Of a DNA stretch of 43,550 nucleotides, positions 1 through 43,550 are shown one piece after another. The DNA comes from Deferribacterales bacterium (GTDB lineage: Bacteria; Chrysiogenota; Deferribacteres; Deferribacterales; Geovibrionaceae). Where the stretch lies: NCBI GenBank assembly GCA_050253335.1, contig JBFWJG010000015.1, forward strand, positions 1 to 43,550, written 5' to 3'. The notes under the pieces were generated by a model. The model saw only the letters and a list, made by a program, of their open reading frames with translations, had not been told where the DNA came from and did no database searches. How positions within the stretch are numbered: position 1 is the stretch's first letter; the number at the start of each line of letters is the position of its first letter. The position numbers and the translations under genes were made by a program.

Positions 1-1
1 A

Positions 2-649
2 AGACCGGAACTTCTTCACAAAGCCCCGCTGAATGATCATGACAGGGCATTTTTACGCAAACTAACACTTGACAAAATAAAATCCAGAAGGTTATATGTA
101 GCTCTTCTTCACTATCCTATGAAAGAGAAGGAGAAGGATGTCGTCGCAACCTCCATCACCAACATGGATCTGCATGACATCTCAAGAAGCTGCACCACCT
201 ACGGTGTCAGAAAATACTTTGTAGTCACTCCCCTCTCAGCCCAGCGCGAAATCGCATCCAGGGTCCTGGACCACTGGCTGGAAGGTTACGGCGCGACTTA
301 CAACGCAAACAGGAAACAGGCTTTCATGGGCACCGCCCTTAAAGAAAGCCTTATGGAAGTTTTGGAAGAAATCGAACGTGTGGAGGGCAAGCGACCCCGC
401 ATCGTAGCCACCACCGCACGCACCGATAGAGCCAATATAAGCTATCCGCAATTGGCGCAGGCCTCCCTTGATGAACCATGCCTTCTCATGTTCGGAACGG
501 GTTGGGGCTTTACGGAAGATGTTTTTCGTCTCGCTGACAACATCCTCCAGCCGATTGACGGTACAGGTGAGTTTAATCACCTTTCCGTGCGGAGCGCTGT
601 GGCAATTATACTGGACAGATTGAACAGGAACTCAGGAGGTCTGTTGTGA
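2..649 (+). CDS. trmD: 3' part of tRNA (guanine-N1)-methyltransferase TrmD fused to a C-terminal SPOUT RNA methyltransferase domain (DUF2168-like); 5'-truncated by the window
   Basis: The frame is open from base 2 ([10 protein letters not shown]..., resembling the TrmD C-terminal RPDLL). It runs without a stop into LYVALLHYP...[13 protein letters not shown]...FGTGWG...FNHLSVRSA. It lies directly upstream of rplS. Confidence 0.8.
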
Positions 650-1002
650 AGAACAAGCTGATCGCGTCAATCGAAGCTGAACAGATGAAAAAGGAACTTC
701 CTTCTTTCCGTCCCGGCGATACCGTGAAGGTAAACTTCAGGATCGTGGAAGGAAACAAGGAACGTGTTCAGCCTTACGAAGGACTTGTAATAAGAATTCA
801 CAGAAACGGCGCTTCATCCACTTTCACTGTAAGAAAGATGGTGGGCGACATAGGCGTGGAAAGGATTTTCCCCTTCTATTCACCCAGAATTGAAAGCGTT
901 GTTGTTACACGCACTGGTAAAGTAAGACAGGCACGCCTGTACTACATGAGAAACCTCAAAGGCAAAGCTGCGAGAATCAAAGAACGCAGGAAAGGCTTCT
1001 AA
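646..1002 (+). CDS. rplS: 50S ribosomal protein L19
   Basis: [24 protein letters not shown] and [12 protein letters not shown] motifs; AGGAGG RBS. Confidence 0.98.
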
Positions 1003-1088
1003 GCTCAGGCTTGGAAAAACTAACGAATTTCCGCAAGTGCCTGCTGTTTTCTTGAACCGCAGGCGGCTGTAATAAAGAGGATGTTAAA

Positions 1089-1517
1089 ATGAAGAGCTAT
1101 TGGGCAAAACCTGATGACCTCGAAAAAAAATGGTTCATTGTAGACGCTGACGGACTCGTTCTCGGCAGACTCGCAAGCAATATAGCCATGATCCTTATGG
1201 GGAAAAACAAACCCCAGTACACTCCCACCATTGACACGGGAGACTTCGTTGTCGTTGTAAATGCTGAGAAATTCGCAGTTACAGGCGACAAAATGGTAAA
1301 CAAGAAGTACTACAGACACTCAGGCTACATCGGCGGCCTCAAAGAGAGAAGACTCGAAGAGATGCTTGATAAAAAACCTGAGGAAGTTATAAGGCTCGCC
1401 GTTAGACGTATGCTTCCTAAAACTAAGCTTGGCAGCGCCATGCTCAAGAAGCTTAAAATCTACAGCGGCGAAGCTCACCCCCATGAGGCTCAACAGCCTG
1501 AAAAATTAGAGCTTTAG
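1089..1517 (+). CDS. rplM: 50S ribosomal protein L13
   Basis: [35 protein letters not shown] and HPHEAQQP motifs. Confidence 0.98.
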
Positions 1518-1527
1518 GAGGCAGTTC

Positions 1528-1917
1528 ATGGCTGGATACAACTACGGAACCGGTAGAAGAAAAACCTCTATCGCAAGAGTTTTTATAAAACCCGGAAACG
1601 GCACTGTTACCATCAACGGAAAAGAACCCTCTGCTTATTTTCAGAGGGACTCGCTGATTCAGATCAGCCTTCAGCCCCTTGCAAAACTTAACGCCGAAAA
1701 GAAATTCGACGTTCTTGTTACTGTGAAAGGCGGCGGCAAAGGCGGTCAGGCAGGAGCTATCAGACACGGTCTCGCAAGAGCCCTCACTGAGTTCGATGCT
1801 GAATTCAGAGCTCCCCTCAAGAAAGAAGGCTTCCTCACAAGGGATGCAAGAGCTGTGGAAAGAAAGAAACCCGGCCTTCCCAAAGCAAGGAAAAGCCCCC
1901 AGTTCTCCAAACGTTAA
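1528..1917 (+). CDS. rpsI: 30S ribosomal protein S9
   Basis: [26 protein letters not shown] and [10 protein letters not shown] motifs. Confidence 0.98.
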
Positions 1918-1938
1918 TCAACACCGCAAAATACTCAG

Positions 1939-1965
1939 AAGGAGCCGGAAACGGCTCCTTTTTTT
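1939..1965 (+). terminator. Rho-independent terminator of the rplM-rpsI transcript
   Basis: AAGGAGCCG-GAAA-CGGCTCCTT hairpin followed by a T run. Confidence 0.9.
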
Positions 1966-2239
1966 ATGCAGTGTACCGTAAGCTTCTCACTTCAATCTGT
2001 TTTACCATCTGCTGTGCCGTTTTCTCTGCGCTTCTCCTCTGCCGCACAGTTTCAGCAAAAAGACTCAAATCCGTTCCGTTCTTTCATCTCCCTAGCAAGT
2101 TTCCTTCAACAGACAAAATAACTCGTATTCATGATTATATTTATCAATATACTCATGAATAAATATTGTCCGTGACGCTGAAAGAAAGGAAAATTCATCT
2201 CCTCCCTGCAGCCTGAAGCAAATAACAATTTTTGTCGAG

Positions 2240-2801
2240 TTTTCAACATTCCGGATGTGGAAAGGCTGTGGAGAAAAAAACCTCAAACCTACAACAAGTT
2301 CTGCTTAACATAACTTAACACTGCTTTTTTCCACATGTTATCCGTGACTTATAACATTTTCAATACTGATGTGGGTTTTCCCCTGTCAAGCACTTTTTTC
2401 TCCACAGATTTGTGGAATCTCTATTGAAAATAATGTCTGATAAATGTGAAAACCCCTTCAAATAAGGATTTGAGGTTTACTGACTATTTTTTAGTCACCA
2501 AAATATACATTATAAAAAAAATGTGAACCCATACTCTTTGATTTATATATTCGCATTATTCGATATTATTACATTTTCTAATGATAGCTTTTTTCATCAA
2601 CACTCACTTTTTTCATGGAATATTTACTGTTTTTCATTGTGGAAAACTTGTTGATAATTTTAGGCTCAGAATCCCCTGTATACAATGATCACAGGATATT
2701 ACAAATTATTACCTTTAATATCATACAGATACAAAGAGTGCCCATTTTCAGAGGCTTTAGGCTGTCAAGCATTTTTTTCTCCACAGATTTGTGGAATATC
2801 T
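2240..2801. promoter_or_regulatory. Cluster of DnaA-box-like 9-mers with a central AT-rich tract (oriC-like or DnaA titration locus)
   Basis: TTTTCCACA at 2327-2335 (+) and 2638-2646 (-). TTCTCCACA at 2267-2275 (-), 2398-2406 (+) and 2777-2785 (+). TTATCAACA at 2649-2657 (-), TTTTCAACA at 2240-2248 and CTTTCCACA at 2256-2264 (-). Weaker boxes at 2411-2419 and 2790-2798. AT-rich stretch at about 2485-2600. Confidence 0.7.
2383..2801 (+). repeat. 40-bp direct repeat pair (2383-2422 and 2762-2801), each holding two opposed DnaA-box-like sites
   Basis: CTGTCAAGCA(C/T)TTTTTTCTCCACAGATTTGTGGAAT(C/A)TCT, with 2 mismatches between copies. Confidence 0.9.
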
Positions 2802-2941
2802 GTTAAGAATCCATTTATTGCAGATGAAGATTTGCTTGGGAAAAGGGTTCCCGCTGATCGGCTAAATTTTGTGCACTGAAAACCCGGCAGTAAAAAAATA
2901 AAGTTATTTTTAAGACGCATTCAGCCTTCTTTACTCAGAGC

Positions 2942-2973
2942 AAAAAAAAGCCGCAGACTTAAAATCTGCGGCT
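2942..2973 (-). terminator. Rho-independent terminator downstream of the cheW-cheZ fusion
   Basis: AGCCGCAGA...TCTGCGGCT inverted repeat with A8 on its left, giving a U-tract on the minus strand. Confidence 0.85.
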
Positions 2974-2996
2974 GTGTGGTTTAGTCTCCGAACTTG

Positions 2997-4880
2997 TCAG
3001 TTAAGCCCGAACTCTGCAAGAAGCATGTCTATATCGTCCTGCGTTGCTCCGCTTATGCTTTCTCCAGTCTCGTCTTTTTTGGCCTTTATAATGCCCAGAA
3101 TTGCGCCGATTCTCGCACCGACATCCTCAACGGACTTTATAACCTTTCTCAGTTTCTGCTCTGTTATATCCTGAAACTCAAGAGCATGGAGTATTCCGAA
3201 ACCGAGACTTTCCGCCAGCTCTATATCTGATTCTATGTGATCGATTTTTTTAAGCAGGCTTTTTGCATCCTTCTTGTACACAAGGTCTTCAAAGTCTTCA
3301 ATATCGCTGAGGAACTGGGAGTAGAAGGCAGTCATCTTGTCGGCCGCCTCCATCAGGTTCATGGTTGCTTCCTCGGTTTTCTCATTGACCTGCTCAAGTG
3401 ATTCAACAACAACTGGCATACTGTCTTTTGACATAATAATAGTCGGGTCAATTTCATCGACTTTTGTTTTGGTATTAAGGATCAGTCTGAGAAGTTCGCC
3501 GATTTCGCCTTTGATGTCTATTCCGAGATCCACGGCATCGCCGTTGATAATTTTCTGTGAAAGGTTTTTGAGTTCTTCAAGGGAGTCTGTCTCAATGAAC
3601 ATTCCCCTTCCTGAAGGAGCATCGGAAGCTGTTTTCACAGCAAAAACACCGGGCTCCTCAAGCCTCACTGTTTCGGGTGCAGATTTCTGAACATCAAATG
3701 ATTCCGCTTCAAGGAGGATATCTTCTAGATCTTCGTCAGCCTGTGCAGGCTCGGCTTCAGCTTCTTCAAGTGCCTCAGCGGTGCTTTGAGCAGTGAGCAG
3801 CTCTTCCATGGAGGGTCCGGAAAAGTCTTCTCCGGAGAGTTCATCATTAATCTCTTCTTCCGAAGCGGCAACAGCGGCCGCTTCATCAGCGAAGAAGGAG
3901 GAAACGCTGAACTCCTCCTCCCCTATTTTTTCATTTTTTTTTTCCTGTTCTTTTCTCTGGCGGTTAAGCTCTTCCGTTTCTTTTTCTCTTTTAGCAAGTT
4001 CCATTGCTATAAGAGCATCAAGCTCGTCCTGAACCACATGCCCCTGATCGCCTTTGACCATGTGGTCGCTCTGGCTGAGTGCGTCATTAAGAATATCCTC
4101 TACGTCCGCATCCCCCTCAGCTTCATGGAATTCGGGCGCCGCCTTTTTTCTGTTAAGCTCGTCGGTTTCCTCTTCTCTTTTGGCAAGTTCTTTTGCGATG
4201 AGGTCATCTATATTGTCAAGCTCATCACTTCCGCCTTCATCGTCAGCGGCAGTTTCAGGTTCCTCTGCTGTGTCCTCTTCGGCAATCTCGCTTTCAACCG
4301 CGTCTGCAACATCGTCATAATTCACAACAGGTTTCGCTTCTATGGCAGTCTGTCCGAGGAAGCGTTTTCTGAGGTCGCTTTCAGCAACAGCTTTCCCTTC
4401 AGCTATAACCGTGTCTATATCAAGGAGGATTATAAGTCTGTCGTCATACTTGCAGATTCCCAGTATGTATTCCTGACCTATGGAGCCCACAAGGGGAGGG
4501 GTGGGGTCTACCATGTTTTTGCTGATTCGGATAACTTCCGTAACTTCATCAACAACAAAGCCGATATGCTCACTATCGAAACGGACAACGATTATTCTCG
4601 TTTCCTTGTCAAAATCCATTTTATCGAGATTGAATCTTACCCTGAGATCCACAACGGGAATAACCTTGCCCCTGAGGTTCATCACCCCGAGAACAAAGGA
4701 ATCGGTCCGGGGGACAGAGGTAATCTCCACCGTGCGGATGATCTCCTGAATTTTGAGAACATCTATGGCATATTCTTCATCTCCGAGTTTGAGCCCTACA
4801 AGCTGGACTATCTCCTTCTCTTCAAGTGAATCAAACTCTTCATCCAATCCAGCAGGATTTACCGGCTTTAGATTGCTCAT
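2997..4880 (-). CDS. CheW domain + long acidic linker + CheZ-like phosphatase domain fusion protein
   Basis: N-terminal CheW (EEYAIDVLKIQEII...GVMNLRGKVIPVVDLR...GFVVDEV). C-terminal CheZ hallmarks TEEATMNLM, LEFQDITEQKLRKV and the terminal TQDDIDMLLAEFG. Confidence 0.85.
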   Translation of the reverse strand: MSNLKPVNPAGLDEEFDSLEEKEIVQLVGLKLGDEEYAIDVLKIQEIIRTVEITSVPRTDSFVLGVMNLRGKVIPVVDLRVRFNLDKMDFDKETRIIVVRFDSEHIGFVVDEVTEVIRISKNMVDPTPPLVGSIGQEYILGICKYDDRLIILLDIDTVIAEGKAVAESDLRKRFLGQTAIEAKPVVNYDDVADAVESEIAEEDTAEEPETAADDEGGSDELDNIDDLIAKELAKREEETDELNRKKAAPEFHEAEGDADVEDILNDALSQSDHMVKGDQGHVVQDELDALIAMELAKREKETEELNRQRKEQEKKNEKIGEEEFSVSSFFADEAAAVAASEEEINDELSGEDFSGPSMEELLTAQSTAEALEEAEAEPAQADEDLEDILLEAESFDVQKSAPETVRLEEPGVFAVKTASDAPSGRGMFIETDSLEELKNLSQKIINGDAVDLGIDIKGEIGELLRLILNTKTKVDEIDPTIIMSKDSMPVVVESLEQVNEKTEEATMNLMEAADKMTAFYSQFLSDIEDFEDLVYKKDAKSLLKKIDHIESDIELAESLGFGILHALEFQDITEQKLRKVIKSVEDVGARIGAILGIIKAKKDETGESISGATQDDIDMLLAEFGLN

Positions 4881-4891
4881 TGAACACCCCT

Positions 4892-5776
4892 TTACAGCTT
4901 TGCGAGAAGCTGCTGTCTTACGTCATCAATGCAGGAGTTCACTTCCCTGCTGACGAGGCTTGTGTAGAAAGGTTTTAAGAGCTTAATGCTCTCGCTTACT
5001 TTAACATCATAAGGTATGAACCCTATTTTTTCAATATCTATACTGAGGTATTTTTTCGCAACTGTTTCAAAACCGTAAAAAACATTAAGTTCTTTTCTGG
5101 TTTTCAGCATATTGAGGATTATCCCCACCTTGTATGAGGAGGCCGCCTCTTCCGTTTTTGGCACATAAGCAGGGTCGATCTCCCTTACTGCTTCCCTTAT
5201 GGAGGCAAGACTGGGGAAGTTCATGCTCTTGCTGCGGATTTTCTTGCAGATATCCGCAAAGCGGTAGTCCTTCCTGAGGAGCTGCTCCACTTTCCTGTAC
5301 AGCGCGATTTTAAGAAAGCCGTAAGAGTTTTCCAGTGATGTCGGTTCGCTGTTCATTATCATAATTTTTTTATCGGCAGAATTGAAAAAATCTATCATGT
5401 TATAGCTTGTTCCTGCGCCAAGATCCATGACAACATATTCGTATTCAAGGGTTTTAAGTCTGTTAAGAATTTTCAGTTTTTCGTAGTTGGTGATATGAGC
5501 CATGCCGAGCACATCGCCTGTGCCGCCTATGAAATCAACACCGGCGGGACTTTTCTGTATTATGTCCCCGATGCGGAAGCTCTCTTTCAAAAAATTATAA
5601 AGACCTGTTCCCGGAAGCTTCAGCCCCACGAAGTCATGCAGGTTCGCACCGCCCAGATCCGCGTCAACAAGGAGAACCCTCCTCCCCGCGGCAGTGAGCG
5701 ACATCGCAATATTCGCGGAAAAAAAACTCTTACCTACCCCGCCTTTACCGCTGGCAACGGAAATTATCTCAGCCAT
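4892..5776 (-). CDS. MinD/FlhG-family P-loop ATPase
   Basis: Deviant Walker A SGKGGVGKS, VDADLGGANL, DLGAGT and EPTSLENSY. The start is placed at MAEII; 5791 is an alternative. Confidence 0.88.
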   Translation of the reverse strand: MAEIISVASGKGGVGKSFFSANIAMSLTAAGRRVLLVDADLGGANLHDFVGLKLPGTGLYNFLKESFRIGDIIQKSPAGVDFIGGTGDVLGMAHITNYEKLKILNRLKTLEYEYVVMDLGAGTSYNMIDFFNSADKKIMIMNSEPTSLENSYGFLKIALYRKVEQLLRKDYRFADICKKIRSKSMNFPSLASIREAVREIDPAYVPKTEEAASSYKVGIILNMLKTRKELNVFYGFETVAKKYLSIDIEKIGFIPYDVKVSESIKLLKPFYTSLVSREVNSCIDDVRQQLLAKL

Positions 5777-5797
5777 AACTCCCCGCAACAATGTATT

Positions 5798-6238
5798 TCA
5801 GGTGTTCTGTCTGTACTTCACAGCAACATAATATATCACAAAATATGTTATAACGCCAAATATTAATCCAATCAGGTGAGTGCCCACAAAAAAAGGGAGC
5901 AGAACCGACCTGGCCGCTTCGGCTATCTGCGTTATTGTTATATTCGCCCAGTCCACATCAATGGGAGTGCTGTCCCGCAGAACCCAGCGGCCGAACTTGT
6001 AGCACAAGGCGTAGATAAAGACTATCGTAAGCGGATTGGTGATATAAGCGCCCAGAAGCAGCGGATACATGGGCAGGCTGAATATGAAGGAGATTCCGAT
6101 GGCCAGCGCTGTGTGGAAGCCCACATAAGGGGAGAAGCCGATCATAACCCCCACCGCCGAGGAAACTGCAATAATCTGAGGGGAATAGTCAAGCTGAAAC
6201 AGCTTCCTCAGCTTTGTGCGAATCATATTGAACGCCAT
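5798..6238 (-). CDS. DUF2062-family membrane protein
   Basis: SPQIIA...AVGVMIGFSPYVGFHT...ITNPLT pattern with hydrophobic helices. Confidence 0.8.
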   Translation of the reverse strand: MAFNMIRTKLRKLFQLDYSPQIIAVSSAVGVMIGFSPYVGFHTALAIGISFIFSLPMYPLLLGAYITNPLTIVFIYALCYKFGRWVLRDSTPIDVDWANITITQIAEAARSVLLPFFVGTHLIGLIFGVITYFVIYYVAVKYRQNT

Positions 6239-6265
6239 ATATTTTAACCGCCGCTGACATCTCTT

Positions 6266-6287
6266 AAAAAACCGCGCTTGCGCGCGG
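6266..6287 (-). terminator. Rho-independent terminator after the XRE gene
   Basis: Minus strand reads CCGCGC-GCAA-GCGCGG-TTTTTT. Confidence 0.7.
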
Positions 6288-6325
6288 CTTCGGACGATTA
6301 TAAATGAGGCGCGTGGAATTTAAAA

Positions 6326-6925
6326 CTATATTTTCAGAGAGAGAAGAGACTTTTTGCTGAAAACCTCGGTGACTGTGCCCACATGCACCACATCAGGCGT
6401 GTTTATTTTGAGGATTTCAAAATCACTGTTCTCAGGAACAAGAAGACCTTCACCGCCTTTCAGAAGGTATCTGCGGATGAACGGCCTTCTGTCCGCATCA
6501 AGCAGAAACAGGAGATTCCCGTGTCTCAGCCTCCCCTCGTCCCTCACCCATAGTGCAATGTCCCCTTCCGATATAACAGGGTGCATCGAGTTGCAAACAG
6601 CAATATGCGCATACCTGTCAGGATTGCTGAGGGTGAAAGGGGTCTTGATTATCTCGGCTGCGGGCAGAAAAATGTCAGTATCAGTCTTTTTGAAAAAGGG
6701 CTGAAACATTTCCCCTGTCCCGTGATAGATCCAGTCTGCCGATACCCCGTATTCATCCATAAGAAGCCTGAGATTGCTTTCGCTTATGAATCTGTCGCCC
6801 GATTCCCAGTTCTGGACAGATCTGTATGAGGAGTAGATCCTGTCCGCAAATTCCCTCTGGGTAAGCCCCAGAAAATTTCTCAGCTGTTTAATTCTTTTTC
6901 CGATTTCCTTGTTTTTTCGACACAT
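6326..6925 (-). CDS. XRE-family HTH / S24-like (CI/LexA-type) transcriptional regulator
   Basis: IGKRIKQLR...LTQREFAD...VQNWESG...SADWIYHGTGEMF; C-terminal NSMHPVISEGD...LVPENSDF. Confidence 0.85.
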   Translation of the reverse strand: MCRKNKEIGKRIKQLRNFLGLTQREFADRIYSSYRSVQNWESGDRFISESNLRLLMDEYGVSADWIYHGTGEMFQPFFKKTDTDIFLPAAEIIKTPFTLSNPDRYAHIAVCNSMHPVISEGDIALWVRDEGRLRHGNLLFLLDADRRPFIRRYLLKGGEGLLVPENSDFEILKINTPDVVHVGTVTEVFSKKSLLSLKI

Positions 6926-6941
6926 TTATTCGTTTTATCCC

Positions 6942-6970
6942 TTGACACCTTACACTCATGGGTGTAACTT
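6942..6970 (+). promoter_or_regulatory. Sigma70-like promoter overlapped by an 18-bp palindromic operator, divergent from the XRE gene
   Basis: TTGACA (6942-6947), 17 bp, TAACTT (6965-6970). Palindrome TTACACTCATGGGTGTAA at 6950-6967. Confidence 0.6.
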
Positions 6971-7166
6971 ATACACATTAGCACCATAAAGAAATTATAT
7001 ATTATTGCAAAATGAAAACTTTTACAAGAGAATAGCTTGCGGTATGGGAAAAGGCGGAAGTCAGTTCACATTTCAGGAATCTTAACGCAGGCGAAAAGCC
7101 GGAAGCAGGCAGTGTTAATTGAAACAGGACAGGGTAAGTTTTCAGCTTCAGCGAAATAAAGGAAAA

Positions 7167-7240
7167 TCGGGATGGGGGGATTTGAACCCCCGACCCCTGG
7201 TTCCCGAAACCAGTACGCTACCAAGCTGCGCTACATCCCG
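7167..7240 (-). tRNA. tRNA-Pro(CGG); CCA not encoded
   Basis: Reverse complement is CGGGATGTAGCGCAGCTTGGTAGCGTACTGGTTTCGGGAACCAGGGGTCGGGGGTTCAAATCCCCCCATCCCGA. The anticodon loop is TT-CGG-GA. Confidence 0.95.
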
Positions 7241-7471
7241 TACAATTGATAACTTAGCACATTTTCTCTTTCTTTTGCAAGAATATATACGAAGAAAAAG
7301 ACTCTGTGTAAATATATATTTGATATCGGCAGGAGAAACAGGAAAAGTTTTTTTGTTTATCTGAGACCTTTATTCAGCTGATTTTGCGTGATTCTCATTA
7401 CGTGGATGCGGCAGGCCTCCCATAACAACTAGTATATTTACACAAAAAATATTATAAGGTAATGTTAGGCT

Positions 7472-8281
7472 ATGATTGGAGAAAAACTTAGAAGACTAAT
7501 TAAACGTAAAGGAATCAAGCAGGTAGAGGTATGCAGAGCCGTCGGGCTTTCACCGTCCAGACTCTCCAACTACCTCAGCGGAAGCAGAGAACCGGACCTC
7601 GAAACTCTTTCCAAAATCGCCCGCTTTCTCGAAGTTAAGCTTGATTATTTCGCCTTCGGCGACTCCATCAAAAACACCAGAGAGATCGGTGAAAGAATCA
7701 AGAAAATCAGGGAAATGAGAGGACTGACAAAGAAAGACCTTTCCGATTCCACAGGTTATGACCTGACATTCTTTGCCGCTCTTGAACTCGGCCACGGGGA
7801 ATTTGAAAGAGAAACAATCGAAACCATCTCTCAGATACTGAAATACGGCGCTGACGAGCTTATCGGAAGCGGCGATCAGACTCCGGAAGCACTTTCCGCT
7901 GTTATGGAAAACGAGGTTGTGGACTACTTCCCCGCTTCTCCCGAAACCCAGTATCATCTGGATGACATTGCCTCAGGCAGGACGGAAACTCTCAAAATTC
8001 CCTTCTGGACAGTTGTGACAGACGGAAGATTCGCACCGAAAATAAACGAAAACGAACTCGTTTTTGTTGAAAAAATAACCGGCTTCCCATCTGACAGAGA
8101 ATCAGTTCTCTTCGCCTCAGACGGAACACTCAGACTCATGCGCTGTTTTGAGTATCCGGATTCAGTGCTTCTTGCACCCGAATCAAAGGCGGGTGAACCC
8201 ATCAGCCTCAATAAAAACGAGGAAATGAAACCCGGAAGCCGCTGCTACAAAATACACTGGATTGCAAAAAAACCTGACTGA
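7472..8281 (+). CDS. Tandem double XRE-HTH regulator with degenerate S24-like C-terminal domain
   Basis: Two HTH_3-like repeats (IGEKLRRLI...LSNYLSGSREPDLETL; IGERIKKIREMRGLTKKDLS) followed by FAPKINENELVFVEK. Confidence 0.85.
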   Translation: MIGEKLRRLIKRKGIKQVEVCRAVGLSPSRLSNYLSGSREPDLETLSKIARFLEVKLDYFAFGDSIKNTREIGERIKKIREMRGLTKKDLSDSTGYDLTFFAALELGHGEFERETIETISQILKYGADELIGSGDQTPEALSAVMENEVVDYFPASPETQYHLDDIASGRTETLKIPFWTVVTDGRFAPKINENELVFVEKITGFPSDRESVLFASDGTLRLMRCFEYPDSVLLAPESKAGEPISLNKNEEMKPGSRCYKIHWIAKKPD

Positions 8282-8285
8282 CAGC

Positions 8286-8310
8286 AAGGAGCCTTCGGGC
8301 TCCTTTTTTT
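8286..8310 (+). terminator. Rho-independent terminator
   Basis: AAGGAGCC-TTCG-GGCTCCTT followed by a T run. Confidence 0.9.
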
Positions 8311-8343
8311 GCACTCTACTCATTCACATTAAGAGAATTTTTA

Positions 8344-8372
8344 TTGACAATAAGTCTATATTGATAGATAAT
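8344..8372 (+). promoter_or_regulatory. Sigma70-like promoter, probably giving a leaderless mRNA
   Basis: TTGACA, 17 bp, GATAAT, ending 6 nt before the ATG at 8379. No Shine-Dalgarno sequence. Confidence 0.6.
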
Positions 8373-8378
8373 CCCATC

Positions 8379-8900
8379 ATGATCGGGAAAAGACTCAGAC
8401 AATTGTTAGCCTCGCACAACATGACTCAGGCAGAACTATGCAGAAAAACAGGCATATCTCCGGGCAACATGTCCAATTTTATAAATGACCAGAGAAACCC
8501 CAGCCTCGAAACTCTTTCGCGGATCGCCGTGTTTTTTTCAGTTAATATTGATTCGTTCGTCTCGCAGGATGTTCCGCAGCGCACAGAGCCGAGACTTCTC
8601 TCCGATCTGGAGGAGGGAGAGGTGTTCTCTTCCGGCAGGCTGTGGGTAAAAATCGATACGGGCGCATTTTCGCCTGCATTCGGTGAAGGGACTCTCATTT
8701 TCATTGATAAAACAGCGGTAATCAGCAACAGAGACTGTATTCTGCTCTTCAGGGACAAAACACCGGAGATCTACAGGTTTTTGGAAAAAAGCAGGGGCGG
8801 GATACTGATTCCCTTCAAAAAGACAGAGATGCCGCTTGAAATAACCAAACAGAACAAACAGCGGCTTTACAAAATAACATTTTCCGCCGCGGTTCCCTAG
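8379..8900 (+). CDS. XRE-family HTH regulator with degenerate S24-like domain
   Basis: MIGKRLRQLL...MTQAELCRKTGIS...NPSLETLSRIA, paralogous to the N-terminus of 7472..8281. The ORF-track start at 8262 would cross a terminator, so 8379 is preferred. Confidence 0.85.
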   Translation: MIGKRLRQLLASHNMTQAELCRKTGISPGNMSNFINDQRNPSLETLSRIAVFFSVNIDSFVSQDVPQRTEPRLLSDLEEGEVFSSGRLWVKIDTGAFSPAFGEGTLIFIDKTAVISNRDCILLFRDKTPEIYRFLEKSRGGILIPFKKTEMPLEITKQNKQRLYKITFSAAVP

Positions 8901-9268
8901 ACCACTTCTGTCCCGCTCCCCATAAGAAAACCTGCGAGAAACTTGGTGAAGACTTTTCTGTCCCCTTCCTCAAAACTCACAAACTCCATCGCGGCAAATC
9001 TTGATATATCATTATTTCTTTCTGTGTCAGGTTCAATGCGCCAGACTTTTGCCTTTGCGGAAATGCCCTCTGAATCACCGGAACTCTGGAAGCTTATTTT
9101 AAGATCATAAAAGTCATAAATATTTATGACCTGATCGGTGCGTATTTTTATTCCGCCTATGCTTATGTCCTTAATCTCCGCCTCAATAAAAGCGGAGCCG
9201 CTGTCTTTTTTCAGACTCACCCTTACAGGGACATCCTCAAATCTGTGGAACCTTCTTCTTTCGATCAT
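8897..9268 (-). CDS. PilZ domain (c-di-GMP-binding) protein
   Basis: ERRRFHR (RxxxR) and DISIGG (DxSxxG) motifs. Confidence 0.85.
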   Translation of the reverse strand: MIERRRFHRFEDVPVRVSLKKDSGSAFIEAEIKDISIGGIKIRTDQVINIYDFYDLKISFQSSGDSEGISAKAKVWRIEPDTERNNDISRFAAMEFVSFEEGDRKVFTKFLAGFLMGSGTEVV

Positions 9269-9323
9269 ACCGCACCCGATAACTGTTCTGAAATGATACT
9301 GCCCAGCCGTCAGACCTTCAAGT

Positions 9324-9644
9324 CTATCTGAGTTCACAGCGGCAGCTTCCGCCGCCCGTGAGCCTTACTGCAAGCTTTTTACCGTCCGGCACAGAAAACC
9401 ATTCACAGCAGTTAATCTCATAGCTCCCTGTAATAAGCTGCGCGCTGAGGCTCAGCCCCCCCTGAGTGTTCTTCACACTCACGGACTGCCCCGGCTTAAC
9501 CAGCACATAATTTTCGCTTCTGCCCTGATTCTGCATACGAACGCCGAGCAGAAGCTCCGTTTTGTTCTCAAGCCCTATATCGGCAGACACCGCTGAGGAA
9601 ACAAACAGCAGGAATGCCGCACCTAAAATAATCTTAATCTTCAT
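9324..9644 (-). CDS. Small hypothetical exported protein
   Basis: Signal-peptide-like N-terminus MKIKIILGAAFLLFVSSAVSA; four Cys in the C-terminal part. Confidence 0.6.
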   Translation of the reverse strand: MKIKIILGAAFLLFVSSAVSADIGLENKTELLLGVRMQNQGRSENYVLVKPGQSVSVKNTQGGLSLSAQLITGSYEINCCEWFSVPDGKKLAVRLTGGGSCRCELR

Positions 9645-9714
9645 AATCACCCAGAATAACCCAAAATTAGCATGACGAAAGCTTATTTGGAAGAAAAAAT
9701 GTCCGTTCCCCTGC

Positions 9715-10830
9715 TTATTTCAAAGGTATGCCGAATCTTCTGGCCGCTTCATCAAAGTCAACATCCATCCCCGCCTCAGCCGCCTCTCTGACTGTTGCCC
9801 AGTCCGCATATTTTTTCTCTTCAAAAACAAATGACGGAACTCTGCATCCTCTGCCGAAATTGAGCTCCGCTATCCACTTAACAAGGGTTGAGTTCAATGT
9901 TCCCGCAAGGGAGGCCGCAGTTTTTGCGGCTTTGATGCCGAATGTTCTGGAATGCTCTCTGGCAAGGGCGTACGAGGCATTCGAGCCTGTATCGCTGGTG
10001 AGTATCTCTCCGGTCACCGCCTTTGATATTTCAGAATTGCAGACCTCCACAAGCCGGGCGAAATCATCCGAACTCCCCCTGCTTTCAAGCACCTGAACAT
10101 TCTCCACATTAGCCAGAGCCACAGCCGCGTCATTCTGGATTCCGCTGAGCGATTCCGCAAGAACCTGCGCCCTGCGCCTTGTTTCCTCCCCGCCTTCGGA
10201 ACGGAACATGGCAAGAACGGTGGGCACACCGAATTTTTCCGCCACAGTCAGCCAGAATCGGAACCCGGCCTTCTTAAACATCCACGGCCAGTAGCATCTG
10301 GAAAGAACCGGACTGCCGTATGGGTTTTCGTTTCTGGGCATATGCCTGTGAACTATGAATTTATACTGCTCCTCAAGTCTTATGTTCCTGCCTCCGTCCG
10401 CCAGAAAAAGCGAGCCTTCCGGATCGAACACAAATCTGGCAGGATTCCTGTTAAGAAGCCTTTCCGGAATCCATTTCCCCTTTTCCTTTCTCCAGACAGC
10501 CTCCGTAACGGAAAATCCGTACTCAACAGCGGAGAGCATTTCCTCCAGCTCACTTAAAAAATTGGGCAGAGACCTGAGGCAGCGTTTCACAAACCCTGCC
10601 GTGTCCGCCGCCTCTTTTGTGGAATCCGCCGGAACTATATCCCATTCACAGCCGAGCACCCCGTGCCTGAGCTGCTCGAATTTAGCCGAGATATGGGCGT
10701 CCGTCAGCATCTCGTCAAAAACAGACAGCCTGAGACCGTTTCTGGACAAAATAACATCCGGATTCGGCATAAAATTTAAAAACGCTGAGAAATCCGCAGC
10801 AGCGGAAACGGTTTTGGTAAGATTATTCAT
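9715..10830 (-). CDS. Phage portal protein, DUF935 / Mu gp29-like
   Basis: FDEMLTDAHI, YGFSVTEAVW, NPYGSPVLSRCYWPWMFK, EKFGVP, EISKAVTGEILTS and HSRTF motifs. GGGGGA RBS directly after terL. Confidence 0.88.
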   Translation of the reverse strand: MNNLTKTVSAAADFSAFLNFMPNPDVILSRNGLRLSVFDEMLTDAHISAKFEQLRHGVLGCEWDIVPADSTKEAADTAGFVKRCLRSLPNFLSELEEMLSAVEYGFSVTEAVWRKEKGKWIPERLLNRNPARFVFDPEGSLFLADGGRNIRLEEQYKFIVHRHMPRNENPYGSPVLSRCYWPWMFKKAGFRFWLTVAEKFGVPTVLAMFRSEGGEETRRRAQVLAESLSGIQNDAAVALANVENVQVLESRGSSDDFARLVEVCNSEISKAVTGEILTSDTGSNASYALAREHSRTFGIKAAKTAASLAGTLNSTLVKWIAELNFGRGCRVPSFVFEEKKYADWATVREAAEAGMDVDFDEAARRFGIPLK

Positions 10831-10839
10831 ATTTCCCCC

Positions 10840-12237
10840 TTAATATCCTCTGAATATTGAACCCGCACTTCTTGCTTTTCCTGAATAAACACCTTCGGGA
10901 AGAGCGGTTTTTCCACCTTCACTCAGTGCCTGAGTAAGAGCATCCACCATGTCGTCATGCCTGCCGAAAGGAAAAGCAGCGGCCTCCTCAACCAGATCCG
11001 CGGCAAAGGCCTTGCCCTCCGGCAGATACACATTTCCCGCCTCCAGAAGAGGCTGGACAGCATATGCTCTTGAAATTTTGGAACCCTTAGGCTCAACGGC
11101 TATCATCCCCTGAATCTCTTTCCTCAGCGCAGAAAGAACGGCGGAGCCGTTGGCCTTGTCCTCCACATATTTAGCCCCTGCCTGCGGCCAGAGAGCGCTC
11201 AGGCTCCTCACCGCGCGCAGGGTGGCTGAAAAGTCCATCCTTTCCCTCACCATATCCGCAAGATACCTGCATGAACCTTTCACAGCCCAGACCTGCCCCA
11301 CCACATAGTCAGACCCCTCGCCTCCCTTGAAGCTCATGTCCCATGACTGGAACCAGCAGTCGGGCTCAGAGGGCAGAACTTTGTAATAGCGCCACCATTC
11401 TCTTTTAAGCACAGTTCCGGAATCCGGCGCGGGCTCCTGCATATAAAGCGCGTTCCAGACTCTGGAACCCACGGACTGCTTTATTCTGGCCAGTTCTTCC
11501 GTTCCGTATCTGGCAGGCCAAAGAGGTTCGCCGCTTTTTCTGAAAGGCTCATCCTCCGCGGCGACAGCCGGAAGTCTGATTATTTTCCACTCATCCGGAT
11601 ACTCCGCAAGCAGCCTGCCCGCCAGATCATCCTCGTGCCACCTTGTCTGCACAAGGATAATCCTCCCCTTTTGCTCCAGTCTGGTGAACAGGGTGGAGCG
11701 GTACCAATCCCACAGCTTATCTCTGTACACCGCCGATGAAGCCTGTTCCGAGTTTTTCACAGGGTCGTCAATAATGATCAGGTGTCCGCCCTGTCCGGTT
11801 ATGGAGCCTCCGGCGCCCGCCGCCAGATAACGCCCGCCTTCCGCCAGTTCCCACCTTGCGGCGGAGCGTGCGCCCTGTTTAAGCCCTCTTCCGCCGAAAA
11901 CGCCGGTAAACAGCCTTGATGCGGTCTGTTCCCTGACTCTCCTGCTGAAGCTTTCCGCAAGCTCCGCACTGTATGAACATGCAATAACGTTCAGCTTAGG
12001 GTTGCGCCCCATAAACCATGCGGGAAAACGGACAGAGGCCAGCTCGCTTTTGCCGTGTCTGGGAGGCATCATAACCATAAGTCTGTCTGTTTCACCCTTT
12101 TCCAGAAGCTCAAGCTCACCGGCGAGAAGCCTGTGGTGCCAGCCGGGGGCAAAGTCTCTGCTGCTCAGCATACAGTAGGAAATAAGCGAATCTCTGGCCT
12201 TTCTGCATGCCTCCGCTCTGGGATCAGTCTTCATCAT
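10840..12237 (-). CDS. Phage terminase large subunit
   Basis: Walker A MPPRHGKS, Walker B IIIDDP, coupling motif QTRWHEDDL, nuclease motifs SWDMSFK, VEDKANG and HDDMVDA. 12264 is an alternative start. Confidence 0.93.
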   Translation of the reverse strand: MMKTDPRAEACRKARDSLISYCMLSSRDFAPGWHHRLLAGELELLEKGETDRLMVMMPPRHGKSELASVRFPAWFMGRNPKLNVIACSYSAELAESFSRRVREQTASRLFTGVFGGRGLKQGARSAARWELAEGGRYLAAGAGGSITGQGGHLIIIDDPVKNSEQASSAVYRDKLWDWYRSTLFTRLEQKGRIILVQTRWHEDDLAGRLLAEYPDEWKIIRLPAVAAEDEPFRKSGEPLWPARYGTEELARIKQSVGSRVWNALYMQEPAPDSGTVLKREWWRYYKVLPSEPDCWFQSWDMSFKGGEGSDYVVGQVWAVKGSCRYLADMVRERMDFSATLRAVRSLSALWPQAGAKYVEDKANGSAVLSALRKEIQGMIAVEPKGSKISRAYAVQPLLEAGNVYLPEGKAFAADLVEEAAAFPFGRHDDMVDALTQALSEGGKTALPEGVYSGKARSAGSIFRGY

Positions 12238-12631
12238 CTCCGAGAACCCTTGCCGCGTCCTCAAAGGTTATGTCGAACATGTCATCCAGCGCGTTATTGG
12301 TTCTGACCGCCCCCATAATCTCCTCCGGCTTGGTCAGCCCGACATCCCTGAATGTTTTCACAGCTTTTGAGTGCGTCTCCAGATCTTTCACATTTCCGCA
12401 CTCCTCAAGCATACTGTCCGCCTTTTCTATTCCCCTGAGAGCAACATTCTGCACCGCCTTGAGAATTTTAATCCGCTTTCTGCGGCCTTCCTCGAGGCTG
12501 TTCTCCCACTTTTCCCTCTTTGCTCTTTTTCTGATCTCGGCAGGACTGCATCCGAACATCTCAGCGAGACTGTCCGGATCTGTGCTGCCGTTTTCATATT
12601 CTTCTCTGATTTTTTCCCAGTCGAAACCCAT
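12224..12631 (-). CDS. Putative terminase small subunit
   Basis: N-terminal HTH DWEKIREEYENG...LAEMFG...IRKRAKREKW, typical of TerS. Overlaps the terL start; GGGGAG RBS. Confidence 0.7.
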   Translation of the reverse strand: MGFDWEKIREEYENGSTDPDSLAEMFGCSPAEIRKRAKREKWENSLEEGRRKRIKILKAVQNVALRGIEKADSMLEECGNVKDLETHSKAVKTFRDVGLTKPEEIMGAVRTNNALDDMFDITFEDAARVLGDDED

Positions 12632-12720
12632 CTCCCCACCGAAATAATCATTTTGCTTCAGGCGGAAATATAGCGCATAAATCGGGGGGAGTTGTTACTC
12701 TGTGTGACTGATAGGACCTG

Positions 12721-14547
12721 TCATGGAATGATAATTTTGAAAAGAGTGCCTTTTTCCGAAGGGACAGCTTCAAGTCGGCCTCCGAAGTTTTTCTCAATAA
12801 GCTTGCTGGAAATATAAAGCCCCATGGCCTTTTTGAGTCCGGGCACATTCAGGGGATCTTCAAGTGCGGATACACATGCGTCACGGAATTTTCCTGTGCT
12901 GTCTTCTATTTTAATAACGCAGGCTCCGTTCTCGTTTTCCGCGCGGAGGGTGATTGTCCCCACTCCGACACCGTTGGTTTCCACCAGCTCGCGGGAAACC
13001 ATGATAACGTTAAGCAGGATCTGCTTCAGCACGGAGGCTGAGCCCTTTATCTCCGTCTTTGAGGAATCGCTGAAGAAAACGAAGCCTATTCCGTCCTTCT
13101 CGTAATAGGTGGAAACAAAGGAATGCACCTCATCAAGCAGCGGCATTGCCTCGAAGCGCTCATCGGCTCCCTCATCCCTGGAGACAAAACCGAGAAATCT
13201 GTCCACAGACTCCTTCATGACGCCTATCTGCTCTCTGCATGTGCTTATGCATTCATCAAGGTATTTTTCGTCCTCTATGCCGGAGGATATCTCCTCCTTT
13301 ATGTTCTGCATGTTTATATGCACAAGGCTGAGGGGCTCACGCCAGTGGTGGGAGACGGAAGCCACCATCTCCCCTATGGAGTACAGCTTCATCTGCTGAA
13401 TCATAAATTCCTTCTGCTTCTCAAGCCTTTCCGCCTCATCCTCTGATCTCTTTTTCAGGTCTTCCTTGCAGTTTTCAAGACGTTCAAGCACGCTTTCCGT
13501 TTGTTCAAGGTGCCTGTTGTACTCATTCACAAGCTCTTTAAGCTCGGTCACATAAACACCGCGCTCACTGAGGCTTATCCTCTTTGATTCTCCGAAAAGG
13601 CGCATGGCCTCAGAATAAGGGATCTCGAACCTGCGGCGGAAAATTCCGAACACATAGTACATAAACAATGCGGAGAACAGGATCGTCATCAGCGCAAGCA
13701 TAAGCGAACCCTGCTTCATGCGATTGATCCCCTCGGGCTTCAGAACCGCCTTTATGCCGATTCGGCTCCATGGGAAAAGCTGTTCGGCCTCGCATATGAA
13801 CACGTTATACACAGCATAGCCTCTGAAAAAGGTGCCGTCCGAGGCACTCCGGAAAGCTTCAAGGTCCTCCTGAGTAAAAGCCTCCCCGTAAATAAGAAAA
13901 GACTCCGCGGCTGTTTCCCCCAGAGAGTAAATGCCTATACCGTCAAAAAGACTGCTGCCACCCTGAATTGTGCTCATTCTGGATGCTATTTCATCCGCAA
14001 ACGAATACTCGGTCATAACCGCCGCGTACTTTCCGTATTCCGGAATCCACTCAAAAAACATAATTTCCGATGAATTTTTTGCCTGAGAATATCTTATACG
14101 CATAATTCCGCCGGTGCCCTTTCTTGCTCCGTCAAAATCCTCCGCGGACGGTGCAAGCGTCCAGCTGTCTGCCGAACCTGCGCTTCTTCCGCTGAAAGCC
14201 TTGCGCCCCTCAGCGTCAAACACAATTATCCCGTATTCCCTTCCGGAAGAGGCCGCGAACTCCTCTGCCAGTGATTCGGCGCTTTTTCCGTCTGCCGGAA
14301 AGTTCTGAACAATATCCCTCATATGATGCCGGGAGATATCCGACACAGCGTCCAGCCTGATGCTGAATGTTTCCGCCGCCGATCTGACAGTTTCTTCCAG
14401 AAGCCCTGCAAGACTTTTATAGGTGTCCTCAGTTTTGGAGACTGCAAGCCTCACGCTGAGGTAATGATCTGCAAGCACGAGACATACAAGGAAAAAAAAC
14501 AGAAATACAAAACTGTGAACCAGAAGTTTTTTCAGCGGAATCTTCAT
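12721..14547 (-). CDS. Membrane sensor histidine kinase-like protein with degenerate ATP-binding domain
   Basis: Two TM segments and H-box SVSHHWREPL. The N, G1 and G2 boxes are altered (LLNVIMVS, EDSTGK, KKAMGLY). Confidence 0.75.
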   Translation of the reverse strand: MKIPLKKLLVHSFVFLFFFLVCLVLADHYLSVRLAVSKTEDTYKSLAGLLEETVRSAAETFSIRLDAVSDISRHHMRDIVQNFPADGKSAESLAEEFAASSGREYGIIVFDAEGRKAFSGRSAGSADSWTLAPSAEDFDGARKGTGGIMRIRYSQAKNSSEIMFFEWIPEYGKYAAVMTEYSFADEIASRMSTIQGGSSLFDGIGIYSLGETAAESFLIYGEAFTQEDLEAFRSASDGTFFRGYAVYNVFICEAEQLFPWSRIGIKAVLKPEGINRMKQGSLMLALMTILFSALFMYYVFGIFRRRFEIPYSEAMRLFGESKRISLSERGVYVTELKELVNEYNRHLEQTESVLERLENCKEDLKKRSEDEAERLEKQKEFMIQQMKLYSIGEMVASVSHHWREPLSLVHINMQNIKEEISSGIEDEKYLDECISTCREQIGVMKESVDRFLGFVSRDEGADERFEAMPLLDEVHSFVSTYYEKDGIGFVFFSDSSKTEIKGSASVLKQILLNVIMVSRELVETNGVGVGTITLRAENENGACVIKIEDSTGKFRDACVSALEDPLNVPGLKKAMGLYISSKLIEKNFGGRLEAVPSEKGTLFKIIIP

Positions 14548-16619
14548 TTCCCCGCTCCGTTGTCCAGCCCGCAGGCGGCAGTATCTTTGTTCAGGTATAT
14601 ATCGATACTGAGCCCTTCCCCTGAGCCTGATATATCCACCGTTCCCTTCATAACGGAGCTGAAAAGCTCAACAGCCATATAGAGATTGAAATGCTTCATA
14701 TTTTCCGCTGATTCAGGTGAATATGGATCGTCAACGGCTTTAAGCTCTTCCGCGCTCATTCCGCCGCTGTTGTCCTGTATGTTTATGCGGACAGAACCGC
14801 CTGTGTCGTAAAGATCCACAGTTATAACCGGAGTAAAGTCTTCCCCCGCCGAGGCTTTTTTCTCCTCAAGCAGCCTTTTGCTGTTGTGCAGAACGCTGAG
14901 AACGGCGAGTTTGAATTCCGCCGGATAACCGCATATGGTGAAGCCGAAACCGGCGCATTCCGGCACGCATTCCGGATAGCCCGCCCCGCAGCATCTGTCC
15001 ATATTTTTCAGCACATCCACCGAAACGGGCTGTTCATACCCCCGAAGACGGCAGGTGAACTTCAGCCTGATCCCCTCGGAAAGCATATGAGGCGCCACCA
15101 TGCGCATCGTGTCCTCAAGGGTCTGACGGAGATCGAAAAGCTTTCTCTCAAGGGACGGCCTGAAGAAATCCCTAAGACCCTCAATGGTGGATGACATGTA
15201 CAGAACCTGTTCCATGCATTCCGAGGCTATCTTCTCCATCCGGTCTCTGTTCTCTCCAAAGTCCGCAGTCATTGCTGATATATCATCCACATACTGCCCC
15301 AGAACCTTCAGGGGGAGCTGCCAGAGGTATGCCACGGAGTGGGTCATTTCCCCCATTGTGGCCAGCATCGACTGGCGTATTATCAGCTGTTCGTTGGCTT
15401 TTCTTCTGGATACTTCCGCCTTGACCCTTTCTTCGAGTTCTTCGTTGAACTTCTCTGCATAGGAAAGAAGCTCCTGCTGCCTTTCCAGATGGCCGTTATA
15501 AAGCTCTGCCAGAGCCGCCAGATCCTTCTCGCCGGAAAGGATGCTTTTCTCAGTTATTTTTTCCGTTTTCCTGACCCTGTCCACCATTATTCTGAAAGGT
15601 GTTACAAAGCCTGTGCTGAGCCTTCTGTAAAAAATTACCAGTGCAAAAACCACAACAGCGGCGGAAAAAAGCTTGATGAAAAAACTCAGCAGGCCGTAGC
15701 GGCGTTCGTCTGTCGTGTCAAAAATAATGCGGTAAACTATCCTGTGGTCAAGATCCTTCAGTTCCTCTGCGGAATCAGGAACACGGGCAGTAATATAATA
15801 GCTTTTGCTTGTTCCCGTGAGCAGGCTGCCGGAGGATTTTTCCAGCATTCCGCCGTGTTTTATGGTTTCAAGAACGGTTTCTGCGTCCGTGTCTTTCTCG
15901 GGTTCATCGGAACTGATATTAAATATAAGGTTCCGCCCTCCGTCACTGCTGCTGAAAACAAGGATCGCGTCAACCGATTTTATATATTCGGAAAGCGCCA
16001 CTATCTTCTCCAGCCTTTCACGCACAACCTTCAGATCGGCAAGGAAAAGCGCGGTCTGGAGATATATGTCTCTCTCTTTTATGTAGGACATTGTGTATGC
16101 GCGGAGAACCCTACCTGAGCGTTCATATACCGGATAATCCAGCAGAACCCCGCCCTTCTCCCTCGCCCTGCGCAGGGTTTCAGTCGCGTTCGGGAAGCCG
16201 CTTATGTCAAGCCCCAGCTCCGTGGGGTAGGTGGTATTGAAAATAACACCTTTGCCTGTGAGCAAAGCTATCTCTATCTCTGTGTTAAGTTCTTTTTCAT
16301 GCTCGGTTTTTTTGTCCATGAGAAATTCATATGAAGGAACCCCGTATTCGGCTATGAAGCTGTGGAGCTTCTGATGATCCTCAACCATATGCATGCGCAG
16401 ATGGGTATTGGCAGGGGACCGGAACTCCTTGTAATAGCCGATATTCTCATCGACCATCCGCACGGCCTCCGCTGTTATTCCCCGGACGCTGAGCTCAAAG
16501 TTCCTGTAGTTAAGAAAATAGTTAATAAGAATCAGGGATACGGCCGCAAACACGAGAATCAGACAATTGACCGTTAAAAGCCTGTGGAGGCTTACCCCTT
16601 TCTGTTCACCAGCAGACAT
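14544..16619 (-). CDS. Membrane sensor histidine kinase-like protein lacking the phospho-acceptor His (pseudokinase)
   Basis: Two TM segments. The H-box reads SVAYLWQLPL where paralogues have AHQWxQPL. DNSGG is present but there is no GxGxG box. Confidence 0.75.
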   Translation of the reverse strand: MSAGEQKGVSLHRLLTVNCLILVFAAVSLILINYFLNYRNFELSVRGITAEAVRMVDENIGYYKEFRSPANTHLRMHMVEDHQKLHSFIAEYGVPSYEFLMDKKTEHEKELNTEIEIALLTGKGVIFNTTYPTELGLDISGFPNATETLRRAREKGGVLLDYPVYERSGRVLRAYTMSYIKERDIYLQTALFLADLKVVRERLEKIVALSEYIKSVDAILVFSSSDGGRNLIFNISSDEPEKDTDAETVLETIKHGGMLEKSSGSLLTGTSKSYYITARVPDSAEELKDLDHRIVYRIIFDTTDERRYGLLSFFIKLFSAAVVVFALVIFYRRLSTGFVTPFRIMVDRVRKTEKITEKSILSGEKDLAALAELYNGHLERQQELLSYAEKFNEELEERVKAEVSRRKANEQLIIRQSMLATMGEMTHSVAYLWQLPLKVLGQYVDDISAMTADFGENRDRMEKIASECMEQVLYMSSTIEGLRDFFRPSLERKLFDLRQTLEDTMRMVAPHMLSEGIRLKFTCRLRGYEQPVSVDVLKNMDRCCGAGYPECVPECAGFGFTICGYPAEFKLAVLSVLHNSKRLLEEKKASAGEDFTPVITVDLYDTGGSVRINIQDNSGGMSAEELKAVDDPYSPESAENMKHFNLYMAVELFSSVMKGTVDISGSGEGLSIDIYLNKDTAACGLDNGAGK

Positions 16620-16671
16620 ATTTCTCCGAAAATAATAAATCTTATAAAAACGATAATAAATATTAGCAGAT

Positions 16672-18282
16672 TTACATTTTTTTTCTAACCATATTTACAA
16701 AAGTATCATAATAAGCAATCCCGTTTCTGCTGTCCGTCAGAACGGAGGGAGTCGCGCAGTTTATATAACCTTCTGTCATCTCACGGTTTTTATAAGCGAA
16801 TATAACATCGCCCCTTAAATCTCCGCTTATCTTCGCCCTGCCGGTGAAGCTTCCTGTATCATTAAATATTTTCAGCATATCTCCATCGGCCACCTTTTCT
16901 TTTTCAGCCGTTTCCTTTGATAAATAAACAAAGGCTTCGTTCCTCCCCAGTGAAGGAGGAACCTGAGAGTTCAGGTAGTCAGCGTGAGAGCCCGTTATCA
17001 GCCTGTACCCCTTTCCTTCAAAAGGCACTGCGCTTTCAAGCGGTTTTTCTTCATATTTCCGTGAAGGCGGTTCCTTCCTCTCTATTCTTTCAGGATCCGC
17101 AATCTCCATCTTAACGCCGAGAAGCCCTGCCAGCTCCGCCGCAAGTTCGCTGTCGGACGGAAGGTCTGCAAATTTGTCACGTAATGACGGCTCGCCTTTG
17201 AAGAAGTAACTGCCCATGATGTCCTTTTGGGCGAACATTCCTCCCGCGCGGATAAGCACATCCGCATGGGCAGAGGTTTCCGTTATGTTGGTGTCAATGC
17301 TTATCAGCCTGACCTTTTTCAGCGCCTTGTGCCATTTGTCAGTTTCGGGAAAGGTAACGGCAGGATTCGCGCCAACGATTATCATAAGCGGAAACTGCTC
17401 AATAACATCAGGCAGAAGCGAGATATTCACCCTGCGCACCGGTTCCGCGGAAACTGAAGTAAGCTCCGCCTTGGAACCTCTGGCGTAATAAAGCAGATGT
17501 CCGTTCCCCGTTTTCACGGCAAGCCTGTTTATCCACCGCACAGATGCCATCCCGTTTTTATAGCGCTGGAGACCGAAGCCTGTTATGAAAGCGGTTCTGC
17601 CGTTTTCAACATAACTCCTGAAGAGCTTAAATTCCTCGTCCGTGAGCCCTGCCCGTCCTGCGAGAGCTTCGTCCCCGCTGAGGTATGCCTCACACAGAAG
17701 CCCGTCGCAGGCGGGTTTAATCTGTATGAAATCGGTTGCGTGGGGTGCCGTTTCAGTGCGTATCGGGTCTATGTAGAGAATCCGTTTCCCATTTTTTTTA
17801 AGTTTGAGAAGATAAGAGAAAAGATGCTGACTGACAACCTTTGCGTTTCTGCCGAAAATGATTATGTTGTCAGCATTCTGCATATTTGCGGCAGGCGGGT
17901 TTTCGCATGCGCCGAAATCATATTCATGGGCGCTTTCCCCTGTTATGTCGCATGGGTTGCCGTCCAAAAACACAGCACCGCTTATTTTTGAAAAAAGAAC
18001 ATCCCACCAGCCCATTGCATAACCAAGACTGCCGGAGCCCCGCATATACAGAAACTCCTGCCCTTTGAGGGATTTGATGAGTTCCGCCGCTTTTTTCAGT
18101 GATTCAGGGTCAAACTCCGCGCCGCGGGTTATCTCCCTCTCGTAAAAGCCTTTCAGCTTGGAACAGACAAAGCCGTTCCGCCCGTCTTTTTCCTCGGCGG
18201 GCTTAAAAGAAACCTCTCCTTCCTTTTCCTCGATATAAAAATCACAGAGATCCGGGCAGTCCTTAGAGCAGAATGTCTTCAT
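16672..18282 (-). CDS. Molybdopterin-dependent oxidoreductase catalytic subunit
   Basis: N-terminal Fe-S motif CSKDCPDLC...C, GANPAVTFP, TETSAHADV, and a C-terminal dinucleotide-binding domain (LNSQ). Confidence 0.85.
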   Translation of the reverse strand: MKTFCSKDCPDLCDFYIEEKEGEVSFKPAEEKDGRNGFVCSKLKGFYEREITRGAEFDPESLKKAAELIKSLKGQEFLYMRGSGSLGYAMGWWDVLFSKISGAVFLDGNPCDITGESAHEYDFGACENPPAANMQNADNIIIFGRNAKVVSQHLFSYLLKLKKNGKRILYIDPIRTETAPHATDFIQIKPACDGLLCEAYLSGDEALAGRAGLTDEEFKLFRSYVENGRTAFITGFGLQRYKNGMASVRWINRLAVKTGNGHLLYYARGSKAELTSVSAEPVRRVNISLLPDVIEQFPLMIIVGANPAVTFPETDKWHKALKKVRLISIDTNITETSAHADVLIRAGGMFAQKDIMGSYFFKGEPSLRDKFADLPSDSELAAELAGLLGVKMEIADPERIERKEPPSRKYEEKPLESAVPFEGKGYRLITGSHADYLNSQVPPSLGRNEAFVYLSKETAEKEKVADGDMLKIFNDTGSFTGRAKISGDLRGDVIFAYKNREMTEGYINCATPSVLTDSRNGIAYYDTFVNMVRKKM

Positions 18283-18289
18283 ATTTCAT

Positions 18290-19234
18290 CTACCTTATAT
18301 CAATCACGTATTTTTCGGTTATATTGTCCTCGTTCATGGCCATTCCGGGCAGAACCTGCGCTCCTTTTATGGCGGCGTCAAGGGGAACGCAAAGCCTGCC
18401 GCCGTCTTCCTCAAAAATCAGATCAGCTGAAAGCGAGGCGGACTTCACGGCTCTGAAAGTGAAATCAGAAGCCTCAGAGGCTTTAACACCGATCACATTC
18501 CCCTGTTCTATGTAACATTTAAGTGTTTCTCCCCTGCTGTTTTCCGCAGAGCAGTTTTCATAATACCTGTAATCCAGATTCTTTGTCATTTTCTCAAACT
18601 CTTTTCTGTCGGGGAAGAGATAAAAATCCAGAGATTTGCCCGAGGAAAACTCCACTGTGTATTCGCTCCGGCCGCTTCCCCCTTCAAAAGTCACCGCCCA
18701 CGCTGTGTTGGCGGGGAGGAATGTCCTTGTGTCGGAAACCGTCAGGTTCTGCCGGAACGTTTTCTCCAGTGTGTTTTCAAACCTTACCCTGTCTATTCCG
18801 CAAACTCTGGAATACATATGCCTGTCTGTGGCGACAAGCTGAGTCTCGACACCGGCGTTCCAAAGCAGGGATGAAACAAGTATGCTGAGATCCTCGCAGT
18901 CTCCTGCCATCAGCGCCAGCGTTTCTTCCGGCTTCTGAATAAGCTCAAAGCCTGCCGGATCGCTAAGATAGCTGATTTTCTGCTGAACAAAGGCATAGAT
19001 TTTCGCCGTTTTGCATTCAGTGTCCGCACAGCCCCGCGTAAGCTCCGCCGCCAGTTTCCTCAGCTTCGGGCTGTTTTTCTCAACAGCGTTTACATAAGGC
19101 TGAAAGCCTTTGCGCGTGTATCTCTCAGGCATGTCGCCCTCATAAACGGGCATCTCCTTCTTCCCGCCGAAAAAAAGCACTGCAAACGCCGCGGCAAACA
19201 GCATCAGGGAAAGCATGAGCATTTTCGGACGCAT
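18290..19234 (-). CDS. Membrane-anchored transglutaminase-like cysteine protease domain protein
   Basis: ISYLSDP...QKPEETL...GDCEDLSIL...HMY; N-terminal hydrophobic anchor. Confidence 0.8.
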   Translation of the reverse strand: MRPKMLMLSLMLFAAAFAVLFFGGKKEMPVYEGDMPERYTRKGFQPYVNAVEKNSPKLRKLAAELTRGCADTECKTAKIYAFVQQKISYLSDPAGFELIQKPEETLALMAGDCEDLSILVSSLLWNAGVETQLVATDRHMYSRVCGIDRVRFENTLEKTFRQNLTVSDTRTFLPANTAWAVTFEGGSGRSEYTVEFSSGKSLDFYLFPDRKEFEKMTKNLDYRYYENCSAENSRGETLKCYIEQGNVIGVKASEASDFTFRAVKSASLSADLIFEEDGGRLCVPLDAAIKGAQVLPGMAMNEDNITEKYVIDIR

Positions 19235-22035
19235 TAAAGCTCCATATCCACAGTCATCTCACTGCCGTCCCGCTTAATCCTGAGCTTAACGAAACTGCCT
19301 TCCTTCATGTAGAACAGGGCTATTTTAAGATCCTCAAGGGAGTTTACCTCAAAGAAATCTATACCGGTTATCACGTCCCCGACCCTGAGCCCCGCCTTTG
19401 CGGCAGGTGTGTCATCACCTATTTCAGTAATCTCCGGCGATGAGTCAGGATCTTTCACAGCCACGCCCAGCTTGGGCGCCGTCGCTCCGTCCAGTCTGCC
19501 GGGATAAAGCACAAAATCCGCTATGCCTTTTTCCGCAGGCTCGTCCTGAACTATGGAAATATATTTCAGCCCTGTACGCCTTTTAACCCTTTCAGGCACA
19601 CCGTAACCCTTTCTTATGTGACCGTTTCCGGCGAGGACAACAAGCATTCCGTCATTATTCCTCAGGTAGTCCGCCACTGTCTCGGCCATTGTTTCATCCC
19701 AGAGAAGCTGAGCCTCGAGGAAATTTTCAAACACCTGTCTTGACGGGTGCATATCGAATATCCCTTTCAGATCCTCTCTGTAGCTTGGGTCTGCATAATC
19801 TATCTCCGAGGCGGTGTGCTTTCTCTCATCCTCCGTGAGGCTGAAGAGACCTTCCGATGCGGTCTTTTTTGTGGCCTCCGCAGGGGCGTTGAGGGCTATT
19901 ATCCTTATGCCGTGCTCTCTGGCATAGGTAAGGATGGGCTTGTAAAGGTGATAGTCATAACGCCAGCGCTTGTAATATTCCGTCTGTTTCAGCATCATCC
20001 GCTCATCCGCCGTGCCTTCGACAAAGTCATCCAGCGCCTTCTGGAAAGGAAGCTGGAACATCTCCATTCCTATCGCGATTCTGCCGTACTTCTCGTGCAG
20101 GAGTTTTATCATCGCCAGCTGATTTGCGTGGTGGGAGTGTTCGTCATGCTTCTCGCCGATGAATACAATCCTTGTTCCCTCAGCCTCCGCCGCAATCTCC
20201 TCAAGGGTCATGGCGGAAGATACCCTGAAGGCGAACTCCCTGTTCTTTATCTCGTAAATAACGCCGTCCTCCGTGCGTTCCGTCTCTTTCTTCACATTGC
20301 GCCCCTTAACAAAAACAAGTTCTCCGTATTTTCCGTAATGCGGCAGTCTGCGGCATACACCCTCAAGCCCGTCCTTATCACCGCTGACGGAGATCACGGC
20401 GTTATCCGTGCCGAAAGGGTTTTTATACGCCTTTATCAGCAGTCCGGCACCCTTCTCAGGTGCACGGCCGAAATATTTTCCGTAAAAGCTGTCCGGAACT
20501 CCGGCAAGCATGACGGAATGATCCTTGTAGTCCTCAAGTCTGAACCCGTCATAGGAAACACGCTTCACTTCGCCCTGCTCGCTCACATCCGCAAGGCAGT
20601 CAAAGCCTTCCGCACCCGTGACAAGCACTTTCTTTGACGCGCCGAGATATGTGCCGAGAACAGGGGGTATCTCGGAGGCATAGAGAACACGGGGCACGTC
20701 ATAGTAAGGATCTACGGCGAAGCTCAACGGCTCGGCATCAGTTGCCAGTTCAAACTTTTTGCTTGAGTTGTCGCTGCGGAGAATGAAATCCTTCTGCCCT
20801 GTGACTGTCTTGATGCTCACAGGCACATCCGCAACGAAGTCACCCCCCCTTCTCACAAGGTTAAAGGAGGTTATGTATCTTCCGTTTTCCGATCTTATGT
20901 CTATTTTCTCCGCCGAATACTCCGGCAGGCCTTTTGCGTTTATCCAAGTATCGAAAAGAATGCCCGCCTCGTCTCCTGCGGTTTTCACAAACGCTCTTTT
21001 CCAGTCTTCCCATGAGGCTCTCTTTCCTGCGTTTTCCTTCACGAAGAGCCTGACGGCCTCAAGGAACCTGTCATTGCCGTAGGTACGTTTAAGCATGTGG
21101 AAAAACATCATCGATTTATTATAACCCACAGCGGAACCCGCCCTGCCGTGGCGGGAGCGGAACTCCGAAAGCGGAAAATCTGTTTCATTGTCAGTGTATG
21201 CGGCGTATGAAACCAGCGCATTTTTGCGGTAGTCCTTCCCTTTCCACTCAAGCTCGTCATAGTAGTAGTCAGCCATGTATGTGGTTATGCCTTCCGCCCA
21301 GTTGCCCTTTTCATAATCGATCCCGACCGAACCGCCGAACCACTGATGGAGTATCTCATGCCCCAGAGAGGTTTCTGTTATGAAAGGAAGGGGAATAACG
21401 GCGGAACCGAGGGCGGTGAACCCTTCAAACGCGTATCCCACGGGATAGGGCACCTCAACGGCGGTGAAAGACTCATAAGGGTATCTGCCGATAAGTTCTG
21501 TGTACATTTTTATGTATTCGGCGCTTTTCCGCAGATATTCTTCCGCAAAAGCGGCGTTGCTTTCTGAAAATACTGTCCTGACATACACGCCTTCTGTTTT
21601 GGTTTTCTGAATGACGGCGTCCCTGACTATCACGAGTGCCGGCTTTCTCACTGCGTCACGGCTTCTGAAAGAGAAGACTCCGTTTACCGACGACTGCTCG
21701 CCTTCAAAAACCGGATAGAAGCCTTTGGGAAGGGTGAGCTTCAGCATATAATAAGCTTCGCCCTTAGGTACGGGAAACCACGGACCAAAAGCGCTGTGAG
21801 GGGTTCCCTCGAAGCTTATCTCGGTTCTGCCCGCGGGGAGAGTGAACGAACCGTCCGCAGTCTCTGCCCCTTTGATGCTGTAGCCTTCCGTCTCAAACTC
21901 AAGCGGCAAATCCGATGTCCACGCCGCCCTGCCCTTCACCGCAGTTCCGGAGTATGTCAGCTCAATGCTGTATATATTTGCCGCAAAAGCATTAAAAGAT
22001 AAAAATATAAATAACAGGGTGATAATATGCTTCAT
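19234..22035 (-). CDS. Exported M1-family aminopeptidase + ChaN-like domain + PDZ fusion
   Basis: Signal peptide; HEILHQWFG...WAEGITTY zinc motif; ChaN-like FIGEKHD...GMEMF...WDETMA...AGNGH; PDZ PAAKAGLRVGDVI. Confidence 0.85.
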   Translation of the reverse strand: MKHIITLLFIFLSFNAFAANIYSIELTYSGTAVKGRAAWTSDLPLEFETEGYSIKGAETADGSFTLPAGRTEISFEGTPHSAFGPWFPVPKGEAYYMLKLTLPKGFYPVFEGEQSSVNGVFSFRSRDAVRKPALVIVRDAVIQKTKTEGVYVRTVFSESNAAFAEEYLRKSAEYIKMYTELIGRYPYESFTAVEVPYPVGYAFEGFTALGSAVIPLPFITETSLGHEILHQWFGGSVGIDYEKGNWAEGITTYMADYYYDELEWKGKDYRKNALVSYAAYTDNETDFPLSEFRSRHGRAGSAVGYNKSMMFFHMLKRTYGNDRFLEAVRLFVKENAGKRASWEDWKRAFVKTAGDEAGILFDTWINAKGLPEYSAEKIDIRSENGRYITSFNLVRRGGDFVADVPVSIKTVTGQKDFILRSDNSSKKFELATDAEPLSFAVDPYYDVPRVLYASEIPPVLGTYLGASKKVLVTGAEGFDCLADVSEQGEVKRVSYDGFRLEDYKDHSVMLAGVPDSFYGKYFGRAPEKGAGLLIKAYKNPFGTDNAVISVSGDKDGLEGVCRRLPHYGKYGELVFVKGRNVKKETERTEDGVIYEIKNREFAFRVSSAMTLEEIAAEAEGTRIVFIGEKHDEHSHHANQLAMIKLLHEKYGRIAIGMEMFQLPFQKALDDFVEGTADERMMLKQTEYYKRWRYDYHLYKPILTYAREHGIRIIALNAPAEATKKTASEGLFSLTEDERKHTASEIDYADPSYREDLKGIFDMHPSRQVFENFLEAQLLWDETMAETVADYLRNNDGMLVVLAGNGHIRKGYGVPERVKRRTGLKYISIVQDEPAEKGIADFVLYPGRLDGATAPKLGVAVKDPDSSPEITEIGDDTPAAKAGLRVGDVITGIDFFEVNSLEDLKIALFYMKEGSFVKLRIKRDGSEMTVDMEL

Positions 22036-22243
22036 CTTCCACCTTCAAATCAGTTAATAACCCTTAGTTTCACATATTTAAGTGTCAGATCAAAGACAAT
22101 TTTCATCATAATTCGTCACCGTTTTTTTTATTTTTGTTTCCCATAAAGTTAGAAAAATAAGTCTGCTAAATTCAGCTTGCAAAGAACACAAATTAAGTAA
22201 AAAATATATCATATACACTCAATCTTATTTCAGGGGTCAAATC

Positions 22244-24100
22244 ATGCAGTTTTTCAGGGATGTTTCCCTCAGGGTCAAGCTTCTGGGCATCTACTTTTTC
22301 GGGCTTGTTCTTCTGGGGGCTGTGGGCTACGGGCTGTTTATTTATACCGAAGTGCAGAACTACTACACGGACAAAGCCGTTTTCAGCACACAGGGCAGGT
22401 ATTTTCAGGAAAAATCATTCCGCCACATGAAATACACAATGGATCTCCACGGAATACTCACCCGTCTGTACTCCGCAGCGGGGGATCCGGCGAACAACAA
22501 GGAGAACATAGTCAAGGAATTCATCAGCAATGTGCTTATCCTCAGTGACGACAGCTACTCCTTCGCCATATTCGACTTCAACGGCAGTCTTGTCGCCGCC
22601 AACGGGAGCGATTTTAAAAAGCTCATGGAGTCAAATGCCGAAAACAGAAACAAACTGAACGGGCTCATAAAAAGAGCCTTTGAATCCCGAATGCACGGAG
22701 CGTTCGCCGACTTCACCTCGGAAAGCGGAACCATAAGCTACTTCATCAACACCATGTACTTTGAGCCGCTGGACTATTACATACTCTCGCTGGATAAAAC
22801 CCAGCGGACAGAGGAAAACATAGACAGCATACTCAGCGAGAAGCGGATGCGGATCATTAAGTCCGTGGTGATATGCTTCCTGCTCGGTCTCGCCGCCACA
22901 ACCGTTGTTGTCGGTGTGCTTTATTCCTATCTCAAAGGGATGACTAAAAATATCAACAGGATAACCCGCAGCATACAGGATCTGGGTTCTGCGGGGATAA
23001 TAGAAACCAAGCTTGAGGCCGTCAACAGGGACGAAATAGGGCGCATGATAGCCGCATTCAACGACTATCTCCAGAAGCGGCTCAACATGGAGCAGTTCAA
23101 GCAGCTCATAGAAGAGGATAAGAACATTCACGACGTTTATGTCAGGGTTTTCGGCCTGCTTAACAGCTTCGGGTTCCACGATTTCGCCATATACGAAGTG
23201 GATGACTCAAAAAATAAAATCAACTATCTGAACCATGAAATCTGCGGCGATGTCTGCACCCTTGAACCCATGCCCTGTTCGGACGACATATTGATCAGCC
23301 CTGAGGAGTGCAGATGCAAAAGACTGGCGCAGACTGTTTTCGGTTCCGCCGATTTCAGAGCCTGTCCCAAATTCCTCGGCTATGAGAAGGGCAGAAAGCA
23401 TCTGTGTATGCCCATTATCATAGCGGGTTCGGTGGGCGAGGTTGTGCATGTCACCGTTAAGCCTGAAAATGAGGAGATGCTGAAAAGCTCTCTCCCCCTT
23501 CTTCAGGATTATCTGAAGAACGCATCCCCTGTCATAGAAAGCAAAAAGCTGCTGAAAAACCTCCGTGAAACAACCCTGAGAGATCCCCTCACGGGGCTTA
23601 ACAACCGGAGATTTCTCGAAGAGTTTACGGAAATCCTCACGGCGGACACAAAACGCAGGCAGAAAAACATGGGCATACTTATGTGTGACCTTGACTATTT
23701 CAAAAAGGTGAACGACGATCTCGGACACGAAACAGGGGACAGAGTGCTTCAGATTCTTGCGACTATCATGAAGGGTTCCGTCCGTTCATCCGACATTATA
23801 ATCCGCTACGGCGGCGAGGAGTTCCTGATAATCATAAAAGACGCTGAGGATGACGAAAGCGTAATGAGCGTGGCTGAGAAAATCAGGCAGAATATGGAAG
23901 CTCACGAAATGCGTGTAAGCCCGCATGTGACACTGAAAAAGACCCTGAGCATAGGCGTTTCCATTTTCCCCAAGGATACTGAAAACTTCTGGCAGGCAAT
24001 CAAGTTTGCGGATATATCACTCTACAAGGCGAAAGAAGCGGGCAGAAACAGAGTAATGCGCTTCACCAAAGATATGTGGACGCACGAAACGGAATATTAA
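22244..24100 (+). CDS. Membrane diguanylate cyclase (HAMP + GAF-like + GGDEF)
   Basis: DPLTGLNNRR, DLDYFKKVND, RSSD I-site and RYGGEEF; two TM segments; HAMP motif DEIGRM. Confidence 0.92.
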   Translation: MQFFRDVSLRVKLLGIYFFGLVLLGAVGYGLFIYTEVQNYYTDKAVFSTQGRYFQEKSFRHMKYTMDLHGILTRLYSAAGDPANNKENIVKEFISNVLILSDDSYSFAIFDFNGSLVAANGSDFKKLMESNAENRNKLNGLIKRAFESRMHGAFADFTSESGTISYFINTMYFEPLDYYILSLDKTQRTEENIDSILSEKRMRIIKSVVICFLLGLAATTVVVGVLYSYLKGMTKNINRITRSIQDLGSAGIIETKLEAVNRDEIGRMIAAFNDYLQKRLNMEQFKQLIEEDKNIHDVYVRVFGLLNSFGFHDFAIYEVDDSKNKINYLNHEICGDVCTLEPMPCSDDILISPEECRCKRLAQTVFGSADFRACPKFLGYEKGRKHLCMPIIIAGSVGEVVHVTVKPENEEMLKSSLPLLQDYLKNASPVIESKKLLKNLRETTLRDPLTGLNNRRFLEEFTEILTADTKRRQKNMGILMCDLDYFKKVNDDLGHETGDRVLQILATIMKGSVRSSDIIIRYGGEEFLIIIKDAEDDESVMSVAEKIRQNMEAHEMRVSPHVTLKKTLSIGVSIFPKDTENFWQAIKFADISLYKAKEAGRNRVMRFTKDMWTHETEY

Positions 24101-24969
24101 CCCTGAACCATGCACAGGGCGGCGGCTCCCAAAAGCCCTGCCCTGTTCTTCGCGGCGGCGGTTTCAATAACGACTTTATCCTTGAGCGCCGGAAAGACTA
24201 TTCTCGAAAACACCTTCACGGCAGTATGCAGGTAAGCGTCCGACATTTCCGAAAGCCCGCCGCCTATCTTTATTTTAAGCGGGGCAAACAGATTGGCAAT
24301 GCTCGCCATCCCGTGGGCGAGGCTGTTTGCGTATTTCTCAAAGGCCAGCTCCGCCACCTTGTCCCCCATCTTAAACTGCTTATAGACATCCGCCGCCTTG
24401 AGGAACTTCACATCCGCGCTGAGTTCGTTGTAGCTGCGCACAAGACCGCTCATGCTGCAGTAGTATTCAAAGCAGCCCCGCTTGCCGCAGCCGCATTTCT
24501 CGCCGTTAAAATTGAGGGTGATGTGCCCCACCTCAAATGCCGCGGATTCTGATGTCACAAGGGTTCCGTCCAGTATCAGCCCGCCGCCTACACCTGTTCC
24601 CAGCGTGAGCAGGATCATGTTTCCGGTGCTTTCCGTTTCAAAGAAGATATATTCGCCCAGAGCGGCGAGGTTCGCATCATTCTCGATGCTTACCGGAAGC
24701 TCGGTGAGGGCGGCTATATCCGCCTCTAGGGGGTGACCGTTCAGAACCGGGAGATTAGGGCAGTAGGCGCTGCCGTCACTGACATTTCCGGGTATGCCGA
24801 TTCCCACCGCGGAACAGGAATTGTTCAGGGAGAAATCCCGTATGGTTTTTATGAGCTCTTCGTATGTCTGGGGGGTTTTTCCGGACTCATATTCAAGGAA
24901 GATTCCGTTTTCATCCACCACACCCATTTTCAGGTTTGTGGCGCCTATATCAAAGCAAGCGTATTTCAT
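24097..24969 (-). CDS. ROK-family sugar kinase (glucokinase-like)
   Basis: DIGATN, ENDANLAALGE, LGTGVGGG and EVGH...CGCGKRGCFE motifs. Confidence 0.92.
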   Translation of the reverse strand: MKYACFDIGATNLKMGVVDENGIFLEYESGKTPQTYEELIKTIRDFSLNNSCSAVGIGIPGNVSDGSAYCPNLPVLNGHPLEADIAALTELPVSIENDANLAALGEYIFFETESTGNMILLTLGTGVGGGLILDGTLVTSESAAFEVGHITLNFNGEKCGCGKRGCFEYYCSMSGLVRSYNELSADVKFLKAADVYKQFKMGDKVAELAFEKYANSLAHGMASIANLFAPLKIKIGGGLSEMSDAYLHTAVKVFSRIVFPALKDKVVIETAAAKNRAGLLGAAALCMVQG

Positions 24970-25994
24970 TATTTCATCCTGATAAACGGAAAGAGGGATT
25001 CAAGCTCCTCCCTTTCGCCGGGGTCAAAGCCCATTAGTTTTTCCCAGAGAGAGGAATGCTCCATGCAGAAGTATATGAAAACATTTTTCCACCTCTTCCT
25101 TAAAGATCCTACCACACTTTCGAGCATGTGCGCCCGCAGAGGTTTGAAATAGCGCATCTTGCCGTCCAGCCCCTTTGTGTAGTCCCCTTTGAGAAGCATG
25201 CTTCCGCCGAACTTATCCCGCACCGTTGCGAGGAGTTCCGGCATAAAGCGGAATGTGGAAACGCTTATGAACTGCACGGCAGACTCATCAACATATCCGG
25301 CAAGCTGTTCCGCGAGAGCGTCATAGTCCTTTTCAAACCCTTCGTAATATATCACCGGATCAAAGTGAAAAGAAACCCTGTAGCCGTATGCGGAAAGTTC
25401 CCTCGCCGCACTGAGCCTCGCTTTCAGAGGCGCTGCCCCGTGTTCCTCACGCTTTATCACATGCTCAGGATTCAGGCTCCAGCTTATCACAATATTCTTC
25501 GGATTTAAGTTAAAGAGTTTTGAAACATTTGCGGACTTGGTTTTGAGCTCAAACTGTATATTGTCATACTCATTCACCACAGGCACAAGGATTTCGCTCA
25601 GACCGAGCACATTGTCCAACGCAAGGCTGTCCGAAAGCTCACCCGTGCCGAGACGCACCCGCTCACCCTTCGCGCCGAGCGCCCTTATTTCAGACACAAT
25701 GGCGTCAGTGTCCCCGTAAACCTTTATGTATGAGTGATTAAGGTATGACTGGAGTATGCAGTATGAACAGTCGAACGGGCAGCCCTCCGCCGCATCAGTG
25801 ACGTAGTAATTGCAGCATCGGTATATCTTTGTGGCGGGGCACCTGTGCACGTAATTATTACGGGAGGAGGATATGAGGATATTCTTCTTGCTGTCCTCCG
25901 GGATGAAGCCGTCCTCAACTGAAACCACTTCATTTTCCCGCGCGATTTTACGGGCAAGGGGCAGGTTTTCTGCTGATTTCTCAATATATATCAT
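24969..25994 (-). CDS. Spore photoproduct lyase-family radical SAM protein
   Basis: CPFDCSYCILQ, GTGELSDSL, ELKTKS, SWSLNP, FHFDP, DGKMRY and YFCME motifs. Confidence 0.85.
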   Translation of the reverse strand: MIYIEKSAENLPLARKIARENEVVSVEDGFIPEDSKKNILISSSRNNYVHRCPATKIYRCCNYYVTDAAEGCPFDCSYCILQSYLNHSYIKVYGDTDAIVSEIRALGAKGERVRLGTGELSDSLALDNVLGLSEILVPVVNEYDNIQFELKTKSANVSKLFNLNPKNIVISWSLNPEHVIKREEHGAAPLKARLSAARELSAYGYRVSFHFDPVIYYEGFEKDYDALAEQLAGYVDESAVQFISVSTFRFMPELLATVRDKFGGSMLLKGDYTKGLDGKMRYFKPLRAHMLESVVGSLRKRWKNVFIYFCMEHSSLWEKLMGFDPGEREELESLFPFIRMK

Positions 25995-26763
25995 TGTCTT
26001 TCAGAAACTTAAAAAGCTCAGAAGCCTTTGTTCTGTTTTCAAAGAGCCTTTCGCATTTCTCCGCATACTCGCCGAAGGAGGAGGCTGTGAAGGTAAAGGT
26101 TATTTCCGGAGTTTCAAATCCGCAGCGGCTTGAGGCCTCCGCGCCTAAACCCGAAGCAAGCCCGCGGAACTTTTCCTCAAAACCTGTCCTCAGGCTTCTG
26201 CGTTCTGTTTCCAGCTTGTTTATCAGTGACATATCTGAAGGGTCAATATCCCTGTCCGCATAGTCGGTCAGGATCTCCGCCGCTGTCCTGAATGCGGATA
26301 CGGAAGGCTGGGACTTGGAAAAAATATGAAGAAACTCTTTATGGGATTCAGGGAGCGAGGCGTACATTCCGGCTGTTTTCATTGACGGCTCCTTCGCTCT
26401 CACATACTCAAGGAAGCTTTCCGGCGCGGTGCATAAAATTTTCAGGGATGAGACATTTTTCGCGCCCTTTACCCTCTCTGCCACAGCTTTGATTTTATCA
26501 GGATCACAAAAGCTTTCGGCAAGGATAATCATGCGCCCCAGATCAACAATATCGGGTTCGCCGTGGAGACTGAGGGAGAGATCGAAGGCTTCGTTGATAT
26601 TCAGCAGTCCCGCATAGAAAAACGAATCCGACTCTCTGCCGAATCCGCTGAGCCTGTACATCACACCGTTTATCTCCGCCGTGACAGGAGGAAACGGGCC
26701 TTCCCGCTCCTTATCCTTCCAGCGGAAATCGGCGGTTCTGAAGTCAGCCTTTATCAGCTTCAT
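25981..26763 (-). CDS. Hypothetical protein, translationally coupled between ftsY and the SPL-like gene
   Basis: Open frame overlapping both neighbours. Start placed at MKLIKADF. Confidence 0.65.
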   Translation of the reverse strand: MKLIKADFRTADFRWKDKEREGPFPPVTAEINGVMYRLSGFGRESDSFFYAGLLNINEAFDLSLSLHGEPDIVDLGRMIILAESFCDPDKIKAVAERVKGAKNVSSLKILCTAPESFLEYVRAKEPSMKTAGMYASLPESHKEFLHIFSKSQPSVSAFRTAAEILTDYADRDIDPSDMSLINKLETERRSLRTGFEEKFRGLASGLGAEASSRCGFETPEITFTFTASSFGEYAEKCERLFENRTKASELFKFLKDNDIY

Positions 26764-27781
26764 CGCTGTCCGTGCGGAAGAGAGCTTCCACAAAGCTTTC
26801 GGCATCAAACGGACGCAGGTCGTCCATCCCTTCGCCGAAGCCTATGAACTTAACGGGAATCCTGAGCTCGTCAACTATTCCGATGATTGCCCCGCCCTTG
26901 GCTGTTCCGTCCAGCTTGGTGAGGATTATGCCTGTAACCCCGACCTCCTCGTGGAACTTTTTCGCCTGCGAGAGTGCATTCTGACCGCTTGTGGCATCCA
27001 GAACAAGAAGAACCTCGTGGGGTGCCGTGGGCATTTCCTTTCTGATTACCCTGAATATCTTCTCAAGCTCCTTCATAAGGTTGAATTTATTGTGGAGCCG
27101 GCCGGCGGTGTCCGCTATGAGCACGTCAAAACCCTTAGCCTTTGAGGACTGCACAGCGTCATATATCACTGCCGCAGGATCGGAGCCTTCACCCTGACGG
27201 ATAAGGGGCACTCCGGCTCTTTCCGCCCAGACGGCAAGCTGATCCACCGCCGCCGCGCGGAATGTGTCTCCGGCGGCGAGAACTGTCTTGAGTCCCGAAT
27301 CCTTAAACATCTTCGCAAGCTTCGCTATGCTGGTGGTTTTTCCCGTTCCGTTCACGCCGACGACTATGACCATGTACGGCTTCTCTTCCACCTGATTCAG
27401 GCTGTTGTCAAGGCTGATGATTTCAAGAATCTTCCTTTTAAGGCAGTTTCTCAGTTCCGCAGGGTCTTTAAGAGTTTTTCTGGAAACCTCTTCACGGACG
27501 CTCTCTATGATCTTCATGGAAGTCTGAACACCCATGTCGGAAGTAATGAGAAGTTCTTCAAGCTCGTCAAGCAGTTCTTCATCTATTGTCTTGCGGCCGA
27601 GGAAAATATTCTCAAGCCCGCCTGTGAATTTGCCGGATGTTTTGGAAAGCCCCGCCTTGAGCTTTCCCATGAAGCCTTTAGCCGGTTCTTCGGCAGGAGC
27701 CTGTGCTTTCTCCTGAACAGCCTCTTCCCCTGCTTCCGAAGCGCTGTTTTTTTTCTTCCTGAATATATCGAAAAATGCCAT
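26744..27781 (-). CDS. ftsY: Signal recognition particle receptor FtsY
   Basis: GVNGTGKTTSIAKLA, DTFRAAA, DTAGRLH and TKLDGTAKGG motifs. Confidence 0.97.
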   Translation of the reverse strand: MAFFDIFRKKKNSASEAGEEAVQEKAQAPAEEPAKGFMGKLKAGLSKTSGKFTGGLENIFLGRKTIDEELLDELEELLITSDMGVQTSMKIIESVREEVSRKTLKDPAELRNCLKRKILEIISLDNSLNQVEEKPYMVIVVGVNGTGKTTSIAKLAKMFKDSGLKTVLAAGDTFRAAAVDQLAVWAERAGVPLIRQGEGSDPAAVIYDAVQSSKAKGFDVLIADTAGRLHNKFNLMKELEKIFRVIRKEMPTAPHEVLLVLDATSGQNALSQAKKFHEEVGVTGIILTKLDGTAKGGAIIGIVDELRIPVKFIGFGEGMDDLRPFDAESFVEALFRTDSDEADKG

Positions 27782-28006
27782 TTAATAATGCTCCGCAGAC
27801 TTTTTTATAAGCCAGACAAGTAAAAACCGTAGGCGGTTTTTTGTCAATATGATTTATCGGTTTAAGCATTTGTTTAATAATTATGTTCTCTTAAATATTA
27901 ATTGTTTATAAATATGATGGTTTGGGGTAAAGTATAATCGATTTCTGTTGCCTAAGATGAAATATCATTCATAATTACTACATAGCCGCAGACATGGGGT
28001 GTTTAT

Positions 28007-29959
28007 ATGAAACTTACTATCAAGTATAAAATTATCTTTGCCTTCAGCGCACTTTCGCTGGTTACGATTCTTTTTCTAGCAACCACGACATACATCAACG
28101 CAAGAAGCATGTCCTACTCAATGATAGAAAACGACCTCACGCACACCACGGACACTTTCGCCTCAATTGTTCTGGCATCCATCAGTTCCTCCGCGAAGGG
28201 ATATCTGGACGGCGCCGTGGACTCAGGGCTGAACACAATAAATCTCACCTACATGAACTCGCTCAGAGGCGGCTACAGTGAAAAAGTGGCTATGTACGAT
28301 GCCTCGCAGGCTCTTCTGGAACAGAATATAATCGAAAACGGATACTTCATAATCCTGAACAGTTCAGGGGAAATAATATATGACAGGAAAAGGGACTCCA
28401 TAGGCAAAAACCTTTCCAACAGCGAGGGATTTGCCGAACTTGTCAAAGAACGCAGCGGCTTCGCCCGTGTTTCCCTGAACGGAGTAACCTCTCTGGCGGC
28501 GGCCGGATACTTTGAGGAATGGGAGTGGATAATAATAGGCGCCGTGCCCGTTTCGGATTTCAAAACAATGCTCGACCCCAAGGACTTCAGAGACTACATT
28601 CTCTCAGTTAAAATAGGCGACACGGGCTACGGCTTTGTACTCGATTCGGAAGGAACCCTCATGGTTCACCCCGCTCTGGAAGGCAAAAACCTCATGGAAA
28701 GCAGAGATTCCGACGGCAGACTCTTTATTAAAGAGATGGTGACCAACAAAAACGGCAAAATAATCTACCCTTGGAAAAACCCGAACGAGACAAGCGCAAG
28801 GGATAAAATAGTTATCTACAAGCACATTCCCGAAGTGAACTGGATAATTGCAGCCGGAAGCTACATTGAGGAGCTTGAGGCGCCGCTTATCCGCATGAGA
28901 AATATTATACTGATAGAGACACCGATTATCCTGGCTCTCTTCATAATCACAAGCTATATAGCGGCCTCCACAATCACAAGACCGCTTCTCGGCTTTGTGA
29001 CGGTTTTCAGAGAAATAGCAGGCGGGGATCTCACCAAGAAAATAGCCGTCAAATCTGGGGATGAGATAGGCACAGTCGCCAGAGAATTCAACATTTTTGT
29101 GGACAACATCCGTGAGACGATGCTCAGCGTCAAAGACGCCACAGACACAGTGGCCTCCGCCACCAACGAACTTTCCAGCACCGCCGAGGAGCTTTCCTCC
29201 ACAGCGGATTCGCAGTCCGCGCAGGTGGGCGATATCGCAAACGGAATGAGTGATGTGACACACTCCGCCGAAGAGGTTGTGCTCCATGTGGAAAGCACAG
29301 GCAAAAGAGTCGAGGAAGCCCTTGAGGTGACTGAAAAAGGGAAAGGGTTTGTTCAGCAGACCGTGCACAGGATTTCAGGAATCAAGACCACAACAGCGGG
29401 ACTCTCCGAAACAATTTCCAAGCTCGGCAAGTCTTCCGAAGAAATAGGCAATATTATCAGCGTAATCAATGATATAGCAGATCAAACAAACCTGCTGGCG
29501 CTTAACGCCGCAATAGAAGCCGCAAGGGCAGGCGAAGCGGGAAGAGGCTTTGCCGTTGTTGCGGACGAGGTTCGCAAGCTCGCAGAACGCACGCAGAACG
29601 CCACGAAAGAGGTGGGAGACATAATAACATCCCTCCAGAAAGAGACGGAAATGGCCGCAGCGGGTATGCAGCAGGCTGAAAAAAGCGTTGATCAGGGAAT
29701 CGGCGCCGCTGAGGAAACAAGGCATGTATTCGATGAAATCGTCGCCGCGGCAGAGCAGATTCACCATGAAACCTCATCTGTCATGGGGCTTGTTCAGCAG
29801 CAGACCCGATCCACAATGAACGTTAACGAAAACCTTCAGGGCGTGGCCGCAGCGGTCGAGCAGAGTTCAGCGGCTTTCGCCGAAGTCACCCAGACGGTGA
29901 ACAACCTCCAGATTCAGACCGAGAACCTTACAATGCTTATAGCAAGGTTTAAGGTTTAA
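28007..29959 (+). CDS. Methyl-accepting chemotaxis protein with Cache and HAMP domains
   Basis: [38 protein letters not shown]; Cache motif GYGFVLD...HP; two TM segments. Confidence 0.95.
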
Positions 29960-30024
29960 CGGAGCACCGAACTCCAAGTGTGAAAACAGTTTGAATTTAA
30001 CGCAATATACTTTACAATCTCTCT

Positions 30025-33000
30025 ATGCGCTTTAAATCCATCACACTCCAAGGCTTTAAATCATTTGTCGACAAGACCGCCGTGGATTTCCCCGACGGCA
30101 TTACCTGCGTTGTGGGGCCGAACGGCTCCGGCAAAAGCAACATTATGGACGCCATACGCTGGGTTTTCGGCGAACAGAGCCCCAAGGAGCTCCGCGGGAA
30201 CGACATGGAGGATGTTATCTTCGGCGGTTCCGCCAAGCGCAAGCCCTCAGGCTTCGCGGAAGTTTCCCTCACAGTGAGCGACCTGCCCGAGAGCGTGACC
30301 GCAAAATGGGGAACCCTCTCCGAAGTCACTGTCACCAGAAAGTTTTACCGCACAGGCGAGCGTGAATACAAAATCAACAACCGCAAGTGCCGCCTTAAAG
30401 ACATCCGCGAAATTTTTTACGACACAGGAATGGGAGCCAGAAGCATATCCATAATCGAACAGGGGAAAGTGGAGAAAATTATTCAGGCCACTCCGGAGGA
30501 ACTACGCCTGTTTCTGGAAGAGACGGCGGGAGTTGTGCGTTTCAAGGAGCGCAAGAAGGAAGCCGAACGCAGGCTTCACCAGACAAAGGACAACCTCGGA
30601 CGCGTAAACGACATAATCAGCGAAATCCGCAGCCATATAGACACACTCACCAGACAGGTGGAAACCGTGAAGAAGTTCCGCGAATTTGCGGGGCGGAAGA
30701 CGGAGCTTGATAAAAACATCATACTCTACAAATACATAAAGCTGAAAGAAGACTCCTCCGCCCTCACGGAAGAGATAAACCGCGAAAAAGTGGGCATGGC
30801 GGGCATCATCGCCGAATTTGAAAGCCTTGTAAAAACCGAAACCGAAAAGGAGAGAAAGCTCAACTCTCTCCGAGGCAGTTTCAGGGAAACAAATGAAAAA
30901 ATGCTTTTTCTCGGTGATTCCATAGCGAATATTTCAGGCGATGTGCGGCTTCTGGAAAGTGAAATAGCCGGAGCAGAAAGCACAAAAGAGCGCCTCCACA
31001 GAGAGATAGAAGACTATGAGCGCAAGTTCAGGGAGCTGACCTCCTCCCGCGTGAGGATACTTTCTTCAAAGGAAGAAACGGAGAAAAACAAGGCGAAACT
31101 CAGGGAGAGCCTTGAGGAACTTGAAGAAAAAATCGAAGAATATACCCGCATGCGGGATGACCTCAAGTACGACATTGACGGGCTTGAGGATGAATATCTT
31201 GAACTGACGCAGAAGCTTACATCCATAAATAACTCAGTCTTCGAAAAAGAGACAACCATCAACCGCCTTGAGGCCGACAGGAAGCGCTTTACCCTTGAAA
31301 AGGACGACCTTGAGGCTGAGATAGCCAAAGCCGTCCAGAGAGCGGAAGACGCTCAAAGGGAATTCGAGGAAACGAGAGACGCTCTCAGACACCTGACAGA
31401 CGAGATAAAATCGATCAGAGCGGAACTCAGCGAAATAAAGACCCTTGAAGCGGATGCCAAGGCCGAGACCGATGGTCTGCGCCTTGAGAAAAACTCCCTT
31501 GAGAGCAGAACCGCAGTCCTCAGAGAGCAGATAGAAAATGCCGCAGTGGGCGACAGCGGGGAATACCTCAAGAGGTTTGAATCATCACTTCTTATTGACA
31601 TGATTGATGAATCCGCCGAACCTCCCATGCACTCCGCAGATATCCTTGTTTACAAAGCGGAGCAGAAATCCATGGTTCTGGCGACCGTCAGGGAGATGAC
31701 CGGCTCGCTCCGCTTCACCTTCTCAGACAGTGCGGATGAGCTGATCAGCGAACTCTTCGCTCAGGAAAAAATAACCGAAAATATAATAAAAACAGGCAGT
31801 CTTTACCGCAAAATCGGTGACGATGACAAAGGCGTGGTGATCCTCAAGCTCAAAACGGAGCTTAAAACAGCGGAGGACAAACTGGAAACTGTCGCGGCGG
31901 ACTTTGAGGATGCGGAAGCCAGATACGAAGGGCTTGCCGCCAAAACTGCCGAAACCGCTGAGATTCTTTCTGAAAAAGAAAACCGCAAGTCCACCCTTGA
32001 AACCGAGGCAAAAAACACCTCCCGTATGCTTGATGAGGCTGTTGCCGTTAAAGAAAAGCTCTCCCGCCGCGGTGAGATAATCGACAAGGAAACCGAGTTT
32101 GTCGCCCGTGAGCTTGAGCGGGCGGAGAAAGAACTCATAACCCTGCGGGAATCCCGTGAGAAGACTGCGGAGGAGCAGAGAGAAAAAGAAGATGAAAAAC
32201 AGCTTCTGGATGAACGCCTTGAAGATGTGAACACCCTGTATGAAGATGCGAAGGATGAGCTTAACTCTCTCAAAATTGAAGAGAGAGGCTTCACAGAGCA
32301 GATCAGCGCCCTCACCCGTGAGCTCCACTTCACCGACAGGGAAATAAGCGAAACCACACAGAAAACAGGCGAAGCCAAACAGCGCCTCAGCAAGCTTCTC
32401 ACTGTGGATATAATCAACTTCCGTGAGCGGCTGGAAGCCAAAAAAAGCGAGTACGCCTCCCTTATGAAACAGCAGCAGGAGCTCCGCTCAAGCGCGTTAA
32501 ACACCGACAGGGAAGTGGCTGAGCAGGAAAAAGAGCTTGAATCGCTCAAGAAAGAGATAGAGAAAGCCAACCGCGAAGTTGAGAAGCTCCGCAGCGTGGT
32601 CACTGATTCTGAAATTAAGCGTGAGCGTGTTTTAGCCGAGATGCAGAGCCTGTCCGAAAATTTCACAGAGAAGTTCGAAACGGATATAAACACCGAAAAG
32701 CCGGATCTCTCCTCATTTCAGCCGAACAAGGCAAAAGCCGAGCTAGACGCAGTAACGAAGCTTATTGATGAACTGGGGCCTCTGAACATGGCCGCAGAAC
32801 AGGAATATGACGAAGTCTGCAAGCGAAATGAATTCCTCACTCAGCAGAGAACAGACCTTGAAGACGCAATAGCCAGCATCCACGAGCTGATAAGCGAAAT
32901 AGACGACAGCACGGCAGCCCTTTTCAGGGATACTTTCGAAGGTGTGCGCGACAACTTCAAGAAAGTTTTCGACATTCTCTTCGGTGACGGCAGGGCGGAA

Positions 33001-33378
33001 CTGCGCCTCAGCGAGCCGGACAATTTCCTCACCAGCGGCGTGGAGATCTTTGTTCAGCCGCCGGGCAAGAAACTTGTGAACATGAACCTTCTTTCAGGAG
33101 GAGAAAAGGCGATGAGCGCATGTACGCTGCTTTTTGCGCTGTTTCTTTACAAGCCAACGCCCTTCTGTTTCCTAGATGAGATAGATGCGCCTCTGGACGA
33201 GGCTAACATAGATAAATTCATGAAGGTGGTTAAAACCCTTTCGGGGGACACCCAGTTTGTCATAATCACCCACAGTCAGAAGACAATGGCAGAGGCAGAC
33301 AGCCTCTACGGAGTGACAATGCAGGAACCGGGTGTCTCAAAAATGCTCTCGGTACGCCTCAGCGACCTCAAGCTTTAG
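30025..33378 (+). CDS. smc: Chromosome segregation protein SMC
   Basis: GFKSF, GPNGSGKSN, coiled coils, LSGGEK and LDEIDAPLD motifs. Confidence 0.95.
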   Translation: MRFKSITLQGFKSFVDKTAVDFPDGITCVVGPNGSGKSNIMDAIRWVFGEQSPKELRGNDMEDVIFGGSAKRKPSGFAEVSLTVSDLPESVTAKWGTLSEVTVTRKFYRTGEREYKINNRKCRLKDIREIFYDTGMGARSISIIEQGKVEKIIQATPEELRLFLEETAGVVRFKERKKEAERRLHQTKDNLGRVNDIISEIRSHIDTLTRQVETVKKFREFAGRKTELDKNIILYKYIKLKEDSSALTEEINREKVGMAGIIAEFESLVKTETEKERKLNSLRGSFRETNEKMLFLGDSIANISGDVRLLESEIAGAESTKERLHREIEDYERKFRELTSSRVRILSSKEETEKNKAKLRESLEELEEKIEEYTRMRDDLKYDIDGLEDEYLELTQKLTSINNSVFEKETTINRLEADRKRFTLEKDDLEAEIAKAVQRAEDAQREFEETRDALRHLTDEIKSIRAELSEIKTLEADAKAETDGLRLEKNSLESRTAVLREQIENAAVGDSGEYLKRFESSLLIDMIDESAEPPMHSADILVYKAEQKSMVLATVREMTGSLRFTFSDSADELISELFAQEKITENIIKTGSLYRKIGDDDKGVVILKLKTELKTAEDKLETVAADFEDAEARYEGLAAKTAETAEILSEKENRKSTLETEAKNTSRMLDEAVAVKEKLSRRGEIIDKETEFVARELERAEKELITLRESREKTAEEQREKEDEKQLLDERLEDVNTLYEDAKDELNSLKIEERGFTEQISALTRELHFTDREISETTQKTGEAKQRLSKLLTVDIINFRERLEAKKSEYASLMKQQQELRSSALNTDREVAEQEKELESLKKEIEKANREVEKLRSVVTDSEIKRERVLAEMQSLSENFTEKFETDINTEKPDLSSFQPNKAKAELDAVTKLIDELGPLNMAAEQEYDEVCKRNEFLTQQRTDLEDAIASIHELISEIDDSTAALFRDTFEGVRDNFKKVFDILFGDGRAELRLSEPDNFLTSGVEIFVQPPGKKLVNMNLLSGGEKAMSACTLLFALFLYKPTPFCFLDEIDAPLDEANIDKFMKVVKTLSGDTQFVIITHSQKTMAEADSLYGVTMQEPGVSKMLSVRLSDLKL

Positions 33379-34930
33379 CATCTCCTGTTTTTCTGCGGGG
33401 TTTTCTTCCGCCGGGTTTGGTGGGTCTTACCCCTGCTCTGCCGGAAGTTTTTATCACCGGCCTTTCTTTTTTCTCCGGCTTTCTGACCTGCGCGGGCAGT
33501 TCCGCCAGAAGTTCATCCTCAGGGTAGATGTAGTTCATCTTGACTCCTGTGTGCTCCTCCAGCGCGGGGATAAGCATTGATTCCTCTTCACAGGCGAATA
33601 TAACGGATATGCCTGATGCCCCTGCCCTTGCCGTACGGCCTATTCTGTGCACGTAGCTGTCAGGATCTTCCGGCAGGTTATAGTTGAAAACGTGCGTCAC
33701 GCCGTCAACGTGTATGCCTCTGGCGGCAACGTCAGTGGCAACGAGAACCTGAATCTTGCCTGTCCTGAATTCCTCAAGAGTGTTGATCCTTTTGGTCTGG
33801 CTTACATCACCTGAGAGCATCCTGCATTCCAGCCCAAGGGAGTAAAGCTTGTCCGTAAGGTTGCGGGTCTGGTCTCTTCTGTTGCAGAACACGATAACGC
33901 TTTTAAGGTCGTTGTGCCTGATATAGTTGTAGAGCACCTTGAACTTGTCATCGCTCTCGATTATGTAGGCAAGCTGTTCGATCCTGATATTGGTGACGTT
34001 TTCAGGCTCTATCTCAACTGTGAAGGGCTCTTTTGTCCATCTGGACGCAAGTTCCGCCACAACGGGGGTGAGAGTCGCGCTGAAAAGCATCGTCTGCCTG
34101 TTCTCTTTCTGGGGCAGGTAGTTGATAATTCTGCGGATATCAGGAATGAAGCCCATATCAAGCATTCTGTCCGCCTCGTCAATGATCAGTATCTCCACTT
34201 TGGAGAGATCCACCTTGCTGTTCTGGCGGAAGTCAAGGAGCCTGCCGGGCGTGGCGACAACTATGTCCACAAGCTTTTCCTCAAGAGCCCTCCTCTGTTT
34301 CTCATACCCCATGCCGCCGAACACAGCAAGAACCTCGATGTCGGTGTATTTGGAAAGGCCGAGAGCATCCTTCTCTATCTGAAGCACAAGCTCTCTTGTG
34401 GGCGCAAGCACAAGAACTCTGGGGTTTCCGGGTTTGCGGTTTTCGAGGGGATTTTTCTGGATATGCCTGAGGGCGGCGAGGAGGAATGCGGCTGTTTTGC
34501 CCGTTCCCGTCTGCGCCTTACCGCTTACGTCCCTGCCTTCGAAAGCCTGAGGAAGTATCTCCGCCTGAATATCCGTGCAGTACTTGAATCCCTGATCATA
34601 GATGGCTCTTAAAAGCTGTTCGGAAATATCCAGATCATGGAAGCGGACCTTCCCTTCAGCAGGTTCAACCGTGAAGGACGATGAATCCCACGGTTCGAAC
34701 ACTACGGGTTCTTTTTTGGGTTTGGGCTGAGCCTGAACAACCCTGATTTTTTCCTTAGGAGGCGCAGTTCTTACCTTCTCCCTGGCAGGTTTTACCGCAG
34801 CAGGCTTATGCTGCTGCACTTCTCTTCTCGCATCCGGCGTGATTTCCCTCACGCGGATCGCCGCTGCCTTCTTTCTTACGAAAAGGGAGCGGATTTTTTG
34901 TTTCAAACGTCTTAGCAAATGCCACCTCAT
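33368..34930 (-). CDS. DEAD-box RNA helicase (RhlB-like)
   Basis: AQTGTGKT, PTREL, TPGR, DEAD, SAT, ARGIH and HRIGRTAR motifs. The start is uncertain. Confidence 0.93.
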   Translation of the reverse strand: MRWHLLRRLKQKIRSLFVRKKAAAIRVREITPDARREVQQHKPAAVKPAREKVRTAPPKEKIRVVQAQPKPKKEPVVFEPWDSSSFTVEPAEGKVRFHDLDISEQLLRAIYDQGFKYCTDIQAEILPQAFEGRDVSGKAQTGTGKTAAFLLAALRHIQKNPLENRKPGNPRVLVLAPTRELVLQIEKDALGLSKYTDIEVLAVFGGMGYEKQRRALEEKLVDIVVATPGRLLDFRQNSKVDLSKVEILIIDEADRMLDMGFIPDIRRIINYLPQKENRQTMLFSATLTPVVAELASRWTKEPFTVEIEPENVTNIRIEQLAYIIESDDKFKVLYNYIRHNDLKSVIVFCNRRDQTRNLTDKLYSLGLECRMLSGDVSQTKRINTLEEFRTGKIQVLVATDVAARGIHVDGVTHVFNYNLPEDPDSYVHRIGRTARAGASGISVIFACEEESMLIPALEEHTGVKMNYIYPEDELLAELPAQVRKPEKKERPVIKTSGRAGVRPTKPGGRKPRRKTGDAKA

Positions 34931-34997
34931 ATTGATGATAGTTCGAAAAAACCTGCGTCCTGCAGTTTTTTCTCACTCACAGCCTGCGCGGCAAAGC

Positions 34998-35426
34998 CGC
35001 TTGCTGTTCCCGCTTCGCTGTGCGTTCCTCGCATTCGCTGCGGTACGCACTCCGCGTGTGCTTCCATGCACATTGGGTAAGTTCCGGCTTCGCACGGCGG
35101 ACTTCCTTCCATGGAAGTTTGTGAGCTTATATATAATCGTATTCCGTTCTCTGTTACGCTTGCTGTTCCCGCATTCGCTGCGGTACGCACTCCGCGTGTG
35201 CTTCCATGCACATTGGGTAAGTTCCGGCTTCGCACGGCGGACTTCCTTCCATGGAAGTTTGTGAGCTTATATATAAATCGTATTCCGTTCTCTGTTACGC
35301 TTGCTGTTCCCGCTTCGCTGTGCGTTCCTCGCATTCGCTGCGGTACGCACTCCGCGTGTGCTTCAATGCACATTGGGCAAGTTCCGGCTTCGCACGGCGG
35401 ACTTCCTTCCATGGAAGTTTGTGAGC
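34998..35426. repeat. Tandem array of three GC-rich palindromic (REP/MITE-like) units
   Basis: Copies at 34998-35156 (159 bp), 35157-35297 (141 bp, with a 19-bp deletion) and 35298-35426 (partial). Internal GTGC-TTCCAT-GCAC and CTTCCATGGAAG palindromes. Confidence 0.92.
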
Positions 35427-35654
35427 CTGTATATGCATATTATTCTGTTATATTTATTTCAGCCTGCAAGGACTGCTCAATCACAAAATAACCCAGCAGG
35501 AGTTTAAAACCATATGGAAAAAAAGCAAAGAACTTTATGGATTCGGCCATACGATAAATTTTACAAATATACACTTTAAAAAAATAAATAACTTCCTAAA
35601 CTAATAGTTCTGAACTATATCTATCAAAAAATAAACAAAATATTGCGATGTTTA

Positions 35655-37982
35655 ATGACTAATTTAAATGAGATTCTAAACACAGATAAGCTTAAAAAAC
35701 AGCTTGAGCAGTTTTCGGATTTTTCAGGACTGCCTGTCAGCATACACGGCGAGAAAGGCGAAGTTCTGATCAAGCCTGACGGAAACACCTGCGCCGGACT
35801 GCTGAGCTCGATTTTCCGGAGCGCCGGAGCCGATAATATAATAAAAGGCATCCTCAGTGCTGAAAACGGCGGCGTTTTTGCCGTTCACTCTGTGGAGATC
35901 GCCGATTTCCCTAAAATTTTTTCTGCGGTTTATTCAGACGGGGGAACTGAGGAAGATAAGCTGAAGTCCGCGGCCGCTTATGTTGCAGGGATCATACAGG
36001 ACAGCTTCGTAAGTACTTCACAGTCAGATCTTTACTGTGACAACCTCGGGATGCTCCGCACATTTTACGCCACAGTGGAACAAAGCCCCATATCAATCGC
36101 CGTGACAGATAAAGAAGGCATAATCGAATATGTTAACCCTTTCTTTAAGGAGCTTACCGGCTTTTCCAGAGAAGAAATAATCGGGCACGGCTTTGAAGCC
36201 CTTCAGTCCGGCAGGCACGATACGGCTTTTTATGACAGCCTGTGGCAGACAATAAAAAGCGGCAAAGTGTGGACGGGAAAGTTTATCAACAGGAAGAAAG
36301 ACGGTTCTCATTACATAGAAGACGCCAAGATAGCCCCCATAACAGAAAACGGCGAAATAGTCCGCTATATCGGCATAAAAGCGGACATAACCGAGCAGGA
36401 ACGCCTGCGGGAGCTTCTTGAAGAAGCAAACCAGATGCTGGAGGCGACTGTGCGCAAACGCACGGAAAAGCTCCGCAATGCGTACATTCGCCTGAAAGAG
36501 AACAGAGACCTGCTTAAAAAAACGCAGAAAGTTGCCAGAATGGGCGGATGGATGCGTGACATGCGCACCAGACGGGGCTACTGGACAGATGAGGCATTCG
36601 CTATTTTCGGACTTGATCGCAGGCCGGAAGCACCCACAATAAAAGAAATACTGACGGCGACACATCCTGATGACCGCGACAAGGTACGAGAATGGCTGGA
36701 GTCGCTGTTTCAGTACACCCCCGAAAGGGAGTTCAGCTTCCGGATATTAAGACAGGACGGCGAGGAACGCATCATTACCTCCATATATTCATACGACTTT
36801 GATGCCTCAGGAAAGCCCTACAGAATAAACGGAATCCACCACGACCAGACAGAAAGAATCCGCACCGCGGAGCGAATAGAAAAACATGAAAAACTGCTCA
36901 ACTCAATCCTCCTTTCTGCCAGTGCGGGGATATGTGTTCTGGACAGAAATTCCCGTGTGGAGATGGTGAATCCAGAGTTCGACAAAATTTTCGGACGAAG
37001 CAGAATCAGCTCCGGCAGACTTTTTACAGAGGCATATCCGGAGCTTTTCAACGGCAGAGACGCGGAAATCCTGCGCGGCGCTCTTCAGGCCAAAACACCG
37101 ATGACAGGAATGGAATACTCTTTCACCCTCCCCTGCGGGAAGGAGAAGATACTGATCATGAGCCTTGCCGTTCCGGAGACGGATCATGCCCCTGCGACCC
37201 TGATAACCGTATCTGATGTTACGGAGCTGAGCGAGCTCCACAACAAGCAGAAAGAGCAGGAAGCCATGCTTATTCAGCAGTCAAAGATGGCCGCTCTCGG
37301 AGAGATGATCGGTGTAATAACCCACCAGTGGCAGCAGCCGCTCAACGCGGTGGGGATGTTCAGCCAGCTTATTGAATCGGAATTCAGAAGCAGCGACCTG
37401 AAAGCCGAAAACCTCAGGGAATACATATCGTCCATCATGGAGCAGCTTGAGTTCATGTCCCAGACTGTTAAGGATTTCAGAAACTTTTTCAGACCAGGGC
37501 AGTCAAACGGTAGGTTCGAGGCGGCCTGCGCCCTTGAGGAGATAATAAACCTTGTGGCAGTGCATTACGCAAACAGCCGGATCGAAATCCGCCACGAACT
37601 GGACTGCGGTTCGGAATCTTTTGTTTACGGCTCAAAAAGTGAGTTCAAGCAGGTTATCCTGAACCTCCTCGCCAATGCAAAGGACGCCATAACCGAGAAG
37701 TTCAGGGGAGCCTCCGGCGGGATAATTGATGTTTCCTGCGCCGAGACCGGAGAAGATATTGTCATAAAAATCAGGGATAACGGCGGCGGCATTCCGGAAG
37801 AAGTTAAGGACAGTATTTTCAGGTCATACTTCACCACAAAAGGGAACAGCGGCACAGGAATCGGCCTCTATATTTCAAAGCTTATAACTGAAACTCATAT
37901 GCACGGCACAATAAACGCGGAAAATGCTGACGGCGGTGCTGTTTTCACCCTCCGCCTGAAAAAAGCAGACAGGGAACTCTGA
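35655..37982 (+). CDS. Cytoplasmic multi-PAS sensor histidine kinase
   Basis: PAS motif (IEYVNPFF...TG...W.G.FINRKKDGS) plus two further PAS domains; THQWQQPL, NAKDA, DNGGG and GTGIGL boxes. Confidence 0.92.
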   Translation: MTNLNEILNTDKLKKQLEQFSDFSGLPVSIHGEKGEVLIKPDGNTCAGLLSSIFRSAGADNIIKGILSAENGGVFAVHSVEIADFPKIFSAVYSDGGTEEDKLKSAAAYVAGIIQDSFVSTSQSDLYCDNLGMLRTFYATVEQSPISIAVTDKEGIIEYVNPFFKELTGFSREEIIGHGFEALQSGRHDTAFYDSLWQTIKSGKVWTGKFINRKKDGSHYIEDAKIAPITENGEIVRYIGIKADITEQERLRELLEEANQMLEATVRKRTEKLRNAYIRLKENRDLLKKTQKVARMGGWMRDMRTRRGYWTDEAFAIFGLDRRPEAPTIKEILTATHPDDRDKVREWLESLFQYTPEREFSFRILRQDGEERIITSIYSYDFDASGKPYRINGIHHDQTERIRTAERIEKHEKLLNSILLSASAGICVLDRNSRVEMVNPEFDKIFGRSRISSGRLFTEAYPELFNGRDAEILRGALQAKTPMTGMEYSFTLPCGKEKILIMSLAVPETDHAPATLITVSDVTELSELHNKQKEQEAMLIQQSKMAALGEMIGVITHQWQQPLNAVGMFSQLIESEFRSSDLKAENLREYISSIMEQLEFMSQTVKDFRNFFRPGQSNGRFEAACALEEIINLVAVHYANSRIEIRHELDCGSESFVYGSKSEFKQVILNLLANAKDAITEKFRGASGGIIDVSCAETGEDIVIKIRDNGGGIPEEVKDSIFRSYFTTKGNSGTGIGLYISKLITETHMHGTINAENADGGAVFTLRLKKADREL

Positions 37983-38031
37983 TTTTTTCTGCTATAATTG
38001 AGAACTTGCAGACAATGCATACGGAGAGCGG

Positions 38032-39129
38032 ATGATACGGCAGATAATAACCGAGCGTTTTGAAAGGGTTACCTTCAGCGGAAAATACGATGAGAAAAAA
38101 GTTTCGCCTCTGCTGAAGGAGGCCGACGCACGGTTTGCTGTTCTTAACAGCCTTCCTGTCACTCCGTATTCTTACCCGTTTCTGGATGAAATTTACAACA
38201 GATGCATATTCTCCTCCCTCACTGTTCAGAAAACCAATCTTGACAGCGAGGACGCCCTTAACCTCCTGCGCATTCTTCAGGACAGCTATCACCGGCCTGC
38301 CGCGGAAAAAGCCCTCGCCAACCTGCGCATAGTCTACGGTCTTATCGATTCCATAGTGCCTTCCGGTGAGCCGTTTATCCTTACACCCGATTTCATCAAG
38401 CGTCTGCACATGCACATAACCTTTGATGTCAGAGCGGAAGGCAACATTCCCGGCAGCTTCAGAACAAAAGCCGCCGGAATCAAATACTTTTCCCCTCCGG
38501 GCAGAGACATTTCCCGCCTTGTCAGGGAATTCTGCGACTGGTTCAACAGCGAACTGCTGAATGTTCATCCGCTGATACGCGCATGCCTCGCCCACTACCA
38601 CATAAGCCTTCTTCACCCTTTCGGTGACGGAAACGGACGAACGGCACGAAGCGTTGAAGCCGCCATACTCAAAAAGAGCGGGTACAGGTATCTCTACCGC
38701 TCCATCGGCATTTATTACAAAGAGAGCAGGATCGAGTATTACCGTAGCTTCCGCAAAAGCGAAAAGACGGGCGGCTTTGATCTCACTCCGTTTGTATGTT
38801 TCTTTCTGGAAGGGGTATGCAGGTCTTTTACCGCCGTCACTGATGTTCTGCTGGCAGGTTTGAGGATAAGCGCGGTTAAGGATTTCTTCGAATGGCTGAA
38901 ATCAGAAAACAGGATCAACACACGGCAGCATAAACTTCTTTACGCTCTCTTTGAGGCCGACAGAACGGTCTCCGAGGAGGAACTTTTCAGGAACCCTGTT
39001 TTTTCAAAGCTTTATGAGAATGATTCCCCTGATGAGCGGGCAGACGATCTCAGGAATCTTGCGGCCAACGGGATAATCTTCATGCAGGAGGGCGGCTTCA
39101 GCCTTAACAGGAACCTTCCGCAGAAATAG
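38032..39129 (+). CDS. Fic-family protein
   Basis: Canonical HPFGDGNGRTAR motif. Confidence 0.9.
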   Translation: MIRQIITERFERVTFSGKYDEKKVSPLLKEADARFAVLNSLPVTPYSYPFLDEIYNRCIFSSLTVQKTNLDSEDALNLLRILQDSYHRPAAEKALANLRIVYGLIDSIVPSGEPFILTPDFIKRLHMHITFDVRAEGNIPGSFRTKAAGIKYFSPPGRDISRLVREFCDWFNSELLNVHPLIRACLAHYHISLLHPFGDGNGRTARSVEAAILKKSGYRYLYRSIGIYYKESRIEYYRSFRKSEKTGGFDLTPFVCFFLEGVCRSFTAVTDVLLAGLRISAVKDFFEWLKSENRINTRQHKLLYALFEADRTVSEEELFRNPVFSKLYENDSPDERADDLRNLAANGIIFMQEGGFSLNRNLPQK

Positions 39130-40738
39130 GCTTCTGATGCCTGTCCAGTATAATGGTGAAAACAGCTCCGGATTCGCCGTTTCTTGCACGCACCTCTCCG
39201 CCCATATTGTTTTCCACAATAGCGCGAACCATATAAAGACCGATCCCTGAGCCCTGTTCCGAGCTTTTTGTGGTGAAGTAAGGATCAAATATTTTTTTCA
39301 GGAGCGGTTCGGGAATCCCCCCGCCGTTGTCTTCGATATCGATGAATATGCGCCCATCCGAATCAGATATGCTCACGCTGATTCTGCCGCTCCCGGTGAG
39401 AGCGCCCCGTTTCTTAGCACTCTCTATGGCGTCTTTAGCATTGTTGAAAATGTTAAGCAGAACCTGCATGAATTCATTGCGGTAGCCTTCGACATGGACA
39501 TCGTTCCGTCCGCAGTTTTCACAATCTATAAGGATGTTAGGACTGTCTATGTTCTTCAGGTGCTTAGGAGTGAAGCTGCCGTTGCTTTTTTTCAGATCGC
39601 ACTTCATCTCAATGCAGAGGTCATGGGAAATAGCCTGATGGGAAAAAATCTTGAGCGTAGGCCAGAGCGCATCCTCAATGGTGAACAGACTGCGCTCCTT
39701 GGAGGGGCGGAGGAAGTCCATGAAATCCTTCACGGTTTCAGTCATGTAGGATATCTGTTCAGCGGAAGTGTTGTGCACCCAGTCTATATATTCCTTTTCA
39801 AGCCCGCCCGCGTCATACGTCCGCACCAGATCCTGCAGAAGCATACTCACTGCGCTGAGGGGCTGTTTCCACTGGTGGGCTATTGAGCGGAGCATGGCGC
39901 CCATTTCCGCCAGCTTTGACTGCTGAATAAGGAGCTGTTCCTGCTCGTATCTTTTGAGGGATTCAACCTTCACCTTTTCCTCAAGGCTGTTCTGAAGCTC
40001 CTTCAGGTCAGATATGTCTATAGTGCTTCCTATTCCCGCAAACTCGCCGTCAATCATCACTGTGTTGGTGGCAACCCGCACAGTGCGGATTTCACCCGAC
40101 TTGGTGATTATTTTGCGTTCATGGTATTTCTGGTCGAAAACTTCGCCAGCCAGCCTGCGGAGAACATTATCCTTAACAAACTGCCTGTCGTCCTCATGGA
40201 CTATTTCCCACGGGGCCATGCGCTTGAGCTCTTCCATTGAATAGCCCGTTTTGGCGAGGTACTCCGGATTTGCGTATATATATTTGTCTTTGTAGATATA
40301 AATTCCGGCGAATGAGTTTTCGGTCAGTATGCGGAAGAGCCTGTCTGTCTCAGCTAGTTTTCTGGCCTGCCTGTCCAGAGAGGAATCAGGTTCAAAAACA
40401 ACCATGCAGGCGTTCCTGCCTTCGAAATCTATACTTTTGATCTCGCTCTTAAATGAAACAAGCGCCCCTGATGCAGTCTGAAAGCTGAAATGCCCGTCCA
40501 TCCGGCAGTCGTATATCTCTTCAAAGAGGCATGAACTGAGCAGTTTTGAATCCACAGGGAAAAGTTCGCTGGGGTCTTTCCCCTCAAGGCTTCCGGAGAG
40601 ATAGCCCAGAGCCTTCTCAGCGGCTGAGTTGCTGAAAATAACAGTCCCGTTGAAGACAAGGATGCCTTTCCCTAAGGAATCGAGTATGGATGCAAGAAGA
40701 GCTGAGTTGTTTCCCGAGGAACAATTTTCACCAATCAT
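39104..40738 (-). CDS. PAS-domain sensor histidine kinase
   Basis: Two PAS domains; AHQWKQPL, NAKDA, DNGGG, FDPYFTTK and GSGIGL boxes. Confidence 0.92.
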   Translation of the reverse strand: MIGENCSSGNNSALLASILDSLGKGILVFNGTVIFSNSAAEKALGYLSGSLEGKDPSELFPVDSKLLSSCLFEEIYDCRMDGHFSFQTASGALVSFKSEIKSIDFEGRNACMVVFEPDSSLDRQARKLAETDRLFRILTENSFAGIYIYKDKYIYANPEYLAKTGYSMEELKRMAPWEIVHEDDRQFVKDNVLRRLAGEVFDQKYHERKIITKSGEIRTVRVATNTVMIDGEFAGIGSTIDISDLKELQNSLEEKVKVESLKRYEQEQLLIQQSKLAEMGAMLRSIAHQWKQPLSAVSMLLQDLVRTYDAGGLEKEYIDWVHNTSAEQISYMTETVKDFMDFLRPSKERSLFTIEDALWPTLKIFSHQAISHDLCIEMKCDLKKSNGSFTPKHLKNIDSPNILIDCENCGRNDVHVEGYRNEFMQVLLNIFNNAKDAIESAKKRGALTGSGRISVSISDSDGRIFIDIEDNGGGIPEPLLKKIFDPYFTTKSSEQGSGIGLYMVRAIVENNMGGEVRARNGESGAVFTIILDRHQKPISAEGSC

Positions 40739-40914
40739 TAAAAACAGATCCTTCCTGAAAGCAGATTTAACTTTATTATAACAATATTATATACGTTGTA
40801 CAGTTTTTTCAATTGGTTATACTGAATTTTTTCAACAATGGAAAAAACTTTTATCAATAAAGAATCTGTTTTAAACATATGTTCTGTATCTGTTACAACT
40901 CAGTCTGCTTCAAT

Positions 40915-40943
40915 AAAAAAAGGGGTGCCCGAAGACACCCCTT
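40915..40943 (-). terminator. Rho-independent terminator of the oxidoreductase operon
   Basis: AAGGGGTG...CACCCCTT inverted repeat with an A run on its left. Confidence 0.85.
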
Positions 40944-40967
40944 CTGAAATCCTGTTAATATTCGATG

Positions 40968-41510
40968 CTACATTGCAGCTTTGGCGAGTTCTGCGCCTGC
41001 CGCGAGTGCTTTTTTGTTGAGTTCCTCAGTTCCTTTGGGAACACGGCTGAGAACCGCTTTCTCAAGGGTTGCGGGATCCACAAGGTTGCAGAAAGCGTTG
41101 ACAGCGCCGAGGGTTACAACGTTTGCAACCATAGCCTTGCCTACTTTCTCAGCAGCGGTCACGATTATATCGAGACCGACAACCTTGAACTTCCCTTCGG
41201 GAGCCTTTTTAACCATAAGGTTGTCTACTATGAGAAGGCCTGTGTCTTTCAGGTCTTTGCAGTATTTGTCAGCGGCTTCCTGAGTAAGGGCCACAACAAC
41301 ATCAGGGTTCATTACCTTGGGGTAGTAGATATCATCATCACTGATGATAACCTCTGCCTTGCTCGCTCCGCCTCTTGCTTCAGGTCCGTATGACTGGGAC
41401 TGAATGGCTTTTTTACCTTCGTAAACGGAAGCAGCCATGGCAAGGATAATGCCGGCAGTAATCATACCCTGTCCGCCGGAACCGCTAAGTCTTATCTCAC
41501 TTCTAGCCAT
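40968..41510 (-). CDS. korC: 2-oxoacid:ferredoxin oxidoreductase gamma subunit
   Basis: GSGGQG, SYGPEARGG and NKKAL motifs. Confidence 0.9.
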   Translation of the reverse strand: MARSEIRLSGSGGQGMITAGIILAMAASVYEGKKAIQSQSYGPEARGGASKAEVIISDDDIYYPKVMNPDVVVALTQEAADKYCKDLKDTGLLIVDNLMVKKAPEGKFKVVGLDIIVTAAEKVGKAMVANVVTLGAVNAFCNLVDPATLEKAVLSRVPKGTEELNKKALAAGAELAKAAM

Positions 41511-41523
41511 TTTCAATCACTCC

Positions 41524-42330
41524 TTACTTCAAACCGACCTGAGCGTCGTAAGCTTCGACGTACTCAGGTTTCTGAACTTCATGCAGAACGCCGATGGCGA
41601 ATTTGCCTTCCATCTCTTCCGCACTCATTTCCTTGGCTTTGTTCGCGGGAACCGCGTTCTCTTTCTGCCAGAGGATCATGTTTGCGGGTGAGCCCTGTTT
41701 GTTTTTGCGTCCGTAGCCTGTGGGGCAGCCGGCCATGATTTCCACAACGCTGAAGCCTTTGTGGTCAAGAGCCTGCTTGATCAGCTTTTCCATAGGAACA
41801 GCGTGGTAAGTAGTCGTTCTTGCGACGAAAGTCGCTCCTGCGCCTATTGCGAGCTGAGCTATGTCAAACTGGTTGTCCGCGTTGCCGTAGGGAACAGTTG
41901 TCGCTTTTGCTCCCTTGGGAGTTGTGGGCGAATACTGACCGCCGGTCATGCCGTATATGTAGTTGTTGAAAACAAAGCATGTTATGTCGATGTTTCTTCT
42001 GCACGCGTGGATGAAGTGGTTTCCGCCGATGGCTGTCATGTCGCCGTCACCGCCGAGAGCGATAACTTTCAGCTTGGGGTTAGCCACTTTTACGCCTGTG
42101 GCGAAAGCCAGCGAGCGTCCGTGAGTCGTGTGCAGAGTGTTGAAGTCCATGTAGCCGGGAAGACGGCTTGCGCAGCCGATGCCTGAGGTAAGAACGATCT
42201 CGTCCTTGTTGAGGCCTGTGGCATCTATTGCTCTGATAAGGGACTTCATAATTATGCCGTAGCCGCAGCCGGGGCACCATATATGGGGTATTTTACCTGA
42301 TCTGAGGTATTTGCTGTAATCGTAAGCCAT
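41524..42330 (-). CDS. korB: 2-oxoacid:ferredoxin oxidoreductase beta subunit
   Basis: WCPGCG, SGIGC, HGR, GDGD and YGMTGGQYSPT motifs. Confidence 0.93.
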   Translation of the reverse strand: MAYDYSKYLRSGKIPHIWCPGCGYGIIMKSLIRAIDATGLNKDEIVLTSGIGCASRLPGYMDFNTLHTTHGRSLAFATGVKVANPKLKVIALGGDGDMTAIGGNHFIHACRRNIDITCFVFNNYIYGMTGGQYSPTTPKGAKATTVPYGNADNQFDIAQLAIGAGATFVARTTTYHAVPMEKLIKQALDHKGFSVVEIMAGCPTGYGRKNKQGSPANMILWQKENAVPANKAKEMSAEEMEGKFAIGVLHEVQKPEYVEAYDAQVGLK

Positions 42331-43463
42331 TACTTAGCCCTCCTGATTTCATCCATGATCTCAACGGGCGTGATCGGGTCGGAGTCAATTTTATTGATTC
42401 CAACAACCTGCGCCTGTCCTTTCACGACTCTGTCGACTTCAAGTTTGATCATGCCGAGGTTAAGCTCGGGAACGATAAACTTTTTAGCTTTGCCGACATA
42501 TTTCTCAAGATGCTTCTCAGGGAAAGGCCAGATAGTAAGGGGTCTGAAAAGACCTACCTTTATTCCTTCTGCTCTTGCCTTGATAACGGCTTCTTTTGCG
42601 GAGCGTGCTGAGCTGCCGTATGCGAAAATTATGATTTCCGCGTCCGCGCACTCAAACTCTTCCACTTTCACTATGTCGTCATAGTGATGCATTACTTTGT
42701 TTTCCTGACGGATCTCATCAGCCTGAGCCATTTTACCGTTGTTAGAGGGGAAACCGTCCTCAGCGTGGTTGAGTCCCGTGATGTGGTATCTGTAGCCTGA
42801 GCCGAAATCAGCCATCGGGGGTACGAGGTCTGCTTCGGGTCTGTAGGGTTTATAGTCTTTCGGATCGCATGTGGGTCTCTTGCGGTCTATGACCTCAAGT
42901 TCGCCGGGTTCGGGAATCTCGATAGCTTCCCTCATGTGACCGATAATTTCATCAGTGAGAACGATTACGGGCATTCTGTACTTTTCTGAGAGGTTGAATG
43001 CGCGCACTGTTTCGTTAAGCTGCTCCTGCACTGTGGAAGGAGTGAGGACTATTGCGGGGTGGTCTCCGTGAGTTCCCCATTTAGCCTGCATAACGTCGGA
43101 CTGACCGGGTCCTGTGGGAAGACCTGTTGAAGGGCCGCCTCTCATAACGTTAACGATAACACAGGGTACCTCTGTGAGATACGCGTAGCCGAGGTTCTCC
43201 ATTTTAAGAGACATACCGGGGCCTGATGTTGCCGTCAGTGATTTTTTGCCTGCGATTGAACCGCCTATTGTCGCCGCCATAGCAGCAAGTTCGTCTTCCA
43301 TCTGGATGAAGCGTCCGCCTACCTTGGGCAGTGAAGCCGAAAGACCTTCAGCAATTTCGGTTGAAGGCGTTATGGGGTAGCCTGCGTAAAACCTGCAGCC
43401 CGCATAAAGGGCGCCTTCACATACTGCTTCGTTTCCTTGAAGGAATCTAATTTCTCTAGCCAC
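42330..43463 (-). CDS. korA: 2-oxoacid:ferredoxin oxidoreductase alpha subunit
   Basis: GYPITPSTE, QMEDE, TATSGPG and RGGPSTG motifs; GTG start after a GGAGG RBS. Confidence 0.93.
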   Translation of the reverse strand: MAREIRFLQGNEAVCEGALYAGCRFYAGYPITPSTEIAEGLSASLPKVGGRFIQMEDELAAMAATIGGSIAGKKSLTATSGPGMSLKMENLGYAYLTEVPCVIVNVMRGGPSTGLPTGPGQSDVMQAKWGTHGDHPAIVLTPSTVQEQLNETVRAFNLSEKYRMPVIVLTDEIIGHMREAIEIPEPGELEVIDRKRPTCDPKDYKPYRPEADLVPPMADFGSGYRYHITGLNHAEDGFPSNNGKMAQADEIRQENKVMHHYDDIVKVEEFECADAEIIIFAYGSSARSAKEAVIKARAEGIKVGLFRPLTIWPFPEKHLEKYVGKAKKFIVPELNLGMIKLEVDRVVKGQAQVVGINKIDSDPITPVEIMDEIRRAK

Positions 43464-43475
43464 AAATTCCTCCTG

Positions 43476-43550
43476 TTAGCCTTTTTTATAAACTTCGATT
43501 GCAAAGTCGGGACACCTAAGCTCGCACTGCATGCAAGCTATGCACTTGTC
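43476..43550 (-). CDS. korD: 3' end of the 4Fe-4S ferredoxin (delta) subunit; truncated by the window
   Basis: Translates as DKCIACMQCELRCPDFAIEVYKKG*, a CxxCxxCxxxCP motif. Confidence 0.85.
   Translation of the reverse strand, partial: DKCIACMQCELRCPDFAIEVYKKG

Follow-up and report, generated by a model that had tools for sequence, protein, structure and literature searches.

What is the role of three intact phage DNA-packaging genes that lie among host signaling genes, with no head, tail, or lysis gene beside them? We investigated this question in a Geovibrionaceae bacterium (Deferribacterota), in a 43,550-nucleotide stretch of its genome, the whole of which is referred to here as the window. 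Positions 9715–12631 on the minus strand are filled by exactly three intact and tightly packed open reading frames (ORFs), encoding a small terminase-like protein (TerS), a large terminase (TerL), and a Mu-type portal protein (Table 1). The terS ORF, with a predicted ribosome-binding site (GGGGAG) 5' of its ATG, overlaps the listed TerL ORF by 41 nt; with a TerL start at the ATG at 12237, favored by the relatives and likely the true one (465 aa), the overlap shrinks to 14 nt. Only 9 nt separate the TerL stop codon from the portal start. Upstream, a histidine-kinase-like gene ends 89 bp from the trio, and downstream a 108-aa exported-looking ORF and a PilZ gene start 64 bp from it, in line with the first-pass annotation, which had placed such genes within about 100 bp. 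Its description of the surroundings as host signaling genes suits the kinase and PilZ genes and is incomplete for the neighborhood, which also holds three cI/LexA-like repressor genes and a tRNA-Pro gene 0.8–3.4 kb downstream of the portal gene.

Table 1. Coordinates of the three packaging genes in the window.
Feature	Position	Strand	Length
terS-like gene, first of the trio	12224–12631	-	135 aa
TerL	10840–12264	-	474 aa as listed
Mu-type portal	9715–10830	-	371 aa

The same annotation had recognized no capsid, protease, tail, lysis, integrase, or transposase gene anywhere in the window, and a Pfam scan bore this out, with none among the 35 ORFs scanned; the tRNA was the sole match in an Rfam scan of the window. 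A repeat scan around the trio for att sites or Mu ends returned only short, chance-level repeats, and also picked up a 70-nt paralogous stretch in two HTH genes. Scanning for promoters and terminators 5' of terS gave nothing convincing, so the trio is possibly transcribed by read-through from the kinase genes. The GC3 of the trio is inside the host range, and the trio is single-copy in the family genomes, as is TerL in its own genome.

The TerL assignment was supported by Pfam matches to Terminase_6N (4e-15) and Terminase_6C (1.4e-18), with PF03237 and PF17289 exceeding their cut-offs, and by a PHROG match to phrog_38 (1e-125). An alignment of orthologues revealed the Walker A (PPRHGKSE), Walker B (LI(I/V)DDP), and coupling (TRWHEDD) motifs of the ATPase, and the acidic motifs SWDM(S/T)F, Y(V/I)EDKANG, and DDMVDA of the nuclease. 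Walker A, Walker B, TRW, and the three nuclease motifs are identical or nearly so among orthologues, and the claim of three coupled, intact ORFs with every TerL catalytic motif preserved was thus upheld by the ORF list, Pfam, and the orthologue alignment. The portal matched Portal_Mu (PF06074; DUF935) over profile positions 2–336 of 336 (E = 2.9e-88; score 296.9 bits, cut-off 23.9). Its orthologues in the family are all 366–397 aa long and end in FGIP(L/V). The closest relatives from outside (41–48% identity) measure 402–458 aa and carry an extra C-terminal tail. This C-terminal loss is common to all four genera of the family, and in a quick tree the short portals form one clade (SH-aLRT 99), a result that is partly circular since the ingroup was picked by similarity rank to the query. 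In the solved Mu-type portals 8rka and 9khx (512–526 aa), only residues ~58–425 align with PF06074. The phage TerL closest to that of the window comes from Faecalibacterium phage FP_Brigit (51%), and the viral contigs nearest to the portal (45–46% identity) encode TerL proteins that, where detected, are only 24–26% identical; the nearest phage relatives of TerL and portal are not the same.

TerS matched three terS families in PHROG (phrog_1206, the best at 6.9e-10, phrog_2606, and phrog_509), with the matches confined to its N-terminus (residues 3–80; ~60–80 residues). It gave no Pfam hit, and HTH matches were marginal (E = 0.03–0.07); against solved structures, its sequence yielded nothing below E = 0.07 and its AlphaFold model nothing below E = 1 in Foldseek. 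The model (pLDDT 70) has three short helices at its N-terminus, a long helical hairpin, and an acidic tail that is disordered. An intact terS orthologue is located 5' of TerL in all 16 family genomes, with identities of 29–81%. The predicted TerS–TerL complex scored 0.54, compared with 0.00 for the best control, and is a weak pass, as are all passes of 0.60 or less; in the benchmark, the mark is reached by 116 of 157 solved pairs and by 2 of 215 mismatches. Partner pLDDT did not fall below 69, and the runs shared at least 67% of contacts. The HTH N-terminus of phage TerS gives site-specific pac recognition. Judged from the profile matches and the model, TerS here seems to retain a three-helix region at its N-terminus that matches the part of phage TerS profiles responsible for binding DNA, a hint that packaging may be sequence-specific rather than random.

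The prevalence of the trio was examined across the order. It is present in 16/16 species genomes of Geovibrionaceae and was not found in the other families. TerL occurs in all 16 (the window's own included), compared with two weak matches (26–32% identity) among 45 genomes of other families, and Portal_Mu occurs in 16/16 family genomes compared with 1/47 elsewhere in the order. Of the 16 species-level genomes, which represent four genera, 15 have the whole trio intact; the exception is the draft genome G010, with an in-frame TGA inside TerL. Around the trio, Geovibrio and Limisalsivibrio share a synteny block of 16 genes, and in the other two genera the trio is accompanied by a different common flank (ROK, and Fic where annotated). 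TerL identity is 83–86% within Geovibrio, 64% to Limisalsivibrio, and 56–59% to the other two genera, and orthologue identity between the most distant genera is 54–59%; near-clonal genomes or recent independent insertions are excluded by the latter identities together with the conserved flanks. Nei–Gojobori dN/dS ratios, which are rough because synonymous sites are near saturation, were 0.03–0.14 for the trio (0.04–0.06 for TerL within genus), 0.045–0.20 for 12 genes of a second locus described below, and 0.015–0.086 for flanking host genes. These comparisons of sequence indicate that the trio is inherited vertically with the host clade and is under purifying selection.

A probable partner of the trio was found elsewhere in the genome. 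A second locus, outside the window at C4:16596–28337, contains genes for a capsid protease (phrog_976, 5.7e-24), a decoration protein (phrog_49), and a major capsid protein (PF03864, 7.7e-48), as well as small connector-like proteins, a lambda-like tail-tip set (g7–g12), and an endolysin-like protein, and is flanked by TPR, radical-SAM, and chemoreceptor genes. The description of the trio as stand-alone accordingly holds within the window and fails genome-wide. The absence of a capsid had at first been suggested by the Phage_capsid model PF05065 (0/16 family genomes) and the Mu-like gpT model PF10124 (0/5 genomes), and was overturned by the phrog_29 and PF03864 matches; calls of an "orphan terminase" therefore need a genome-wide check with several models. 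The major capsid family phrog_29 is present in 16/16 family genomes, and the tail-tip gene g8 in 16/16 compared with 0/47 outside the family. Genes g1–g4 and g7–g11 were found in 9/9 loci from the four genera, with g5, g6, and g12 each missed in some. The g8 model (pLDDT 66) has a fold matching tail-tip, Dit, and tailspike-anchor domains (Z 8.1–10.8), with low-TM rows only in Foldseek, and the g8 and g9 sequences gave nothing below E = 0.07 against solved structures. In a protein atlas, the clusters nearest to g8 are unnamed viral proteins, which serves as a lead only. The endolysin-like g14 matched phrog_894 (1.6e-10) and, weakly, Peptidase_M15; together with a small protein (g15), it is encoded at locus 2 of Geovibrio and Limisalsivibrio, and the pair was not detected in the stretches examined from the Seleniivibrio-like and Denitrovibrio genera.

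The two loci lie 12 kb to >100 kb apart and are split by 12–38 kb or more of host genes. In Geovibrio thiophilus, they share a strand and follow phage order, and the ~27 kb between portal and protease is occupied by host genes (ribosomal proteins, CheW, ParA), and in the Seleniivibrio-like genus they are on different contigs in 7/7 genomes. Since the loci total ~14.7 kb (2.9 + 11.7 kb) and lie this far apart, one small headful could not carry both.

Other phage modules were sought in the same genomes. The tail tube family phrog_807 was found in 1/5 genomes searched (Limisalsivibrio only; 4/5 without), and the tail sheath (PF04984) in 0/5. The tape measure family phrog_973 (0/5 genomes) and the Mu transposase C-terminal domain PF09299 gave no match, results of little weight as the control genomes gave none either. 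The conserved set has no Neck1 or MuF homologue. Mu F (PF04233) was detected in 4/16 genomes, the window's own not among them, and was rejected as part of the set, the matches belonging to sporadic prophages; genuine Mu-like prophages, with portals of ~500 aa and MuF, occur separately in 4/16 family genomes. Baseplate_J was found in 2/5 genomes, the match in the window's own genome being part of a tail module that runs off contig C16. This cluster was discarded as a partner of the trio, being absent from three of the genomes (G003, G008, and G013) and weakly matched (34–38%) by a prophage region in another (G004). The search for orphan Mu-like head and tail clusters that the first-pass annotation had proposed was thus successful for the head and tail-tip locus and unsuccessful for a baseplate tail cluster, which is sporadic and not co-conserved. 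No transposase, integrase, or replication gene was recognized beside either locus, and an intact or mobile Mu-like prophage was dismissed given loci split by host genes, fixation in the family, and no adjacent transposase.

Gene transfer agents (GTAs) resemble remnant phages made up of packaging and structural genes and tend to be spread over multiple loci, according to a review (PMC11841831). Here, packaging and structural genes were found with no replication, integration, or transposition genes alongside, and the trio and locus 2 are vertically inherited under purifying selection (dN/dS 0.03–0.20). The two loci were read as one system because they have the same family-wide conservation and a matching gene complement, and together they look like a previously undescribed GTA-like particle system. 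In our view, the trio is likely to form the packaging part of a domesticated phage particle system that is split between loci, passed on vertically, GTA-like, and of independent origin. The earlier suggestions of domestication rather than prophage decay, and of one locus of an undescribed split GTA, fared well at the level of genes: the trio recurs in conserved host context in 16/16 family genomes, its dN/dS (0.03–0.14) is not near 1, and it is accompanied, in its own genome and all relatives, by another conserved locus with head, tail-tip, and lysis genes. Points that count against a GTA are the stop codon in TerL of G010, the differing nearest relatives of TerL and portal, the many locus 2 proteins to which no role is assigned, and the DNA-binding-like head that TerS seems to have. 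With a tail set lacking the tube (4/5 genomes), Neck1, and MuF, a DNA-delivering tail may or may not form.

It appears unlikely to us, if the best of the alternatives, that the particle genes are a resident packaging factory, or helper, dedicated to specific DNA, such as a capsid-less mini-Mu element on contig C1, or that they serve another host function needing a filled or empty capsid, for example defense by altruistic lysis. Specific cargo would agree with the HTH-like N-terminus that TerS seems to have, as judged from profiles and the model, and with the Gam, protease, and Neck1 homologues located at C1:~85.0–93.6 kb, Neck1 being one of the genes missing from the conserved set. However, no pac site or common sequence ties the mini-Mu element to the trio, and a parasite's helper is not obviously retained; retention in 16/16 genomes would need selection for host benefit.

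Far less probable is that the trio acts as a stand-alone repurposed DNA translocase, a motor and channel with no capsid, which the first-pass annotation had offered as an option. The lack of a capsid gene in the window, the loss of the portal tail, and the placement of trio and capsid locus on separate contigs in all seven Seleniivibrio-like genomes fit this idea. Yet the protease, decoration, major capsid, and tail-tip genes have the same phylogenetic profile and the same level of constraint, and such co-conservation of capsid genes makes a stand-alone translocase unlikely; terminase and portal are not known to act other than on a procapsid. A functionless, decaying remnant, for example of a phage integrated near the tRNA-Pro and cI-like genes, as the proximity of that tRNA and the three cI/LexA-like genes (0.8–3.4 kb from the portal) and the sporadic Mu-like prophages in 4/16 genomes might suggest, is scarcely credible given intact genes in 15/16 genomes, dN/dS of ~0.03–0.14, invariant catalytic motifs, conserved synteny, host-like GC3, and no att-like repeats.

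The GTA-like reading was next compared with known systems. Only a handful of independently evolved GTAs are known (RcGTA-type, BaGTA, VSH-1, Dd1, and VTA). The RcGTA head is HK97-type, whereas the Geovibrionaceae system combines a Mu-type portal (PF06074) with a lambda gpE-type capsid (PF03864), pointing to an independent origin. It also differs from the alphaproteobacterial RcGTA in the phylum of its host, in packaging genes set apart from the head genes, in having no recognizable tube or tape measure in most genera, and in a TerS that seemingly keeps its N-terminal DNA-binding-like region. Satellites such as cf-PICIs likewise have terminase, portal, and capsid genes in the absence of a complete phage genome, and they are mobile, integrase-bearing, and sporadically distributed; the Geovibrionaceae set, by contrast, has no integrase nearby, shows conserved synteny, and is fixed in 16/16 species. 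According to PMC11841831, the small terminases of known GTAs have no detectable DNA-binding domain. The RcGTA-type elements of Rhodobacter capsulatus and Caulobacter crescentus resemble the present candidate system in having phage-derived packaging, head, tail, and lysis genes with no replication or integration genes. In both, these genes occupy more than one locus, are vertically inherited throughout a clade of hosts, and evolve under purifying selection (PMC11841831). VSH-1 of Brachyspira hyodysenteriae, a host of another phylum, is likewise a GTA split between chromosomal loci (PMC11841831, citing Stanton et al.).

Gene families and their order are shared with Mu-headed siphophages from metagenomes. 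The viral contig L056 (IMGVR_UViG_3300017593_001763) has the order terS, TerL, portal, MuF, protease, decoration, major capsid protein, and g4-like gene. L152 (IMGVR_UViG_3300028030_000027) runs in its first part from protease, decoration, and major capsid protein, after other genes, to g4-like, Neck1, major tail, chaperone, and tape measure genes, and in its second part through g7, g8, g9, g10, and g11 to holin and endolysin, with other genes before g9 and after g11. These families and their order match those of the host set at 25–49% identity. The siphophage genomes are contiguous, at 37–43 kb, whereas the host set is split by host genes; they carry MuF, Neck1, major tail, chaperone, tape measure, and holin, which the host set lacks (apart from a major tail protein in Limisalsivibrio), and their portals have the C-terminal tail missing from the host portal.

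On the GTA-like reading, the Geovibrionaceae ancestor would have captured the system from a Mu-headed siphophage, with vertical inheritance since. Some signal would lead a fraction of cells to express both loci, and proheads would assemble on the portal ring; TerS as the recognition subunit and TerL as the ATPase–nuclease motor would cut cellular DNA and pump it into the proheads by a headful mechanism. Tail-tip proteins would attach to the filled heads, and lysis would free the particles, as in GTAs. Expression, particle formation, packaged DNA, and delivery to recipients are all steps that we infer.

A fuller picture, which we put forward tentatively, is that of the first GTA-type viriform of Deferribacterota. 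A Mu-headed siphophage may have been domesticated independently before the four genera split, with its packaging, head, tail-tip, and lysis genes scattered, MuF, neck, tube, and tape measure shed in most lineages, and a DNA-reading TerS kept; the particles, if formed, might be almost tail-less and structurally new, with cargo that is perhaps chosen instead of random. That this cargo includes capsid-less mini-Mu elements such as that on contig C1 is a long shot.

A literature search covering listings, abstracts, and passages from papers turned up no mention of phage-like elements for Geovibrio, Denitrovibrio, Seleniivibrio, or Limisalsivibrio and no relevant link between GTAs and Deferribacteres. 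If the GTA-like reading is true, a further independent GTA in a deep-branching phylum would inform on the manner and frequency of phage domestication. It would reveal which modules such a system can do without (tube, tape measure, MuF, and portal tail are missing here) and put to the test the idea that GTAs in general have lost DNA binding by TerS. Two non-pathogenic hosts of the system, G. thiophilus and D. acetiphilus, are in culture and have complete genomes.

The source genome is a 2.58-Mb draft in 142 contigs with 99.94% completeness, and the window is its entire contig C15 (43,550 bp). Three ORFs of 135, 474, and 371 aa, which abut or overlap one another, fill the interval of the packaging trio (Table), with GGGGAG just ahead of the first ATG. 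The 474-aa TerL contains Terminase_6N and Terminase_6C, both over the Pfam cut-offs, and matches phrog_38 at 1e-125; the 371-aa portal covers the entire Portal_Mu profile (2.9e-88). The first 60–80 residues of the 135-aa ORF matched three small-terminase families of PHROG (best 6.9e-10), and the Pfam search gave no match for this ORF. The ORF list and these matches confirmed the three intact packaging genes described in the first-pass annotation. The TAA flagged in TerL of two relatives (G002 and G003) lies upstream of the real start there, which suggests the ATG at 12237 as the start of TerL in the window too. A Pfam scan of 32 other window ORFs revealed ribosomal proteins, chemotaxis, c-di-GMP signalling, kinases, SMC, FtsY, and oxidoreductases, and no phage structural, lysis, or mobility genes, bearing out the earlier remark that the trio stands alone in the window.

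Relatives carrying the trio belonged to Geovibrio, Limisalsivibrio, Seleniivibrio, and Denitrovibrio, all members of the Geovibrionaceae (Deferribacterota). TerL was present in one copy in the own genome and in 15/15 other species genomes of the family, and a search of 45 genomes from the seven other families of the order gave two weak, unrelated matches (26–32% identity). Portal_Mu was found in 16/16 family genomes versus 1/47 elsewhere in the order. Identity to the window TerL was graded by genus: 83–86% within Geovibrio, 64% in Limisalsivibrio, and 56–59% in the two remaining genera. Geovibrio and Limisalsivibrio have a 16-gene block around the trio in common (ChaN-like, transglutaminase, molybdopterin enzyme, two kinases, trio, exported protein, PilZ, three HTH genes, DUF2062, ParA, and CheW). 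The Seleniivibrio- and Denitrovibrio-like genera have another flank in common, with ROK by the trio in 7/7 loci examined; in the one annotated locus (G013), Fic, SMC, and enoyl-CoA hydratase are also present. No other phage genes adjoin the trio in either setting.

All three genes were uninterrupted in 15 of the 16 family genomes; the draft of a Denitrovibrio-like MAG (G010) has one in-frame TGA in TerL, with terS and portal intact, which may reflect either a sequencing error or a genuine loss. Pairwise Nei-Gojobori analysis within Geovibrio gave dN/dS of 0.04–0.14 for TerS, 0.04–0.06 for TerL, and 0.03–0.06 for the portal, ratios that are rough because synonymous sites are near saturation (pS 0.57–0.76). 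Host genes beside the trio gave 0.015–0.086 by the same method, two artefact rows being left out. Walker A, Walker B, TRW, and the three nuclease acidic motifs were invariant or nearly so among TerL orthologues, the GC3 of the trio (0.57–0.60) fell inside the range of the host genes of the window (0.46–0.65), and a repeat scan of the flanks found no att-like repeats. Random prophage decay is excluded by the intact genes, low dN/dS, conserved motifs, host-like GC3, and lack of such repeats. Domestication, proposed earlier in its place, is supported by family-wide presence, conserved context, and low dN/dS.

The closest viral relatives of the portal were found on IMG/VR contigs (45–46% identity; longer contigs 34–37 kb). 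In L056 (IMGVR_UViG_3300017593_001763), a Mu-headed siphophage contig, the gene order is terS, TerL, portal, MuF-like, protease, decoration, further genes, major capsid protein (phrog_29), further genes, and neck. Searching with proteins of these relatives revealed a second, tightly packed locus of about 17 genes (g1–g17; Table) on contig C4 of the own genome, where L056-type queries matched the protease (42% identity), the full length of the capsid protein (40.5%), and the following small gene (35%). The capsid family phrog_29 was present in 16/16 family genomes; the capsid profiles PF05065 and PF10124 were found in 0/16 and 0/5, respectively. Across nine loci from four genera, g1–g4 and g7–g11 were present in 9/9, as was a divergent TPR gene ahead of the locus, and g5, g6, and g12 were detected in 4/9, 8/9, and 8/9. 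Genes g13–g15 occurred in 3/3 Geovibrio loci and in Limisalsivibrio, and were not found in the examined stretches of other genera. The dN/dS of g1–g12 was 0.045–0.20; the identity of g9 was 52–64% within Geovibrio and 18–21% between distant genera.

The g8 protein was found in 16/16 family genomes and 0/47 others. Its AlphaFold model (pLDDT 66.5) contains a beta-domain with structural matches among tail-tip proteins, baseplate proteins, and tailspike anchors, including Klebsiella K1 lyase (Z 10.8; 1.9 Å rmsd over 78 residues), the phage Chi tail tip (Z 9.8), the JBD30 baseplate (Z 8.6), and T5 Dit (Z 8.1); this is a moderate match of a predicted model to a common domain, which does not prove a role. 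The C-terminal domain of g8 (profile positions 193–310) recurs elsewhere in the Geovibrio and Limisalsivibrio genomes, in a conserved ORF of about 950–966 aa (Table). The capsid and tail-tip-like genes on C4, co-conserved family-wide, and the endolysin-like gene support at the gene level the earlier suggestion of a split gene transfer agent (GTA).

Table. Features of the window and of other contigs.
Feature	Location	Strand	Description
Packaging trio	window 9715-12631	minus	terS-like, TerL, portal
Membrane-protein genes	window 12721-16619	minus	two large proteins
cI/LexA-like HTH gene	window 6326-6925	minus	
tRNA-Pro	window 7167-7240	minus	
cI/LexA-like HTH gene	window 7472-8281	plus	
cI/LexA-like HTH gene	window 8262-8900	plus	
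Locus 2	C4:16596-28337	plus	g1–g17
g1			239 aa; protease, phrog_976
g2			decoration, phrog_49
g3			major capsid protein, PF03864 at 7.7e-48
g4, g5			small proteins without family match
g6			no assignment
g7			phrog_4408
g8			tail-tip-like fold (predicted model)
g9			556 aa; fast-evolving
g10			phrog_24905, also matched by phage g11-like protein
g11			grouped with g10; phage counterpart matches phrog_24905
g12, g13			no assignment
g14			endolysin-like, phrog_894 at 1.6e-10; Peptidase_M15 weak
g15			69 aa; small protein
g16, g17			no assignment
Recurrence of g8 C-terminal domain	C7:47391-47723		orthologues in G001–G004; E 1e-16 to 2e-21 (Geovibrio, Limisalsivibrio)
Major-tail-protein gene	L145:8118-8816		Limisalsivibrio (G004)
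Mini-Mu element	C1, about 84.6-94 kb		
Neck1/tail completion homologue	C1:84994-85419		
Gam homologue	C1:90442-90831		
Head protease homologue	C1:93238-93624		
Phage tail module	C16:35078-41523 (L050:7079-13307)		runs off contig end

A 42.9-kb Mu-headed siphophage contig, L152 (IMGVR_UViG_3300028030_000027), contains homologues of g1–g4 and g7–g11 in unchanged order, with extra genes between and after them encoding Neck1, major tail protein, chaperone, a 902-aa tape measure, holin, and endolysin. Judged from this colinearity with interspersed extra genes, the host set corresponds to the late region of a Mu-headed siphophage minus several genes, namely MuF, Neck1, tail tube, chaperone, and tape measure. 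A tape-measure profile had no match in the five genomes searched, nor in control genomes. Of five genomes searched for a major-tail-protein gene, that of Limisalsivibrio alone has one (phrog_807; 1.7e-19), located between g5 and g6, suggesting that the domesticated element originally possessed a tail tube, later lost in the other genera. The TerL and capsid genes are 12–13 kb apart in the Denitrovibrio-like genus (4/4 genomes), 30–31 kb in Geovibrio (3/3 with both on one contig), and 38 kb in Limisalsivibrio, and lie on separate contigs in the Seleniivibrio-like genus (7/7 genomes). In G. thiophilus, the two loci share one strand and follow the phage order, with host genes including ribosomal proteins between portal and protease. 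A 15.9-kb viral entry, L151 (IMGVR_UViG_3300042273_000919), contains the TPR gene and g1–g12 in Denitrovibrio-type order and no homologues of the phage-only genes, and probably represents a piece of Geovibrionaceae chromosome deposited as viral.

In the simplest account of these gene data, the trio would serve for packaging in a particle system domesticated from a phage, fixed in Geovibrionaceae and spread over at least two loci. Wherever genomics can test it, the system fits the working description of a GTA, and we regard it as a candidate, known here from its genes. The apparent absence of both a tail tube and a tape measure calls into question how DNA would be delivered. As a lead only, the particles might instead carry chosen DNA, such as the capsid-less mini-Mu of the own genome: its region on C1 has a homologue of Neck1, one of the genes missing from the conserved set, so a functional link between the two is possible. 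Separately, contig C16 carries a tail module adjoined by a DNA methyltransferase; the module encodes a tail fibre of 798 aa with its assembly chaperone, a baseplate wedge/Baseplate_J protein, and further baseplate proteins. Baseplate_J was sporadic (2/5 family genomes tested), ruling this module out of the conserved set, and neither a sheath nor a second terminase for such a prophage or tailocin was found in the own genome.

The new elements are the second locus, co-conservation throughout the family, descent from a phage, and an inventory of the modules lost. Among the papers listed for GTA and Deferribacter*, no title or abstract concerned phage-like elements of Deferribacteres, and those listed for family and species names included none on phages, subscription journals lying mostly outside the search. 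A search on the genus names together with phage-gene terms turned up a single relevant paper (PMC6896113), in which the 'prophage' passages found concern Deferribacter autotrophicus. The D. acetiphilus genome paper is without the words 'phage', 'prophage', 'terminase', and 'virus'. Papers listed for newly described GTAs were all alphaproteobacterial, reviews, or unrelated, and a prior description is possible. Since isolates with complete genomes exist, the system is a good experimental target.

The TerS model (pLDDT 70) comprises three short helices at the N-terminus, a long helical hairpin, and an acidic tail that is disordered, the same general layout as that of phage small terminases in the relevant passages of PMC11841831; solved structures gave no match by sequence or by fold. 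The N-terminal region of the Geovibrionaceae TerS seems kept, a difference from known GTAs, whose small terminases are described in PMC11841831 as lacking a detectable DNA-binding domain. The predicted TerS–TerL complex had a median score of 0.54, against 0.00 for the best of three controls, with partner pLDDT of at least 69 and runs agreeing in at least 67% of contacts. In calibration, 116/157 solved pairs and 2/215 mismatches reached the mark, counts that hold roughly for this run on custom alignments, and passes of 0.60 or less are weak. Position and PHROG matches had already made the TerS assignment likely, so we read the prediction as mild confirmation.

Every family portal ends in FGIP(L/V). 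The nearest outside portals (402–458 aa) are about 40–50 residues longer, and solved Mu-type portals (512–526 aa) extend ~100 residues past the aligned part. A quick tree, with the ingroup picked by similarity rank, placed the short portals in a single clade (SH-aLRT 99). The C-terminus of the Mu portal is trimmed during head maturation, and by analogy the short host portal may resemble the processed form.

Upstream of terS, the two large membrane proteins have weak HisKA/HATPase_c matches under the Pfam cut-offs. No convincing promoter was found in the 89 bp between the end of the kinase-like gene and terS, so the trio in Geovibrio may be co-transcribed with these genes. Close to the trio is a tRNA-Pro flanked by three cI/LexA-like repressor genes (HTH; S24 peptidase part full or weak), all 0.8–3.4 kb distant from the portal and all absent from the first-pass annotation. 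The repressors may regulate the trio; they are unlinked to it in the two genera other than Geovibrio and Limisalsivibrio. Two of the three are paralogues with a 70-nt stretch in common (70% identity), and the double-HTH repressor is unusually conserved, at 94–95% within Geovibrio and 66% to Limisalsivibrio.
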